This document shows positions 1 through 60,811 of a DNA stretch of 60,811 nucleotides, one piece after another. The translations under genes and the position numbers were made by a program. The notes beneath the pieces were generated by a model. That model was not told where the DNA came from and did no database searches. It saw nothing but the letters and a program-made list of their open reading frames with translations. Origin of the DNA: Alphaproteobacteria bacterium. Lineage in GTDB: Bacteria > Pseudomonadota > Alphaproteobacteria > JABAAW01. Within the stretch, counting starts at the first letter, position 1. Every line of letters starts with the position of its first letter. Location of the stretch: assembly GCA_014238535.1 (NCBI GenBank), contig JABAAW010000004.1, forward strand, positions 1 to 60,811. Reading direction: 5' to 3'.

Positions 1-93
1 TCCGTCATTTTTATCGTTTTGCCCTAAAACTCCGAGAAAGCGGAATATTAAGATTACCGCGATAACTCCAAAAATAACAACATCTAATGGCAT
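1..93 (-). CDS. Probable Tim44/TimA-family membrane adaptor protein, N-terminal fragment running off the window start
   Basis: Manual translation from ATG at 93: MPLDVVIFGVIAVILIFRFLGVLGQNDKNDG. A hydrophobic helix followed by an RFxGVLG segment resembles the N-terminus of alphaproteobacterial Tim44-domain proteins. Only 31 codons are visible. Confidence 0.45.
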   Translation of the reverse strand, partial: MPLDVVIFGVIAVILIFRFLGVLGQNDKNDG

Positions 94-228
94 GGTGAGT
101 GTGTAAGAACCGAATAAAGCACGAGATACGAAAGACCTATGTGAGAGCTACAAGCCACACAAAGAATGATCACTCATACTATGTGAGTTTGTTATAAAAG
201 GCAAGTGTTATAAAGGGGAGCAATTTAG

Positions 229-256
229 CCATAACTTTAGCTCCATAACTTTAGCT
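229..256. repeat. Exact 14-bp tandem duplication (ccataactttagct x2), intergenic
   Basis: Read directly from the sequence. Confidence 0.9.
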
Positions 257-382
257 ATAGATTGGCTAGCTAAAAAATCATAATGACAGAAACTCTTTGT
301 TATCCTATAGTAGAACGCTTACATATTCGGTGAAGATCGTTCGAGCAGTAAACCGACAAACTAAAAACGCATAGGAGAGCTC

Positions 383-550
383 ATGGCAAAACCCGCGCGC
401 GTGCAGGTGCGACTAGTTAGCGAAGAAGGCACGGGCTATTTTTACATTGCCCAAAAGAACCCGACCCAAAAGCCGGAAAAGATGTCGGTGCGTAAGTATG
501 ATGCGCGGGCGAGAAAGCATGTTCTCTTCCGCGAGCACAAGATGAAGTAG
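383..550 (+). CDS. rpmG: 50S ribosomal protein L33 (Cys-free type)
   Basis: Not in the ORF track (55 aa). Translation MAKPARVQVRLVSEEGTGYFYIAQKNPTQKPEKMSVRKYDARARKHVLFREHKMK shows the typical L33 motifs LVS..GTG.FY, KN, KYD and HVLF.E. AGGAG Shine-Dalgarno upstream. Confidence 0.95.
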   Translation: MAKPARVQVRLVSEEGTGYFYIAQKNPTQKPEKMSVRKYDARARKHVLFREHKMK

Positions 551-590
551 AGTTTCGGCTGCTAGAGAATAATTATAGAATTGATCTGCA

Positions 591-1241
591 TCAGGAATTT
601 TTATCGTCGGCGGTTTCTTCCAACGCTAGAGACAAGTTTTCGGTAGCGGTATTAGCTGCTTGTTCTGCTTTCTCGCGTGGCAAGTCGCTCGAGCCTGGTA
701 GAGATTCGAGGCTTGTAAGCCCGAAGTGATCTAGGAATGCTGTTGTTGTTGTCCAAGTCAGAGGTCTGCCTGGTATTTTTCGCCTAGTTCCTGGTGCGAT
801 CCATTTATGCTCGAGCAAATTTGCGAAGATACCGCGCGAGACGCTAACCCCGCGTAGCATTTCAATTTCAGGTCGTGTTATCGGCTGTTTATATGCGATG
901 ATAGCTAGAGTTTCGAGCGCTTGCCGAGAGAGACGACGTTTCTGCTTTCGATGCGTAGTCAAGACATGCGCGAGCGCGGGGTCTGTACGAAATGCCCATG
1001 CGGAGCCTCGTTGCACCAACTGAAATCCCCGATTCGTATAGAAACGAGACAGTTCCTCAAGCAATGATTCTACATCCTTGCTTTTAGGCAATAGCTCCTT
1101 CAAACGAGCAAGGGGAACGGGTTCTGGACTGGCAAAGATATATGCTTCTAGGCAACGCATGCGCTCATTGCGTAAAAGAGTTTCGTCTTCGTGCAAATTT
1201 TTTACAGACACTTCGTCTAAGTTATTGGAGGGGGTTGCCAC
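591..1241 (-). CDS. scpB: SMC-Scp complex subunit ScpB
   Basis: LEAYIFASPEP, LSRQALETLAIIAYKQPITRPEIEMLRGV, GRPLTWTTT..FLDHFGL..LESLP. Confidence 0.95.
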   Translation of the reverse strand: MATPSNNLDEVSVKNLHEDETLLRNERMRCLEAYIFASPEPVPLARLKELLPKSKDVESLLEELSRFYTNRGFQLVQRGSAWAFRTDPALAHVLTTHRKQKRRLSRQALETLAIIAYKQPITRPEIEMLRGVSVSRGIFANLLEHKWIAPGTRRKIPGRPLTWTTTTAFLDHFGLTSLESLPGSSDLPREKAEQAANTATENLSLALEETADDKNS

Positions 1242-1293
1242 TTGCTTGTATGATAAATGTTGTGAATCTAGCGATTATTATAGACTTCACAAA

Positions 1294-2175
1294 CTACTCG
1301 CTAGACTTGTTTTTAGCAGATTCTACCCTGTGCACGCTTGGCTGCATATCTGCTTTCGGTGCGAGTGTGCGAATTTGCAACGGACTATCGAAAGATGGCT
1401 GTGAGAGTTCAGCGTATGCTTTGGGGCTCATATTATAGTTTGTAAAATCTAGGGCTGCTGAAAAGAAGCTGGCGATTACAGACCTTATGAATAGTTTGCT
1501 ATCCTCCTCGCTTTCGGCTTGGCGCAATAGTTCGTCTGGAACGAGTGACAATAAATCACGCCACTGTGAAACGATTCGTGGCTTTAGCGTGTTTTTAGCT
1601 TGCTCTGATTCATAGATAGACAAGGGACGGATACGCAATTGTTTAGTTTTATATTCGCGGCGGCGCTCTATTTTTGCGTAGCTTTGTAGCAATTCGAATA
1701 GATTCGCTTCGACCTCCCATTCGACGAGCGTCGTTGGAGGAGAATTTTGCACTGAGGCGCCAGCAAAAATTTGTACACCTAGGCGCGGCGAGTCTCGCAA
1801 CAAACGCGCTATTTTACGAGCGCTCTCGAGCCATATTAGATTTTCACGCAAAGCCTCAGCGCTTTTTTCAGCCTCCTCCCCCTCGACATTATCGCGTGGC
1901 AGTAGCAAACGTGCTTTCATACGCGCCAAATGCACCGCCATCACTAGGTATTCCGCTTTGATGGCTAGATGTAACTTTTTTGCCCGCTCGATAAACTCTA
2001 GATATTGTTCGGCGAGGCTTTTGATAGATATATGCTGAAGATCGACCCGCTTCTGACGCGCCAAGCCTAGTAGCAAGTCTAGCGGTCCCTCATAACCGCC
2101 TAGAGCCAAGACGAGGCTATTGCCTGAGCTAGCCGCGCCTGCACTATGGACTTGCGTATTCGTATTATCTTCCAT
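1294..2175 (-). CDS. scpA: Segregation and condensation protein ScpA
   Basis: YEGPLDLLLGLAR.KRVDL..I.I..LAEQYLEFI and AEYLVMA..LA.MKARLLLP; adjacent to scpB. Confidence 0.93.
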   Translation of the reverse strand: MEDNTNTQVHSAGAASSGNSLVLALGGYEGPLDLLLGLARQKRVDLQHISIKSLAEQYLEFIERAKKLHLAIKAEYLVMAVHLARMKARLLLPRDNVEGEEAEKSAEALRENLIWLESARKIARLLRDSPRLGVQIFAGASVQNSPPTTLVEWEVEANLFELLQSYAKIERRREYKTKQLRIRPLSIYESEQAKNTLKPRIVSQWRDLLSLVPDELLRQAESEEDSKLFIRSVIASFFSAALDFTNYNMSPKAYAELSQPSFDSPLQIRTLAPKADMQPSVHRVESAKNKSSE

Positions 2176-2273
2176 GCTTTATAAGAACCAACAACAACTT
2201 GGCTAGATGCAGTTACGAGGTTGATATCGTTGAAAGGACTCTCGGCTATCAATTATGATTGGCAATATCATCT

Positions 2274-3374
2274 TTACACGGCTGTAGGGTCGAGGGCTGT
2301 AGAGCCCATCGCTGTAGCATGGCTTGGCGAGCCCTGCGTTTGCATCGCTAGCAGATAATTTTCGGCACATTGCCGTTCTTTCTGCGTGAATATTTTTTTA
2401 CGCTTGGCTGCAAGAGCGAGCGCATCGTTAAGCGTAGCCTCTGTATTTTCACGCACACCTAGCGATACCGCAGAGCAAGCCTCGCTTATTTCGCGCATAA
2501 TCGCTAGATTGAAGCCACAATATAGAGCAAGGTTGCATCCTGCGCGAATTGCGGCGATAGCCCTCTCTCCGAGATTTCCCTGCAATGACTTCATCGCTAA
2601 ATCATCCGATACGAGCAGCCCCCTAAAGCCAATATCTTCGCGCACTGCCTTTTGCAATGTTTCTTGCGAGATAGTAGCGGGTAGTGCGTTGTCGAACTCT
2701 CTATAGCAAACATGCGCGGTCATCATTATGGGCAAGTCTTTGAGTTTAGCAAAGCATGCGAAATCGCTTACGAGCAGTTGTTCTCGCGTTTGTTCGACGA
2801 TTGGCAAAGCTTTGTGGCTATCGCATTTAGCGCGCCCGTGCCCTGGCACATGCTTTACGATGGGCACTATTCCAGCATCCAGCAGCCCTTCGGCTTGTGC
2901 GCGAGCGAGCGAGGTAACATATTCGAGTGACTGCCCGAAGGCTCTAGTACCGACAACCTGATCGGCGTCTGGGCTAGGAAGGTCGGCGACGGGAGCGCAA
3001 TCGATGGTAATGCCAAGGTTTGCTAGTTCCTCCCCCATCAGCCGAGCGCTTTCTCTACAAGTACGCGTTGCTATAGAGGCTCCTTGTCGTTGCCAAAGTT
3101 CGCCAAAGGATTTTGCGGATGGGAAGCCGCGCCAATTTGGTGGGCGCAGGCGTTGGACGACTCCGCCCTCTTGGTCTATCAGAATGGCAGTATGCTCGCG
3201 TGGCTTGCCAGCCTCACTTACCGCGCGCAGTTCTGCCGTTAGCGCCTTCACCTGTTGAGGATTGTCGATATTTCGAGCAAACAAGATGAAACCGGCTGGA
3301 TTCACCTGTTGGAAAAACTCTCGTTCGCTCGCATTCAATCTGGTTGAGCGGCATCCGAAGATTATGGGAAGCAT
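2274..3374 (-). CDS. nagZ: Beta-N-acetylhexosaminidase (GH3)
   Basis: GFILFARN, IDQEGGVVQRL, KHVPGHG..CDSH (catalytic His loop), SDDLAM; conserved synteny. Confidence 0.93.
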   Translation of the reverse strand: MLPIIFGCRSTRLNASEREFFQQVNPAGFILFARNIDNPQQVKALTAELRAVSEAGKPREHTAILIDQEGGVVQRLRPPNWRGFPSAKSFGELWQRQGASIATRTCRESARLMGEELANLGITIDCAPVADLPSPDADQVVGTRAFGQSLEYVTSLARAQAEGLLDAGIVPIVKHVPGHGRAKCDSHKALPIVEQTREQLLVSDFACFAKLKDLPIMMTAHVCYREFDNALPATISQETLQKAVREDIGFRGLLVSDDLAMKSLQGNLGERAIAAIRAGCNLALYCGFNLAIMREISEACSAVSLGVRENTEATLNDALALAAKRKKIFTQKERQCAENYLLAMQTQGSPSHATAMGSTALDPTAV

Positions 3375-3390
3375 TGCTGTTTTTTTGTAA

Positions 3391-4335
3391 TTAATTAGTA
3401 ATCCGCTTGACGATACAGCTTTGTGATCTTTTCTGCAAAGTGCGGCACAGACTTACGGCATCCTTCTTCGCTTGAGGTCCCAACAGCAAACGCCATACTT
3501 GTTTTCCAGAACCTAGCGTCGCTCTCTTTGCGGAGTATTTTTGCGTATACAATAGTTCAGGCATTCGGTCGTGCAGACGAGTCCATGCGTTATCAACGGC
3601 AGCTTCAGATTCTAGAGCAGCGACCTGTACGTACCACGCGCCTTGTTTTTCGGGAGTAGTTTTTGCGGTAGTTTTTATCGATGCTTTTTGTTCCTCTTCC
3701 TCCAAGCTAGGTTTTGTTATTTGTGTATTTTCTTGCTCGAAGTCTGGCTCTGTAGCGAGTTCTGCTATATCTTGCGCCGACTCTCGCGAGCCGTTTGACG
3801 ACTCTCGCGAACCGTTTGCCGACTCTCGCGAGCCGTTTGACGACTCTCGCGAGGTATTTTCTGCCTCTGATTCTGCGCCTTCGGGTTCCTCTGCTGCTGG
3901 AGAGTTATCGGTAGAATCCTCGGGAGAACTCTCAGTAGAGCTCTCAGTAGCACTCTTTAGACTAATTGAACGACGAGGCGCTGGTTTTTGTTCTTGCCTT
4001 TTGACCGTTTCGACACCGCCGCGCAACATGCGAAATACGCCGACATCGCTGTTAGGTTCTGGCTTGACTTGCTCGCCGCTTGGTGCGGACTTTGTCGGTC
4101 CTTGCGCTTCGATAAGGATCGGTTGTCGCGGAGCGCTAGGAGAAAGCAGAATGCTGTATATGACGATTCCGCCAAAGGCTGCAAGGGAGATAAGCCCTGC
4201 GACCAATGCGATGAATCCGAAGCCTGAAGGCTCCTTACCATAGAATGCTTCGTCAGATTCTTGAGCCTGCAAATTTTGATATTGCGTCTCTTGCTCTTCG
4301 AGTTCATCAACTTGGGGAGGTGGATCGATTGCCAT
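3391..4335 (-). CDS. SPOR-domain membrane protein (N-terminal TM helix, acidic linker, C-terminal SPOR)
   Basis: TM segment GFIALVAGLISLAAFGGIVIYSILL; C-terminal WYVQVAAL...W.RL...VWRLLLGP...A.SLC.TL....SCIV; usual position between argS and nagZ. Confidence 0.85.
   Translation of the reverse strand: MAIDPPPQVDELEEQETQYQNLQAQESDEAFYGKEPSGFGFIALVAGLISLAAFGGIVIYSILLSPSAPRQPILIEAQGPTKSAPSGEQVKPEPNSDVGVFRMLRGGVETVKRQEQKPAPRRSISLKSATESSTESSPEDSTDNSPAAEEPEGAESEAENTSRESSNGSRESANGSRESSNGSRESAQDIAELATEPDFEQENTQITKPSLEEEEQKASIKTTAKTTPEKQGAWYVQVAALESEAAVDNAWTRLHDRMPELLYTQKYSAKRATLGSGKQVWRLLLGPQAKKDAVSLCRTLQKRSQSCIVKRITN
3778..3853. repeat. In-frame 21-bp tandem repeat, about 3.6 copies (SRESSNG/SRESANG), in the SPOR protein linker
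   Basis: Unit cgactctcgcgagccgtttga read directly. Confidence 0.9.
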
Positions 4336-4439
4336 AGCGCGTTTATCTTTTTAACTTATACCCTTATGTATCCTCTTTAGCCTACCTCTTGTAAATTATT
4401 TTTTATGTGAAGAGTGCTATTTCTTTTAGAGCATTCCAG

Positions 4440-6290
4440 CTAGTTCATTTCATTAGGAGCGTCGACACCGCAGATTTGCAAGCCTATAGCCAATACTATT
4501 TGTGCTGCTCGCACTAAAGCTAGACGCGCGCGAGTCGTAGCCTCGTCTTCGGAGTATATGATGCGCCGTGAGCGATCTTTATTACCCTCGTTCCACCAAG
4601 CGTGCAAGGCTGCTGCTAGTGCGATTAGGGCGAAGACGAGACGATGCGGTTCTAAGTTTTTCGTAGCATTGCCTAGCGTTCGTGGAAAGAGAGCTAGGTC
4701 GCGTATGAGCGCGCGTTCGGTTTTTTGTTCGAGTTTGCTAAAGTCTGCTTGCGCTAGGGAATCATCGCTATAAGCGTTGCTTTTTATTTCATCCCCCCCC
4801 TTCTGCTCCTGTTGCGTTTTTTGCGCCATCTTCAATACCGAGTGGCATCGCGCGTGGGCGTATTGCACATAGAAGACGGGATTATCGTGCGACTTTGCAA
4901 CAGCTGCATCTAGATCGAAGTCGAGCGGAGCGTCTGATTTCCGCGTTAGCATCAGAAAGCGCACGGCATCCTTGCCGACACGATCGATGAGAGTATTTAG
5001 GTCGAGGAAAGCCCCGCCGCGCTTTGACATTTTCATCGGCTTACCGCTTTCCATCAAGCGTACGATCTGGCAAGAGACGACTTTGAGCGTATGCGCTGGA
5101 ACTTCGTTGCTGTAATGGCATGCTAGCAGAGCTGCCTGCAAGCGTTGCGCGTGCCCTGAGTGATCGGCGCCGAAAATGTCAATCAGCAGTTCTGCGCCAC
5201 GCTTGATTTTGTCTACATGGTATGCGATATCGGAAGTGAAATAGGTAATTTTATCGTCTGCGGTTCGCAACACGCGATTTTCGTTATCGCCGAAGCGCTT
5301 TGTCTGCAACAGCAAATGCTCGCGTTCAGCTTCGTTTGCGTTAGTAGCATTTTGCTTGGTTTTTTGAATTTCTTGTGTTTTTTCCTTGCCCCTAGCTGCT
5401 TTAGGCGGAGGCATGCGCCCTAGTTTTGCGACTCCTTTCTGCTGCAGGATTTTGATTAAGTTTTCGATTTTACCACTCTGTAGCAGCGCGTTTTCTGATA
5501 CGAAATTCCCGCGAAAGTCTACGCCGAGTTTCTGCAGATCGTTACTTATTTGTTGCATCATATATGCGCGAGCGAATTCGAGAATAGGTTTAGACCACAC
5601 CTCGCTATTTTTTTGCAGCCACTTTTCGCCATCGCGAGCCTTTAGAGCCTGTGCGCAAACTATAAGATAGTCGCCCGGATAGAAGCCTTGAGGTATTGCG
5701 TTATTTTTTTCTGCTGCTTTTTTTTCGAACAGCTGGCAGTAACGCCAATGCAATGATTTAGCGAGCAGCGACATCTGTTCTCCGCGATCGTTTACATAGT
5801 ATTCGCGTAAGACTTTGTAACCGCGTTTTTCTAGTATATTTGCGAGCACATCTCCGACGACTGCGCCGCGCGTATGCCCTATATGCAGTGGTCCTGTTGG
5901 GTTTGCGGATACGAACTCGATATTTACGATTTTTTTTTGTGCGAGTTTCTGGCAACCATACTTGTGCTTTTGTTGCAAGATTGCGACTAGCACGGCTAGG
6001 CGAGCGTTGAGCGAAATTTCTATGTTGATGAAGCCTGGTTTAACGAGAGAGCAGTTATCGATGTATGGATTTTTTTGCAAGATTGCTTGAATGCGCTCGC
6101 CGAGTTTGAGCGGTGCTTGTTTTGCGCTTTGAGCGAGTATCAGCGCGGCGTTTGTTGCTAGGTCGTTATTGAAATTGCTTGGCGCTGCGTCGAGCGAGAT
6201 GCGCTCGCAGTCTTCGCGCGCGAGATTGAGCGATTTATCGGCGATGATGCCTGCGATTAGATTTTCGCGAATGGTTTCTACTAGGTTCAA
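4440..6290 (-). CDS. argS: Arginine--tRNA ligase
   Basis: NIEFVSANPTGPLHIGH (HIGH), KMSKR (KMSKS-like), NPVFYVQYAHAR. Confidence 0.97.
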   Translation of the reverse strand: MNLVETIRENLIAGIIADKSLNLAREDCERISLDAAPSNFNNDLATNAALILAQSAKQAPLKLGERIQAILQKNPYIDNCSLVKPGFINIEISLNARLAVLVAILQQKHKYGCQKLAQKKIVNIEFVSANPTGPLHIGHTRGAVVGDVLANILEKRGYKVLREYYVNDRGEQMSLLAKSLHWRYCQLFEKKAAEKNNAIPQGFYPGDYLIVCAQALKARDGEKWLQKNSEVWSKPILEFARAYMMQQISNDLQKLGVDFRGNFVSENALLQSGKIENLIKILQQKGVAKLGRMPPPKAARGKEKTQEIQKTKQNATNANEAEREHLLLQTKRFGDNENRVLRTADDKITYFTSDIAYHVDKIKRGAELLIDIFGADHSGHAQRLQAALLACHYSNEVPAHTLKVVSCQIVRLMESGKPMKMSKRGGAFLDLNTLIDRVGKDAVRFLMLTRKSDAPLDFDLDAAVAKSHDNPVFYVQYAHARCHSVLKMAQKTQQEQKGGDEIKSNAYSDDSLAQADFSKLEQKTERALIRDLALFPRTLGNATKNLEPHRLVFALIALAAALHAWWNEGNKDRSRRIIYSEDEATTRARLALVRAAQIVLAIGLQICGVDAPNEMN

Positions 6291-6343
6291 GGAGCGTGTT
6301 AGTTTTATGCTTTGCAGTTACGACACACCTTACTATTTTGTTG

Positions 6344-7525
6344 CTAGTTTTTGCTTGCCTTTAATTTTTCAGCAAGGCGCGTTGCGAAGTTATCAGTCAT
6401 ACCTGCGATATAGTCTGCTAGCACGCGCCTTTTTTTATTTTTATGCGGAGTGCTTATATATAGTTCTCTCGACTTTCTATCCCAATGATGCATATTTTCA
6501 GGTTGTGATAGCGTTGTGAAAAGGCATTTAATGATCTCTTGAGCCTTCACTCTCTCACTTTCAACTTCAGTACGCTCGTAAAGATGCTTATGTAAAAAAA
6601 ATTTTAATTTTTTGTTTTTTTCATCTTGCTCGCGCGAAAAACTGACGCATTCGTTGGTAAAGGAATCATCTTCCATTTGTTGTATTGTTGTTGTGATTAT
6701 ATCCTCGACGCTTACACTGATTAGATCTGAAATGAGCCTGCGCTCGTGCCGCAAGTCGTTAAGTCTTTTAGAGTTATTGATAGCATCGTATCTCTCCTTT
6801 ATATGCGGCACAGAATCGCAAACTTGCTCGAGCGTTATTAGTTCGGCGCGTAAGCCGTCCTCTAGATCGTGATGGTTATATGCGATTTCATCGGCGATAC
6901 AAGCGCACTGCGCCTCTAGGCTCGCGGGCTTGGAGAAATCGAAACTTGGCATAATTTTTTTTATAATCGGAAAAAAGCACGATAGTTTTTTCTCATCATC
7001 TTTTTCATCACGCTCTACGACGCCGTGGTGCTTCAGCAAACCTTCCAATGTTGCGGCGGTTAGATTCAAGCCATCGAAGTTGTGTCCTATGAGTTCTAGT
7101 TTAGTTACGATTCGCAAGGTCTGCACATTATGGTCGAATCCGCTAGGGTTCTCTCCGTCTTTGCGCATGAGATTATGTAGCTGCTCCTCGCCTGCGTGCC
7201 CGAAAGGCGGGTGCCCGAGATCGTGGGCTAGGGCAATTGCTTCGCTCAAGTCTTCATCTACACCAATCGCACGAGCAATTGACCGTGCGATCACGGCCAC
7301 CTCTAGCGTATGCGTCAACCTAGTGCGGAAGTGATCGCCTTTAGGGCGGATAAAGACCTGCGTTTTATGCATCAACCTGCGAAAAGCGCGCGAGTATATG
7401 ATACGATCTCGGTCCTTCTGAAAAGCCCCACGCCAGCGAGAACTACTCTTGCCCTCTTCGTACTGCCTATTGCTATGCGGCGATTCGGCGCGAGTAATAT
7501 ATTTATTAGATATTTCTTTCTTCAC
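6344..7525 (-). CDS. dgt: Deoxyguanosinetriphosphate triphosphohydrolase (HD family)
   Basis: FQKDRDRIIYSRAFRRLMHKTQVF, RTRLTHTLEV, HDLGHPPFGHAGE, DYIAGMTD. Confidence 0.95.
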   Translation of the reverse strand: MKKEISNKYITRAESPHSNRQYEEGKSSSRWRGAFQKDRDRIIYSRAFRRLMHKTQVFIRPKGDHFRTRLTHTLEVAVIARSIARAIGVDEDLSEAIALAHDLGHPPFGHAGEEQLHNLMRKDGENPSGFDHNVQTLRIVTKLELIGHNFDGLNLTAATLEGLLKHHGVVERDEKDDEKKLSCFFPIIKKIMPSFDFSKPASLEAQCACIADEIAYNHHDLEDGLRAELITLEQVCDSVPHIKERYDAINNSKRLNDLRHERRLISDLISVSVEDIITTTIQQMEDDSFTNECVSFSREQDEKNKKLKFFLHKHLYERTEVESERVKAQEIIKCLFTTLSQPENMHHWDRKSRELYISTPHKNKKRRVLADYIAGMTDNFATRLAEKLKASKN

Positions 7526-7535
7526 GATATTACAT

Positions 7536-10313
7536 CTATGTAGTGGGCATCAGGGTTGAGGCGTCGGCTTTCTCCCTCGAGGCGCGCCGTACCTCCATAG
7601 CCATCTCGTTATGGTTGACGAAAATTCCTCCGACGATTTGATTTTTATTATTTATTAAGATATTCCACCACTTATCGTCCTTGACGGCTTTACGATTTAA
7701 AGCACGATCGCTTGGCAACGGGTCGATTCGCCCAAAGGAGACCAAGTTGAAATTCGGCACTTTCAGAATATATGGAGTATTGTATATGTCTGCGTCGATA
7801 TTTTTGTTGAATCCCAGCATATTATGAGCGGCGATTCGCCCCATCTCCAAGCCTATTCCCCATAGCCCGCTGGTTGTAGCTTGCTCCCACCTTGCGCAAT
7901 CCCCGACGGCGTATATATTTTTTTGCGAGGTTTGCATGTTAGCAGTTACGGCTATTGCGCCTTTTTCTATCATCAATCCTGCTTCTTGCGCTATGCGAAT
8001 TTGCGGAATTACGCCGATTGAGAAGACACAAATATCTGTTGCGAGCGGAGGTTTATCCCTGAGTATGACTTCAGATATGCCGCTTTCGTTGTCGGTTATT
8101 TGTATCACATCTTCCTGTAGAATAACCTCGATGCCATTTTTTACTAGGAATCGATGAAGAAGCCTAGCGGCTGTCATATCGGCATGTCGATTGACCAGTT
8201 TTGTAGAGCGATGGACGAGCGCTACTTGCAGCCCCATACTTTTCAGAGCTAGAGCTGTTTCGACACCTTGCAACCCGCCGCCGACGACGACGGCTCTACG
8301 CGCTTCGCGTTCTTGTGCCCACTTGCGCACTGCTATTGCCTCGTCGGCACTACGCATAGTGAAAACTCCGCCTATGTGTTCGAATGGTGGCGCGAGCGCC
8401 TGCGAGCCCAAAGCCAATATGAGATGATCGTATGGGAGTCGCTGTCCTGTTGACAACAATACATTCTTAGATTTTAACTCTAAGCGCGAGGCAAAAGTAT
8501 TTAGCCAAAGGTCGACTTTATTTTTATCGAACCAGTCTTCTTTCAACAAGAACAACGATTGCATACCGCTACGCCCATAGATAAGACGCCCTAGACCCAT
8601 ACGATTATAAAAATTATACGGCTCGGCGGAGACTTGTGAGATTTTACAATATGGGCTCAACATGCGCGTGAATTGCACGGCACTAGAGCCAGCGACCCCA
8701 TTGCCAATGACGACTACTTTTATATTTTTGTTAGAGTCTTGTGCGCGACTGCTTGGCGTTGCGGTATTTGCATCGATATGCCCTAATGAAAAAGACTCGC
8801 TAGTAGAGGTTGCTTTAGTTGGCAGACTTTTCGCCCTGCTATGCGAGAGGTCTAGACTTATCTCGACGCTGCCGCGCACCTTCATCATGCAAGCCATGCG
8901 CGCTTTACCTAATAGCCCTAGTCGTATCAGCGTATTGCGTTCTTCGTTGCCGACTGGCTCGACATTATCCACGCCCTCGAGAATTGCAATCGGGTCAGAG
9001 CCACATATTCCCATATGACAGCCGCTCTCTATGGGGATATTTGTCTCTTCCATAGGTTCCAAGATTGGATGACCTGCTTTTGCAAAAAAACTTATTCGCG
9101 ATTGATTCTCGAATATTTTGAACTTACCTGTTGCTTTATTAGTAGCTAATGATTTTTGCAAACCTGAGAGGTTACCGACCAAGATGCTATTTCCTTTTTT
9201 CTTCAGCCAATTGAATCGAGCTTCCTGCGACAACGCGATAGCGCCGCAAGCGACTAATAGTAAAAGCATGGTGAAGCGTATGGGTTGCTCGTATCCGACT
9301 AATGCTTCGCCAAAAACTGCTAAGTTTTCACCAACGCTCGCAAAGATAGGCGATAGTTTCCCGATACCGCCCATGAATGCCTCGCTATCTTGCGCGAGTT
9401 CTAGGCGAATATCAGCCAGACTTGCCAGCGAGGACGATAGAATGGGTATAGAAAACCAGTAGAAAATCCCTAAGCAAGTATATATCGACGATAACGCGAG
9501 ACGGTAGTTGCTTATGGGAAGGTATGCCAAGAGTAAAAAATACCCACCACCTGAGAGCAGTAGCATAGATGAGAACATACGGAAGTAGTTTGCTATATCG
9601 TCTTCGGCAAGACCACGATAGGAAAAGAAACCGAATATCAGCCCTGGTAGCAATCCTAAGAATGCGTGTCGGTGCAATGCGTAGCGTTTGTTACCATCGT
9701 TTATATCTTCGAGCAATGATGGTCGAGGGTTGAAATCGTAGCAGTTTTTCTGACAACCCACACAAGGGTTGCAAAAGCTATTCGGCACGACCATCATCGG
9801 TGCTTGCCCGTAGACTTTTTGTAATGGAGCAAGAGGGCAAAAAGTTCCACACCAACCGCTTTTGCCATTAAATAAAATACCGCCTAGCAACGCTAGCCCA
9901 GCGAAGGTAGCCAGCAAGATTAGCAACGCTTGGTTACTCGGCTCGAACAGAACTGGACGCAAGACGATTATCAGCACGAATACAATTCCAGCAAAGGCAA
10001 AAGCGCTAAGCTTTAAGACTCTCGGCAGTTTCCATTGTAGCGATAGGCGTAATGTTTGTGGCAGCTGGTTTATAGCTGCGAGCGGACAAAGGTTGCGCCA
10101 CAATCCGGGCGCGACAATAAGAAGCAACGGCAAAGAGGGAACAGCCACCCCCCACAAAAGATTTTTAGCCCAAGTATGATCTAGCGACAAGCAAGCGAGT
10201 ATGAAGACGATGCTAGTAATACTTATTACTCGCAGGAATAGCCACAGCCAAGACGGAATAATTCGGCGTGCTTGCCTGTAGTTGACAAAAGGACTTTGGA
10301 TAAAAAACGGCAT
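7536..10313 (-). CDS. Multidomain membrane Fe-S protein / [2Fe-2S] ferredoxin / FAD-dependent NAD(P)H oxidoreductase fusion, function unknown
   Basis: N-terminal TM helices with C76-P, C155xxxC159-P and C181xxC184xxC187xxxC191; central C432-x4-C437-x2-D440...C475; C-terminal Rossmann motifs VIGNGVAG and VVGGGLQGVE plus YAVGDC, like the NirB N-terminal or rubredoxin-reductase flavoproteins. Confidence 0.8.
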   Translation of the reverse strand: MPFFIQSPFVNYRQARRIIPSWLWLFLRVISITSIVFILACLSLDHTWAKNLLWGVAVPSLPLLLIVAPGLWRNLCPLAAINQLPQTLRLSLQWKLPRVLKLSAFAFAGIVFVLIIVLRPVLFEPSNQALLILLATFAGLALLGGILFNGKSGWCGTFCPLAPLQKVYGQAPMMVVPNSFCNPCVGCQKNCYDFNPRPSLLEDINDGNKRYALHRHAFLGLLPGLIFGFFSYRGLAEDDIANYFRMFSSMLLLSGGGYFLLLAYLPISNYRLALSSIYTCLGIFYWFSIPILSSSLASLADIRLELAQDSEAFMGGIGKLSPIFASVGENLAVFGEALVGYEQPIRFTMLLLLVACGAIALSQEARFNWLKKKGNSILVGNLSGLQKSLATNKATGKFKIFENQSRISFFAKAGHPILEPMEETNIPIESGCHMGICGSDPIAILEGVDNVEPVGNEERNTLIRLGLLGKARMACMMKVRGSVEISLDLSHSRAKSLPTKATSTSESFSLGHIDANTATPSSRAQDSNKNIKVVVIGNGVAGSSAVQFTRMLSPYCKISQVSAEPYNFYNRMGLGRLIYGRSGMQSLFLLKEDWFDKNKVDLWLNTFASRLELKSKNVLLSTGQRLPYDHLILALGSQALAPPFEHIGGVFTMRSADEAIAVRKWAQEREARRAVVVGGGLQGVETALALKSMGLQVALVHRSTKLVNRHADMTAARLLHRFLVKNGIEVILQEDVIQITDNESGISEVILRDKPPLATDICVFSIGVIPQIRIAQEAGLMIEKGAIAVTANMQTSQKNIYAVGDCARWEQATTSGLWGIGLEMGRIAAHNMLGFNKNIDADIYNTPYILKVPNFNLVSFGRIDPLPSDRALNRKAVKDDKWWNILINNKNQIVGGIFVNHNEMAMEVRRASREKADASTLMPTT

Positions 10314-10396
10314 GACGAACGCGAGTCTTAGATGCCCCCTAGAACTAGTTTCGAGACACTTTTTGTTTTGTCAAAGTGTCTTCGTGCGCGGGCGAT

Positions 10397-10909
10397 TTAA
10401 TTGGAAGAAATCAGAGATGCCATGAACCTATTCCGCATAGAAAGGACTTTTCCGAAATCGAATAGCAGCTGCCTAGCCAGATAAGGTTCCTCGGCAAACA
10501 GACGTTCGAAGTCTTCGCGAGTTATGCGCAGGACCAATCCTTTGGTTATGGCTTGTATAGTTGCGCTACGCGGTCTGCGTTCAAAGAATGCCATCTCACC
10601 GAAGACGGAGCCTTCGGGTATAATTGCCAAGACTCGTTTTCCGAAGAACGGCTGCTTGACGACTACCTGCACTTCACCCTCGGCGAGAATAAAGACAGCG
10701 TCGTCTTTTTCGCCGACATTGATTAGATTTTCTTCTGCTTCGAATCGCTGCGTAGTTGCAAAATCGAGCAACCGTCGCCAGTCTTCTTGCTTTAGCTGCT
10801 TAAGTACGGAGTTAGCTTCTTCGTCCAACCTATTAGACGAGGCTGCTTCGGTGCCTCCATCTTTTTCATTTTTTTCTTTTTCGTTGTAGTAGAAATTTTT
10901 CATAAGCAT
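10397..10909 (-). CDS. Stand-alone cyclic nucleotide-binding domain protein
   Basis: VFILAEGEVQV, FGEMAFFERRPRSATIQA (phosphate-binding cassette). 170 aa, too short for a Crp HTH domain. Confidence 0.85.
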   Translation of the reverse strand: MLMKNFYYNEKEKNEKDGGTEAASSNRLDEEANSVLKQLKQEDWRRLLDFATTQRFEAEENLINVGEKDDAVFILAEGEVQVVVKQPFFGKRVLAIIPEGSVFGEMAFFERRPRSATIQAITKGLVLRITREDFERLFAEEPYLARQLLFDFGKVLSMRNRFMASLISSN

Positions 10910-11074
10910 AGAGTCTTATATGCATCGTCCCTTCCATAGATAGCATATATTGCGAGGCTATTTTATAATAGCGTCACGAGCGCAGGCATTTGCCTAGACC
11001 ATTATAATTGATTGGTGCTAGACTAGCAATGTTTGTTGCGAATTTTCTACTGAGGTTAATATTAAAGTTATTCG

Positions 11075-13807
11075 ATGGTATTAGGACTGCATTCTTCGAG
11101 TTTAGATAGTTTTTCGAGCCGCGCCTCCTTCGACGATAGAGCCAACTGCTTTTTTTATAGCTTGGAGCCTGTTTTCAAGAGCCTACCTGGCACGACGCGC
11201 TTGCCATTTTCGCTGCGCGTATTGTTAGAGAACCTCTTACGCTTTGAAGATGGCGCGAGCGTACGGCGTAGCGACATCGAAGCCTTCGATTCTTGGGAGA
11301 AGGAGCGGCGCATTGATTGCGAGATAGCCTACCGCCCTGCCCGAGTGTTGCTACAAGATTTCACGGGAGTGCCTGCTGTCGTTGACCTAGCGGCGATGCG
11401 CGATGCTATGGCGAGTATGAACGGCGACGAGCAGCTGATCAATCCGCAGATACCTGTAGATTTAGTCATCGATCATTCGGTGATCGTCGACCACTTTGCG
11501 AGCAAAGATGCCTTTAGTTTAAATGTTAAGCGCGAATATGAGCGTAATAAAGAACGCTACGAGTTTTTGCGCTGGGGGCAGCGTTCGTTTAAGAACTTCC
11601 GCGTTGTCCCCCCTGGCACGGGTATTTGCCATCAAGTTAACCTAGAGTATTTGGCGCAAACGGTATGGCAATCGGAGCAAGATGGGGCAAAGTTAGTATA
11701 TCCGGACACGCTTGTTGGAGCGGATAGCCATACGACTATGATCAACGCGCTTGGTGTTTTGGGCTGGGGTGTAGGTGGCATCGAGGCAGAGGCTGCGATG
11801 CTTGGACAACCATTATCGCTGATGGTGCCTGAGGTTGTCGGATTTCAGATTGAGGGTAATTTAGTTGAAGGCACAAGTGCTACCGACCTTGTGTTGCGCG
11901 TTGTCGAGATGCTGCGTGAAAAGGGAGTTGTTGGCAAGTTTGTCGAGTTTTTTGGACGAGGTATATCGTCTCTATCGCTTGCTGACCGCGCTACCATCTC
12001 CAATATGGCGCCTGAGTATGGAGCGACTTGTGGGGTATTTCCCATCGATGAAGAGACTTTACGCTACCTACGCTTGACTGGTCGTACTGCTGAGGTGGTT
12101 GCGCGCGTTGAGCGCTACGCTAAGTTGCAAGGCTTTTGGCGCAACGATGATAATCCACCTCTGTTTTCCGACACATTGCTATTAGATTTGGCGAGCGTGC
12201 AACCCTCGATTGCAGGTCCTAAGCGCCCGCAAGATAGGATAGCATTAGCGAATGCCGCCTCGTCTTTCGAGCAAAGCTTGAGCGAGTTTAAAACGGAATT
12301 TAAACGAGAAGCCCAAGAGAAAACAAAAGAGCAGGCAAAAAGCGAAGATTCGGACGAAGTGCCTGTACTAGATCACGGTGCGGTAGTGATAGCGGCTATC
12401 ACGAGTTGCACGAACACATCGAACCCCAATGTAATGATAGCGGCTGGTTTGTTAGCGCAAGCGGCTTGCGAGCGCGGTATGTCGCTTCCTGCTTGGGTTA
12501 AACCGTCTTTAGCTCCTGGCAGTCAGGTTGTCACCGATTACCTCACGCGCGCGGGTTTGTCCGCTCCTTTGCAAGAGTTAGGATTTGCTTTGGTTGGCTA
12601 CGGCTGCACGACGTGCATTGGCAACTCTGGTCCTTTACCGGAAGAGATAGCGAAGCGCGTGCGTGAAGAGGAGTTATTTGTCTGTTCGGTTCTTTCTGGC
12701 AACCGCAACTTTGAAGGTCGAGTAAACCCACTGGTTAGAGCAAATTACCTAGCCTCTCCGCCGCTAGTTGTCGCCTATGCGCTTGCTGGCAACATGAGTA
12801 TCGACCTATTGACGGAGCCTTTAGGGAGGGGAAGCGATGGTAGCGATGTATTTTTACGCGACTTATGGCCTAGTAATGAAGCGATAGCGGACAAGCTGGC
12901 TCATGCGTTGACGCCTGATATGTTTAGCAAACGCTATAGCGATGTTTTTAGAGGAGACGCGAGCTGGCATAGTTTGGCGGCGGAACGCTCGTCGTTATAT
13001 CGCTGGAAGGATGGAGCGGACTATGTAAAGCGCCCACCATTCTTTACAAATATTTCTAAGAAACCAGCTGTTATCGAAGATATTCGCGCTGCTCGCCTAT
13101 TGGCTTTGCTAGGAGATTCGATTACGACCGACCACATTTCACCTGCGGGTTCTTTTGCCCAAGACTCATCTGCAGGCGAGTATCTGCTGGAACAAGGAGT
13201 AGCGGCACGCGACTTCAACTCTTACGGCGCACGACGAGGTAACCACGAGGTAATGATGCGCGGAGCATTTGCCAACATCCGCATTAAGAACAAGATTGCG
13301 GAAGGACGCGAGGGTGGTTGGAGTAAGCATATTCCATCAGGCGAGGTGTTGAGCATCTACGACACTGCGATGCGTTACAAGTCTTCAGGGACGGATACGA
13401 TCATCATTGCGGGTAAGGCTTACGGTACTGGCTCTTCGCGCGATTGGGCGGCGAAGGGAACGCTTTTGCTGGGCGTGCGAGCGGTCGTTGCCGAGAGTTT
13501 CGAGCGTATCCACCGCTCTAACTTGGTCGGCATGGGAGTTTTGCCATTAGAGTTTTTGGAAGGTCAGTCAGCGAGCGAGCTTGCGATCGATGGTAGCGAG
13601 ACCTTTGATTTGCTAGGGCTTGACGCACTACGACCTCGCAGCGAGATCGGTTTTTCGATAAAACGCGCGGACGGCAGTGTTGATACTATCTCGTTGCGCG
13701 TGCGAATCGATACGACCGACGAGATGAACTATTATAGGAGTGGTGGAATATTGCACTATGTGTTGCGCAATCTACTAGATGATGGCGAGCACAAAGCCGT
13801 AGCCTGA
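11075..13807 (+). CDS. acnA: Aconitate hydratase A
   Basis: RVLLQDFTGVPAVVDLAAMRDA, DLVIDHSV, DSHTTM, ITSCTNTSN, GYGCTTCIGNSG, ITTDHISPAG, GSSRDWAAKG. Confidence 0.97.
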   Translation: MVLGLHSSSLDSFSSRASFDDRANCFFYSLEPVFKSLPGTTRLPFSLRVLLENLLRFEDGASVRRSDIEAFDSWEKERRIDCEIAYRPARVLLQDFTGVPAVVDLAAMRDAMASMNGDEQLINPQIPVDLVIDHSVIVDHFASKDAFSLNVKREYERNKERYEFLRWGQRSFKNFRVVPPGTGICHQVNLEYLAQTVWQSEQDGAKLVYPDTLVGADSHTTMINALGVLGWGVGGIEAEAAMLGQPLSLMVPEVVGFQIEGNLVEGTSATDLVLRVVEMLREKGVVGKFVEFFGRGISSLSLADRATISNMAPEYGATCGVFPIDEETLRYLRLTGRTAEVVARVERYAKLQGFWRNDDNPPLFSDTLLLDLASVQPSIAGPKRPQDRIALANAASSFEQSLSEFKTEFKREAQEKTKEQAKSEDSDEVPVLDHGAVVIAAITSCTNTSNPNVMIAAGLLAQAACERGMSLPAWVKPSLAPGSQVVTDYLTRAGLSAPLQELGFALVGYGCTTCIGNSGPLPEEIAKRVREEELFVCSVLSGNRNFEGRVNPLVRANYLASPPLVVAYALAGNMSIDLLTEPLGRGSDGSDVFLRDLWPSNEAIADKLAHALTPDMFSKRYSDVFRGDASWHSLAAERSSLYRWKDGADYVKRPPFFTNISKKPAVIEDIRAARLLALLGDSITTDHISPAGSFAQDSSAGEYLLEQGVAARDFNSYGARRGNHEVMMRGAFANIRIKNKIAEGREGGWSKHIPSGEVLSIYDTAMRYKSSGTDTIIIAGKAYGTGSSRDWAAKGTLLLGVRAVVAESFERIHRSNLVGMGVLPLEFLEGQSASELAIDGSETFDLLGLDALRPRSEIGFSIKRADGSVDTISLRVRIDTTDEMNYYRSGGILHYVLRNLLDDGEHKAVA

Positions 13808-13852
13808 AGTTACAAGTAGCTGAATATAAATTCGCCAGCGTGCGCTTAAAAC

Positions 13853-13895
13853 GAGAATCCCCACGCGTAGGAAGGGGAGGAGCATGGGGATTCTC
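13853..13895. terminator. Inverted repeat (perfect 11-bp stem gagaatcccca / tggggattctc, 21-nt loop) between convergent acnA and betB; possible bidirectional terminator
   Basis: Stem read directly; T-rich tails on both strands are short. Confidence 0.4.
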
Positions 13896-14037
13896 TGGTT
13901 TCTTCACTTGAGATCACTCGCATGAAGGAGCTGTTATTATCGCGCTCGCTGAGAGCATAGTCCAATCACATAGCCGTGATAGACGGTAACTATTTGTTGA
14001 AGATATTATGAATCGCGTCTGGTTTAGCGATTTACGC

Positions 14038-15534
14038 TCAATACGAAGATTCTATTTTTCCGCCCTGCACATATACACTCTTTATCTGAGAGTATGCCTC
14101 GATCGTCTCGCGCGAGTTTTCGCGCCCAATTCCTGAATTTTTATAACCACCGAAAGGAACGCCTGGAGCAGTCGCGTTATATGAATTGATCCAGCAAGAG
14201 CCGGCTTTAAAACGCGAAGCAATACGATGCGCGCACTCGATGTTGCTTGAAAAAACGCCAGCACTCAACCCGAACTCGCTAGAGTTAGCACGCTCCACTA
14301 CCTCGTCCTCATCGCGAAAGGACAGCAAGCATAACACTGGTCCAAATATTTCTTCTTGCGCTATCATCATACTATCTTCTACATGATCGAAGATAGTGGG
14401 CTCGATGAAGAAACCGCTATCGAAACCTTTCTCCTTAAAACCAGGCAAGATTGGTTTATTGCCACCGCATAGCAAGTTTGCTCCTTCTTTTTTACCGCTG
14501 GCTATGTAGCTGAGGACGCGAGCGCGCTGTTGCTCGCTAATGAGAGGTCCCATCGTGGTGCTTTCGTCCATCGGGTCGCCGATCAGTATTTTTTCTGTGC
14601 GAGATAGAAGAAGGTTGATAAATTTTTGTTTAATTTTATCAGAGACGAAGACACGAGTAGCATTAGAGCAGACCTGCCCGCTAGAGTAGAAATTTGCGAG
14701 CAAAGCACCGGTGACGGCTTCTTGTAAGTCGGCATCCTCGCATACGATTAGAGGCGATTTTCCGCCGAGTTCGAGCGTTACTTTTTTCAAGGATGCCCCT
14801 GCGGACGCCGCAATTTTCTGCCCTGTTTCTACCGAGCCAGTTAAGGAAACCTTGTCGATTCGCTTATCTTTCACCAAAGTTGCGCCGACCTCGCCCGCGC
14901 CTTGCACTACTTGCATCAGAGCTGGTGGTAGCCCTGCCTCTGTCATAATTTCGGCAAGAGCGAGTGCTGATAGAGGAGTAAGTTCGGATGGCTTAAAAAC
15001 TATTGCATTGCCAAGAGCTAGGGCTGGAGCGATTTTCCAAGCGCCTGTTTGTATAGGATAGTTCCAAGCCCCCAAGCCTAGGCAAACACCGAGAGGTTCG
15101 CGAATTGTGTATGCGAAGTTATCGCCATCGAGAGGGATATGTCGCCCCTCGAAACTATTTGCACAGGCGAGCGCGCCAAAGTATTCGAAGCAATCGGCGG
15201 CGGTAGTAGCATCTGCGACTAGTGTTTCTTGTAGCGGTTTGCCTGTATCCATAGTTTCAAGGACCGAGAGTTCTCTATTGCGCTCGCGGAGTATCTGTGC
15301 TGTTCGCATGAGTATTCTGCCTCGAGTAGGCGGGGAGGTTTTCGCCCAATCTTCTTGCGCTTGCTTTGCGTCATCTAGCGCGAGGTTGATAGTTTTAGGT
15401 GTTGCTGCGTGAAGATTTGCTATCTCCCGCCCTGTTGCGGGGTATAAGCTACTCATCGGCTCGCCGCTCGTGTCATCAAAATAAGCCCCACTTATGTAGT
15501 GCGAGCCCTTCGGTTGCCACTCACTCTGTATCAT
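14038..15534 (-). CDS. betB: Betaine aldehyde dehydrogenase
   Basis: [62 protein letters not shown]. Ending QIKSVYV..GKIESSY is BetB-like. Confidence 0.85.
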
Positions 15535-15576
15535 AGTTTTTTAGAAGGTTTGCAAATCAAAGTATCTGAGATGCTT

Positions 15577-16491
15577 TTATCGAGGCTCATCTATCAGGTC
15601 TAGAAAGAAATCGGCATTCGAGTTCTGCGCGCTACTAGCAATTCCAGCGCGACCTTGCGCGCGATTATTATTCCTTGTTTGTGTCGTTGGAGCGTCGATA
15701 CCCAATTTCTTTCTTAGATTATCGGACAATAACAAAGCTTCGCGTTCTAAGCGCAACCCTTCATCGTTTGAAAGTATTGGAGAATTTTTTTCCTCTGGTT
15801 TTTTTTGATTTACGCGCCTTGCCTGCCGAATCGATCGTCTACTAGAGCGCGGTGCTTTAGAAGCGTCCCAAGTTCGCCTAACCCTAGCGAGATAGTAATC
15901 GTGTTTAGTAGGATCGGAAGAATGGTAGTATTTAATCGCCTCCTGCCAGTTTCTATAGCGTTTATACAGCACGACTAGATATTCAGTCGCATAGGCTACA
16001 TTATTTACAGGGTCTATCGCCTCCTCGACGCTACGAAAAGCTCGCCCATGGTGATACAAGTTGACCTGCATACAGCCGACATCGATATTCGAATGCCCGT
16101 CTCGTTGAAATTGCTTTATCGCCTTGACGGCTTCTTGCTTACTTGCGTAGTAGTTTCCTTTTCCTTTTACGGTTACAGTCCACGGCCAAGGCGTTACAGC
16201 CGAGCTGGAGCTTGCTTTCCTGCCGGATTCTATTCGCGCGATGGCATATAGTAACCCTTTAGGAAATCTACGAGTTCGCTCAGCGAGCTGCGTTAGTTCG
16301 ACACAAATTGTAGCGTCGTCTCGTTTTTCGGCAGCAGATTTTTGCGCGTCAGCTTGACCTGAGATGGCAAAAAGTAACAGCGTTGCAAGAAAAGTAGTAG
16401 CGACAACAAAAATAAAAGACGCGAGCGCAGACCTAACGCCCGCACGACGAGCAAACGACAAGATAAGCCCCTCTGTGGTTATAGAAATCAT
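15577..16491 (-). CDS. Lytic transglycosylase (SLT domain) with N-terminal membrane anchor or signal
   Basis: LLYAIARIESG (catalytic Glu), PWPWTV, NIDVGCMQVNLYHH, YYHS. Confidence 0.85.
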   Translation of the reverse strand: MISITTEGLILSFARRAGVRSALASFIFVVATTFLATLLLFAISGQADAQKSAAEKRDDATICVELTQLAERTRRFPKGLLYAIARIESGRKASSSSAVTPWPWTVTVKGKGNYYASKQEAVKAIKQFQRDGHSNIDVGCMQVNLYHHGRAFRSVEEAIDPVNNVAYATEYLVVLYKRYRNWQEAIKYYHSSDPTKHDYYLARVRRTWDASKAPRSSRRSIRQARRVNQKKPEEKNSPILSNDEGLRLEREALLLSDNLRKKLGIDAPTTQTRNNNRAQGRAGIASSAQNSNADFFLDLIDEPR

Positions 16492-16615
16492 CTTCTCACC
16501 CTACCGACGATAGACCTTTCGCACAACAAGTTCTAGAGCATAACGCAAGAGCGAGTCAAAAACACCTAGCATGGTTTTTTCTTTCCTAATAAGTTTTCTC
16601 AAGCATTATTATATG

Positions 16616-16649
16616 GCGTTATTCTAAAGCGTTATTCTAAAGCGTTATT
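16616..16649. repeat. 13-bp tandem repeat (gcgttattctaaa, about 2.6 copies), intergenic
   Basis: Read directly. Confidence 0.85.
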
Positions 16650-16659
16650 ATATGGCGTT

Positions 16660-19020
16660 CTATTCGCGTTCTATTCGATAGACTAAGCCTCGCGCGTCGT
16701 CGGAAAGCAATATGCTTCCATCCCAATGCGTTTTCAGATCGACTGGTCTGCCTCGTCCTCCCTGCATATTTAAAAACCCGTCGATGAAAATACTCTGGTG
16801 CGAAGGCGAGGTATCGCCTGCCTCGAAATGCAAGCGCACGACTCGATAGCCGTCTGGAGGAGCCCTATTCCAAGAGCCGTGCAAGGCGACGAGCGCATCG
16901 CCTTTTAGGTCTTCAAACCTCTCCCCGCGATAGAAATGTATCCCTAGTGGCGCATTATGCGCTGGAAAAGTATCGATGGGGAAAGTGACCCCCTTCGCAC
17001 TAAGCTCATCGGGTATAGGAGTATTGGCAAATTTCTTAGTACGATCTCTACCACCACCAAACCATGGGTATCCGAAGAACAAGCCCTTACGCGAGGCACG
17101 GTTTAGTTCTTCTGGCGGCGAGTCGTTGCCCATGAAGTCTGCGCCGTTATCTGTGAAGAATAGAGTATCGCTACTCGGTTGAAAGTCCATCCCGATGGAG
17201 TTGCGTATGCCGCTAGCATAGACCTCGACTCCGCTACCATCTAGTTCCATACGAATGATAGTGCCTTCCATGCCTTGCACGGAACAGATATTGCAAGGTG
17301 CGCCTATGGCAATATAAAGACGATCGTCGGGACCGATAGTTGCGACTCGCCAGCCGTGGTGTTTTTTATTTGGCAGTGCATCGAAGAGTATATCCCCTGC
17401 AGGCAGCCGAGCACTGAACTCATCGAATCGATGGCGCGAGACCTTGTCCTGCTCGATGACATATAGGTATGGCGAACGCCAAACGATACCATTAGGGACG
17501 TTCAGATTATCTGATAGCAAATGCGTTGTTCCATCTTTGACTATATATATTCGCCTTGCACGAGTTGCGATGAAAACGCTGCCGATCTCCTCTGCGACTG
17601 CGAGCGTACGCGCTCCTTTAGCACGAGCGAAGAGCGATATGCGATATGGTTTTTGCACCTGTAGCTGCTGTAGCGCGTATTGTAGGCTTTGCTCTGCACT
17701 TGCAGACGATGAGCCGCACAATAATGCTAGCATTAGCATCGCGATAGTTCCGCGCGTGCCATCGCTTACCCGATGATCTTGAGAAGACTCGCCTTTAGAA
17801 GATTTGCTTTGTGCTAGCTGTTTTTGCGAAAATAACATAGCTAACCAATGCGGTAAGATCAGTTTTGCGCGCCGCGTGTTTTTTTCGGAACCTAGCGCGA
17901 CTTTAATGTTTAATGAGTTGACCGCATCCTCTGCTGAGGCGTCTTCCTCTAGCGTTTTTTGTGCGCGTAAAGCCTGCTTTATTGGAGCGAGACGGCACAA
18001 CGCCAAAGCGGTTGTTGTCTCAGAGGTACCCTCGCCCTCACCCTCGCCCTCACCGTCGCCACTTTTGTTATCGACGACATAAGTAATTTCGCCGCAGAGT
18101 TTTTCTAATTGTTTTGAGTTTTCGTGCCCCTCTTCAGTTACACAATAGACCTTATCATCGGGCTTTACTGCTAGATTTCCACAAGCTATACGCAAAGGCA
18201 GTGCGTGTTTTTTTGTCTCCCTTGCGCGATATTTCATCCGAGCGGTAATTTCTTGCCCGACATAGCAAGCCTTCTGCCAATCTAAAGCTGCCAATGCGTC
18301 CAAACCGTATTCGAACGGGAACGCACGAGGTTGCGCTAGTTCGTCTGCGTTTTCGACTATGCCTAATGACAATCGGTAATTTTCATAATCGGTGTTGCTG
18401 GCGATAGGTAGTTTTATCGAGCGCACTAGGTCATCTGCGCGCGCGTGATAGAGTCGCCATGCTTTCAATGGAGCGCGAGGGTCTTTGCATAGAAAACCGC
18501 TATTTTCTACCTCTTTAGCGTCTCTCTCCCTTCCTAATGGAATGATATTAGCCCCCCCCTCTAGTTCATCTTTCGCGCTAACCTCATAGAGTTGTTTGTT
18601 TGATTTAGGGAAGAGTGTAGCGATGCTCATCTCTTTCATCCAGCGAAAGGTTACTGCATCCTCCATGCGCGCGTGCCACAGATAGTTAGCGAAATCTTTT
18701 AGCCCTGCGAGTTCGCACTCTATTATCACGCCCTCTTCGATGGGGATGGCGATGCACATGTTTTTTATAGAACCTTGCGGAGTTAGGAACGCGGTTGTTA
18801 TTGCATATTGTGCGCGTTGTGCGCGAGCTATATCGTTTGTAGTCAAGCCATTGAGAAAGTTTATGGCGTCGTCTCCTGCGACGAGCACGGCTGTGCGCTT
18901 ATGCAAGCATGCTGCGTGTAGGTCGCTATTCCTATGGTGCGTTAGGCAATCTGTGATTCGACTACGAGCAAGGTCGAGTGCATCCTCGAGGTTGCTTGAG
19001 TGTTCGCTATTTTTCTCCAC
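16660..19020 (-). CDS. Single ORF: YgfZ/GcvT-like folate-binding Fe-S maturation protein (about aa 1-394) in frame with a glucose/sorbosone dehydrogenase-family beta-propeller (about aa 428-786)
   Basis: YgfZ part: GDDAINFLNGLTTND, FLTPQG, KACYVGQE (KGCY.GQE signature). C-terminal part: HHGWR..IGPDDRLY..GAPCNIC, ASGIRNSIG.DF, TDNGAD, HGSWNR. Confidence 0.85.
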   Translation of the reverse strand: MEKNSEHSSNLEDALDLARSRITDCLTHHRNSDLHAACLHKRTAVLVAGDDAINFLNGLTTNDIARAQRAQYAITTAFLTPQGSIKNMCIAIPIEEGVIIECELAGLKDFANYLWHARMEDAVTFRWMKEMSIATLFPKSNKQLYEVSAKDELEGGANIIPLGRERDAKEVENSGFLCKDPRAPLKAWRLYHARADDLVRSIKLPIASNTDYENYRLSLGIVENADELAQPRAFPFEYGLDALAALDWQKACYVGQEITARMKYRARETKKHALPLRIACGNLAVKPDDKVYCVTEEGHENSKQLEKLCGEITYVVDNKSGDGEGEGEGEGTSETTTALALCRLAPIKQALRAQKTLEEDASAEDAVNSLNIKVALGSEKNTRRAKLILPHWLAMLFSQKQLAQSKSSKGESSQDHRVSDGTRGTIAMLMLALLCGSSSASAEQSLQYALQQLQVQKPYRISLFARAKGARTLAVAEEIGSVFIATRARRIYIVKDGTTHLLSDNLNVPNGIVWRSPYLYVIEQDKVSRHRFDEFSARLPAGDILFDALPNKKHHGWRVATIGPDDRLYIAIGAPCNICSVQGMEGTIIRMELDGSGVEVYASGIRNSIGMDFQPSSDTLFFTDNGADFMGNDSPPEELNRASRKGLFFGYPWFGGGRDRTKKFANTPIPDELSAKGVTFPIDTFPAHNAPLGIHFYRGERFEDLKGDALVALHGSWNRAPPDGYRVVRLHFEAGDTSPSHQSIFIDGFLNMQGGRGRPVDLKTHWDGSILLSDDARGLVYRIERE
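18028..18060. repeat. In-frame 12-bp tandem repeat (DGEGEGEGEG) in the YgfZ domain
   Basis: accctcgccctc x2.7 read directly. Confidence 0.8.
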
Positions 19021-19069
19021 TCTATTCTTTACTCCTCCATATTCTAGAGTAGTCTTTTATAACTGCTTT

Positions 19070-19100
19070 AAAACCTCACGGCTTCAAAACCTCACGGCTT
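19070..19100. repeat. 16-bp tandem duplication (aaaacctcacggcttc), intergenic, upstream of the ygfZ-like ORF
   Basis: Read directly. Confidence 0.85.
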
Positions 19101-19147
19101 TAAAGCATTCCTAGCCCCCACTTACTTTTAGCGTATCTGTGCGCAAT

Positions 19148-19176
19148 AAAAAAGCCATCCTATAGCAAGGCTGGCT
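19148..19176 (-). terminator. Probable intrinsic terminator downstream of the XRE regulator
   Basis: Minus strand agccagcct-tgctat-aggatggct (one mismatch) followed by a T-run. Confidence 0.5.
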
Positions 19177-19348
19177 AACTGGTTATGCGTAGAATGGACT
19201 TGGTGTGGAGAAAGGGATAATTTCCAAAGTCCAATCGCACGCACAACCAGTGTTTTTTTGTCTTTCTACCTCTTTAGAGGCATGCAGAAGATGTTCTATG
19301 TAGTTCCTTGAATGCTTTTACTATGTCGGCTATGAAGTATTGAGAAGT

Positions 19349-19816
19349 TTAATGCTTGGCAGAAAGGCTACGACACATACTTGCTATGGAACTTCGCACT
19401 GCGGGATCGAGCATGTAGAAGTTTCGCACTAGGGAAAGGGTTTCGGGCAAAGCCATCATCGTTTTTTGCTGTTCGACTATTCGTCCGCCTATTAGCGAAG
19501 GTTTGTCTGGCTTGTCTTTTTTCCTCGGCGTTGGGATGATGCGCTTGGGTGCGCTGCCTGTTTTCACACTTCGCAATGGGTGGTAGAAATAGGTTACCGG
19601 TACATCTAGCACATAAGCTAGTGCGACTAATCGCGCGACGCTGACACGATTGACGCCAGTTTCGTATTTCTGTATTTGCTGGAACGATACCCCCAAAGCC
19701 TCAGCGAGCTCGCCTTGCGTATAGCCTTGCAACACCCTGCGCTGTCGCAAGCGCGAAGAGATATTCTGATCGATCACATCCATCGAGGGAATATTTTCTG
19801 CAACAGAGCCCTGCAT
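19349..19816 (-). CDS. XRE-family helix-turn-helix transcriptional regulator
   Basis: RLRQRRVLQGYTQGELAEALGVSFQQIQKYETGVNRVS and ETLSLVRNFY, the typical alphaproteobacterial XRE pattern. Confidence 0.92.
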   Translation of the reverse strand: MQGSVAENIPSMDVIDQNISSRLRQRRVLQGYTQGELAEALGVSFQQIQKYETGVNRVSVARLVALAYVLDVPVTYFYHPLRSVKTGSAPKRIIPTPRKKDKPDKPSLIGGRIVEQQKTMMALPETLSLVRNFYMLDPAVRSSIASMCRSLSAKH

Positions 19817-19975
19817 CGCTAAAAACCTCTTGGCACCTTACTCTGCATCCAATATACACTTATTCCAGATTAAATAAAAACAAAAACAACTTTTTTGCTG
19901 TTATTTTTTTAGAGAACTCCGAATGCGACGAAATTCTTACAAGCGAGCCCTAACAAGAAATAGTTTGTATAATCC

Positions 19976-20236
19976 CTATAGTAGCAAGTCTAGCAACGCC
20001 CCCCGCCCTGGGTATAGGTCTAGGAGTTGCTGCAATGATTTTCCTTTAACGCGTTCACGAAAAAGGTTGATGTCTTCTTGTATGCTATCTTGTATGCTAT
20101 GCTGTTCTTGGGCGATAGCGGGTCCTGCTCGATTAGCGGGGCGTCGGGCGAGTAATTCGTCTATCAGTTTATCAGCAGAAGGTGTCTCGCGTCGTGATGC
20201 GGGACGCGCTTGTAGATGAGGCGGTAATGATACCAT
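19976..20236 (-). CDS. Hypothetical 86-aa protein
   Basis: ORF fills an otherwise empty gap, same strand as the XRE gene, and carries an in-frame 12-bp duplication. No recognisable motif. Confidence 0.3.
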   Translation of the reverse strand: MVSLPPHLQARPASRRETPSADKLIDELLARRPANRAGPAIAQEQHSIQDSIQEDINLFRERVKGKSLQQLLDLYPGRGALLDLLL

Positions 20237-20403
20237 TTGTGCTAAAATACCCTGTGGCGTTTAGTTTAGTTATTATGCATTATTGTCTATTGCCTCTAAA
20301 GTAGTGTAGTGTAAAAAAGTAGTTTGTGCAACACGAGTGCGAAATGGGCTAGATAGAATGGTGGGGAGACAAGTAGCAATGTATGGATTCATGAGTATTC
20401 TTT

Positions 20404-23235
20404 ATGGCTAGAAAGGAAGATAGGAAGGAAGCTAGGAAGGAAGATAGAGTTCGCTTTACGCTAGATTCGCGCGAGGTTGAAGCTGATTCGTCGGAGACGA
20501 TTTTTGAAGTTGCACGGCGCGAGGGTATAGAAGTCCCCTACCTTTGTACGCGTGTTGAGCCTGGCTATCGCCCTGACGGCAATTGCCGTGCTTGCATGGT
20601 AGAGATAGAGGGTGAGCGAGTATTAGCGGCGTCGTGCATTCGCAAACCGCGAGATGGTATGCGAGTTACAACGGACAACGCGCGTGCGAAAGCGGCGCGT
20701 AGTATGGTGTTCGAGTTATTACTAGCTGATCAAAAAGCACCTAGTAGTTCGCCTGACCCTAACTCGCATTTTTTCGAACAAGCGCAGAAGATCGACCTAT
20801 CGAGCAGCCGCTTTGCAAGAAGAAGTCACAAGGTTCCACCTGATCGCTCGCATAGTGCGATGGCAGTAAATTTGGATGCTTGCATCCATTGCAATCTGTG
20901 CGTGCGCGCTTGTCGCGAGGTGCAGTCGAACGATGTTATCGGCATGTCTGGACGAGGAGCGCACTCGAAGATTATTTTTGACTTTGATGATGCTATGGGC
21001 TCGTCGACTTGCGTTGCGTGCGGCGAATGCGTGCAAGCCTGCCCTACAGGAGCATTGATGGAGGCGACGCAAGTTGATGAGGAGCAACAGTACCGCGGCA
21101 AGGCAGAAGCCGAGGTAGATAGCCTATGCCCCTATTGTGGCGTTGGCTGCCAGACGAAGTTTTTTGTAAAAGATGGGCGCATTCAAAAGGTTGAAGGTCG
21201 TAATGGACCGTCGAATCAAAATCGTTTGTGCGTGAAGGGCAGATTTGGCTTTGACTACACGCACCACCGCGACCGCTTGACGAAACCGCTTATCCGCAAG
21301 GATGGAGTTGGAAAGTCTTGGGATATGCAGATTGCTCCTAATGATTACTTGGATTTTTTCCGCGAAGCCTCTTGGGACGAGGCAGTTGAGCGCGCTGCGA
21401 GCGGGCTTAGCGCGATATACGCAAAGCACGGAGGTGGTGCGCTAGCTGGTTTTGGCTCGGCAAAGTGTTCTAACGAAGAGGCTTACCTATTTCAAAAACT
21501 GATACGCTGCGCCTTCCATACGAACAACGTCGATCACTGCACGAGACTATGCCACGCCTCCTCGGTTGCAGCCTTGCTCGAAGGCTTGGGTTCTGGCGGA
21601 GTTACCGCGCCGTTTATGCAAGCGCAAGAATCCGATTGCATAATCGTTATCGGAGCGCGTCCGACGGAAAACCACCCAGTCGCGGCGACCTACTTGAAGC
21701 AGGCGGCGAAGAAAGGTGCGAAGCTTATAGTTATAGACCCAAGGGGGTATAGCCTGACGCGCTATGCTTGGAAGCATATCGCCTTTACGGCAGGGCGTGA
21801 TGTAGCCCTACTTAACGCGATGATCTATACGATTATCGACGAAGACTTGGTAGATCGCCAATACATACAAGCGCATACCTCAGATTTCGCTAAGCTTGCA
21901 GAGCACATAAAAGACTTCACGCCCGATGCGATGAGTGACATTTGCGGTATCGCTGCGGAAGAGATTCGCGTTATAGCAAGAGCGTACGCGCAGGCTGAGC
22001 GAGCCATGATTTTTTGGGGAATGGGAATTTCACAACACGTACACGGCACGGATAACGCGCGTTGCCTGATAGCGCTTGCGGCGATAACGGGACAAATAGG
22101 AAGAAGAGGAACAGGTTTGCACCCGCTTAGAGGGCAGAATAATGTGCAAGGAGCGTCAGATGCAGGCTTGATACCGATGGTATACCCCGACTACCGCTCG
22201 GTCGAAGACGATAAGGTGCGCGAGTGGTATGAAAAATTTTGGAAGACAAAGCTTGACGCTAAGAATGGGCTAACGGTTGTTGAGATAATCAACGCTGCGC
22301 ACAAGGGCGATATCAAGGGCATGTATATAATGGGAGAGAATCCAGCGATGTCTGATCCCGATACACGGCACGCTCGCGCTGCCTTGGCTAACCTCGAGCA
22401 CCTGGTGGTGCAAGAGATATTTTTGACGGAGACGGCTGTTTTTGCGGATGTTATTTTTCCAGCTAGCACCTTTGTAGAGAAAGAAGGAACATTCACGAAC
22501 ACGAATCGACAAGTTCAGTTGGCGAAACGCGTACTCACGCCTCCGTTGGAAGCACGCGAAGATTGGCTTATCATCCAAGACCTTGCGCAACGGCTTGGCT
22601 GTGAATGGTCTTATGCCTCTGTTAGCGAAATATACGAAGAGATGCGAGAGACTATGCCATCGATCAAGGGCATCACTTGGAGCCGCCTGCAACGCGAGGG
22701 CTCTGTCGTCTATCCTTGCGCGAGCGAAGATGAAGAAGGCCAGGAAACGCTATTCGGCGATGGCTTTCCGACTGCGAGCGGTCGCTTACGATTGGTGCCG
22801 AGTGACCTTGTTGCGCCTGCGGAGCTGCCTGATAGTAACTACCCCTACATCTTGACGACGGGACGGTTGCTAGAGCATTGGCACACTGGAGCGATGACGA
22901 GAAGGTCGGAAGTGCTAGATTCGATTGAACCTGAGGCGAGTGTGCATATTCACCCGCGCGAAGCATCGCAAAAGAATCTAACGGGAGGGCAGTTTATACG
23001 CATCGAGACGAGACGAGGAAGCATCAAGGCGAAGTTGCGACTAGATCGAGATGTGGCGGAGGGTATGCTTTTCATCCCATTTTGCTTTGCGGAAGCGCCG
23101 GCGAATTTTCTTACGAACCCTCAACTTGATCCTATTGGGAAGATACCTGAGTTTAAGTTCTGCGCGGCGAAAATCATGGCGGTAATCGAAGAGGGAGACA
23201 AGGCAAAAGTTAAAGATTCGGTCGCTGCCGAGTAG
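20404..23235 (+). CDS. fdhA: Formate dehydrogenase alpha subunit (Mo/W-bisPGD, Cys type, N-terminal [2Fe-2S] and [4Fe-4S] domains)
   Basis: GNCRACMVE, CIHCNLCVRAC, CVACGECVQACP, CPYCGVGC...C, NVDHCTRLCHASS (Cys ligand, no Sec), LRGQNNVQG, GRLLEHWHTG.MTRR, PEFKFCA. Confidence 0.92.
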   Translation: MARKEDRKEARKEDRVRFTLDSREVEADSSETIFEVARREGIEVPYLCTRVEPGYRPDGNCRACMVEIEGERVLAASCIRKPRDGMRVTTDNARAKAARSMVFELLLADQKAPSSSPDPNSHFFEQAQKIDLSSSRFARRSHKVPPDRSHSAMAVNLDACIHCNLCVRACREVQSNDVIGMSGRGAHSKIIFDFDDAMGSSTCVACGECVQACPTGALMEATQVDEEQQYRGKAEAEVDSLCPYCGVGCQTKFFVKDGRIQKVEGRNGPSNQNRLCVKGRFGFDYTHHRDRLTKPLIRKDGVGKSWDMQIAPNDYLDFFREASWDEAVERAASGLSAIYAKHGGGALAGFGSAKCSNEEAYLFQKLIRCAFHTNNVDHCTRLCHASSVAALLEGLGSGGVTAPFMQAQESDCIIVIGARPTENHPVAATYLKQAAKKGAKLIVIDPRGYSLTRYAWKHIAFTAGRDVALLNAMIYTIIDEDLVDRQYIQAHTSDFAKLAEHIKDFTPDAMSDICGIAAEEIRVIARAYAQAERAMIFWGMGISQHVHGTDNARCLIALAAITGQIGRRGTGLHPLRGQNNVQGASDAGLIPMVYPDYRSVEDDKVREWYEKFWKTKLDAKNGLTVVEIINAAHKGDIKGMYIMGENPAMSDPDTRHARAALANLEHLVVQEIFLTETAVFADVIFPASTFVEKEGTFTNTNRQVQLAKRVLTPPLEAREDWLIIQDLAQRLGCEWSYASVSEIYEEMRETMPSIKGITWSRLQREGSVVYPCASEDEEGQETLFGDGFPTASGRLRLVPSDLVAPAELPDSNYPYILTTGRLLEHWHTGAMTRRSEVLDSIEPEASVHIHPREASQKNLTGGQFIRIETRRGSIKAKLRLDRDVAEGMLFIPFCFAEAPANFLTNPQLDPIGKIPEFKFCAAKIMAVIEEGDKAKVKDSVAAE
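20407..20448. repeat. In-frame 12-bp tandem repeat (ARKE/DRKE x3.5) at the FDH N-terminus
   Basis: Read directly. Confidence 0.8.
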
Positions 23236-23284
23236 AAATCTGCCTTCTAGCAATACTGCTACAGCTACCTATAGAGAGCGAGCA

Positions 23285-25279
23285 TTGGCGCGCGGGATCG
23301 CGAGCGCGCCTGCAAACCCATACAACGAAGGCATGTGGCAAAGATGGTTTGCCGAAGAAGGGTATAGCAAAGATGAAGCGCGGCGCATTTTTTCAGACAG
23401 CGTTGAACGAGTTCGCCAAGAAATTTCGGCACGAGCTTTTAGCGTAGCAAGACGATCTGAGTTGCTCGCTAAGCTTAGAGCGAAGATAGGTTCTGGTTTA
23501 GAAGGCTTGCTTATGCTACGAGGCGACCGCTATGGTGATGAGTCTCTATCGCAAGACGCTGAACATTTTCGCTTTTTCACTGGTTTTTCTGGTTCTTACG
23601 GCTGGGCGATTTTTGACTTTCGGGCGAAGAAGAAATCGTTACTTGCGACTGATCCACGCTACCGCTTGCAGATAGGCGTCGAATGCGACAGCGATCTATT
23701 CGAGTTTAGCGATTCTCGACAGACGGAGATAGCGGACAGGCTTGCTAGCATGTTTTCTGCTGGCAGTCGTATCGGCTATGACCCTTGGCAGTTTTCGCAA
23801 GGCTTGCTGGAGGGGGTACGAGCACGACTGCGCGAGTTAGCCCCGATGATTAGACTAGTTTCTATCGATGCGGATAAAATATCGTCTTTATGGCACGCGC
23901 GCCCGCCTGCTCCATTAAGCCTTTTATCCTTGCGTCGAGCTAGCGAGACTGGCGAGGAGGCGTTTGTGCGCTTGCGGCGTATGCAAGAGCAGATGCAAAC
24001 CAGCGCGGATAGTAATGTGGAATCCTTGCTACTAACGAATAGCGATGCTTGCGCTTGGGGCTTATCGCTACGCGCGAGCGATGTTCCGTATGTGCCTATC
24101 GCGTTAGGTTATGGGCTATTGACTTTTGCGCGTGATAGCAAAGATAAGACCCGAGCGTGCTTTTTCACGCGCCCTCGTCCTACTCTTCGGGGCGAGGATT
24201 TGTCGCATTGTGAGATTTGCACGATGGGCTCGCTAGGTGTTGAGTTAGATATGCTTGCGCGAGCGAAGCGAGTCCTCGTCCTCGACAAGAGCAAAACGCC
24301 TAGCGCGTTAGTGCGCGCTTGCCGCAGCAGGTCGTTGCCTTTGCGTTTTGCGGAAGAACCTAGCGCGGCATTGCGCCTCTGTAAGACTACGCGCGAGCGT
24401 GTTAATTTTCGCAAGGCGCATTTATTGGATGGAATTGCGCTCGTGCGTTTTTTTTCTTGGCTTGATCGAATAGGCAAAAGTAATGAGCGCGTTGATGAAG
24501 CGGAGGCGGCGAGCAAGTTATATGACTTCCGCCTGCGTAGTGGTAAATTATTGGACGAGAGTTTCAAGGCTATTTCGGCGAGCGGAGCGAACGGTGCGCA
24601 AATTCACTACCCGACACCTAGCGCAGGCTCGAGTTTGCTACGACGAGACAAACCTTACTTGATAGATTCGGGAGGTCAATATGCGTTTGGTACGACGGAC
24701 ATCACGCGCACTTTAGTTTTTGGTGGTGGTGCGGGAGAGGTTGCGTTTCGCGAAGCCTACACTGCTGTATTACGAGGTCACATTGCGCTTGCGACGGCGG
24801 TATTCCCGGAGGGCACTTATGCGCATTCGCTCGATGCCTTTGCGCGCCGCGCCCTTTGGCAACGAGGGTTAGACTACCCGCATGCTAGTGGTCATGGGGT
24901 TGGCTTTTGCTTGAGCGTGCATGAGGGGAAGGTACGTTTTGCGCAAAGTGGCAGTGGCGAACGGCTACGATTAGGGATGATTCTATCGAATGAGCCTGGC
25001 TATTATAGCCCGCGGAATTTCGGCATACGCATCGAGAATTTAATGGAGGTTGTGTATGCGGGCGGAATGAATTCGGAAAAGAAGCGCAATTTATGCTTTC
25101 GGACTCTCTCCCTTGCGCCGATTTCCCTTACGCCGATAATTATTGAGCGACTAGAGACTTGGGAACGGCGATGGCTAGATGCGTATCACCAACGCTTACG
25201 CGAGACGATAGCACCGCACCTAGAAGATTCGCACGAACGAGCATTCCTCGAGCATGCGACAAAGGCGCTCGTTTCGTAG
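23285..25279 (+). CDS. Aminopeptidase P family (Xaa-Pro aminopeptidase); true start may be downstream
   Basis: FTGFSGSYG, TDPRY, LIDSGGQY..GTTDITRT, GHGVG..LSVHEG, SNEPGYY, IRIEN. Confidence 0.9.
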   Translation: MARGIASAPANPYNEGMWQRWFAEEGYSKDEARRIFSDSVERVRQEISARAFSVARRSELLAKLRAKIGSGLEGLLMLRGDRYGDESLSQDAEHFRFFTGFSGSYGWAIFDFRAKKKSLLATDPRYRLQIGVECDSDLFEFSDSRQTEIADRLASMFSAGSRIGYDPWQFSQGLLEGVRARLRELAPMIRLVSIDADKISSLWHARPPAPLSLLSLRRASETGEEAFVRLRRMQEQMQTSADSNVESLLLTNSDACAWGLSLRASDVPYVPIALGYGLLTFARDSKDKTRACFFTRPRPTLRGEDLSHCEICTMGSLGVELDMLARAKRVLVLDKSKTPSALVRACRSRSLPLRFAEEPSAALRLCKTTRERVNFRKAHLLDGIALVRFFSWLDRIGKSNERVDEAEAASKLYDFRLRSGKLLDESFKAISASGANGAQIHYPTPSAGSSLLRRDKPYLIDSGGQYAFGTTDITRTLVFGGGAGEVAFREAYTAVLRGHIALATAVFPEGTYAHSLDAFARRALWQRGLDYPHASGHGVGFCLSVHEGKVRFAQSGSGERLRLGMILSNEPGYYSPRNFGIRIENLMEVVYAGGMNSEKKRNLCFRTLSLAPISLTPIIIERLETWERRWLDAYHQRLRETIAPHLEDSHERAFLEHATKALVS

Positions 25280-25397
25280 TGCATTATCGATATATATATG
25301 GCTTCGGTGCCTATAGCTTGAGACTATCTTTGACGCTACTTTCGAGACTATCGCGTGCATCATCCCGAGTGGTTACTTGGTGGTTACTATGCGACTA

Positions 25398-25423
25398 CGC
25401 CGAGAGTTTTCGCCGAGAGTTTT
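25398..25423. repeat. Exact 13-bp tandem duplication (cgccgagagtttt x2), intergenic
   Basis: Read directly. Confidence 0.85.
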
Positions 25424-25425
25424 AT

Positions 25426-25689
25426 TTATAAATCTCGCTTTTTGTTATAAATCGCATCGAATTCTTCGTCGCTTTTGCGGGAGCAAATTATTATTTCGAT
25501 CAATGCAGCAATAAAAGTTATCTGTGTCCAGCAGAGCAGAGTGTATATCACGGCGAGCCAGACTGGTCCAACATAGTACCTATGCGCGCCTATCCATCCG
25601 AAAGTAGCTGCATAGAGCAGGAAGAATGCGCGTTTTTTCTTCCCTGAAGTAGCTGCATGGAGCAGGAAGAATACGATTTTTTTCTTCAT
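25426..25689 (-). CDS. TM2/NINE-domain small membrane protein (paralog 1)
   Basis: FGWIGAHRYYVG motif, two TM segments, AGGAGG SD. Confidence 0.8.
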   Translation of the reverse strand: MKKKIVFFLLHAATSGKKKRAFFLLYAATFGWIGAHRYYVGPVWLAVIYTLLCWTQITFIAALIEIIICSRKSDEEFDAIYNKKRDL

Positions 25690-25774
25690 TTATCCAACCT
25701 CCTATTTTTGCTTTTACTTTTGGTTTTACGACTTACGCCGATTATACCGAGCCAACGGTGATTTTAGATTTTAC

Positions 25775-26062
25775 TTAGCTGTTGTATTTTGCGTTGAACT
25801 TCTCTTCGCCCGCTATGGAATAGAAGATTATTTCGATATATGCGATTACGCCAGGGATGAAAACAGGGATAATCCAAGAGGCATCGAATGACTCTTTTAG
25901 CCACGAAACAGTCTGCGAGTAATAGATAATGAGACCTAGCGAAATTAGAAGCAAAGCTGGGTATAGCAATGCTAGGCGATGCTGCCCCAAATAGTGCCGA
26001 TGCCCTCCCACGAAGCCAAGTGCTTGGGCATATATCAGAAAAATGATCCGTTTTTTTTTCAT
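25775..26062 (-). CDS. TM2/NINE-domain small membrane protein (paralog 2); ATG at 26062 preferred over the TTG at 26077
   Basis: LGFVGGHRHYLG motif; GGAGG SD 7 nt before the ATG at 26062; MKKKR start like its neighbours. Confidence 0.75.
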   Translation of the reverse strand: MKKKRIIFLIYAQALGFVGGHRHYLGQHRLALLYPALLLISLGLIIYYSQTVSWLKESFDASWIIPVFIPGVIAYIEIIFYSIAGEEKFNAKYNS

Positions 26063-26116
26063 CGAATAGACCTCCAACGGTATTTAGAATAGCAGTTTAG
26101 CCGCATACATTTTCGC

Positions 26117-26338
26117 TTAGCCTATTTTTTCTGCCTTATTGTACATCGCATCGAATTTTTTATCGTTAATTTGCGAATATACGATGAACTCTATGAGAGC
26201 TACGAGCAAAGGTATACCAGTCCAGAAAAACAAAGAATAGAAGACAGCGCAGGCTGTTTGCCCCAAATAGTATCGGTGCGCGCCCATCCATCCGAATACG
26301 ATAGAGTAGAACATAAAGAGTATGCGTTGTTTTTTCAT
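26117..26338 (-). CDS. TM2/NINE-domain small membrane protein (paralog 3)
   Basis: FGWMGAHRYYLG...YSLFFWTGIP..VALIEFI; AGGAG SD. Confidence 0.85.
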   Translation of the reverse strand: MKKQRILFMFYSIVFGWMGAHRYYLGQTACAVFYSLFFWTGIPLLVALIEFIVYSQINDKKFDAMYNKAEKIG

Positions 26339-26439
26339 TTAACCAAACTCCTATCGTTGATATGAAGGTAGTAACATCGGGCTAGTATAGCAAGCGCGGT
26401 TATTTATGGGCAGTGAATTTTAACATTTTAGCGCTCTGA

Positions 26440-27372
26440 CTATTTTTCTTCTTCTGCTGCTATTTCTTGCGCCATATTTTGCGCGCGCTGATATGCGAGT
26501 TGTGCGGTAATTTGCATTAATGGCACGAGTCCTGTTTTTTTGTCGTTTAGGATGCTTAAACCTGCTTCGGTTGTCCCGCCTGGCAGGGCGATGCTAGCGA
26601 CGAGTTCTTGTGGCGAGATATTTTTCTCGGTATGCTGTTTTTCAGCGAATAGCCCGACTCCCTTTAGAGTTTGAAATGCGAGCAACCGCGCTTGGTCTGG
26701 CTTGTAACCGAGTTCGCAAGCGGCGGTCTCGAAGGCGTGTATCATCTGGAACAGGTAGCCGGGCGCGCTACCCCAAAGCCCAGTGCCTTTGTCTAACAAT
26801 TCATCGGAACAGAAGACGCTGCGCCCCATGGGAGCGAAAAGAGCGCGCACATAAGAGGACTCTTGTTCGCGCTTGCTGTCGCTTGCGATCAGGATGATAC
26901 CTTCGCCGATAGCGACGGGTATGCTTGGCATCACGCGAAATAGGGGTGTGGATAGGTTTTTGTTTGCCTTTAGCGCGTAGCGCATGCGTGTCAGGGGCAA
27001 GCCAGCGGCGAGCGAGATGACGCTTGCACTCGGTGCGAGAAGGTGTCGAGCATCGTTGAGTGTCGGTAGCACCTGTTTAGGACGCACGGCGAGCAGCAAG
27101 GCGTCGGGGGCTGGTAATTTTTGTTGAGAGAGCTCGTCGGCAAATTTTTGCAAGCTCGCGTATGCTTGAAAGCGAGGTGGCGATAGAGCCTTTGAGCCGA
27201 TATCGGCATTAGGTGAGCGATCGATGACGCTAAAAAAATTCGGTAGATTACGGCTGTATTCTTTTTCGTTTATGCAAGCGTCGCCCCAGCGCGTAAGCAA
27301 AGCGCCACCCATGTGCCCGCAACCGATGACTAATACATGAGTGTATTTTTCTGCTGTTATTTTTTGCGAAAT
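26440..27372 (-). CDS. proC: Pyrroline-5-carboxylate reductase; frame extends upstream of the called ATG (27312), start uncertain
   Basis: VLVIGCGHMG Rossmann motif lies just upstream of and including the called Met; LAVRP, SLAAG, RVMPSIP, GSAPGY, PGGTTEAGL. Confidence 0.9.
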   Translation of the reverse strand: MSQKITAEKYTHVLVIGCGHMGGALLTRWGDACINEKEYSRNLPNFFSVIDRSPNADIGSKALSPPRFQAYASLQKFADELSQQKLPAPDALLLAVRPKQVLPTLNDARHLLAPSASVISLAAGLPLTRMRYALKANKNLSTPLFRVMPSIPVAIGEGIILIASDSKREQESSYVRALFAPMGRSVFCSDELLDKGTGLWGSAPGYLFQMIHAFETAACELGYKPDQARLLAFQTLKGVGLFAEKQHTEKNISPQELVASIALPGGTTEAGLSILNDKKTGLVPLMQITAQLAYQRAQNMAQEIAAEEEK

Positions 27373-27420
27373 TTCACCACCTAGTTATGCCTTACGAAAG
27401 AGGCATTTTAAACACAGCCT

Positions 27421-28068
27421 TTAAGCACATCCTTGCGTTTCTTGCAATGCTAGTTGCAACTCGTCGTTTGATGGTTTTTCTTCTGCCAAAGCGTATACGA
27501 GTGCGGGATAGTAGCGCTCGCACAAGCCCAATATGTATTCTAGTAAGTGCGCCATGCGCGAGCAAAACAATGCGTCTTGCTCGTGTTGTCCTTTATATTC
27601 TCCCTTTGCGTCAAGATTGTTAGCGGAGTTATTTATCACGCTATAGTTGAGCATAAACAACGGCACGCCGTATCGAAATTGCAGTTCTGCTGATTGCGTT
27701 AAGAATTCGAAATGCCCGAACCACAATTCGCGATTTACACTTTCTACGAGTTTTTGCGCATGCTTGCGCTGCGCGAGCGGGATCTTTAGGCAAGGAGCGC
27801 AAGCTATAGCCAAGACTTGCGCGTCTCGCTGCCACTCGAACTCGAGTCGGTATTCGGTCCAGCTAGCACTTGTGATAGCACTAAAAGAGTCGGCGTGCGG
27901 ACGAGAGAACTCCCAGCTATTTTCTATAAACATTCGCTCGAGAAAGTCCAAAGGATGTGTATTGCCTTTTTCTTCCGAGAGCATGAAGTCTCGCAATCTT
28001 TCGCTACCGCGGTGTTTTTCTTTCATGCTACTTACGCGTTTGCTTGCGCCTCTTGACCTTGACTGCAC
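27421..28068 (-). CDS. YbjN-domain protein
   Basis: HPLDFLE......WEF.R, W..Y.L.F.W, VN.ELW.GHFE, YRY-like FRYG; usual neighbour of proC in alphaproteobacteria. Confidence 0.75.
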   Translation of the reverse strand: MQSRSRGASKRVSSMKEKHRGSERLRDFMLSEEKGNTHPLDFLERMFIENSWEFSRPHADSFSAITSASWTEYRLEFEWQRDAQVLAIACAPCLKIPLAQRKHAQKLVESVNRELWFGHFEFLTQSAELQFRYGVPLFMLNYSVINNSANNLDAKGEYKGQHEQDALFCSRMAHLLEYILGLCERYYPALVYALAEEKPSNDELQLALQETQGCA

Positions 28069-28306
28069 TTTTTCCGCAATGGTTATCTCAGTGCTTATTG
28101 GAATACAGACTACCTGCTTTCGAGCAATAAAGCAGGGCGAGGCAAGGAAACACCTCTTATATTAGGTAATTATCCACTTATTTTTATAACATGGCGAGTT
28201 AAGCGGCAGAATTAGTGCTACATACCGCCTATAGCAAGAGCGATGGCTTTGCCTTTTCTTACTAAATAGGTTATTTTTCTCTCTCTTGTGCGTTCACTCA
28301 AGCTGA

Positions 28307-29029
28307 TTGGTATCTCCCCTATGCAAACTCTATGAAGACAAGGTTACCCTGATGAGCCTCCAATCCCATGCGATTGACTCTATAGGATACGAGCAAGCCC
28401 GCGAGCGTTGTTGCGCGCGAAGCGGTTGCTACGATGCTGGTGTTTTTCTTGGACCTAGCACTGATGATAGTTCTAGGGCTTGGTTATGCCTGAAGCACGC
28501 ACGAGATGCGAATAGTGCGTGGAACTACTACGAGCATAAAAGCGATGAGGAGATAGAAGCAGCGATACGCTCGTCTGCGGTAGGCTATCGTCCGACTTGG
28601 CCGATTAGCCCGTTTAGCAATGAGTTACGGAAGCGCGATATATCTGCTGAGCGAGTGCGGGAAGCTTTTGCGACAACCTTTAGCGAGATTTTTGGCGAAA
28701 AATTTAACGGCACCAATGATACACGACCTAGCGAGGCGCCGCATAGCGATCGTGCTATCGCGTGCTATCCTCGCAACCGCGAAGAGCGTGATGCTTGCCA
28801 ACTGCTTTCATTGCAGCCGCCGCTAGACACTGAAAAACTTAAAACACGCTACCGTGAGCTCGCGAAAGCCCACCACCCAGACCGCCACCTAGCAAGAGGG
28901 GCGGATAAACGAACACGACAGCAAGAACAAGAGCACCTTAAAAAGATAAACATCGCCTACTCGTTGCTAGAAAAGCTATGCGCCGATGGGCGGAAGGGCA
29001 ATTGTCGCAAAAACGGTAAGCAAGAGTGA
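28307..29029 (+). CDS. DnaJ (J-domain) protein preceding cobS; likely start ATG at 28352
   Basis: N-terminal C...GC and WLCLKHAR..N..WNYY; C-terminal LKTRYRELAKAHHPDRH...LKKINIAYSLL (HPD). Confidence 0.85.
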   Translation: MVSPLCKLYEDKVTLMSLQSHAIDSIGYEQARERCCARSGCYDAGVFLGPSTDDSSRAWLCLKHARDANSAWNYYEHKSDEEIEAAIRSSAVGYRPTWPISPFSNELRKRDISAERVREAFATTFSEIFGEKFNGTNDTRPSEAPHSDRAIACYPRNREERDACQLLSLQPPLDTEKLKTRYRELAKAHHPDRHLARGADKRTRQQEQEHLKKINIAYSLLEKLCADGRKGNCRKNGKQE

Positions 29030-29067
29030 CAAGCAAGAACGGTAAACAAGAAGGGTAAAATAGACTG

Positions 29068-30150
29068 ATGACGGAGGACATGAGCACGCAAGGCATTTTA
29101 TTCGACGAGCCGAACGCTGTTTTCTCGAGCCGCGAGTTATTCGGTATCGAGAGCGATTGGCAGGTGCCTGGCTTTGCAGAACCTTGCGCCTACACCCCCG
29201 CACGCGATGCGGGCTATCGCTTCGATGAAGAAACGACCCTCGCGATATTGTCAGGCTTTATCCACAATCGCCGAGTGTTAGTGCAAGGTTTCCACGGCAC
29301 GGGTAAATCTACGCATATAGAACAAATCGCAGCGCGTCTCAACTACCCTTGCTTGCGTGTAAACCTCGACAGCCACATCAGTCGCATCGACCTAGTAGGT
29401 AAGGATACTATCGTATTGCAGGATGGCAAGCAGGTGACCTCTTTCCAAGAAGGCATTTTGACTTGGGCGTTGCAACGCCCGATAGCACTCTGCTTCGATG
29501 AGTACGATGCTGGCAGACCCGATGTCATGTTCGTTATACAGCGAGTGCTAGAGGTAGAGGGTTGCCTAACCCTGTTAGACCAAAGCCGTATCATCCAGCC
29601 CCATAAATTTTTTCGACTTTTTGCGACCGCGAACACGGTAGGTTTAGGCGATACGACGGGGCTCTACCAAGGCACGCAACAGATCAATCAAGGGCAAATT
29701 GACCGTTGGCACATTATGACTATTTTAAACTACCTGCAGTTCGACGAGGAAGTGAAGATAGTGCGTAGCAAAGTTCCGCATTGCGAAGCAAAGTTAGTAC
29801 AGCGCATGGTAAGGCTAGCGGAGATGTCGCGGCGTGGCTTTAGCGCGGGCGATGTCACCACCGTTATGTCGCCGCGCACTGTTATTGGTTGGGCTGAGAA
29901 CCTACTTATTTTTAAAGATATTGAGCAAGCCTTTCGGCTAACATTTTTAAATAAGTGCGATGAATCGGAGAAGAGCATTTTTTGCGAATACTACCAGCGT
30001 TGCTTTGACCGCAATCCATTAGAAACTAGTTCATTGAAAGAAGATACGATGGCGGATGGAGCGAGTGCTACAGAACCACTTAGATCTCCGCTTGAAACTC
30101 CACTTGCGACTACGACGGAAGCTCCCTCGAGTGCCGATGCAGCGCAATAG
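29068..30150 (+). CDS. cobS: Cobaltochelatase subunit CobS (AAA+)
   Basis: [72 protein letters not shown]. Confidence 0.95.
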
Positions 30151-32125
30151 CTATAAGAAACCTTTTTCAGAGAGCACGGATAGTAGCCCCCTCAATCGCA
30201 ACGCGGCTGCTGTGCGTGCGCTGTGCCAAGAATCGCACAAGACGCCGCTGAAAGTTTTTTATCTAGAAGGAGCTGAACCTAGCATCGATGGCGAGAGCTG
30301 TACCTTGCCCCTCCCGCCAAAAGGGTTAAACGAGCTAGCACCGAAGCAAAAAGATAAGAATACCACCGCAGGCTACGACGAGCATAACTTAGCGACTTGG
30401 CGTGGGCAGGGCGATAGCTGTGCTATGAAGAAACGCTATCATAACGCTACTATGTTTGCGCGCAATGCTCCGCAAGATATGCGTGCGCGGCGTTTGCTAG
30501 AGATATTCGAGGAGGTGCGAATAGAGCATTTAGCAGGACAGGCGCGAGATGGAGTCAAGAGTAATTTGAATGCTCGCTTTGCGCAAATTTTCACAAATTC
30601 TGAGAAGAATTTTTTTGGCGATGAACCGCAAGAGATTCCACAAGAGATACTCGACCTACCCTTTGCGCAAGACGGCGGCGTGCATACAGAGCATGGCTTT
30701 ATGCCGCAACAATTTTCGCACGAGCGGTTTGCAGCAGCACTGCGCTTGCTGCTACGCGAGAAGATTGGACTAGGCGTCCCACTCACCTCGAATGCGAAGA
30801 GACTATCTGATACTTGGCGGGCTAGGGTTGAGGAACCATTACAAAATTTCTTAAAGGACGCGCCATTCGCAAGGCAACAAGACTATGCTGAACGCGCAAC
30901 GGCTTTCATTCAAAGTATGCTTGGCGCGCTACGAAGCAAGGGGCAAGAAACGGACGAGCAGATCGAGGATGAAAACGAGCAGTTACAACAAGAAGAGGAG
31001 GAAGACACCTCCCCCCCGACTCCGCAAGAAGATAGCGAACGCAGAGATGGCGGAGAAGAACAAGAACCTAGTTCCAACGATGTATCGGAAGATGCGCTGG
31101 CGTTGTTTGGTTTATCGCAGAACTCTGAGGAGGAAGCGGGGCAATCGAACGAGCGTGATTCTAGCCTTTTTAGCAACGAGCAAGACGACTTTGGCTACCG
31201 AGTTTTCACGCCTTCCTTCGATCGAGTTGAGCGTGCGCGCGACCTTGCGGATAGCGAAGAGGAAATCGAGCGTCTGCGTAGCACATTAGACAAGGACTTA
31301 CGTCCTATACAGGCGATGGCGTCGCGTTTTGCGAACCGCTTGCAGCGCAAGTTATTTGCTCGTCAGCGCAGGAGATGGGAGTTTGACCATGAGGAGGGTT
31401 TTTTGGACGCTGCTCGTTTGTCGCGAGTAGTCATAGAGCCCTCAGCGCCTCTTGCGTTTAAACGCGAGAGCGAGAGTGAGTTTAAGGACACTATCGTCAC
31501 GATTTTATTAGACAACTCTGGCTCGATGCGAGGTCGTCCGATAATGCTAGCGGCGATGAGTGCGGACATTTTAGCGCGTACGCTAGAGCGTTGCGGAGTT
31601 AAGTGCGAGGTATTGGGTTTCACGACTAGGGAGTGGAAGGGGGGCTTATCAAGGCAACAATGGATTGCTAGAGGCAAGCCGAGTTCTCCTGGCAGACTAA
31701 ACGACCTGCGTTACATTATTTACAAGGATGCGGATGAGTCGTATCGGCGCACGAAGAGGTTTTTTGCATTGATGCTGAAGGAGGGATTGCTGAAGGAGAA
31801 CATAGATGGCGAGGCACTTTTGTGGGCGGAGCGGCGTCTAGATAGACGAGCGGAGCAGCGTAAGATTCTGATGATTATCTCTGATGGTGCGCCTGTAGAC
31901 GACTCGACTTTATCGGTGAATCCTTCGCACTACCTTGAGAGCCACCTGCATTCGGTTGTTAGGCACATAGAGTCGAAGGGTAGCATTGAGTTATCGGCTA
32001 TCGGCATTGGTCATGATGTTACGCGATATTATCGCCGCGCGGTCAAGTTGAGCGATGCGGAAGACCTTGCGGAGGCGATGACCTCTGAGTTAGGAGAATT
32101 ATTTACGCAAGAGCGTAAGAAATAG
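30137..32125 (+). CDS. cobT: Cobaltochelatase subunit CobT (vWA domain); ATG at 30137 preferred over 30056
   Basis: [35 protein letters not shown] (MIDAS), [50 protein letters not shown]. Confidence 0.95.
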
Positions 32126-32140
32126 AGTTGTTGGTATTTT

Positions 32141-32950
32141 ATGGCACCTCGCCTGCAGCCTTCTTTTAGGGTATCGGTGCTAGCGACTTGCCTTGCGGAT
32201 GCCTTCCGCCCTGAGTTGGTTTATGCGACTTGCGCTTTGGTTGAATATGGTTTGGCGAACGGATCAGACGCGGAGTTGCCGCGCGAGCAGACCTGCTGTG
32301 GTCAACCTCTGTATAACAGTGGTGATAGGGATGGTGCGATTGCGCAAGCGAAGCGCGTGATTGATTTATTCGAGCGTTATGATGCCATAGTTGTTCCGTC
32401 GGGTTCTTGCGCTGGCATGCTTAGATTGCACTACCCGAGTTTGCTGCAAGATACACCGTATGCGCGTAGAGCTGATGCTTTCAAAGAGAAGGTAATGGAG
32501 TTGACGGAGTTTTTAGTTAAGAAGAGTTATTTTTTAGAGCGAGTGAAGGATTTAGCGCCTGCTTCTTTAGCGAACTCTTTTGTCACTTGGCACGATAGTT
32601 GTTCTTGCCTTAGAGAGAACGATGGCGGGGCTTGCGCGCGAGGGTTGTTAGAACGGCGAGGTTTCACCGTGCGCGAGTCGGAGAACTGCGAGGTATGCTG
32701 TGGCTTTGGTGGCAAGTTTTCAGTTGCGCATGGTGCTATTTCTACGAGCATGGCGGACGACAAGCTTGCCTGCTTGCGTGCAAGTGGTGCGAGTATAGTT
32801 TCGAGTTCCGACTTTGGCTGCCTGTTGCACCTTGCGGGTCGTGCGCGCAGACGAGGTCTTGAGCTTTCGTTTTTCCACATTGCCGAATTGCTAGCGTTAG
32901 GAGTTGGGCGTGCGCTAGGTTCGCAGAAGATTACGCCTATCGGGTATTGA
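32141..32950 (+). CDS. lutA: L-lactate utilization Fe-S protein LutA/LldE (two CCG domains)
   Basis: QTCCGQPLYNSG, PSGSCAGM, WHDSCSCLRE, CCGFGGKFSV, GCLLHL. Confidence 0.85.
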   Translation: MAPRLQPSFRVSVLATCLADAFRPELVYATCALVEYGLANGSDAELPREQTCCGQPLYNSGDRDGAIAQAKRVIDLFERYDAIVVPSGSCAGMLRLHYPSLLQDTPYARRADAFKEKVMELTEFLVKKSYFLERVKDLAPASLANSFVTWHDSCSCLRENDGGACARGLLERRGFTVRESENCEVCCGFGGKFSVAHGAISTSMADDKLACLRASGASIVSSSDFGCLLHLAGRARRRGLELSFFHIAELLALGVGRALGSQKITPIGY

Positions 32951-32964
32951 GAGGAGATTGAGAA

Positions 32965-34509
32965 TTGTTTTCTGCCCGCCAGCATGATTTTCACGCGAGT
33001 TCTGCTGCTGCGTTAAAAGACGCTGCACTTCGCGCGGCTTTGAGCAAGGCTGGCGTGGGCTTTGTAGGGGCGCGCAAGCGAGCGTTTGCTGACCTAGAGA
33101 ACTCTGCTAGCCTACGAGCGCGTGCGCGAGATGCGCGTGTGCGTGCTGTCGATAACATGGGAGATTTGCTGCTACAGTTTGAGCTGAACGCGCGAGCACG
33201 AGGCATTGAGGTGCATTGGGCGGAGACGGCGGAGCAGGCGCGAGCGATTATAATCGAGTTATGCCGCGACAAGAAACATATAATCAAGGGCAAGTCTATG
33301 GTTTCTGAGGAGATAGGTTTGAACGCTGCACTGCAGCGAGCGGGAGCGAATGTGACCGAAACCGACTTGGGCGAATACATAATTCAACTAGCGAAGGAAG
33401 CCCCTAGCCACATTATCGCGCCGGCTGTACATAAGAACCGCGAGGAGATAGATATTCTATTTCGCCAGCACCACGAAGGCATTAGCGAAAAGCAAGCGAC
33501 GAGCGATAGCCTCAAGCATCCGCGTGCGAGTGAGGTTTTAGTCGAGGAGGCACGGCAAAAGATTCGCGAAAGGTTTTTGCAAGCCGAGGTTGGTATCACG
33601 GGCGCGAATATGTTGATAGCGGAACGAGGTGCGGCATTGTTATTGACGAATGAAGGTAACGGCGACTTAAGCGCGATTATGCCGCGTCGCCACATCATGC
33701 TAGCGGGCATAGAGCGCGTAGTAGCTGACGATCTTGACGCGATTGCTATTTTACGAGTGCTGGCGCGTAGTGCTACGGGGCAGAGTTTAGGAACCTATGT
33801 AAGCCTATACGGAACCCGAGCGTCAGCAGAGCAAGATAGGGGTAAGGATGAGGAGATAGATAAAAACACAGGCAAAAACACAGACAAAAATACAGACAAA
33901 AATACAGACTTGCACATCGTGCTTTTGGATAATGGTCGTAGCCAGATGCATGGTAGCGCGTGGCATGACATGCTTTGTTGCATACGCTGCGGAGCGTGTT
34001 TGAACCATTGCCCTGTCTATAGCAGTATAGGTGGTCATGCTTACGGTTGGGTTTACAGCGGTCCTATGGGAAAGGTGCTTACGCCGCTACTTGCGGAAGC
34101 TAGCGCTAAGCCGAGTTTTAGCACCTTAGCGCATGCTTCTAGTTTTTGCGGACGTTGCGTTGAGGTTTGCCCTGTAGGCATTCCTTTGACTTCGCTGATG
34201 CGCAAGCTACGCGAGAGTGACTTTAGGGGATTTTTTCAGACGAAGAGGTTAAAAACGAAGATAGCGTGCGCTACTATGCGCCTGTTATTTGCGCACCCGA
34301 GAATGTATCGTTTAGCCTTATGCTGCCTTTTATGGCTGTTACGGCTTTTTGCCCGCAGAGGACATATTTCCTACCTCCCCCTAGCTAGCAGCTGGACGAG
34401 TACACGCGACCTGCCGATAAATCGCCGAGCGCGTCCTGCAATCGCGCTTTTTACAAGCGGTTACGCTTTTTGCAAACAAACGCGCCAAGTAGAGACGACA
34501 AGCGGATAG
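32965..34509 (+). CDS. lutB: L-lactate utilization Fe-S protein LutB/LldF
   Basis: KGKSMVSEEIGLN, ETDLGEYIIQL..E.PSHIIAPAVH, TNEGNG, CIRCGACLNHCPVY...GGH.YG.VY.GPMG, CGRCVEVCPVGIPL. Confidence 0.92.
   Translation: MFSARQHDFHASSAAALKDAALRAALSKAGVGFVGARKRAFADLENSASLRARARDARVRAVDNMGDLLLQFELNARARGIEVHWAETAEQARAIIIELCRDKKHIIKGKSMVSEEIGLNAALQRAGANVTETDLGEYIIQLAKEAPSHIIAPAVHKNREEIDILFRQHHEGISEKQATSDSLKHPRASEVLVEEARQKIRERFLQAEVGITGANMLIAERGAALLLTNEGNGDLSAIMPRRHIMLAGIERVVADDLDAIAILRVLARSATGQSLGTYVSLYGTRASAEQDRGKDEEIDKNTGKNTDKNTDKNTDLHIVLLDNGRSQMHGSAWHDMLCCIRCGACLNHCPVYSSIGGHAYGWVYSGPMGKVLTPLLAEASAKPSFSTLAHASSFCGRCVEVCPVGIPLTSLMRKLRESDFRGFFQTKRLKTKIACATMRLLFAHPRMYRLALCCLLWLLRLFARRGHISYLPLASSWTSTRDLPINRRARPAIALFTSGYAFCKQTRQVETTSG
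33862..33909. repeat. In-frame 12-bp tandem repeat x4 (KNTG KNTD KNTD KNTD) in lutB
   Basis: Read directly. Confidence 0.9.
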
Positions 34510-35270
34510 GAATCAGTCGATTTTCACATCATTACACCATGCCCCCTAACGCACTAACTGCAGCACATACGAGCACAGCACGAGCACGCATCATCGGCAA
34601 CCTTAAGCTTAAAAAGCCGCTAGCGCGCGAATCGACAGATGAAGTAGCAAAGATAACTAAGGCAGCTCTACCTAAGGTAGTTCTGCCTAAATTTTGTAAG
34701 GAGGTAGGGAAAGACCTTACGGCTACCTTTATGGCACGGGCGGGCGAACTATCTTGCCAGTTTTTACCGAGCGCAAGAGTTATAGGCAAATCGTTGCTAG
34801 GTAAGACGATAATTGACTACCTACGAGCCCAACCTGGAAGCAAGCCTATTGAACTGCTGATCGATGGCGAGCAAAGGCGGTTGCTATCTAGCTTGAAGAT
34901 TCTAGAGGAGCTTTCGCCACATTGTAGCCTTACGGAAGCGCGAGGGCAGACTGCTTTTACCTCGAAGGCGTTTCCAGACTTTTCGCTACAACATGCTAAC
35001 TGCGCGATTGCCGAAAGCGGTAGTTTGGTTTTTTTGCAAGCTACGCGCACGCAAGCGATGCTGACATTTCTTCCGACGACACACATTGCGTTGCTGAGGG
35101 AAGAAGACTTGTTAGCGTCGCTAGAAGAAGGCTTTGCGCGTAGCGTTGATAAGCGAGGCTATTGGGCTTGCCATATAGTAAGCGGTCCGTCGCGCACGGC
35201 GGACATAGAACAAACGCTACATAAGGGAGCGCATGGTCCTAAGGAGCTGTGCGTTATCGTCTATCGATGA
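34470..35270 (+). CDS. lutC: Lactate utilization protein LutC/LldG (LUD domain); likely start ATG at 34539
   Basis: AIAESGSLV, LTFLP.THIAL, VSGPSRTADIEQTL..GAHGPKEL.VI. Confidence 0.88.
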   Translation: MQTNAPSRDDKRIGISRFSHHYTMPPNALTAAHTSTARARIIGNLKLKKPLARESTDEVAKITKAALPKVVLPKFCKEVGKDLTATFMARAGELSCQFLPSARVIGKSLLGKTIIDYLRAQPGSKPIELLIDGEQRRLLSSLKILEELSPHCSLTEARGQTAFTSKAFPDFSLQHANCAIAESGSLVFLQATRTQAMLTFLPTTHIALLREEDLLASLEEGFARSVDKRGYWACHIVSGPSRTADIEQTLHKGAHGPKELCVIVYR

Positions 35271-35305
35271 AACGAGGTTGCATATAGGGAGGGAAAAAAC
35301 TTTAG

Positions 35306-36367
35306 TTAATCTAGCGCCAATTTTGCGCGTAGCTTTGATTCGAATAATCCCTCTTCGCTTTCTTTATTATTTTGAGTTATCACGACGAGCACGCTTGTGC
35401 GTGCCTCGTCGCTTGCGAAAGGTCTATCGAAACGCTTTACGACTCGAGTTCCGACAGCCTGTACGCACTCGCGCATCGGCTTACCGCTATGCGCTAAGAA
35501 TCCTTTGACGCGCAATAGAGAGTGCTCTGCGAGAGCTTGTTGCAAGCGTTGATGGAATAGAGCGTGGTTTTCCACTTCGCCGAAGCGCATAGTTATGGTG
35601 CGAAAATCGTCGTGCTCGTGCTCGTCGCCCTCGTCGTGATGCGAATGCCGAGAGGCTAGGTCGTGTTCTGCGCCTGCCTGTAGCCCAAGTAGCAACGAGT
35701 TAGGCACTGGTTTTTCTAAGCTAGATTCTACTATCCCGACGCCTGCGCGTAGCCATGACTGCAGACGCGCTTTAGCTCGTGCGCGCTCAGCGCTTGAAAG
35801 CAGATCGCACTTGGTTAGAACGACTAGGTCTGCGCAAGCTATCTGTTCTTCGAACAGCTCCTCGATAGGGCTTTCATGGTCTAGAGCTTGGTCTGCCTCG
35901 CGTTGCGCTTGCAATGCTTTTTCATCGCCGACGACACCGCCCGCTGCTAAGGCTACTCCATCGGCGAGCGCGATTACACCATCGACCGTCACCCTGTTTT
36001 CGATATCTGGCCAAGCGAACGCCTTCACCAAAGGTTTCGGTAGTGCCAAGCCTGATGTTTCGATGACGATATGCGTTGGTTGCGGTTTTCGGCGTAAAAT
36101 TTTTTCCATAGCGGGTAAGAAGTCATCGGCGACGGTGCAGCATATACATCCGTTAGCGAGTTCGATAATCTCGCCGCGCGCGCACGAATTTAATCCGCAA
36201 GCCTGTAGAATTTCTTTATCGATACCGCAAGCGCCGAATTCGTTGATCATTAGCGCGAATCGATTATTCGGTGCCTCGATGCTAGCGCGTTTTATCAACT
36301 GCTCGATAAGGCTGGTTTTACCAGCGCCTAGGAAGCCAGTAACGATTGTTGCGTAAATTTTTTCCAC
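35306..36367 (-). CDS. cobW: Cobalamin biosynthesis GTPase/metallochaperone CobW
   Basis: TIVTGFLGAGKT, INEFG..GID, ELANGCICCTVADDF.P, IETSGLALPKPLV.AF.WP, His-rich SHHDEGDEHEHDDF, LRVKGF. Confidence 0.93.
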   Translation of the reverse strand: MEKIYATIVTGFLGAGKTSLIEQLIKRASIEAPNNRFALMINEFGACGIDKEILQACGLNSCARGEIIELANGCICCTVADDFLPAMEKILRRKPQPTHIVIETSGLALPKPLVKAFAWPDIENRVTVDGVIALADGVALAAGGVVGDEKALQAQREADQALDHESPIEELFEEQIACADLVVLTKCDLLSSAERARAKARLQSWLRAGVGIVESSLEKPVPNSLLLGLQAGAEHDLASRHSHHDEGDEHEHDDFRTITMRFGEVENHALFHQRLQQALAEHSLLRVKGFLAHSGKPMRECVQAVGTRVVKRFDRPFASDEARTSVLVVITQNNKESEEGLFESKLRAKLALD

Positions 36368-36444
36368 CAGATTTTCTCCGTCTGTGTATTTTTTTTCAGG
36401 TGTTAAATTAGCTAAGCTAAAGTTAAGAGCTAAAGTTAGACGAG

Positions 36445-37284
36445 TTACGCGGGCGCGGAACCCTTGATAAACATCGGCACACCCGCTACGACCAAGGCTA
36501 GCACGGGCAGGCAGGCAGCGACACGCTGGTGGAGGATACCTGCATAACCACGAAAGACTTCGCCCATTTTTGTATATGGTACGATGCCTAAACCTACTTC
36601 GTTCGAAACGAGGATTACGCTTTTGTTGCTATTTTTTACGATGTTTGTCAAATAAGTTTCGAGTTCACCTAGCACGCGCTCAAAAGTTTCCTCTTGAGTT
36701 TTCTCTTGCATGTTCTCTTGCATGTTCTCTTGCTCGTTAGTTTTTTGTTGCCCCTCTGCAAACAATAGGGAGGCAAGGAATAGAGTTAGACAATCTATCA
36801 CTATCACATTGGCTTCGCATTTTTGCAGGCAAGGTATTAGCTTTAGGGCATCTGGTTGCTCGATGGTTATGAAATTTTTTCCGCGCTCCTTTCGGTGCTT
36901 TTCGATACGCGCTGCTAGGGTAATATCGTTTTTGTTGTAGTTTGCGGTTGCTACATATACTGGCAGGGTATTTTCGCCTCCTTGCTTTTCTTGCTCGATT
37001 TTACTCGTCCTTTCTACTTTACTCGCCAATTCTATTTTTTTAGCCAACTCTATTTTTTTAGCCAATCTCAAGCGCGCATGCACTTCTATTTGGCTCGCCA
37101 ATTCTGCTTTGCTCGCCAACTCTACTTTGCTCGCCAACTCTACTTTGCTCGCCAACTCTACTTTGCTCGCCGATTCTATTTGGCTCGCCGATTCTATTTG
37201 GCTCGCCCAGGCGAGTGCGCAAGCGGTCTTGCCGGAGTTTGCTCCTCCCAACAACAATGCTGAGAATCTATTGTTACGACACAT
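36445..37284 (-). CDS. cobU: Bifunctional adenosylcobinamide kinase / adenosylcobinamide-phosphate guanylyltransferase with a large repeat insertion
   Basis: GGANSGKT P-loop, YVATA, RIEKHRKER, IDCLTLF, VSNEVGLGIVP...GEVFR...G.LHQ.VA, VVAGVP. Confidence 0.9.
   Translation of the reverse strand: MCRNNRFSALLLGGANSGKTACALAWASQIESASQIESASKVELASKVELASKVELASKAELASQIEVHARLRLAKKIELAKKIELASKVERTSKIEQEKQGGENTLPVYVATANYNKNDITLAARIEKHRKERGKNFITIEQPDALKLIPCLQKCEANVIVIDCLTLFLASLLFAEGQQKTNEQENMQENMQEKTQEETFERVLGELETYLTNIVKNSNKSVILVSNEVGLGIVPYTKMGEVFRGYAGILHQRVAACLPVLALVVAGVPMFIKGSAPA
36991..37206. repeat. In-frame 18-bp tandem array, 12 hexapeptide units (ASQIES/ASKVEL/AKKIEL type), inside cobU
   Basis: Read directly in DNA (e.g. 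gctcgccaactctacttt) and in the translation. Confidence 0.95.
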
Positions 37285-37366
37285 GATATTTATTTTAGTA
37301 TTTATTTTGCCATCTATTTTTCTTTAAAGCACTGCTATCACGCTACTATCGTCGCTTGCACTGATT

Positions 37367-37436
37367 TATCTCTCTATTCTTCTATCTCTCTATTCTTCTA
37401 TCTCTCTACTCTTCTATCTCTCTACTCTTCTATCTC
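37367..37436. repeat. 16-bp tandem repeat x4.4 (tatctctctattcttc / tatctctctactcttc), overlapping the cobC-like stop codon
   Basis: Read directly; pyrimidine-rich on + strand. Confidence 0.92.
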
Positions 37437-38228
37437 CCCACTCTTGGCATTTACGCAATGTATTACGCTATGCGTTTTTTCGCTACTTTCGCTACTTTCG
37501 CTACTATTGTCTCTGTAGCGTTCTATGCGCGTGCAGGATAGATTATCTATGGTAAAGGATATAGCCTGTTCGGGAGTTATGGCAAGCGCGTGTGCGATTG
37601 CTGCGCGAATGCTTCCGGCGTGAACTACGGCGAGTATCGTCACCTCTGATATATTTTCAAACGATGCCTCATCGCTTTGTCTAGCTGCCATCGCTTGCAA
37701 TGCTAGCTCGATGCGTTCAATAGCTCGTGCGACGCGTTTGCATAGCTCAGCGAAGCTTTCGCCTTCGGGGGGTTGATAGTTTACGGGGTCATCCCACAAG
37801 GCTTTATGTTTTTTTAGATTATATTCTTCTCCCTCCCATAGCCCGAAGTTCTGCTCGTTGAGTGCGGCTAGTTTTAGCTTGCGTATCGGCTGATAATTTT
37901 TGTTTCCGCTATTGCTGATAGCCTCTGCTGTATCTATAGCGCGGCGCAGACCACTAGTAATCAACAATCCTCTGGGCATTAATTCTCTGGGCATTAATTC
38001 TCTGGGCATTCTATTGCCTATTCGAGCTGATTTTTTGTGCTTTGCGGAGACGACTTGATTTTGTGCTGATCGATTTTGCAATGGCATAAGCTTAGCGATC
38101 GCTGCGGCTATTTGCGCGATTTCTTGTTGCGCTGAGCTTATTGCTGCGGGAGGGTTAGTTTTCCCGACGAACACTCCTTTGCGTATTTTTGTTTTTGCGT
38201 GCCGTATCCATAGCCAGCGTATTTTCAT
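37422..38228 (-). CDS. cobC: Histidine phosphatase family protein, probable alpha-ribazole phosphatase (CobC-like)
   Basis: WIRHAKT (RH motif), TSGLRRA..TA, LNEQNFGLWEG, PPEGESF, VVHAGSIRA; upstream of cobU-cobW. Confidence 0.7.
   Translation of the reverse strand: MKIRWLWIRHAKTKIRKGVFVGKTNPPAAISSAQQEIAQIAAAIAKLMPLQNRSAQNQVVSAKHKKSARIGNRMPRELMPRELMPRGLLITSGLRRAIDTAEAISNSGNKNYQPIRKLKLAALNEQNFGLWEGEEYNLKKHKALWDDPVNYQPPEGESFAELCKRVARAIERIELALQAMAARQSDEASFENISEVTILAVVHAGSIRAAIAHALAITPEQAISFTIDNLSCTRIERYRDNSSESSESSEKTHSVIHCVNAKSGEIEE
37971..38010. repeat. In-frame 15-bp tandem repeat x2.7 (MPREL) in the cobC-like gene
   Basis: Read directly. Confidence 0.88.
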
Positions 38229-38246
38229 GGGTGTTTCAAAGTATTT

Positions 38247-38306
38247 GCAAGAGTGGCTGAAAGAGTGGTTGCAAGAATGTTTGCAAGAGTGGCTGAAAGA
38301 GTGGTT
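38247..38306. repeat. Degenerate 12-bp tandem repeat x5 in the cobC/aminotransferase divergent intergenic region
   Basis: gcaagagtggct gaaagagtggtt gcaagaatgttt gcaagagtggct gaaagagtggtt. Confidence 0.85.
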
Positions 38307-38455
38307 TTTATGGGTGTTTTTATGGGCGCGGATTTTTCATAGGTTTTTGCGAGCCCCTAGCTATCGACATTTACTAGAGTTGTGCTGTATTTTTCTCTTC
38401 ATTCGGGCTTGGCATTGCGAATTTGTGCTATCTAGTATAGTTTACCTACCTTGAG

Positions 38456-39658
38456 ATGTCGCACTTATCGGAAATTTTATCACGAGTTCGCCCTTCGGCG
38501 ACGATTGCGGCGTCTACCCGCGCGGGCGAGTTGCGTGCTGCTGGTAGTGACATCGTCTCCTTGAGTGCGGGCGAGCCGGACTTTGACACGCCGCGTTTTA
38601 TCATTGATGCTGCTAATGAAGCCTTGCTTTCGGGTAAGACTCGCTACGCGCCTGCGGGCGGTATTCCTGAGTTGCGCGATGCGGTAGTCCGCAAGTTTCG
38701 TCGAGACAACAAGATAAGTTATGAGCGCGGTAATGTTGCGATCACCTGCGGAGCGAAGCAAGCGATATACAACGGATTAGTTGCGAGTTTGAATCAAGGC
38801 GATGAGGTTATTATTCCTTCTCCGTATTGGGTTAGTTACCCCGACATGGTTACTTTAGCGGGAGGAGTTCCGATTATAGTCGACACGAGCGAGGATACGG
38901 GATTTTTGCTATCTGCGTCTGCGCTTGAGGGAGCTTTAAGCCCTCGCACGCGCTGGTTAATTTTGAATTCACCATCTAACCCTAGCGGTTCTCTCTACGA
39001 ACACGAGACGCTGAAGGAGTTAGGGGAGCTTATTGCGAAGCATCCCAAAGCGGGAGTTATCAGCGATGAGATATACGAGCATTTAGTCTACGGAGACCGC
39101 TCTTTCACGAGTTTTGTGCAAGCGTGCCCGCATCTTTTAGAGCGCACGCTTATAGTAAACGGAGTTTCCAAGACGTTTGCGATGACTGGTTGGCGTATTG
39201 GTTATGCTGCTGGTGAGAGTGGTCTTATCAAGGGTATGACTGTTGTGCAATCGCAATCGGCGAGTTCTGCTACGACTTTTTGCCAATGGGCTGCGGTTGC
39301 GGCGCTTGATTCTGACATGTCGTTTTTCGAGCCTATGCGTCGAGCCTTTGATGAGCGCCGACGCTTTATCACGACTGCTTTAAACGATATTGATGGACTA
39401 TCGTGCGCGTTGCCAGAAGGTGCGTTTTATGCATTTCCCTCCTGTGCTGATTTGATAGGACGCAAGAAAGAAGACGGCAAGGTTATCGCTAACGATGAGG
39501 ATTTGACTTTATACGCGCTAGAGAGTGCTGGAGTTGCGATGGTACATGGCGAGGCTTTTGGAAGCCCTAACCATTTACGCTGCTCGTATGCCTGTTCGCT
39601 AGATAATTTACGCGAAGCGACGGCGAGGTTAAAGAGCGCCTTCGGAGCGTTAGTTTGA
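38456..39658 (+). CDS. aatA: Aspartate aminotransferase (class I PLP-dependent)
   Basis: SAGEPDFDTP, GAKQAI.N, PYWVSYPDMV, NSPSNPSG, SDEIYEH, NGVSKTFAMTGWRIGY, PEGAFY. Confidence 0.88.
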   Translation: MSHLSEILSRVRPSATIAASTRAGELRAAGSDIVSLSAGEPDFDTPRFIIDAANEALLSGKTRYAPAGGIPELRDAVVRKFRRDNKISYERGNVAITCGAKQAIYNGLVASLNQGDEVIIPSPYWVSYPDMVTLAGGVPIIVDTSEDTGFLLSASALEGALSPRTRWLILNSPSNPSGSLYEHETLKELGELIAKHPKAGVISDEIYEHLVYGDRSFTSFVQACPHLLERTLIVNGVSKTFAMTGWRIGYAAGESGLIKGMTVVQSQSASSATTFCQWAAVAALDSDMSFFEPMRRAFDERRRFITTALNDIDGLSCALPEGAFYAFPSCADLIGRKKEDGKVIANDEDLTLYALESAGVAMVHGEAFGSPNHLRCSYACSLDNLREATARLKSAFGALV

Positions 39659-39845
39659 CTTACCCTATTTTTATTTACCTTGGATCTATAGAATTTTAGA
39701 ACTCCCTGCTATCGCTAGATAGAGTTCATCTTTCTGTATGGTATAGCTATTGTAGCATAGAGCGTATTGCTATAGTTCATGCTAGGATGGATTTCCAGCT
39801 GATTTACAATAGAAGTTACAATAAACGACACAGAGGATTTTATTA

Positions 39846-41282
39846 GTGAAGACGATTAAGTGCGATATTTGCGTAGTAGGAGGAGGGGCTGGCGGCTTGG
39901 CTTTTGCTGCGGGAGCGGTGCAGATGGGAGCTCGTGTTGTCATTGTTGAGAAACACAAGATGGGTGGAGACTGCCTTAACTACGGTTGCGTTCCGTCGAA
40001 GGCGATGGTTGCTGCGGGGCAGCTTGCGCGCGATATGCGTTGTGCGGATATTTTTGGCTTACCTTCGAGTAGGGTTGATGTGGACTTGCAGAAGGTCCAT
40101 TCGCATATTGCGAATGTCATAGCTTCTATTGCGCCGCATGATTCTGTTGAGCGTTTTGAGTCGTTGGGCTGTCAAGTAATTGAGGCTAGCGGTAGTTTTA
40201 TTGACCATCGGACTTTACTTGCTGGCACGAAGACGGTTCGCGCGAAGTTTTTTGTGCTTGCAGTAGGCTCGCATCCCTTTATTCCGCCGATAGCTGGTAT
40301 TGGTGACACGCCTTATTTCACGAACGAGACGATTTTTTCGCATAATGAAGACATCAAGCACCTTATAGTTATAGGAGGCGGTCCGATTGGTTTAGAACTG
40401 GCGCAAGCGCACCGCAGACTTGGCGTTGAGGTTTCTGTTATTGAGCGAGGTCAGATATTAGGTCACGAAGATAAGGACTTGGCGCCGATTTTAATCGATA
40501 GACTTATATCTGAAGGCGTATCGCTATACCCGACAAGCGACTTAGTGCGCGTGTCTGGTGTTAGAGGCAAGGTGCAAGCGATAATATCGCAGCGTCCGCA
40601 AGAGGAGCAGAAGACTATAAATGGTAGCCATCTATTGATTGCGACAGGTAGGGTGCCGCAGTTAGAAGGTCTGCAGTTAGAGAAAGCGAATATCGCCTAT
40701 ACGCAGCGCGGTATCAGCGTTAACGATAGACTGCAAACTACACGCAAAAGGATTTACGCGATAGGCGATTGCTCTGGTTCTGCGCAATTTACGCATGTTG
40801 CGAGTTACCATGCGGGTATTGCTATCCGTAACATTTTATTTTCTATGCGTGCGCGCGCTTCGCTTACTAACCTGCCATTGGTTACGTACTGCGACCCTGA
40901 GATAGCGTCGCTAGGCTTGTCTGAGCGCGCTGCGATGGAGAAATATGGCAAGAGTTTTCAGACTTTATCTTTCAATTACGATGAGAACGACCGAGCGCAT
41001 GCGATGCACGACAAGGAAGGCAAGATTAAGGTTTTTGTGCGCAAGGGTAAGATATTAGGAGTAACTATCGCGGGAGCGCAAGCGGGAGAGATGCTAGCGC
41101 CTTGGATAGTAGCTAGAGAGAATGGCTTGAAGATCGGTAGCCTTGCGGGACCTATTTTCCCTTACCCGACCTTGAGCGAGATAGGCAAGCGTGTTGCGGG
41201 ACAAGCGTTTGTCGATAAGCTTTTTTCAAAAGGCATGCGACGATTTGTGCGCTCGCTACTATACTTTCGCTCCTACATTTAG
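39846..41282 (+). CDS. Pyridine nucleotide-disulfide oxidoreductase (dihydrolipoyl dehydrogenase / mercuric reductase-like family)
   Basis: VVGGGAGG, GGDCLNYGCVPSK redox disulfide, IGGGPIGLELAQ, YAIGDC, FPYPTLSE. Confidence 0.85.
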   Translation: MKTIKCDICVVGGGAGGLAFAAGAVQMGARVVIVEKHKMGGDCLNYGCVPSKAMVAAGQLARDMRCADIFGLPSSRVDVDLQKVHSHIANVIASIAPHDSVERFESLGCQVIEASGSFIDHRTLLAGTKTVRAKFFVLAVGSHPFIPPIAGIGDTPYFTNETIFSHNEDIKHLIVIGGGPIGLELAQAHRRLGVEVSVIERGQILGHEDKDLAPILIDRLISEGVSLYPTSDLVRVSGVRGKVQAIISQRPQEEQKTINGSHLLIATGRVPQLEGLQLEKANIAYTQRGISVNDRLQTTRKRIYAIGDCSGSAQFTHVASYHAGIAIRNILFSMRARASLTNLPLVTYCDPEIASLGLSERAAMEKYGKSFQTLSFNYDENDRAHAMHDKEGKIKVFVRKGKILGVTIAGAQAGEMLAPWIVARENGLKIGSLAGPIFPYPTLSEIGKRVAGQAFVDKLFSKGMRRFVRSLLYFRSYI

Positions 41283-41293
41283 GTAGATGATTG

Positions 41294-41713
41294 TTAGCGA
41301 TAAGCTTTGTTGCTAGCGCGAGTTTCACCGAGAGATTCGATTTCTTTGTGCTCCTGTTTTTCTTGCGTTAGGTTGTCTTGTTGCTTGCGTTTTTCGACGA
41401 ATTTTTCACTTAATTTTTCACGCTGGTAGTTATCGATTAATTTTGTTTTAGATTGCGCCTGCTCGCCTTGTAGATGCTCTAGCCGTGCAGCCAGTTCGTT
41501 TACACGCGCTTGTGCGTTAGATAGGTAGAAAGGATTTACGATTTGCGGATTATCGGCAGCTATTTGTTCCTCTACTTTCATTGTATTTCGAGCGCGCGCT
41601 AAAGCATTAGCTGCGGAGTTAGCTTCGCGTTGCGCTTTTGCGAAGACTTGTTGCTGCTGTTGAGTTTCTTCGCGTCGTATGCGTGCTAGAATAGCTATAC
41701 TTTTTCTAAGCAT
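41294..41713 (-). CDS. fliJ: Probable flagellar export protein FliJ
   Basis: 139-aa, Gln/Glu/Lys-rich, predicted coiled coil, directly downstream of fliI. Assignment rests mainly on size and position. Confidence 0.55.
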   Translation of the reverse strand: MLRKSIAILARIRREETQQQQQVFAKAQREANSAANALARARNTMKVEEQIAADNPQIVNPFYLSNAQARVNELAARLEHLQGEQAQSKTKLIDNYQREKLSEKFVEKRKQQDNLTQEKQEHKEIESLGETRASNKAYR

Positions 41714-41745
41714 ATTCTTTCATAGCAAATATGCTATCGTTGTAT

Positions 41746-43275
41746 TTAAGGATTTTTTTGCGCTTCATCCTTGAGGTTGATTTCCTTTTCAGTCTCCTGA
41801 GTTACACCTTTGGCTGCACTTTTTCCTTGCAATATTTGTGCGAGAAGCTCGTATAGCGGTTTAAAGCCTAACGCTTCTTCTTGTAATCCTTGGGCGAGGA
41901 ATTCTTGTTCTAAGCGTGGGATGACTTCTATAGCTCTATCGACTACGGCATCACTCCCTTTACGATAAACGCCGAGTTGAATTAGGTCCTCCATGTCTTG
42001 GTATCGAGCGAGCAGGCCCCTGGCGTCAGCTAATATATCGTTTTCCTGCTGGCTATTTGCATTTGGTAGCGAGCGCGAAACGCTCTGCAATAGGTCGACT
42101 GCGGGATAGCGGTTGCGATTTGCGATTGAGCGCGAGAGAGTAATGTGCCCGTCGAGTATGCCTCTAAGCGCGTCCGATATCGGTTCGTTTTGGTCGTCGC
42201 CTTCGACGAGCACGGAGAAGATTGCGGTTATGTTTCCCATCGTATTTTCCTGCTGCAGGCTGCTATCGTCGCTTTCGTTGCTAGCGATTTTTTCTGCATC
42301 AGTTTCTGCATCAGTTTCTGTCTCGGTTTCTGCCGTATTTTTTTTACGAATATTTTTATCATCCTCGATGCCTGTTCCCGCACGCTCGAGCAATCGTGGC
42401 AGTTCGGCGAAGACGGATGGTGTGTATCCGCGCATAGTTACGGGCTCGCCTGCAGCCAAGTGTATTTCCCGCAAAGCCATAGCGAATCTGGTTATGCTAT
42501 CGAGCAAGCACAAGACCTCTAAGCCTTGGTTGCGAAAGAACTCTGCTACGGCGAGAGTTGTCCATGCGGCTTGCCTTCGAGCGAGAGCAGGCTCCTCTGC
42601 TGTCGATATGACGACGACGCTTCGTTTTAGCCCGTGTTCTCCCAAAGCGCTACTAATAAACTCTTTCACCTCCCTTGACCTCTCGCCGATCAAGCCGACG
42701 ACGATGATGGCGCTAGCTTGCGAATGACGCGCTATCATCGATAGCAACAAGGATTTTCCGACGCCGGAGCCTGAGAAGATACCTAAGCGCTGCCCGCTAC
42801 AACAGGTAGCGAATGCGTCTAATGCCCGCACCCCCAAAAGTATTTTTTCCCCTAATGGTCTGCGCAAGTGTGCTGGAGGAGGTTGCGCGCGAATTGGATA
42901 AGCTTCGTCGCCAATTGGCAAAGCGCCCTTACGGTCTCGCACCTCACCGCGTGCGCCGATCACCCGCCCGAGCCACTTCTGCGAAGGGTAAATGACGGCT
43001 TCGTGTAGCGCGGCTATCACGCGATCTCCGACTCCTATTCCGCTCAAGCTGCCGAAAGGCATCAGCAGGGTAGATTTCAGCTGCTGCCCGACGACCTCGC
43101 AAGTCAAGGCTTGCGTGTTGTTAGGGCTCTCGATGGAGCAGATATCACCCATCGATAGGAAGCACTCGAGTCCGTGAATTTCTATCGTCGTCCCGCGTAA
43201 TGCGATGACGCGCCCGCTTGCACGATAGTTGTTTAAGCGTGCGACTTCATTCTGCATGGCATCTAGAAAGTCCAT
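41746..43275 (-). CDS. fliI: Flagellar export ATPase FliI
   Basis: GQRLGIFSGSGVGKS, GLIGERSREV, DSITRFAMALREI.LAAGEP...GY.PSVF.ELPRLLERAG, VLVEGDDQNEPI.DA.RGILDGHI.LSR.IA.R.RYPAVD. Confidence 0.92.
   Translation of the reverse strand: MDFLDAMQNEVARLNNYRASGRVIALRGTTIEIHGLECFLSMGDICSIESPNNTQALTCEVVGQQLKSTLLMPFGSLSGIGVGDRVIAALHEAVIYPSQKWLGRVIGARGEVRDRKGALPIGDEAYPIRAQPPPAHLRRPLGEKILLGVRALDAFATCCSGQRLGIFSGSGVGKSLLLSMIARHSQASAIIVVGLIGERSREVKEFISSALGEHGLKRSVVVISTAEEPALARRQAAWTTLAVAEFFRNQGLEVLCLLDSITRFAMALREIHLAAGEPVTMRGYTPSVFAELPRLLERAGTGIEDDKNIRKKNTAETETETDAETDAEKIASNESDDSSLQQENTMGNITAIFSVLVEGDDQNEPISDALRGILDGHITLSRSIANRNRYPAVDLLQSVSRSLPNANSQQENDILADARGLLARYQDMEDLIQLGVYRKGSDAVVDRAIEVIPRLEQEFLAQGLQEEALGFKPLYELLAQILQGKSAAKGVTQETEKEINLKDEAQKNP
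42291..42334. repeat. In-frame 12-bp tandem repeat x3.7 (AETE TETD AETD) within the FliI insertion
   Basis: Read directly. Confidence 0.85.
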
Positions 43276-43563
43276 TCGCCTATAGCTTCGGTGCGAGCCT
43301 ACTTATATGTATTACTATGGTTTGAGTATTTATCGGCACTAGCTAGCTCGAGTTGCATTGCACTAGCAATAGTTTTGCTACTTGTCGTTGCAAAGCATGC
43401 TAGAGCTTTTAGTTGCTTGCATCAAGCGGGCTTTCGGGACATCTTTTCGTGCACAAAAATAGTGTTAGACGACCAAGCCGCATCTGGAAGACGAGCGGTA
43501 TGCTGGTATATTGGCTGTTTCTGTTTTTAGCTGCCTTGCCATCATAACGACTTGCTAGCAAAA

Positions 43564-43617
43564 CTTACTAAGCTTACCAAGCTTACTAAGCTTACAAAGC
43601 CTACTAAGTTTACTAAT
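43564..43617. repeat. 9-bp tandem repeat x6 (consensus cttactaag) in the fliI/bepA divergent intergenic region
   Basis: Read directly. Confidence 0.88.
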
Positions 43618-43701
43618 AAACTTAGTTTTTTTCGTCTATTCTATCTTGGAATAGACTTCTATCCACTAGAATACATAAGCCTTTTTAGCTACGAATAGAC
43701 G

Positions 43702-45204
43702 ATGTTTAGCTATCCACCAATAATCAAGCATGCGCTGTATTTTTTACTCGTATGCGTGCTCGTTATAGCTCCTAGCGAAAATTCTAGCGCGCGCTCTAAT
43801 ACCTCGAGAGGCTCTGAGGACCCTAGGCTTATCATGGATGCGGAAATAGCCTATAGGCTTGCAAAGATAGCGGAGCCGTTGCTCCCCGCGCTAGGAGATG
43901 CTGCGGAGCGCTTATCGCTACATGTTATGCGGAAGAACGAGATAAACGCGTTCGTGACGGCAGGCACGCATGTTGTATTTATGAGCGGTCTTATCCAAGA
44001 GACTGAGAGCATAGAAGAACTACAAGGTGTTATGGCACACGAGTTTGGACATGTTTTAGCTGACCACTACGCGTTGACGGTTGCGGACGCAGAGCGAGCG
44101 CAACGCACGGCTTTACTGCTTTTGCTCGCCTCGGTTCCGCTCGCGCTTGTAAGTCGCGAAGCTGCGCTTGCAAACGCGCTCGGCTCGCCGCAAGCGGTGG
44201 TAAACCTTACGCTGAGCGAGAGGCGAGCGCGCGAAACTATTGCGGATAATAGCGCGGTACAAATTCTTGAATCTGGTAAGGTTTCGCCGAAGGGGATGCT
44301 CGGTTTTTTAGAAAAATTGCGCGGTGAGAAAGCATCAGGTTACTCGAAATACCTTCAAAGCCATCCAGCGACACAAGACCGCATAGCGTTTCTGGCTAGC
44401 AAGGTACGAAGTTCTAGCGCCTATGAAAATTTTGCGACACCTTCTGCCCGCGAAGGCTTCGAGCGAATGCGTGCAAAGATAGATGCCTTCACTTTTTCTC
44501 CTCGTATCACTTTAAAGAAGTATGCGAAGGGCAAGTTTGCAAACGATGAGGCAAAGCGTATCGGCGCGATGTTTGCGCGTGCTATTGCGTACTACCGTCA
44601 AGGTGATAACGAGCGCGCACTAGAGGAGGTAGGCAATCTTCTAGAGCGAAGGACGCGCGATCCTTTTTTTATTGAGCTTAGGGGCGATATTCTACGAGGC
44701 ATCGACCCACGAGCGGCACAAACAGCGTACCGCGAGTCGCTATCGCTACTTGAACGAGGAGTTGATGCTGGCTACGGGGACGCGCTCACCAATAGTATTT
44801 CTAAGAGTATTTCTAGTAGTATTGCTAAGGGTTTTGCTTTGCCGATTCGCCTTTCGCTCTTTGATTCGCTACTCACTAGTGCTGATAGAGACGATAGTGC
44901 AGTTGAATCGGATTTATCTGAAGCGGAGTCTCTTATGAAGATAGCTTTACTTCGTTCGCCTGCGTCGATTTTGGCACGCTTGAGGCTAGCGCGTCTATAC
45001 GAGCGTCAGGGCAAGCGAGGTGACCGCGCATTAGTTTGGGCTGAGGCGCTCTGGCTAAGAGGTGACTACCACAAGGCGTATTGTAGCGTTAGGGAGGCGC
45101 TTACGGATTTACCGAGCTCTTCGCCTGCGCGTTTACGAGCTGATGATTTAGCGCAGCAAGTTTTATCCAATCGCAAACGCGGAGAGAGATTTACCTGCTC
45201 GTAG
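43702..45204 (+). CDS. M48 family periplasmic metalloprotease (BepA/YfgC-like, TPR C-terminus)
   Basis: Signal-like N-terminus, INAFVTAG, EELQGVMAHEFGHV (HExxH), YLQSHPATQDRI. Confidence 0.88.
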   Translation: MFSYPPIIKHALYFLLVCVLVIAPSENSSARSNTSRGSEDPRLIMDAEIAYRLAKIAEPLLPALGDAAERLSLHVMRKNEINAFVTAGTHVVFMSGLIQETESIEELQGVMAHEFGHVLADHYALTVADAERAQRTALLLLLASVPLALVSREAALANALGSPQAVVNLTLSERRARETIADNSAVQILESGKVSPKGMLGFLEKLRGEKASGYSKYLQSHPATQDRIAFLASKVRSSSAYENFATPSAREGFERMRAKIDAFTFSPRITLKKYAKGKFANDEAKRIGAMFARAIAYYRQGDNERALEEVGNLLERRTRDPFFIELRGDILRGIDPRAAQTAYRESLSLLERGVDAGYGDALTNSISKSISSSIAKGFALPIRLSLFDSLLTSADRDDSAVESDLSEAESLMKIALLRSPASILARLRLARLYERQGKRGDRALVWAEALWLRGDYHKAYCSVREALTDLPSSSPARLRADDLAQQVLSNRKRGERFTCS

Positions 45205-45221
45205 TATATTTTATCAGTTGA

Positions 45222-46346
45222 GTGTCTTTTCGCATTTATAATTTTTTAGTATCTTCTTCGCAAGACGGCGAGCGCCTTGACTTATTTTTATCTACGATGG
45301 TTTCTGCGAGTTTGGGTTTATCGCGCACCCGCCTTGCGCGTTTGATAGATTCTGGCTCGGTGCTAGTGGATGAGGAGCGTCCGAGTTCGCGTTCTTTTTC
45401 TTTGCGCGTTGGTCAATGCGTGCGCTTGACTCTCCCTCGAGCGTTTAGCGCGCCTCCCCCCCCTCCTGCATCGAGTTTTGTTTCTACCAGTTCTCCTCCC
45501 TTGGAGGTATTATTTGAGGATGAGCACCTTCTGTGTTTTGTGAAGCCTTCTGGCATAGTGACTCACCCTGCTTTATCGGTTAGGGGCGAGACTTTAGTCG
45601 ACAGACTTTATGCGCACTGTGGTTCTGCGCTTGCGGGTTATCCTGAGGACTCTCGCTGCGGCATTGTGCATCGCCTTGACAAGTATACGAGTGGCGTGAT
45701 GCTAGGAGCGAAGACTGATGATGCGCGCTTGAAGTTATCTAGTATGTTTGCGCGTCATTCGCTTAGTCGGATTTATGTTGCGCTTGCGTGGGGAGTTCCG
45801 AGCGTTTCGAGCGGTTGTATATCTGCGCCGCTTGCGCGTCATCCGATTAAGCGTACGCAACGAGCGGTATGCCGTGATACGAAGAGGCAAGGTAAATCGA
45901 GACGGGCTGTTACGCACTATAGGACTCTTTGCAGATTTTCGAGTTTTGCGAGCCTTTTGTCTTGCGAGTTAGAGACGGGACGCACGCATCAGATTCGAGT
46001 TCATCTATCGAGCATCGGTCATCATGTTATTGGAGATTCGTTGTATAAGCATCCCCGCCCTCGCGTTTTTTTTGGAGAGGATAGCGAGAAGACTCACATT
46101 GATTTCACTGAGTTAGAGTCTTCGATTAGAAAATCTGTGCCATTATTTTTTGGCGAACGAGCCTATGGTTTGCACTCCTCGCGCCATGCCTTGCACGCGT
46201 TGAGTATTGGCTTTGAGCATCCGATTACGGGTGAGTCTTTATTTTTTTCGAGTCCCCCCCCGCGTGACTTCCAAGCACTACAGGAGCACTTGAGTTTTCT
46301 TACTAAGCAGCCTGAGTTCACAATAGAGCAGCACGAGCGACCTTGA
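45222..46346 (+). CDS. rluD: RluA-family pseudouridine synthase (RluD-like, S4 domain)
   Basis: ERLDLFL, KPSGIVTHP, GIVHRLDKYTSGVM (catalytic Asp), CELETGRTHQIRVHL..IGH.VIGD.LY, ALHA..IGF.HP. Confidence 0.88.
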   Translation: MSFRIYNFLVSSSQDGERLDLFLSTMVSASLGLSRTRLARLIDSGSVLVDEERPSSRSFSLRVGQCVRLTLPRAFSAPPPPPASSFVSTSSPPLEVLFEDEHLLCFVKPSGIVTHPALSVRGETLVDRLYAHCGSALAGYPEDSRCGIVHRLDKYTSGVMLGAKTDDARLKLSSMFARHSLSRIYVALAWGVPSVSSGCISAPLARHPIKRTQRAVCRDTKRQGKSRRAVTHYRTLCRFSSFASLLSCELETGRTHQIRVHLSSIGHHVIGDSLYKHPRPRVFFGEDSEKTHIDFTELESSIRKSVPLFFGERAYGLHSSRHALHALSIGFEHPITGESLFFSSPPPRDFQALQEHLSFLTKQPEFTIEQHERP

Positions 46347-46764
46347 AGATATGAGCCAGCATAGAGGCCAAGCCATTGCTGCGTGAAGGCGAGAGGTATT
46401 CGTTTAAGCCGATAGTTTTTAGAAAATCTGGTTTGCAAGCCAAGATTTTATTTGGTGTTTGGTCGTTATAGACGCGCAAGAGCAGAGCTATTAGCCCGCG
46501 CACGAGTAGCGAATCGCTATCGGCACGAAAGTTCAATTTTTTTTCGCCTGAGTTTTCTTCGACATTGGCAATCATCCACACTTGCGACACGCAACCGTGT
46601 AGTAGGTTTTTTTCTACGCGCTCGCCGTCTTTTAGCGGTTCGAGATTTTTTCCTTGATCGATGACGTACTGGTATTTGTCAGCCCAATCGTCAAAGAACG
46701 AGAATTCGTCTATTAATTCTTGTTTAACCTTGTTGAGCGAAGATATAGAGTCGCTTTCGCTCAC
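46318..46764 (-). CDS. sufE: Cysteine desulfuration protein SufE
   Basis: F..FDDW.DKYQY.ID.GK.L, HGCVSQVW, ADSDSLLVRGLIALL, LSPSRSNGL.SM. Confidence 0.93.
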   Translation of the reverse strand: MSESDSISSLNKVKQELIDEFSFFDDWADKYQYVIDQGKNLEPLKDGERVEKNLLHGCVSQVWMIANVEENSGEKKLNFRADSDSLLVRGLIALLLRVYNDQTPNKILACKPDFLKTIGLNEYLSPSRSNGLASMLAHIFKVARAALL

Positions 46765-48878
46765 GCGCCTGCCTCCTTTTTTTCGTCTTCTAGCACGAGT
46801 GCGCGGAATTGCTCTAAGGCTTGCGGATTAGCGAGCGCATGAGCGTTTACGACCTTCTTATCGGCGACTTTTTCGCGTATGGCTATTTCGGTTATTTTCC
46901 CGGACCTTGTGCGAGGGATATCAGTCACTTGAAAGATTTTTGCAGGCACATGTCGCGGTGAGCAATTTTCGCGCAAGCGTTGTGATATTTTTGCGCGCAG
47001 TTTGTCGTCTAATGTAATTCCCTTTCGCAAGATTGTAAAAAGCAACATTTGAGTGTCATTTGCAGTTTGCTGCTCGATTGCAACCGCCTCGTCTACCTCT
47101 GGTATTGCCTCGACTTGTCGATATATTTCGGCGGTGCCTATACGCACGCCTGCGACATTTAGCGTTGCATCCGACCTTCCGTATATGGCGAACCCTCCTG
47201 TTGCGCTGTTCTGCTCGGCATAGTCGCCTTGGTGCCATAGTTGGCGCGAGGCTTCGGGGAATCGTTGATAGTATGTTTTTCGATAGCGCGTTTGTTTGTC
47301 GTCGTCGCCAAAGAAACCTAATGGTTGAGTTGGGAATGATTGCGCGCATACGAGCTCGCCTCTGCTATCGAACAAGGTTTGCGCGTTATCGTCTACGACC
47401 TCGACAGCCATCCCGAGCACGGCTACGGATATTTCTCCGCGATATACGGGCAAGGTTGGACATCCCATCACGAAACAACCGCACAGATCGCTCCCGCCGC
47501 TAATTGAAGATGGGAATGGGGCGGATAGAGATAGGTTATGCGCTATGGTATCGAAACCTTCAGGCGATAGGGGAGAGCCAGTTGCGATGGTTGCGCGTAA
47601 TGATTTTGTATCGAAGTGCTTGTACGGCTTGAATCCGATAATATCTAGAGCTGCGTGGTATTTAGCAGAGGCACCGAAGTGCGTTAGTTTTTCAAACTCT
47701 GCGATTTGCCAAAGGCGCCTACCCTCGTCGAACAATGGCGAGCCATCGTATAGAACGACCCGTACGCCACTAAACAACGAGCTGGTTAGCCAGTTCCACA
47801 TCATCCAGCCACAAGTAGTGAAGAAGAAGACGCGATCGCCTTTTCGCATGTCGCAATGTAGTTTATGCTCTAGTTCGTGTTGCAATAGCACGCCGCCGGC
47901 GCGATGAACGATACACTTAGGTGCGCCGGTAGTGCCGGAAGAATAGAGAATGAACAACGGGTGCGAAAATGGTAGAGGCGGGTATAAGAAAGGCTCGCCC
48001 TTATTTTTATTTGCTAGTTGCTCTTGCTCGAGCGTCTCTGCAAACGGGAACACGGCTATAGCAGTATTTTCTTTGGCAGTATTTTCTTTATCGTTTTGCT
48101 GTGCTGTGCATTCTCCAGCATTCGAGTCAGCATTTTTCATAATGCGCGAGCTGATGTCGACAGTGAAGAGCGTTTTCACAGAATTCAGGCGCGCTAGCAG
48201 TTTAGTAATTTCGTTTCGCCGATCGAAGAATTTTCCATTGTAAGTATATGCGTCTGCGACGAGCAATACCTTTGGCTGAGTTTGCGAGAATCGCTCGACG
48301 ATACTTTCTGCGCCGAAGTCTGGCGATGCGCTAGTCCACACGGCACCGATAGCGGCAGAGCCGAGCATGGCGATTACCGCCTCTGTAGAGTTAGGAAGAA
48401 CTGCTGCGACCCTATCACCTTTTTGTACGCCTACGCGCACTAGGATACGAGCGAAAGCCTCGACCCTGCAGCGCAACTGCTTGCGCGTTAAACATTGCCG
48501 CTCGCCTTGCTCGAACCAGCTAGAAAGAACTATCTGTTCGTCATCACCGCGTAAAAGATTTTCGGCAAAGTTTAATTTTGCGCGCGGAAAGAATCGCGTT
48601 TCTGCCATATCGTTGTTACTCTCGATGTAAGGCTTTTCACCGCTAGAACCTATGACTTCGGCAAAATTCCATATAGCGTACCAAAAGTCCTCTGGATTAT
48701 CTATCGACCAGCGCCACAGTTGCTCGTACTGCTGCTTTGTACGCGGTGCGCTGTCAAACTTTGTGAATCGTTGGCAAAAGTCTTGCAGTTGCGAAGAGGC
48801 GATAGCCTGTTCGGTTGGTTGCCATATCGGTGAAGGTAGTGCGTTTAGATTTTTTTCATGCATGCTTTTTTCTACCAT
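46761..48878 (-). CDS. Acetoacetate--CoA ligase
   Basis: FFPRAKLNFAENLL, ILYSSGTTGAPKCIVH, FFFTTCGWMMWNWL, SISGGSDLCGCF, GRSDATLN..GVRIGTAEIY, CSPRHVP. Confidence 0.92.
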   Translation of the reverse strand: MVEKSMHEKNLNALPSPIWQPTEQAIASSQLQDFCQRFTKFDSAPRTKQQYEQLWRWSIDNPEDFWYAIWNFAEVIGSSGEKPYIESNNDMAETRFFPRAKLNFAENLLRGDDEQIVLSSWFEQGERQCLTRKQLRCRVEAFARILVRVGVQKGDRVAAVLPNSTEAVIAMLGSAAIGAVWTSASPDFGAESIVERFSQTQPKVLLVADAYTYNGKFFDRRNEITKLLARLNSVKTLFTVDISSRIMKNADSNAGECTAQQNDKENTAKENTAIAVFPFAETLEQEQLANKNKGEPFLYPPLPFSHPLFILYSSGTTGAPKCIVHRAGGVLLQHELEHKLHCDMRKGDRVFFFTTCGWMMWNWLTSSLFSGVRVVLYDGSPLFDEGRRLWQIAEFEKLTHFGASAKYHAALDIIGFKPYKHFDTKSLRATIATGSPLSPEGFDTIAHNLSLSAPFPSSISGGSDLCGCFVMGCPTLPVYRGEISVAVLGMAVEVVDDNAQTLFDSRGELVCAQSFPTQPLGFFGDDDKQTRYRKTYYQRFPEASRQLWHQGDYAEQNSATGGFAIYGRSDATLNVAGVRIGTAEIYRQVEAIPEVDEAVAIEQQTANDTQMLLFTILRKGITLDDKLRAKISQRLRENCSPRHVPAKIFQVTDIPRTRSGKITEIAIREKVADKKVVNAHALANPQALEQFRALVLEDEKKEAGA

Positions 48879-49762
48879 GCTGCGAGCGGTGGTAGCGACA
48901 TTAGAACTGCGTCGTTATTTCCACCTGTTAGCAAGCCGAATCTAGTCCCGCGATCGTACAACAAATTGAACTCTGTATAGTATCCGCGTACGCGCAGCTG
49001 CTGCTGTCGCTGCTCCTCGCTCCATTCCTGATAGCATCTTTCACGCACTATACGCGGGAAGACTCGCAAGAAAGCCTCGCCGACCTCGCGCGTAAATTGG
49101 AAATCACGCTGCCAGTCGTCATTTAGATAGTCGAAGAATATTCCGCCAGCTCCCCTCGGGCGTTTTCGATGCCGAATGTAGAAATAATCATCGCACGCTT
49201 TAGCATATTTGCGATAGCGCTGAGGTTCGTATTTGTCGCATACGCTTTGGAATGCTTTATGAAAGATTTTGCTTGCCTCCTCGTCTGTAGCAGTAGGGGT
49301 TATATCGCCGCCGCCGCCAAACCATGCGTATTCGCTTTCGATATATCGCGTGTTGAAGTGCGCTGCGGGCACCAAAGGAGACCTAGGGTGCGCGACGAGA
49401 GAAATGCCGCTTGCCCAAAACCGCCCGTCTTTGGCGGCACCTTTGACCTCGCTTTGTAGTTCTGGCACGAATGCTCCGTGTACTGTTGAGATGTTGACAC
49501 CAATTTTTTCAAAGACCCGCCCGCGCATCAAGGATATCTCCCCCCCCCCACCTGCTCCCTTTTCGCTACTATCGTCTTCGCGTTGCCAAAGTTTACGCTG
49601 GAAGCAACCTGGTGGTTCATCAGCATTATAAGCTGCTATTTTAGACGATTGTAGGGATTGCTCGATATCTTCGAACGAACGGCAAAGACGATCTCGGAGT
49701 TTGCGAAACCACTGCTGTACCTGTTCTCGTTGTTGATCTTTTTGTTTTTGCGAAATCTGCAT
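48872..49762 (-). CDS. hemF: Oxygen-dependent coproporphyrinogen III oxidase
   Basis: GRVFEKIGVN.STVHG, FWASGISLVAHP.SP.VPA.HFNTR, WFGGGGDITP, RG.Y.EFNLLYDRGT.FGL, SLPP. Confidence 0.96.
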   Translation of the reverse strand: MQISQKQKDQQREQVQQWFRKLRDRLCRSFEDIEQSLQSSKIAAYNADEPPGCFQRKLWQREDDSSEKGAGGGGEISLMRGRVFEKIGVNISTVHGAFVPELQSEVKGAAKDGRFWASGISLVAHPRSPLVPAAHFNTRYIESEYAWFGGGGDITPTATDEEASKIFHKAFQSVCDKYEPQRYRKYAKACDDYFYIRHRKRPRGAGGIFFDYLNDDWQRDFQFTREVGEAFLRVFPRIVRERCYQEWSEEQRQQQLRVRGYYTEFNLLYDRGTRFGLLTGGNNDAVLMSLPPLAAW

Positions 49763-49860
49763 TGTTATACTAACCGCGTTGCTTTTATGCCTGACTATGT
49801 GTAAAAATATACGAAATAGAGTTTCTGGAGAAACCTAAAATAAAAATCCTTGAAGTTGTC

Positions 49861-49888
49861 TTGACACGACGAATTCATGGGATAACTT
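49861..49888 (+). promoter_or_regulatory. Candidate sigma70 promoter for the nuo operon
   Basis: Perfect -35 TTGACA at 49861-49866; TAACTT (T-A...T) 16 bp later; 30 nt upstream of nuoA. Confidence 0.45.
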
Positions 49889-49918
49889 GCACTGGTTATT
49901 TTATCTGTTTATTCTATT

Positions 49919-50287
49919 ATGGCTACGACCTTCTATACAGAATACTTTGCGGCATTAGTTTTTTTAGGCGTCGCGTTCGGCTTCTCGCTACTTTTTGTTG
50001 CGGTCAACTTTACGCTTGCAAGGAAAAATTCGTATGCAGAGAAGCTTAGCGCCTACGAGTGTGGTTTTGAGCAATTTGAAGATTCGCGTAGTCGCTTTGA
50101 TGTCAGGTTTTATTTAGTAACACTACTATTCATAGTATTTGATTTAGAAGTAGCGTTTTTGTTTCCTTGGGCGATGGCACTTCGTGAATTGTCGTTGCTA
50201 GGCTTTTTGTCAATGATAGTATTTTTGCTTGTGCTGTGCATTGGCTTCCTATACGAGTGGCGTAAGGGAGCGCTAGAATGGGAGTAA
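49919..50287 (+). CDS. nuoA: NADH-quinone oxidoreductase subunit A
   Basis: [46 protein letters not shown]. Confidence 0.97.
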
Positions 50288-50336
50288 TTGCAGTGCTTTA
50301 TTCCATGTTACTGCCGAAGGGCGTAGCGTATTTTTT

Positions 50337-50861
50337 ATGACGGGAAGTGGTTCTATGGCTATAGCTTCTAGGTTGCTACCATCGAATACGGAAGAAGTTG
50401 GCGAGCGGCATGGTTTCATAACGGCTCGTCTTGATGAACTTGTTGGCTGGGCGCAGAGTGGTTCGATGTGGCCTATGACCTTTGGGCTTGCTTGTTGCGC
50501 TGTTGAGATGATTCACGCTTATATGCCTCGCTACGACCTTGACCGCTTCGGTGTTTTTGTGCGTGCCTCACCTCGTCAATCGGATGTAATGATAGTTGCT
50601 GGTACTCTTACGAACAAGATGGCACCTGCGTTGCGTAAGGTTTATGACCAAATGGCGGAACCGCGCTGGGTAATTTCTATGGGTTCTTGCGCGAACGGAG
50701 GAGGCTACTACCACTACTCGTATTCTGTTGTTAGGGGTTGTGACCGTATAGTCCCTGTTGATATCTATGTTCCTGGCTGCCCGCCGACGGCGGAGGCGCT
50801 TGTGTATGGTATTTTGCAGTTAAAGAAGAAGATAAGACGCACGGCTCGCTTTCGTCGATGA
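50337..50861 (+). CDS. nuoB: NADH-quinone oxidoreductase subunit B
   Basis: [45 protein letters not shown]. Confidence 0.97.
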
Positions 50862-51514
50862 GTACGGTATCTGCTGCCTTTACTGCGAGAGATGCTGCAG
50901 GTGTTGAGGAACTAGCGTCGTATATCCTCTCGAAGAAGGGAGAGGAGCTTTCGCGAGAGACTCGCGACCCGCGCATGTTGTCGTTTCGCGTTCGTCCTAA
51001 CAAAGAGGGGGGAGTTTCTAGCTTACCGCTAGCGGGCGTTGCCAAGTTTTTGCGTGATGACAGGCAGTGCCTTTTTCGTTTGCTAGTTGATATATGTGGA
51101 GTTGACTACCCTAACCGCGAGTTTCGTTTTGAGGTTGTCTATCATTTTTTGAGCGTAACGCATAACATGCGTTTGCGTTTGCTAGTTGATGCGGACGAGT
51201 CTTTATTTGTTCCATCGTTGCACTCGATATTTCCTAGTGCTTGTTGGTATGAACGCGAGTGTTGGGATATGTATGGCATTAGATTTTCTGATCATCCGGA
51301 CTTACGTCGTCTATTGAGTGACTATGGATTTTCTGGTCATCCACTGCGCAAGGATTTTCCTCTTACGGGTTATACGGAAGTTAGGTATGACGAGGCTGAG
51401 GGTCGTATTGTGCATGAGAAGGTATCGCTTACGCAGGATTTGCGTTCGCAAGCTTCGCTGATGCCTTGGCATGGCTTATGTAGGGACGAGTTTTCGGAAG
51501 ACAAGGGTCTTTGA
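50858..51514 (+). CDS. nuoC: NADH-quinone oxidoreductase subunit C
   Basis: [56 protein letters not shown]. Confidence 0.96.
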
Positions 51515-51524
51515 GATTGAGATT

Positions 51525-52751
51525 ATGTCTACTAGGTTAGTTTCGGATGATGTTACTGGTCAGTCGCAGATTTCGACTGATCCGACTTTACGTACTGTAA
51601 CGATGAACTTTGGTCCGCAGCATCCTGCGGCGCATGGTGTATTGCGATTGGTAATGGAGATGGACGGCGAGGTAATAGAGCGTTTGGACCCTCACATTGG
51701 CTTACTGCACCGAGGTACGGAGAAGTTGATTGAGCATAAGACTTACCTTCAGGCGCTTCCGTATTTTGACCGACTGGACTATGTATCGCCTTTATGCCAG
51801 GAGCATGCTTTTGTTCGCTCTGCGGAGATATTGTTATCGATAGTTCCTCCTCGCCGCTGTCAATTTATCCGAGTTTTATATGATGAGATAACGAGGATTC
51901 TGAATCATTTATTGAGCGTTACGAGTTACGCGATGGATGTTGGAGCGTTGACTCCTGCGTTATGGGGTTATGAGGAGCGAGAGAAGTTGATGGAGTTTTA
52001 CGAGGCTGCGTCTGGCGCGCGTTTGCATGCTGCGTATTACCGAGTTGGCGGAGTTTACCGTGACCTTCCTGCGGGATTAGAGGATCGTATTAGCGCTTGG
52101 GCGGATGAGTTTCCGAAATTTATGGACGATATGGAGACTTTATTGACTGGTAACCGAATATTTAAACAGCGCTCTGTTGATATAGGCATTATATCGACGG
52201 ATGATGCGCTTTCGTGGGGTTTCACGGGTCCTATGTTGCGAGCGACTGGTCTTCCGTGGGACTTGCGCAAATCGTCTCCCTATGCGGTTTATGACGAGTT
52301 AGACTTTCAGATTCCTGTTGGTACGAATGGAGATTGTTACGACAGGTATTTGGTGCGTGTGGCGGAGATGAGACAATCGTTGGAGCTTATCCGCCAATGT
52401 TTGCGAGAGATGCCGACTGGAGCGGTTTGCATAGATGACAACAAGATAGTTCCGCCGAGTCGCAAGGCGATGAAATCGAATATGGAATCTATGATTCACC
52501 ACTTTAAGCTTTTTTCTGAGGGTTTTCATGTTCCTGCGGGCGAGGTTTATTGCGCGGTTGAGGCGCCGAAGGGCGAGTTTGGAGTTTATTTAGTCTCGGA
52601 CGGAGGTAACAAGCCGTATCGCTGTAAGATTCGCGCGCCTGGCTTTGCGCACCTTCAGGCGATGGAGAAGTTGTGCAAGGGTCATATGCTTGCGGATTCT
52701 GTTGCGGTTTTGGGCTCGCTTGACGTTGTATTTGGCGAGATTGACCGTTAG
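51525..52751 (+). CDS. nuoD: NADH-quinone oxidoreductase subunit D (ATG at 51525 preferred)
   Basis: [54 protein letters not shown]. Confidence 0.97.
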
Positions 52752-52755
52752 CATT

Positions 52756-53325
52756 ATGTCGGTAAGCAAGAATACGACACGAGAAGATTTTGCATTTCGC
52801 GGTGGTTTTGCGGAGCGTGCGAAGAAGGAGTTAGCGAAGTATCCGGCCTCTCGCAAGCAGAGTGCGGTTCTTGCGCTCCTTGACCTTGCGCAACGACAGA
52901 ACAAGTTGACTAACTGCGTTACGGATAATGCGATGTCTAGCATTGCGTCTATGCTTGGCATGTCTGTTTTGCGCCTAGAGGAAGTTGCGAGTTTTTACAC
53001 GATGATAAACCGCAAGTCGGTAGGTAAGTATCATGTGCAATGCTGTATGACGACGCCGTGCATGCTGTGTGGCAGCGATGATCTATTGCCGTTTATTGAG
53101 AAGCACCTTGGCATTGTTTGTGGCGAGAGCACGAGCGATGGTTTATTCACGCTATCGCGTGTTGAATGCCTTGGAGCTTGCGCTAACGCGCCGGTTGTGC
53201 AGATAAACGATGATTTTCACGAGGATGTTACGCCTGAGCGTATGGGCGAGATTCTTAGGAAGTTAAAGCCTAGCAAGAAGAATGTTGCGAAGGTTTCGCC
53301 TGCTACGCGTGGCGCGAAGCTTTAG
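52756..53325 (+). CDS. nuoE: NADH-quinone oxidoreductase subunit E (ATG at 52756 preferred)
   Basis: KYP.SRKQSAVL.LL.LAQRQ, EVASFYTM, C.TTPC.L.G, VECLGAC.NAPVVQIN. Confidence 0.95.
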   Translation: MSVSKNTTREDFAFRGGFAERAKKELAKYPASRKQSAVLALLDLAQRQNKLTNCVTDNAMSSIASMLGMSVLRLEEVASFYTMINRKSVGKYHVQCCMTTPCMLCGSDDLLPFIEKHLGIVCGESTSDGLFTLSRVECLGACANAPVVQINDDFHEDVTPERMGEILRKLKPSKKNVAKVSPATRGAKL

Positions 53326-53340
53326 TAGGGAATTTTTTAG

Positions 53341-54645
53341 ATGCTAGAAGATAAGGACAAGATTTTCACTAACCTTGACGGTCGTGCTGCGGTTGATCTT
53401 GCGTCGTCGAAAGATCGCGGTATCTGGCATCAGACTTCGCGTTTGGTTAAGCGAGGTAGGGATAGCATAGTTGAGGAGATCAAGGAGTCTGGTTTGCGAG
53501 GTCGTGGTGGTGCGGGCTTTCCGACTGGATTGAAGTGGTCTTTCATGCCGCGTAGTTCGTCTCTTCCTTGCTACCTTGTAGTTAATGCGGACGAATCGGA
53601 GCCTGGTACTTGTAAGGATCGTGACATGATAAGATTTGAACCGCATCGCCTCCTTGAAGGTTGCTTGCTATCGGCGGTTGGGATTGGTGCGCATTGCGTT
53701 TATATTTATATCCGCGGTGAGTTTGTGCGCGAGTCGGAAGTTTTGCAAGAAGCGATCGATGAAGCGTATGGCGATGGTTTATTAGGCAAGAATGCTGCGG
53801 GCAGTGGCTACGATCTGGAGCTTTACCTGCATCGTGGCGCGGGGGCTTATATCTGTGGCGAGGAGACAGCGCTACTGGAGAGTTTGGAAGGCAAGAAAGG
53901 TCAGCCGCGCTTGAAGCCTCCTTTTCCTGCGGGTCTTGGTCTATATGGTTGCCCGACGACGGTAAACAATGTTGAGACTATTGCTGTTGTCCCGACGATT
54001 CTCAGACGCGGCGCGAGTTGGTTTTCATCCTTTGGGCGAGAAGGCAACCGCGGTACTAAGGTGTTTTCTATATCGGGTCATGTAAATAAGAGCTGCAATG
54101 TCGAAGAAACGATGTCTGTACCACTGAAAGACCTGATAGAACATTCCGCTGGTGGCGTGCGGGGGGGGTGGGATAACTTGCTTGCGGTTATTCCTGGTGG
54201 CTCTAGCGTTCCGCTGCTTCCCCGCTCGTTATGCGAGACGGCACTTATGGACTACGATTCTTTGCAAGAGTTAGATAGTGGATTTGGCACAGGGGCGGTA
54301 ATAGTCATGGACCGTTCGACGGACATCATCAAGGCTATTGCGAGACTTTCGCACTTTTACAAGCACGAGAGTTGTGGTCAATGTACGCCTTGTCGCGAGG
54401 GCACTGGCTGGATGTGGCGAGTGCTTGAACGCCTTGCTGAGGGGCGTGGTCAAACCTCGGAGATTGATTTACTGCTTCAAGTATCGAAGCAAGTAGAGGG
54501 GCATACGATATGCGCGTTGGGAGATGCTGCGGCTTGGCCTGTCCAAGGTTTGATTCGCCATTTTCGTAGCGAAATAGTATCGCGCATCGAGACTAGACAA
54601 GAGAAGGAAAGCTCTAGCGCGGTTTTAGCGGAGGAGCCTGCCTGA
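53341..54645 (+). CDS. nuoF: NADH-quinone oxidoreductase subunit F
   Basis: [65 protein letters not shown]. Confidence 0.97.
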
Positions 54646-54655
54646 TAGGAACACT

Positions 54656-56740
54656 ATGTCTAGTTCTATGGTTAAGATAACGATAGATGGTAAGGAGCAC
54701 GAATGCGATTCGAGCTTGACGGTACTGCAAGCGTGCGAGGAAGTTGGTATCGAGATACCGCGCTTTTGCTACCATGACCGCTTGTCGATCGCTGGTAATT
54801 GTCGAATGTGTTTAGTCGATGTATCGCCTGGTCCTGCGAAACCGCAGGCGTCATGCGCGTTGCCTATTGCCTCTGGAATGAACATTACGACTGCCTCGCC
54901 TAGCGTGCGCAAAGCGCGCAAGGGAGTGATGGAATTCTTGCTTATCAACCACCCGCTGGATTGCCCTATCTGTGATCAGGGCGGAGAATGCGATCTACAA
55001 GACTTAGCGCTATCGTATGGCTTTGATAGAGGTCGTTTTATAGAAAACAAGCGAGCGGTTAGTGAAAAGTATATGGGTCCGCTTATCAAGACGATTATGA
55101 CTCGTTGCATCCACTGCACGAGGTGCGTTCGTTTTGCAAACGAGGTTGCGGGCATAGACTCTATAGGTATGGTTGGTCGGGGGGAGAGTGTGGAAATCAC
55201 GAGCCTTGAGAAGACGATCGATTCGGAGCTTTCAGGCAATGTTATCGACTTATGCCCTGTTGGTGCGCTTACCTCGAAACCCTATGCCTATCGTGCACGC
55301 TCGTGGGAGCTTGAAAAGACAGATAGCATCGATGTAATGGACGCTGTGGGAAGTAACATCCGCGTTGATAGTAAGAACGGAAAGGTTATGCGCATTCTTC
55401 CGCGTTTGCACGAAGATGTTAACGAAGAATGGATATCGGATAAGGCCCGCTTTTCGTGCGATGGTCTTGCGTGTCAACGTCTCGACCGCCCCTATGTGCG
55501 CGACGAAAAGAAGGAGCTCGTTGCGGTCGACTGGCAAGAAGCTCTATCGCGCACGGCGACTAGCATACTTGAAGCGAAGAATAGAATAGTAGGGCTTGCA
55601 GGCGACCATAGCGACTTGGAATCGATGTATGCGCTAAAGAAGATGCTCCTAGCACTTGGTATTGATGGTTTTGACACGCGCCAAGGCGGTGCGTGCTATG
55701 ATCCTGGTTTTCGTCATGGTTACTTATTCAACACAGGTATAGGTAATGTCTCGCGAGCGGATGCGCTACTTATAGTTGGTTGCAACCCGCGCGAAGATGC
55801 GCCTGTGGTTAATGCGCGTATCCGTCAGGGTTGGCTACAGGGTAATTTGCGTAGCGCGTATGGCATAGGTGTTGCGTGCGATGTCAGCTATCCTTGCAAC
55901 TGGATAAGCGATAGTTCTAGTGCGTTGCTAGAAATAGCTTCTGGCAAGGATAGGCTAGGTGTTTTTGCAACGCTTAATGCAGCGGAGCGTCCGATGCTAT
56001 TGCTGGGCTACGATGCGTTGGAGCGCAAGGACGGCAAGGAGATATGGAAGTTGTGCGGTAAGCTAGCGGAGAAGAGCGGCATGATAGGTGAAGATTGGAA
56101 TGGCTTTAACATGCTACATCGAACGGCTTCTGCTGTTGGTGCTTGCGAGATTGGCTTTAACCGAAGAGAAAATGGGATCAACCCATTGCTAGTATCGATG
56201 GCAAAGGGGGAAGTTGATGTTGCGATAGTTATGGGAGCGGACGAGTTTGACTTAGATTCATTGGAGAAATGTTTCACGGTTTATATTGGGCATCACGGTG
56301 ATCGAGTTGCGCAAGTTGCGGATGTTATCTTACCGAGTGCTGCGTATACAGAGAAGAGTGGCATGTGGGTTAACCTAGAGGGTCGTGTGCAGATGGGCTT
56401 TGCTGCTGTTGCGCCACCTGGCGAAGCACGAGCGGATTGGCGTATTCTTAGAGCGTTATCGGAGCATTTGAATGTAGTGCCTAGTTGGAATAGCCTACAA
56501 GAGCTACGCGTTGCTTTGTGGAAGGAGCATCCAGATTTACGAGAGCTGGATGGCGTCTTGCAAGCGGATTGGCATTCGTTAGGCGATGTTGTATCTAGGA
56601 AGGAGGGATTGCACGCAACGCCTATAGTTTCGCGCTGTAAGAACTACTATATGAGCGACCCTATTTCCCGCGCCTCTTCGACGATGGCGGAGTGTACGCG
56701 TGCGCGGCGCGAGTTGCGAGAGAAAGACAAGGCGGCTTGA
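54656..56740 (+). CDS. nuoG: NADH-quinone oxidoreductase subunit G
   Basis: PRFCYHDRLSIAGNCRMCLV, HPLDCPICDQGGECDLQD, CIHCTRCVRF, CPVGALT, NEEWISDK.RF. Confidence 0.97.
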   Translation: MSSSMVKITIDGKEHECDSSLTVLQACEEVGIEIPRFCYHDRLSIAGNCRMCLVDVSPGPAKPQASCALPIASGMNITTASPSVRKARKGVMEFLLINHPLDCPICDQGGECDLQDLALSYGFDRGRFIENKRAVSEKYMGPLIKTIMTRCIHCTRCVRFANEVAGIDSIGMVGRGESVEITSLEKTIDSELSGNVIDLCPVGALTSKPYAYRARSWELEKTDSIDVMDAVGSNIRVDSKNGKVMRILPRLHEDVNEEWISDKARFSCDGLACQRLDRPYVRDEKKELVAVDWQEALSRTATSILEAKNRIVGLAGDHSDLESMYALKKMLLALGIDGFDTRQGGACYDPGFRHGYLFNTGIGNVSRADALLIVGCNPREDAPVVNARIRQGWLQGNLRSAYGIGVACDVSYPCNWISDSSSALLEIASGKDRLGVFATLNAAERPMLLLGYDALERKDGKEIWKLCGKLAEKSGMIGEDWNGFNMLHRTASAVGACEIGFNRRENGINPLLVSMAKGEVDVAIVMGADEFDLDSLEKCFTVYIGHHGDRVAQVADVILPSAAYTEKSGMWVNLEGRVQMGFAAVAPPGEARADWRILRALSEHLNVVPSWNSLQELRVALWKEHPDLRELDGVLQADWHSLGDVVSRKEGLHATPIVSRCKNYYMSDPISRASSTMAECTRARRELREKDKAA

Positions 56741-56763
56741 TCTATGTATAGAGTTTTTTAGGC

Positions 56764-57813
56764 ATGGAAGCTTTACCCTTCGCATCGTCTGCTTCGTGGC
56801 AAGAGATTATTTGGCAACAAAACATCAAACCTATTTTATTGTTAATCGGTATTTCTGTTGCGATTATTCTATGCGTTATCATTGCGGTTGCGTATCTTAC
56901 CTATGCGGAACGCAAGGTATTGGCTTGGATTCAACGACGCCGAGGTCCGAATACGGTAGGTCCGTTTGGTTTGCTGCAACCTTTTGCGGATGCTTTTAAG
57001 CTTATTTTCAAGGAACCTGTGATTCCAGCTGGAGCGGATAGGGTAGTTTTTTTGTGTGCGCCTATTCTGACTTTTGGTCTTGCGCTAGGAGCTTGGGCGG
57101 TTATTCCTATTGCTGACGGGGTTGTTTTTGCGGATGTCAATGCGGGTATTTTGTATTTATTTGCGCTTTCGTCGCTTGGAGTTTATGGGGTTATCATGGG
57201 AGGCTGGGCTTCTAACTCGCAATATGCGTTTCTTGGAGCGATGCGTTCTGCAGCGCAGATGATTTCTTACGAGATAGCGATCGGCTTTGTTATTGTTTGC
57301 GTTCTGCTGCTGTCTGGTTCGTTGAACCTTAGTAGTATTGTGCATGCGCAATCTGAGATGTGGTTTATATTTCCGTTATTTCCGATGGCGATAATATTTT
57401 TTATATCTGGTTTAGCGGAGACGAACAGGGCGCCATTCGACCTGCCTGAGAGTGAGAGCGAGCTTGTATCTGGTTTTAATGTTGAGTATTCGGGTATGGT
57501 ATTCGCATTATTTTTTTTAGGCGAGTATGCGAATATGATATTGATAGCGGCGCTAGCGACTCTTTTTTTCTTTGGTGGTTGGCTATCGCCAATTTCGTTT
57601 GAGCCATTTTTATCAGTCCCTGCGCCTGTGTGGTTTATGCTCAAGGTATGTATTTTGTTATTTTTGTTTCTTTGGGTAAGGGGGACTTTTCCGCGTTATC
57701 GCTATGATCAGCTTATGCGTCTTGGTTGGAAGGTATTTCTTCCGTTATCTTTGCTATGGGTAATTTTTATTTCTAGTCTGGTTTATTTTTTTGATATTCC
57801 TAGTCGAGTTTAA
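56764..57813 (+). CDS. nuoH: NADH-quinone oxidoreductase subunit H
   Basis: [63 protein letters not shown]. Confidence 0.97.
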
Positions 57814-57860
57814 TTTTATCTAGCAAGACTTTGTCTGCCTAATAGTTTATTACTTATAGT

Positions 57861-58349
57861 ATGTATTCTTTTTTACGCTTTATTCATTCTTTTTTGCTAC
57901 TAGACTTGTTGCGCGGGTTATTTTTGACTTTTCGCAGTATGTTTCGTAGCAAGCATACATTGAACTATCCGTATGAGAAGGGTCGTCTTAGCCCTCGCTT
58001 TCGCGGAGAGCATGCGTTGCGCCGTTATGCGAATGGGGAGGAGCGTTGTATAGCGTGCAAATTATGTGAATCTGTTTGTCCTGCGCAAGCGATTACGATT
58101 GACTCAGTTGAGCGAGAGGATGGTTCTCGGCGAGCGATTCGTTACGATATCGATATGACCAAATGTATCTACTGTGGATTATGCGAGGAATCGTGCCCTG
58201 TTGATGCGATTGTGCAGGGAAGTAATTTCGAATTCGCAACGGAAAAAAGGGAAGAATTACTTTTCGACAAGCAACACCTCCTTGATAATGGTGATCGCTG
58301 GGAAGAAGCATTATCAGCAAATCTCAAGCGCGACGAACTCTATCGGTAA
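57861..58349 (+). CDS. nuoI: NADH-quinone oxidoreductase subunit I
   Basis: [48 protein letters not shown]. Confidence 0.97.
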
Positions 58350-58409
58350 AATAAGCCTAAAAAGGAAACTCCTGTATAACAAATACAAATAATAACGCCT
58401 TATATTCCA

Positions 58410-59063
58410 ATGCCTTTCTCAACACCTTTTGAAATATCACCATACGATCTAACTGAAGGGATAGCATTTGCATTCTTCGCAATAATGATTATCTCTTGCG
58501 CCCTAAGCGTTATTCTAGTGAGAAACCCTGTCTATGCGGTGCTTCTGATGGTGATGGCTTTTTTCGGTAGTGCTGCGCTATTCGTTATGCAGGGAGCAGA
58601 ATTCTTAGGGCTATTGTTAATCATCGTATATGTAGGCGCAATAGCTGTCTTGTTCTTATTCGTCATCATGATGTTAGACGTTCGTCTCATGGCAACCGCT
58701 AAGTTGCAACGCAAGCACTTACCGATTGCATTACTAGTATCAGGTTTACTGTTCTTTGAACTAGTAGCAATTGTGATAGTTGACAAGCCAATTGACAAAA
58801 CAATGCAAGAGAGTTCTCAAGAAATAACAACAGAGCCAGCACAAGGATTGCTGGATAACACAACGCAACTAGGATTAATTATCTACTCAGAATATTTATT
58901 AATTTTCGAAATCGCAGGATTAGCACTGCTATTAGCAATGCTAGGAGCGATCATGCTGACGCATCGCAAACGCGACGACAACATGCGCCAAAACATTACT
59001 CTTCAACGTGAGCGCAGTGGAAAGGCGCGCCTGGTAAACGTAGAGACGAAGGGCGGAGTATAG
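58410..59063 (+). CDS. nuoJ: NADH-quinone oxidoreductase subunit J
   Basis: NPVYAVL, GAEFLG..LIIVYVGAIAVLFLFVIMML, FEIAG..LL.AM.GAI.L. Confidence 0.95.
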   Translation: MPFSTPFEISPYDLTEGIAFAFFAIMIISCALSVILVRNPVYAVLLMVMAFFGSAALFVMQGAEFLGLLLIIVYVGAIAVLFLFVIMMLDVRLMATAKLQRKHLPIALLVSGLLFFELVAIVIVDKPIDKTMQESSQEITTEPAQGLLDNTTQLGLIIYSEYLLIFEIAGLALLLAMLGAIMLTHRKRDDNMRQNITLQRERSGKARLVNVETKGGV

Positions 59064-59070
59064 ACAATTC

Positions 59071-59391
59071 ATGTCTCATTTGCTCCCTATAACTTTATCT
59101 CATTACCTTTTTTTGAGCACAACATTGTTCGTTATCGGTTTGCTTGGACTCTTTCTAAACCGCCGCCATGTCATAGTTATTCTTATGTCTGTCGAGTTGC
59201 TCTTTCTGTCAGCCAGCATGAACTTCATAACTTTTTCATCAGCATTCGGCGACCTTACAGGGCAAGTCTTTGCCTTATTTATATTAGCAATAGCAGCGGC
59301 AGAAATAACCATCGGCTTAGCCATATTAGTTGTGTACTACCGTAATCGAACCTCAATATCTATGCAAGATATTTCACAGCTAAAAGGATAG
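59071..59391 (+). CDS. nuoK: NADH-quinone oxidoreductase subunit K
   Basis: LFVIG..G.FLNRR.VI.ILMS.EL, GQVFALFI..IAAAE..IGLAI.V.YYR. Confidence 0.96.
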   Translation: MSHLLPITLSHYLFLSTTLFVIGLLGLFLNRRHVIVILMSVELLFLSASMNFITFSSAFGDLTGQVFALFILAIAAAEITIGLAILVVYYRNRTSISMQDISQLKG

Positions 59392-59405
59392 AGCGAGATC
59401 ATACC

Positions 59406-60811
59406 ATGATCACCTCCATTCCCTTATTACCACTAATAGCCAGCATTATAGTCGGCTTGCTCTCACGACGTATAGGGGCAACTTTAGCATTATTCATAAC
59501 CTGCCTTTTTATGATAATTGCAACCTTTATAGCAATTGATCTTTTTTTTACGACCGCATTACGAGGATTCGAGACGACAGTTATCATTGCTCCGTGGTTT
59601 GAAATTGGTGATTTATCTATCGTTTGGGCTATGCAAATCGATACGTTGTCGGTTGTTATGATGGTAACCGTGTGCATTGTCTCTACCCTAGTACATATTT
59701 ACTCAGCAGAGTATATGCGGGACGACCCTTCGCTACCTCGTTTTATGGCTTATCTCAGTCTGTTTACTTTTTTTATGCTAGTATTAGTTTCATCCAATAA
59801 TCTGTTACAAATGTTCTTTGGTTGGGAGGGGGTTGGGCTTTCCTCATACCTACTTATTGGTTATTGGTATCATCGGGAAAGTGCTGCGCGCGCGGGTGTT
59901 AAAGCTTTTTTGGTAAATCGTATCGGCGACTTTGGATTCGTGCTTGGTATCTGCGCAATCTACAAAATGTTCGGAACACTAAACTTTACCGAAATTTTTG
60001 CCGCTGTTCCCGATGTTTTGGGACAGAAATTATCTTTCTTCTCTTGGAATTTCGAAGCTATCACCGCTATTTGTCTGCTACTTTTTGTAGGCGCTATAGG
60101 TAAGTCTGCTCAACTTGGTTTGCATATTTGGCTACCTGATGCGATGGAAGGACCAACACCTGTGAGTGCATTAATACACGCAGCGACCATGGTAACAGCA
60201 GGAGTCTTCATGCTGTGTCGTTTGTCTGGGTTGTTTGAATATTCAGAAACAGCATTAGCAGTCATATCTTTATTCGGAGCAGGAACTGCATTTTTTGCAG
60301 CTAGTGTGGCTATAACACAAAACGATATAAAACGTGTTATCGCCTATTCCACTTGTTCACAACTAGGCTATATGATCCTCGCCGTCGGACTGTCGGCTTA
60401 TAGTGCTGCGATGTTCCATCTAATAACGCACGCCTTCTTCAAGGCACTGTTGTTTCTGGCTGCAGGCTCTTTAATACATGCGATGTCAGGCGAGCAAGAC
60501 ATGCGTAATATGGGTGGCCTGCGTTCTATGACACCACTAACTTACATTCTTTTTTGGATAGGCGTTCTGTCCTTAGCAGGTATACCATTTTTCTCTGGTT
60601 ACTATTCTAAGGATATCATTTTAGAAACAGCTTGGGCTAGCCATAGTATCGTAGGACAAATTGCTTTTCTTTTGGGAAATATCGGAGTTTTTCTAACCGC
60701 ATGTTACGCAACACGCATGATAGTGATGAGTTTCCATTCACTACCACGCTTCGGAGAAAAAATTATGAAACATGTGCGCGAAGCTCCACTTTTGATGAAT
60801 ATCCCTTTATT
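59406..60811 (+). CDS. nuoL: NADH-quinone oxidoreductase subunit L, runs off the window end
   Basis: Not in the ORF track. From ATG 59406: MITSIPLLPLIAS...; internal FFGWEGVG, KAFLVNRIGDFGF, GKSAQLGLHIWLPDAMEGPTPVSALIHAATMVTAGVF, HLITHAFFKALLFL. Confidence 0.96.
   Translation, partial: MITSIPLLPLIASIIVGLLSRRIGATLALFITCLFMIIATFIAIDLFFTTALRGFETTVIIAPWFEIGDLSIVWAMQIDTLSVVMMVTVCIVSTLVHIYSAEYMRDDPSLPRFMAYLSLFTFFMLVLVSSNNLLQMFFGWEGVGLSSYLLIGYWYHRESAARAGVKAFLVNRIGDFGFVLGICAIYKMFGTLNFTEIFAAVPDVLGQKLSFFSWNFEAITAICLLLFVGAIGKSAQLGLHIWLPDAMEGPTPVSALIHAATMVTAGVFMLCRLSGLFEYSETALAVISLFGAGTAFFAASVAITQNDIKRVIAYSTCSQLGYMILAVGLSAYSAAMFHLITHAFFKALLFLAAGSLIHAMSGEQDMRNMGGLRSMTPLTYILFWIGVLSLAGIPFFSGYYSKDIILETAWASHSIVGQIAFLLGNIGVFLTACYATRMIVMSFHSLPRFGEKIMKHVREAPLLMNIPL

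Follow-up and report, generated by a model that had tools for sequence, protein, structure and literature searches.

A membrane Fe-S flavoprotein and a stand-alone cNMP-binding protein form a conserved gene pair: a candidate signal-controlled electron-transfer module

The gene pair and its distribution

The window, i.e., the whole 60,811-nucleotide stretch of alphaproteobacterial DNA that was analysed, carries two adjacent genes on its minus strand, preceded by a promoter-like site:

7536..10313, minus strand: single-chain membrane Fe-S flavoprotein, 925 aa (ORF)
10397..10909, minus strand: stand-alone cNMP-binding partner protein, 170 aa (ORF)
11001..11029, minus strand: promoter-like site TTGCTA-17-TATAAT, ~90 bp upstream of the partner gene

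Both reading frames had been called in the original prediction, the 170-aa cNMP-binding protein lying upstream of the 925-aa protein across an 83-bp gap, and their coordinates and strand were verified. The promoter-like site falls in the divergent gap between the partner gene and the aconitase gene, and no terminator-like site was found between the partner and reductase genes. Promoter-like sites in the region do not exceed the chance level, and the one at 11001-11029 is compatible with a single transcript for both genes. Housekeeping genes (aconitase, ArgRS) surround the pair in the source genus.

The gene neighbourhood was surveyed at 80 loci, including loci from Proteobacteria, Chloroflexota and Actinomycetota. 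The original prediction had made its case depend on homologues keeping a cNMP neighbour, and at 71 of the 80 loci, in at least four phyla, a cNMP-binding gene does lie directly upstream on the same strand. The order is always partner first and reductase second, usually with tens of bases or fewer to the aligned reductase start. Because these loci keep the cNMP gene while the remaining neighbours differ from locus to locus, the pairing is real: the two genes are a conserved pair, and their adjacency is not due to chance. An FHA domain is fused to the N-terminus of the reductase at 14 of the 80 loci, and apart from the cNMP gene the neighbours that recur are limited to FHA+T6SS_FHA_C proteins, Ser/Thr kinases with FHA domains and FHA-cyclases. 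Two intact loci (L047 and L064) have no sensor of any sort. The original prediction had found no terminal enzyme nearby, and none is conserved near the module across the 80 loci.

The family is rare (about 500 clusters) and patchy, and occurs in Proteobacteria, Chloroflexota, Actinomycetota and Eremiobacterota. Within the class of the source organism, the module is present in 7 of 7 genomes of the genus, 4 of 4 of the sister family and only 1 of 30 other families; the genus and sister family (11 genomes in all) have reduced genomes and retain the pair. NCBI names the relatives only generically, as "FAD-dependent oxidoreductase", and literature searches found no characterised member, in keeping with the failure of the original prediction to recognise one. 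Since a few members come from strains in culture (Andreprevotia, Pleionea, Caenispirillum), experiments are feasible.

Domain organisation of the 925-aa protein

Full-length relatives share 35-66% identity with the 925-aa protein, whose AF2 model has a mean pLDDT of 88.6. The following features were assigned, all on the minus strand:

9189..10313: membrane domain, residues 1-375 (AF2 secondary structure, hydropathy, positive-inside count)
9663..10277: NapH-related module, residues 13-217 (hhalign, NCBIfam)
10083..10100: W72-R-N-L-C76-P77, counterpart of the first CX3CP of NapH, with Trp replacing the first Cys
9834..9854: W154-C155-G-T-F-C159-P160, second CX3CP (Fer4_5 signature), invariant in the family
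9726..9773: C181-xx-C184-xx-C187-xxx-C191-Y-D-F-N-P, single ferredoxin-type cluster motif, invariant in the family
8856..9128: [2Fe-2S] ferredoxin-fold domain, residues 396-486 (Fer2 HMM, Foldseek)
7569..8726: FAD/NAD(P)H ferredoxin-reductase-type domain, residues 530-915 (Pfam, PDB profiles, Foldseek)

The many N-terminal hydrophobic helices noted earlier resolve into eight predicted TM helices (residues 21-43, 47-67, 98-123, 127-148, 209-231, 240-264, 269-308 and 342-372). Hydropathy, the AF2 helices and the positive-inside rule (13 K+R in inside loops vs 2 in outside loops) predict an N-in/C-in topology with a cytoplasmic N-terminal tail of 20 residues; a cytoplasmic N-terminus is also suggested by the FHA fusions that relatives carry at this end. 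A fold search returned no solved structures resembling the membrane domain. Fer2 and Pyr_redox_2 are retained in every variant domain arrangement of the membrane module that was checked.

The NapH-related module consists of four TM helices, WxxxCP, CxxxCP and one ferredoxin-type Cys motif. The family profile aligns motif for motif with E. coli NapH (hhalign probability 95%, E 2.6e-8), W154-P160 with GWCGHICP and the C181-C191 motif with the first [4Fe-4S] motif, and Fer4_5 (PF12801) scores above cut-off in relatives, at up to 30.7 bits. By sequence, the first half of the membrane domain is thus a distant relative of the membrane module of NapH, NosR and RdhC/PceC, with which it shares the order of elements: four TM helices and cytoplasmic Cys motifs, with Cys-Pro after TM2, W-C-x3-C-P after TM4 and then CxxCxxCxxxC. 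The protein differs from NapH in that its first CX3CP lacks the first Cys (Trp occupies this position family-wide) while the second is complete, in having one ferredoxin-type motif where NapH has two, the second being without counterpart, and in its four additional TM helices and its own fused ferredoxin and NAD(P)H reductase. It is also tied to cNMP and FHA signalling, and no nap, mau, nos or rdh context or NapG-type partner was found in the window or at the 80 loci.

Membership in the known families was rejected. The NapH model NF007013, the best NCBIfam match for the membrane part (E 2.2e-6), reaches 27 bits vs a cut-off of 234, and TIGR02163 (NapH/MauN) 22.5 vs 213; the single ferredoxin motif, the incomplete first CX3CP and the lack of nap/mau/nos context agree with this. 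NosR was set aside since FMN_bind gives no match and the 20-residue cytoplasmic tail stands where a periplasmic FMN-binding domain would be. The original prediction had linked the CxxxCP motifs to the NosR/NapH/CcoG group; the link holds for NapH homology and for PF12801 in relatives, but the first motif is WxxxCP and the CcoG model does not match.

CcoG/FixG/RdxA, the cupric reductase, is likewise a polytopic membrane Fe-S protein of the Fer4_5 superfamily and acts without a tightly bound terminal enzyme; it has a periplasmic FixG_C domain and no fused flavoprotein or [2Fe-2S] domain. The 925-aa protein could be a metal-ion reductase of this kind, reducing an ion such as Cu(II) or Fe(III) on the cytoplasmic side of the membrane with, unlike CcoG, a built-in NAD(P)H supply under signal control. 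Such a function would suit the Fer4_5/CX3CP signature common to the group, Fe-S centres facing the cytoplasm, the lack of a partner enzyme encoded nearby and the absence of CcoG from the source genome. We nevertheless regard it as unlikely: the protein has no FixG_C domain, the sole match of TIGR02745 (CcoG) in the source genome is a weak one elsewhere (57930-58196) and never at the 925-aa gene, the COX1 detected in this genome is aa3-type, whereas CcoG would be needed by a cbb3 oxidase, and no metal transporter or chaperone recurs beside the module at the 80 loci.

The motif cysteines named in the original prediction (C76-P77, C155xxxC159-P160 and C181xxC184xxC187xxxC191) are all present. These seven membrane-domain cysteines are invariant among 92 family members and lie on the cytoplasmic side by predicted topology, and neither conserved Cys on the outer side nor invariant His or other trans-membrane cofactor ligands in the membrane part appeared in the family alignment. 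Seven cysteines are too few for two canonical [4Fe-4S] clusters.

The CX3CP motifs have no assigned function in NapH, NosR and RdhC; NosR is reported to contain no more than 8 Fe, which its two ferredoxin-type clusters would account for, and its CX3CP motifs may form disulfides (PMC5928378). A redox-active dithiol role has been proposed for RdhC and NosR, and the WxxxCP/CxxxCP motifs, invariant in the present family, could similarly relay electrons from NAD(P)H, with a thiol or disulfide in the membrane or periplasm as the target instead of quinone, the NosR iron content leaving CX3CP free for disulfides. We consider this quite improbable given that the first motif holds one Cys only, that all Cys are cytoplasmic by prediction with none conserved outside, and that no thioredoxin-like or DsbD-like neighbour recurs at the 80 loci.

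The original prediction of a [2Fe-2S] ferredoxin domain stood as to fold, with the [2Fe-2S] ferredoxin FdC (9i2a) as the best Foldseek match (TM 0.87, rmsd 1.8 Å) and a weak match to NqrF (8ad0_F). Fer2 (PF00111) is below cut-off here (residues 401-447, 16 bits vs 21) and above it in relatives (up to 59 bits). The ligand set had to be corrected: only three Cys are invariant in C432-x4-C437-x2-D440...C475, and the third plant-type ligand position is an invariant Asp, D440, in the family alignment, which makes the domain, by its sequence, [2Fe-2S]-type with a putative Cys3Asp ligand set. The motif agrees with CREGVCGSD...LAC in E. coli SdhB (C-R-x-G-x-C-G-S/A-D...L-A-C), where the Asp at the third position ligates the [2Fe-2S] cluster in the SQR structure. 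The two proteins are only weakly similar overall (hhalign 54%), and SdhB has two further clusters.

The C-terminal part matches Pyr_redox_2 (PF07992) at residues 532-814 (E 9e-49, 166.8 bits) and, weakly, Rubredoxin_C at 849-911, after which the protein ends; Pfam finds no further domain there, as the original prediction of a two-Rossmann reductase without a downstream siroheme or catalytic domain had held. Both GxGxxG motifs (537-542 and 678-683), the GD motif and the fold place it among the two-dinucleotide-binding-domain reductases, with G537/G539/G542, G678-G680/G683 and G804-D805 invariant. PDB profiles of 3klj, TodA, putidaredoxin reductase and BphA4 match at E 1e-50 to 5e-70, and Foldseek gives target TM-scores of 0.82-0.87 to PdR, BphA4, TodA and RdxR. 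The likeness to the NirB N-terminus or rubredoxin reductase proposed earlier is borne out by RdxR and by the NirB model (TIGR02374), of which positions 1-372 of 794 match; NirB itself was rejected at 209 bits vs 578, the BFD-type and siroheme/NIR_SIR domains being absent. Enzymes of the putidaredoxin reductase group, like the N-terminal half of NirB, share the fold and cofactor motifs of residues 530-915 and hand electrons to a [2Fe-2S] ferredoxin or rubredoxin, but they are soluble enzymes that work with a separate ferredoxin serving oxygenases, whereas here the ferredoxin is fused.

HMMs, hhalign and the fold search agree on the proposed composition of reductase, [2Fe-2S] domain and NapH-type membrane module in one chain. 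Judged from sequence, profiles and fold, the 925-aa protein has its FAD and NAD(P)H motifs intact and is a membrane oxidoreductase complete in a single chain.

The cNMP-binding partner and its signalling context

Three features, again on the minus strand, describe the partner:

10490..10750: cyclic-nucleotide-binding domain, residues 54-140 (PF00027)
10556-10612: phosphate-binding cassette G104-E105...R114-S115-A116, within the cyclic-nucleotide-binding domain
10883..10897: conserved N-terminal [FY]F[DN]Y motif, here NFYYN, residues 5-9 (alignment of partner N-termini)

The cNMP-binding identity given in the original prediction is well founded: PF00027 matches at E 3.7e-19 (68.9 bits vs a cut-off of 27.5), and the cassette is intact, its G-E-x-A-F...P-R-S-A pattern being conserved in an alignment of 72 partners. 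The protein is a stand-alone CNB domain with no output domain of its own. Its N-terminal motif is possibly a docking or inhibitory segment, and its translation may in fact begin at M3 (10903), as relatives start MKNF(D/E)Y. A CRP/FNR transcription factor was rejected since the protein has 170 aa and the CRP model matches only at 10-135 of 214 (46.8 bits vs 266).

The source genome, ~1.4 Mb, encodes one class III cyclase (PF00211, CHASE2 + cyclase) and one detectable cNMP receptor (PF00027), the partner of the reductase. No class III or CYTH cyclase was detected in the sister-family genomes that have the pair, and the CNB domain scores equally well against Pycsar effector CNB domains and CRP; cAMP may therefore not be the ligand everywhere. 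NDH-1 and an aa3-type oxidase are encoded in the source genome, so a quinone-based aerobic chain exists. That NDH-1 is already present counts against the need for a second electron entry point.

The pairing could be real and the gating indirect, the partner being a general cNMP receptor with other targets or the enzyme acting upstream to report redox state. Two genomes of the same genus (G003 and G004) do hold a second stand-alone CNB protein at another location, and FHA, kinase and cyclase neighbours would suit a sensory enzyme too. This is likewise unlikely in our judgement, as order and close spacing are kept in different phyla amid otherwise dissimilar neighbours, the partner lacks an output domain, and fusion of FHA to the enzyme itself suggests that the enzyme is the regulated target.

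We give very little credence to a Pycsar-type anti-phage or conflict system, in which the cNMP sensor would trigger a membrane effector that collapses redox balance. The rare, patchy distribution and the FHA/kinase neighbours, known in some conflict systems, would fit it, as would the match of the partner to PycTIR models (E 6e-18); this match covers the CNB part only (positions 31-145 of 288), the reductase matches no PADLOC model, no Pycsar-type (PycC) or other cyclase adjoins the pair in the window, and the pair lies amid housekeeping genes in the source genus and has been kept by all 11 reduced genomes of the two families. Membership in Pycsar defence was rejected on these grounds.

A proposed electron path and its control

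On balance we lean towards a module controlled by cNMP or phospho-threonine, in which electrons would pass from NAD(P)H via FAD and the [2Fe-2S] cluster to membrane-surface Fe-S centres, one or two in number, with a lipophilic acceptor (most likely the quinone pool) as the endpoint and the cNMP-binding partner as the switch. NapH itself is regarded as a module that handles quinol. By analogy with NapH, the nearest relative, and because the membrane part lacks trans-membrane cofactor ligands, the acceptor is probably quinone.

The annotation of NapH as a quinol dehydrogenase also suits the opposite role, in which electrons would come from quinol or, in the manner of NapH with NapG and NapC, be delivered to a soluble or periplasmic enzyme encoded at an unlinked locus. 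Transfer from quinol to NAD(P)+ would be uphill, however, outside-facing cofactor ligands are not conserved, and no NapG-like or other redox partner lies nearby at the 80 loci, which makes this role improbable.

In the preferred reading, with electrons passing to quinone, the partner most likely binds cAMP from the single CHASE2-type class III cyclase of the genome and would turn the enzyme on or off through direct contact between the two proteins, like a PKA regulatory subunit. In other lineages, phospho-threonine would serve as an additional or alternative input, via the N-terminal FHA domain and the neighbouring Ser/Thr kinases. It is conceivable, though less likely than not, that the family represents a new class of respiratory-type dehydrogenases: a single-chain non-haem NAD(P)H:quinone oxidoreductase that uses a NapH-like module in the reducing direction and is switched post-translationally by a dedicated cAMP receptor and, in other phyla, by phospho-threonine and FHA. 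In this more tentative reading, a pathway from the CHASE2 cyclase via cAMP and the CNB protein to electron entry into the membrane would make the module the principal, or even the sole, output of cAMP signalling in the small source genome.

Bacterial cAMP is mainly known as a transcriptional signal acting via CRP. To our knowledge, there are few characterised precedents for direct control of a membrane electron-transfer enzyme by a second messenger or phospho-threonine, and the module is a compact case of only two genes, of which one encodes nothing but a sensor domain. If the proposal is true, the CX3CP/Fer4_5 membrane module of NapH, NosR and RdhC would gain a function, one more Asp-ligated [2Fe-2S] domain would be added, and cAMP would acquire a role in a reduced genome with a cyclase and without a CRP-type regulator.

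Two known systems resemble parts of this arrangement. NqrF of Na+-NQR combines a membrane anchor, a [2Fe-2S] domain and an NADH/FAD domain that serve the Fe-S centres of membrane subunits, but its flavodomain is FNR-type, not two-Rossmann, it has a single TM helix, and it belongs to a pump of six subunits. In the uncharacterised multihaem cluster ptdABCDEFG, PtdE and related flavo-Fe-S proteins with cNMP/FHA domains couple a cNMP domain with Fe-S electron transfer at the inner membrane (bioRxiv 10.1101/2023.11.21.568154); these belong to unrelated protein families, with a fused cNMP domain and a chain ending in multihaem cytochromes, whereas the reductase pair is free of haem proteins and keeps its sensor as a separate protein.

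The locus and its surroundings

An ORF reading of the window bore out the two genes of the original prediction, with their coordinates, their common strand and the 83-bp gap between them. The pair and the elements beside it are as follows:

6344-7525, minus strand: dGTPase-type HD phosphohydrolase, beginning 10 bp past the reductase stop
7536-10313, minus strand: reductase ORF, 925 aa
10352-10384, minus strand: 9-bp hairpin in the gap between partner and reductase
10397-10909, minus strand: partner ORF, 170 aa, 83 bp upstream of the reductase on the same strand

The arginyl-tRNA synthetase gene comes after the HD phosphohydrolase, downstream of the reductase, and a divergent aconitase gene lies upstream of the pair. 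A promoter and terminator scan around the pair returned sites at chance level, and the hairpin was rejected as a special element, since the whole gap is no more stable than shuffled sequence (z -0.89).

Against PADLOC's dGTPase model, the HD phosphohydrolase reached 328 bits. Its best NCBIfam matches were PRK01286-type dGTP triphosphohydrolase models, under their cut-offs; the one cut-off that it clears is that of the general dGTPase subfamily (TIGR01353), and its score for the anti-phage dGTPase model is lower. The reductase itself was rejected by PADLOC as a defence-system component.

Domain architecture of the reductase

Pfam placed Pyr_redox_2 at residues 532-814 of the large protein (E 9e-49), together with weak matches to Fer2 (401-447) and Rubredoxin_C (849-911), and gave no match in residues 1-380; in relatives, both Fer2 and Fer4_5 (PF12801, the NapH/NosR signature) clear the Pfam cut-off. 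The earlier likening of the flavoprotein part to the NirB N-terminus or to rubredoxin reductase agrees with two further searches: the best NCBIfam matches were the N-terminal half of NirB and ferredoxin/rubredoxin reductases, all far under cut-offs, and residues 530-915 adopt the putidaredoxin reductase/BphA4/TodA/rubredoxin reductase fold (PDB profile search, and Foldseek on an AF2 model of mean pLDDT 88.6, target TM-score 0.82-0.87). A PDB sequence search with the large protein matched the reductase domain only. Members of this fold group reduce a small iron-sulfur protein. Both GxGxxG dinucleotide-binding motifs and a G-D motif are invariant in alignments of 30 and 92 family members, from which all invariant residues reported here are taken.

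A second model, covering residues 1-490 (pLDDT 86, pTM 0.84), supported the fold of the proposed [2Fe-2S] ferredoxin domain: residues ~396-486 match [2Fe-2S] ferredoxins, the top target being FdC 9i2a (TM 0.87, rmsd 1.8 A, Foldseek). These were the only matches in this fold search, in which the eight-helix part resembled no solved structure. The domain carries the invariant residues C432-x4-C437-x2-D440 and C475, and its sequence C-R-M-G-x-C-G-S/A-D...A-C mirrors the C-R-E-G-V-C-G-S-D...L-A-C of E. coli SdhB, in which the Asp is a cluster ligand in the SQR structure.

AF2 helices, hydropathy and charge count (13 K+R in inside loops, 2 in outside loops) give the membrane part eight TM helices and put its two ends, like every Cys motif, on the cytoplasmic side. 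Independently of charge and hydropathy, N-terminal FHA fusions in relatives also place the N-terminus inside. Seven cysteines are invariant: C76 in W-R-N-x-C-P, C155 and C159 in G-W-C-x3-C-P, and C181, C184, C187 and C191 in CxxCxxCxxxC-Y-D-F-N-P; this number is too small for two canonical cubane sites. No His in the membrane part is invariant in the same alignments.

The first half of this domain aligns with E. coli NapH over residues 13-217 (hhalign, 95% probability, E 2.6e-8). The NapH motifs C-S-W-V-C-P, G-W-C-G-H-I-C-P and C-N-R-C-M-D-C-F-H-V-C pair with W-R-N-L-C-P, G-W-C-G-T-F-C-P and C-N-P-C-V-G-C-Q-K-N-C of the large protein, respectively, whereas the second cluster motif of NapH has no counterpart there. 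NapH is also the top NCBIfam match for the membrane part, scoring 27 bits where the cut-off is 234. Within the proposed NosR/NapH/CcoG/RdxA grouping, the relation to NapH held; membership in CcoG was rejected.

Two smaller features of the membrane domain were observed. In the genus, the outside loop that joins TM7 to TM8 is enlarged by a 33-residue insert (residues 309-341; 9291-9389, minus strand), predicted helical by AF2, which relatives at 35% identity lack. Just ahead of TM1, the reductase family carries F-[PA]-N-Y (10277-10289, minus strand).

Family distribution and conserved neighbourhood

Relatives of the reductase number in the hundreds and are full-length (about 870-930 aa, 35-66% identity across 96-100% of the length), with only ‘FAD-dependent oxidoreductase’ or ‘nitrite reductase large subunit’ as source labels. 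A search of 1.84 billion representative proteins gave about 502 family clusters (E<=1e-30). Of 185,579 species genomes, at least 475 encode a member, with carriers in Alpha-, Beta- and Gammaproteobacteria, Chloroflexota, Actinomycetota and Eremiobacterota; an even draw of 400 genomes from the phylum yielded none. Consistent with the earlier remark that no characterised member was recognised, a full-text literature search across cNMP, FHA, NapH, FAD-oxidoreductase and polyferredoxin contexts found no paper on the family. The ptd cluster encodes cNMP/FHA-bearing flavo-Fe-S proteins that are unrelated to the present family (bioRxiv 10.1101/2023.11.21.568154).

The order membrane domain, Fer2, Pyr_redox_2 was kept in every length variant scanned. 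Three loci from long-read metagenome contigs depart from the single full-length gene, and these may be either real splits or frameshift errors:

L089:6001-7056: lone membrane domain
L090:6001-8552: split enzyme form, two adjacent or overlapping genes
L091:6001-8663: split enzyme form, two adjacent or overlapping genes

In three loci recovered by exact protein look-up (one close relative and two at 35% identity), a cNMP_binding gene of 154-162 aa lies directly upstream, and all other neighbours differ. A set of 80 loci was then drawn from one-genome-per-species contigs and the partner sought by HMM; 71 of them have it upstream in the same orientation, its end usually tens of bases or less ahead of the aligned reductase start and sometimes overlapping it. 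The predicted co-occurrence with a cNMP protein thus stood in the form of an adjacent gene, but not as a fusion, as no cNMP domain was fused to the enzyme in the 120 best full-length matches or in the long and odd-length variants scanned. Among the nine loci without an upstream partner, five have an FHA domain fused to the enzyme N-terminus, and in one FHA+T6SS_FHA_C is encoded upstream as a gene of its own; in a further locus the upstream sequence is missing, and two (L047 and L064) are without a sensor. FHA fusions occur in 14 loci in total, in nine of them together with the partner.

When the 2373 flanking ORFs of the 80 loci were clustered, the partner came up in 72 loci, Ser/Thr kinases (in some cases with FHA) in 12, FHA+T6SS_FHA_C proteins in 11 and, in Acidimicrobiia, FHA-cyclases and a further FHA protein in 6-8. 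Two generic classes, response regulators and ABC-type ATPases, each recurred in 10 loci at variable position and strand. No terminal enzyme or reductase, cytochrome or transporter was recurrent among these ORFs, which extends to the 80 loci the earlier observation that no terminal enzyme is encoded nearby. Third genes beside the pair are lineage-specific (L039:8660-9607, L016:3270-4628, L075:3517-5298 and comparable loci): FHA-cyclase in Acidimicrobiia, Ser/Thr kinase-FHA in Chloroflexia and Solirubrobacterales, and double-FHA + T6SS_FHA_C in Proteobacteria.

Overall, comparative genomics supports the first reading of the pair as a membrane electron-transfer chain with a cyclic-nucleotide sensor. 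The family, which is uncharacterised, rare and widely scattered, is a variant among membrane Fe-S proteins of the NapH/NosR/CcoG kind, distinguished by a fused NAD(P)H input of its own and a probable second-messenger control over the enzyme.

Proposed electron path and its putative signalling input

The domain identities, invariant ligand sets, cytoplasmic redox motifs and kept linkage to cNMP/FHA signalling proteins are shown by the sequence and fold comparisons, and an electron path can be proposed alongside them. NAD(P)H would reduce the FAD of the enzyme, which by analogy with putidaredoxin reductase and putidaredoxin may pass electrons to the fused [2Fe-2S](Cys3Asp) domain and from there to putative Fe-S centre(s) built from the seven membrane-face cysteines. 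Electrons would then exit to a lipophilic acceptor. We favour a quinone, because the module nearest in relation handles quinol (PMC5928378; NapH NCBIfam match), no ligands for a trans-membrane cofactor are conserved, and the host's aerobic chain is quinone-based.

The partner matches the Pfam cNMP_binding domain (E 4e-19), and its phosphate-binding cassette G-E-x-A-F...P-R-S-A is kept across 72 partner sequences, as is conserved in its family an N-terminal [FY]F[DN]Y motif (10883-10897, minus strand in the window). The partner lacks an output domain, and its N-terminal motif is conserved; once cAMP-bound, it would most likely contact the enzyme and alter its activity. We regard cAMP as a tentative ligand, as the CNB domain is as similar to Pycsar effector CNB domains as to CRP. 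In other phyla, FHA domains and kinases may provide a second input. The short aromatic motifs at the N-termini of the two proteins, [FY]F[DN]Y and F-[PA]-N-Y, are alike.

The window is a contig of a 1.39 Mb assembly (81.6% complete) whose closest relatives are alphaproteobacterial MAGs. The enzyme is present in all seven genomes of the genus and all four of the sister family, with the partner adjacent in each, and in 1 of 30 other families of the class. The assembly contains a sole class III cyclase, on another contig:

C33:32781-35108: CHASE2 extracytoplasmic sensor domain, TM helices and cyclase domain

The Lys of its K-x-x-G-D motif is present, a mark of ATP-specific cyclases. The partner is the one cNMP_binding gene of this assembly; genus members with more complete assemblies carry one extra stand-alone CNB protein (119 aa in the copy read, from G004) and no CRP-type regulator. 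The sister-family genomes (G007-G010) combine the pair with 3-5 cNMP-binding genes, and no cyclase matching the class III (PF00211) or CYTH (PF01928) families was detected in them.

CcoG was not found in the window's own genome, in which NDH-1 and an aa3-type oxidase are present. Part of the nuo operon lies in the window itself:

56857-58196, plus strand: NuoH, then an ORF with a weak ferredoxin-type match, probably NuoI

Outside the window, a COX1-like frame with seven in-frame TGA codons (C69:13-762) resembles mitochondrial (TGA=Trp) sequence that was placed in the same bin as the assembly, and could be host DNA or contamination.

Follow-up and report, generated by a model that had tools for sequence, protein, structure and literature searches.

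The TM2 domain is among the most widespread membrane domains that lack a known molecular function. Its animal representatives TM2D1, TM2D2, and TM2D3 (biscotti, amaretto, and almondex) act on Notch/gamma-secretase signalling, and human TM2D3 is linked to Alzheimer's disease risk. Knock-outs of TM2D1, TM2D2, and TM2D3 are reported to give the same phenotype, and the metazoan proteins possess a signal peptide, an N-terminal domain that is large and extracellular, and a DRF loop described as intracellular (PMC8714088). The bacterial TM2 proteins (PF05154; COG2314 'YozV'; often annotated as 'NINE protein' or 'TM2 domain-containing protein') have in common a two-helix hairpin with a GxxGxH(R/K)(F/Y)Y turn. 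The initial annotation of the locus studied here stated that the function of bacterial TM2 proteins is largely unknown, and the literature that we searched likewise contained no experimentally determined function for any bacterial TM2, COG2314, or YozV protein. The three proteins described below have the bacterial hairpin and turn, and a 68-residue module ending in an S(D/E)E.F..KYN tail is common to them and thousands of other proteins. Unlike many bacterial relatives, they are minimal (73-95 aa) and are devoid of zinc-ribbon, SHOCT, or other soluble domains. They also differ from the usual bacterial case in that three diverged copies adjoin one another and that one of them, paralog B, has an extra membrane-length helix.

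The locus between pepP and proC

The window analyzed here is a 60,811-nucleotide stretch of DNA from an uncultured alphaproteobacterium, and three consecutive ORFs on its minus strand are the only TM2 genes of the 1.39-Mb assembly (82% complete). Paralog A (26117..26338, minus strand, 73 aa) and paralog C (25426..25689, minus strand, 87 aa) were identified as ORFs with a Pfam TM2 match, and paralog B (25775..26062, minus strand, 95 aa counted from ATG) as an ORF matching the genus profile. The three ORFs of 87, 95, and 73 aa were thus present as initially annotated. The spacers between the co-oriented genes are 54 and 85 nt. An alternative TTG start of B at 26077 is less likely because it overlaps with the Shine-Dalgarno site.

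Upstream of A, at a distance of 101 nt, lies the co-directional proC gene for P5C reductase (26440..27312, minus strand; Pfam P5CR_dimer). The other edge of the slot is formed by pepP for aminopeptidase P of the M24 family (23285..25279, plus strand; Pfam Peptidase_M24, Creatinase_N, and M24_C), which is convergent with the TM2 genes. Beyond the triplet, the minus strand carries proC, a YbjN-family gene, and a DnaJ-domain gene in this order, and fdsA is also a neighbour according to Pfam. The ORFs and Pfam matches of the neighbourhood included no mobile-element, phage, or toxin gene, and the Pfam assignments of the flanks agree with the earlier placement of the triplet between aminopeptidase P and proC with no mobile-element gene. 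Since neither an endolysin nor a phage gene was found at the locus, it does not resemble a phage holin/lysis cassette. The scan revealed no terminator-like site between proC and A, and co-transcription of the two genes is therefore possible; across the locus, the promoter and terminator scan gave nothing exceeding the shuffled expectation. A neighbouring protein of the relatives with a TM segment and a coiled coil yielded just weak, non-specific coiled-coil matches.

An assembly artefact or a collapse of strain variants was ruled out, because the same 1.2 kb is present at 100% and 99.9% identity in two further independent metagenome assemblies, in one of them on a 790-kb scaffold, and because the DNA identity between A, B, and C is merely 53-59%. 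Assemblies of the source samples are labelled SAMN14422900 and SAMN14422896 (ENA ERZ23487945 and ERZ23489137).

Each gene is preceded by its own Shine-Dalgarno site, a match of 5-7 nt to AAGGAGGT. The sites are AGGAG for A (26348..26352, minus strand, 5 nt), GGAGGT for B (26070..26075, minus strand, 6 nt), and AGGAGGT for C (25697..25703, minus strand, 7 nt). Matches of at least 5 nt were found for merely 5 of the 36 long ORFs of the window, even when the best candidate start was used, so that the strong site previously noted for each ORF is indeed unusual in the window.

The TM2 identity of the proteins, which had been proposed from the letters alone, was supported by profile searches. Against the Pfam TM2 profile (PF05154, cut-off 27.9 bits), A scored 46.7 bits and C scored 36.6 bits (residues 17-67), whereas B scored 26.2 bits, just below the cut-off, with a match that stops at profile position 45. 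The low score of B is attributable to its 27-aa insert, which splits the TM2 domain; B scored 106.8 bits against the genus profile and falls within the genus clade. NCBIfam returned no matches for the three proteins, and no sequence match in PDB and no Foldseek match to PDB were obtained among the solved structures. The structure search of BFVD gave TM2-like viral proteins alone, none of them at E <=0.001, and PHROGs gave families 10680 (E = 1e-15) and 10292, both of which are of unknown function. PADLOC gave no match for A, B, or C, so that neither a defence protein nor a defence island was recognized.

Sequence and predicted structure of the paralogs

The proteins start with MKKQ (A) or MKKK (B and C), contain the core motifs GWMGAHRYYLG (A), GFVGGHRHYLG (B), and GWIGAHRYYVG (C), and end with the tails LIEFIVYSQINDKKFDAMYN (A), YIEIIFYSIAGEEKFNAKYN (B), and LIEIIICSRKSDEEFDAIYN (C). 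The resulting consensus consists of a G(W/F)xG(A/G)HR(Y/H)Y(L/V)G core followed by an (L/Y)IE(I/F)I...(E/K)F(D/N)AxYN tail; the MKK(K/Q) starts, the HR(Y/H)Y core motif, and the common tail listed in the initial annotation were all found in the sequence. Residues G16, G19, H21, R22, and Y24, which are invariant in 37 aligned homologs, are present in all three paralogs, and the F..xYN tail is also kept in each of them. The protein identity among the paralogs is 44-49%, corresponding to 51-56% divergence.

Paralog A represents the minimal canonical form, in which a K-rich N-terminus is followed by two membrane helices with the GAHRYYLG loop and by a tail helix (..NDKKFDAMYN..). Its AF2 model (pLDDT 83.9, 37-sequence alignment) contains helices at residues 2-15, 20-23, 28-36, (38-40), 42-56, and 59-72, that is, a helix 2-23 broken at GWMG, then, after a turn of four residues, a long helix 28-56 with a kink, and finally a tail helix 59-72; the hydropathy profile agrees with this fold. 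A is 57-59% identical to the single-copy orthologs. The pair of hydrophobic helices with a short linker that characterizes the family is accordingly seen in A by both hydropathy and AF2; the hydropathy of C is alike after a 15-aa extension, and B is a three-helix variant.

B is the most diverged copy, with HRHY in place of HRYY and F in place of W. Its AF2 model (pLDDT 84.2) contains helices 3-24, 28-51, 53-58, 64-83, and 86-93, of which 3-24, 28-51, and 64-83 are of membrane length. Alignments, hydropathy, and AF2 located an insert of 27 codons (25859..25939, minus strand; residues 42-68, LGLIIYYSQTVSWLKESFDASWIIPVF), by which the second helix, single and kinked in the family, is converted in the AF2 model into two membrane-length helices joined by a polar loop. 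If all three of these helices span the membrane, the tail of B would lie on the opposite side of the membrane from the tails of A and C. The substantial differences among the paralogs and the extra segment of the second one, both pointed out earlier, were confirmed, but the segment comprises 27 aa rather than roughly 20. An origin of the insert by internal duplication of B's own second helix and tail was considered and rejected, as self-alignment gave p = 0.25 for the protein and p = 0.99 for the DNA.

C consists of the canonical module after a 15-aa N-terminal extension and is 51-58% identical to the orthologs. The extension arises because the first 45 nt of the gene have been duplicated in tandem and in frame (25600..25689, minus strand; MKKKIVFFLLHAATS / GKKKRAFFLLYAATF; repeat family D1, 45-nt spacing), and the duplicated units, which correspond to the first 15 codons, are identical at 37 of 45 nt. 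This duplication had been overlooked in the initial annotation. Because the ATG of the second unit is now GGG, translation must begin at the first unit and the extension is necessarily translated.

From these features we infer that each protein forms a helical hairpin in the inner membrane, the two ends of which, K-rich N-terminus and tail helix, face the cytoplasm, and the GxxGxHRYY turn would be located at the periplasmic face. A cytoplasmic location of both ends is made probable by relatives in which zinc ribbons precede the TM2 module (P0005, P0007, and P0010) or follow it (P0012, L035, and L037).

Origin and maintenance of the three copies

Among the 11 species genomes of the order, a TM2 gene of this type is confined to the genus of the window. 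Three species (G003, G004, and G006) each possess a single copy, which encodes 69-70 aa and lies in the fdsA-pepP-TM2-proC-ybjN-dnaJ order seen here. In a fourth species (G001, bin96p), a 25-codon stump remains, VKKEKKQRIFFLFYALVFGWMGGYR*, which abuts the end of pepP, and no TM2 gene was seen in two further, incomplete genomes. These gene contents show that the genus inherited the gene from its ancestor, that one copy is the normal state, that the gene is dispensable, and that three copies are specific to the species of the window. The restriction of the three-copy state to this species also speaks against a widespread housekeeping cassette, which had been named as a finding that would overturn the first interpretation.

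In the ML tree (outgroups, 68 modules from the profile search; alignment of 69 columns), the six genus sequences formed one clade with a support of 99/96, which indicates that all three copies descend from the resident gene. The GC content across the region dips to 41% compared with 50-55%, which suggested a foreign or phage origin. This origin was rejected, since GC3 of the three TM2 genes (0.48-0.50) is similar to that of the flanks (0.51-0.55), the genus sequences form one clade, and the only viral hit of this kind was a single weak match to a viral contig. The dip is ascribed to amino-acid composition and AT-rich spacers rather than to foreign DNA. Upstream of A on the minus strand, a 16-nt leader (ATAGGAGTTTGGTTAA) shows homology to the leader of C and to that of the G006 ortholog; the leader alignments, all of short stretches, gave p = 0.007 for A and C, p = 0.02 for A and the G006 ortholog, and p = 0.018 for B and C. 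This residual homology implies that the duplicated unit included the ribosome-binding region. The local duplication proposed in the initial annotation is thus supported by the gene tree, by the single copy at the same slot in other species, and by the homology of the leaders, and its view that the copies were retained in diverged form is consistent with three intact genes. A functional linkage to pepP was also considered and rejected, since pepP is located elsewhere in 57 of the 58 TM2-bearing genomes outside the genus in which pepP was found; the adjacency in G056 is regarded as a coincidence.

The copies are old. Pairs of paralogs showed pS of 0.80-0.87, which is saturated, with pN of 0.31-0.35 and dN of 0.39-0.48; since synonymous saturation makes omega incomputable for these pairs, dN against saturated dS was used as a bound. 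ProC, PepP, and YbjN are 57-65% identical between the species of the window and the others, which is similar to the identity of A and C to the orthologs (51-59%). The pairwise distances correspond to a star, with A, B, and C diverging from a point near the node at which this species parts from the others and with somewhat lengthened terminal branches, that of B most of all. We conclude from these distances that the duplications date back to about the origin of the species lineage, and most parsimoniously they occurred within it. The synonymous sites are saturated, yet the open frames, the invariant residues, the tail, and the strong ribosome-binding sites are kept, which points to purifying selection on A, B, and C. 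All three have accordingly been maintained in this way since roughly the time at which the species became separate. The copies are hence not evolving neutrally; neutral evolution had been named as a finding that would overturn the first interpretation. The diversifying selection suggested at that time has left no sign, given pN of this size at saturated pS, although saturation prevents a formal omega.

In another scenario, the ancestor of the genus already had two or three copies, all of which were kept in this species, and the other lineages each kept a different one. The ML tree places B with G006 (95/81) and C weakly with G003/G004 (69/77), the sequence IPGVIA is common to B and G006 and GPxW to C and G003/G004, and the paralogs are closer to the orthologs (48-59%) than to each other. 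However, this scenario requires two duplications and at least four losses instead of two duplications alone, and two copies were found in no other species. The residues conflict as well, because C has the G006-type tail SDEEFDA.YN and B has the G003/4-type tail GE..FN..YN. Furthermore, the branch of B is long (1.02) and the one to which it is joined very short (0.07), the distances fit the star from the species node, and the monophyly of A, B, and C, which were not recovered as a group, was not rejected (p-AU 0.335). We regard differential loss from an older set of copies as the less likely course. That at least one of the copies is a non-functional relic appears far less probable still and can hardly be maintained. 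It would be in line with the position of B below the Pfam cut-off, the odd N-terminal duplication in C, and the dispensability of the gene in one relative, but, with the synonymous sites saturated, neither frame nor motifs would have survived in a neutral copy, whereas all three frames are open, G16, G19, H21, R22, Y24, and the F..xYN tail are kept, and all three genes retain Shine-Dalgarno sites of 5-7 nt. The initial annotation also raised phage exclusion, toxin immunity, or host interaction, that is, an array driven by conflict under positive selection. TM2 proteins do occur in phages (PHROG 10680 at 1e-15; 24 phage records), and arrays occur in small, possibly host-associated genomes. Nevertheless, such a role is improbable: the triplet has no PADLOC match and no mobile, phage, or toxin gene nearby, its housekeeping synteny is fixed across the genus, its GC3 resembles that of the flanks, dN is low at saturated dS, and the independent assemblies agree at 99.9-100% identity. 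Cellular and not viral proteins are its nearest relatives: the phage matches reach at most 41% identity, and a viral contig gave a single weak match.

Possible co-assembly and relation to other TM2 systems

A search with the profile of the six genus sequences detected 4115 proteins at E <=1e-3 among 1.84 billion representatives; a word-index homolog search detected nothing beyond the cluster of the paralogs themselves and the G006 ortholog. In a control search, Bacillus subtilis and Lactococcus lactis gave TM2 hits, and E. coli was not among the genomes listed with a match. When the best 150 of the 4115 matches were taken together with the G006 ortholog, 116 of these 151 proteins had a tail-like motif after the core, and 7 of the 151 had two or three core motifs per chain, with three in P0006 and P0015. 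The 68-residue unit of TM2 plus the S(D/E)E.F..KYN tail thus constitutes a large subfamily that is only partly covered by the 51-position model of Pfam. In an even sample of the class, 64 of 401 Alphaproteobacteria carried TM2 genes, and the copies were adjacent in 7 of the 64. The arrays include eight hits in G139 (nine ORFs as we read it), three genes in G056, and pairs in G229, G257, G055, and G295. TM2 genes have thus expanded in tandem repeatedly, and units of several modules also occur.

Taken as a whole, the most likely reading, which we hold with moderate confidence, is that A, B, and C arose long ago by tandem duplication of the one TM2 gene that the genus keeps between proC and pepP, and that their products co-assemble as a hetero-oligomeric membrane complex, as the initial annotation had suggested. 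TM2 hairpins would work as oligomers. Transcribed as one unit and each translated from a strong ribosome-binding site, A, B, and C would be produced at similar levels and would assemble into one complex in the inner membrane that acts as a scaffold or regulator rather than as an enzyme. Such a complex would correspond, in unfused form, to the natural polypeptides with two or three TM2 modules, in which a packing of the fused modules against each other is assumed. We favor this assembly over separate action on account of the short co-oriented spacing, the three strong ribosome-binding sites, the natural fusions, the recurrent tandem arrays, and the differing shapes of the three paralogs.

The main rival to the hetero-oligomer is that the paralogs are independent, each forming its own homo-oligomer or acting solo, and that they are retained because of dosage, a division of roles, or roles under particular conditions (sub-functionalisation). 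We consider this a real possibility, albeit the less probable one, because three sister species manage with a single copy and a fourth has lost the gene, because most TM2-bearing genomes have one copy, and because the structural differences among A, B, and C are equally compatible with separate roles and with co-assembly. On the other hand, pure dosage leaves unexplained why the proteins diverged by more than half with all motifs kept, natural proteins with two or three fused modules demonstrate that more than one TM2 hairpin can function in a single unit, and the genes are co-oriented with short spacers and a strong ribosome-binding site each. The single copies that suffice in three species and the stump in the fourth also count against the hetero-oligomer; they imply that a three-part complex is not required for the ancestral function. 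A simple symmetric hetero-oligomer is in addition at odds with B if it spans the membrane three times, as its tail would then be on the opposite side. The tree, with B next to G006 (95/81) and without a group of A, B, and C, likewise counts against the preferred reading of retained triplication and co-assembly, although monophyly was not rejected.

A stronger form of co-assembly is an obligate hetero-oligomer of interdependent subunits, namely a minimal hairpin, a three-helix protein with its tail on the other face, and an N-terminally extended one, which would be the bacterial gene-cluster counterpart of animal TM2D1/2/3. This form is speculative and rather unlikely. If it were true, TM2 arrays in reduced alphaproteobacterial genomes would mark an unrecognized membrane function for small-genome, maybe host-associated bacteria. 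The triplet, the fusion proteins, and the recurrent arrays provide circumstantial evidence for TM2 hairpins as oligomers, and three genes of less than 100 codons each are compact test material. The value of the locus is limited because the host is uncultured, the genes are tied to no pathway, and tandem expansion of small membrane-protein families is common. The triplet is an ordinary lineage-specific expansion, of a recurrent kind, of a known uncharacterized family and not a new system; it is a useful data point for research on TM2 function rather than a discovery in itself.

The relation to the other TM2 systems can be described as follows. The metazoan TM2D1-3 have the same Pfam domain and three paralogs per genome, as in the triplet, but this is an analogy only; their genes are unlinked and not orthologous to the triplet, and bacteria have no Notch pathway. 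The paralogs here also lack the metazoan arrangement in that MKK(K/Q) directly precedes helix 1 and the loop reads HR(Y/H)Y. Phage TM2 proteins (PHROG 10680 and 10292; e.g. Bacillus phage PM1 and Enterococcus phages) contain the same module with the tail. They are at most 41% identical to the triplet, which is chromosomal and syntenic and is associated with no prophage. The other alphaproteobacterial TM2 arrays resemble the triplet as independent local expansions, often in genomes of 1.1-2.1 Mb, and that of G056 is convergent to pepP like the triplet. They differ from it in belonging to other subfamilies with N-terminal soluble domains and a ..NGNIL.. tail instead of ..EEFDAxYN, and in their neighbourhoods, as pepP is adjacent in 1 of the 58 genomes outside the genus in which it was found. 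The multi-module TM2 chains, with three modules, the same number as here, in P0006 and P0015 and two in P0005 and P0007, are not close relatives of the triplet. Like it, they combine diverged TM2(+tail) modules in one unit, which are fused in a single chain there and encoded by three genes here.

Repeats beside copy C and the start of proC

Directly downstream of the stop codon of copy C, the third of the minus-strand TM2 paralogs, lies a perfect 13-nt tandem repeat, CGCCGAGAGTTTT in two copies on the plus strand (25398-25423). This repeat, together with the 45-nt tandem duplication within copy C and the gene-sized duplications, suggests that the spacer downstream of copy C tends to undergo slippage or tandem duplication.

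On the other side of the array, the ATG at 27312 (minus strand) with which the listed proC ORF starts falls within the Rossmann GxGxxG motif (HVLVIGCGHMGGAL). Upstream of this ATG, the reading frame remains open for 24 further codons, which include no ATG, GTG or TTG (window 27300-27390, minus strand). The real start of proC is likely to be the ATT at 27372-27370, directly after AGGTGGTGA, and proC would thus probably use a non-canonical start codon.

Tandem and multi-module TM2 genes outside the genus

A run of nine TM2-type genes encoding proteins of 126-169 aa was observed in a 2.0-Mb alphaproteobacterial genome (G139:C14, L061 696-5548), where it adjoins serS and tatC. Most of the proteins have a soluble N-terminal domain of ~70 aa, the core GxHEFYAG and the tail ..NGNIL.., and the sequences are near-identical in two neighbouring pairs, which points to recent duplications within this array.

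Three tandem TM2 genes, one with a zinc ribbon at the N-terminus of its product, are present in a 1.1-Mb alphaproteobacterium of a family other than that of the window (G056:C1, L062 762-4063). Both this array and that of the window are convergent with pepP and directly adjoin it. Of the TM2-bearing genomes outside the genus, 57 more were found to have pepP, and in none of these is it adjacent to TM2; the adjacency common to the two arrays is therefore probably a coincidence.

In Porphyromonadaceae MAGs, TM2 proteins of about 143-186 aa, which end in ..NPKLIMWK(D/G)QL and are lipoprotein-like or carry a signal peptide, are encoded in tandem pairs (L045 3221-4240 and L049 3223-4240); these pairs are a further independent tandem expansion. 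P0005, P0006, P0007, P0009 and P0015 each contain two or three TM2(+tail) modules in a single polypeptide, and the long hydrophobic insert in the second helix of the second P0009 module is reminiscent of copy B.

Gene loss and an additional gene within the genus

In bin96p (JABACB010000004.1), the TM2 gene is reduced to a stump of 25 codons (VKKEKKQRIFFLFYALVFGWMGGYR followed by a stop codon; L036 3989-4066), and this stump and the pepP 3' end overlap. One species of the genus has in this way lost the gene naturally.

An additional gene of 98-113 aa lies between proC and TM2 in three species of the genus (L014 4948-5268, L016 5443-5784 and, in bin96p, L036 3663-3959); the window and G006, a relative with a single TM2 copy, lack it. 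Searches of its product against Pfam and PHROGs gave only weak, non-specific coiled-coil matches. The protein has a membrane helix at the N-terminus and a coiled coil, an architecture that resembles that of i-spanin and XhlA.
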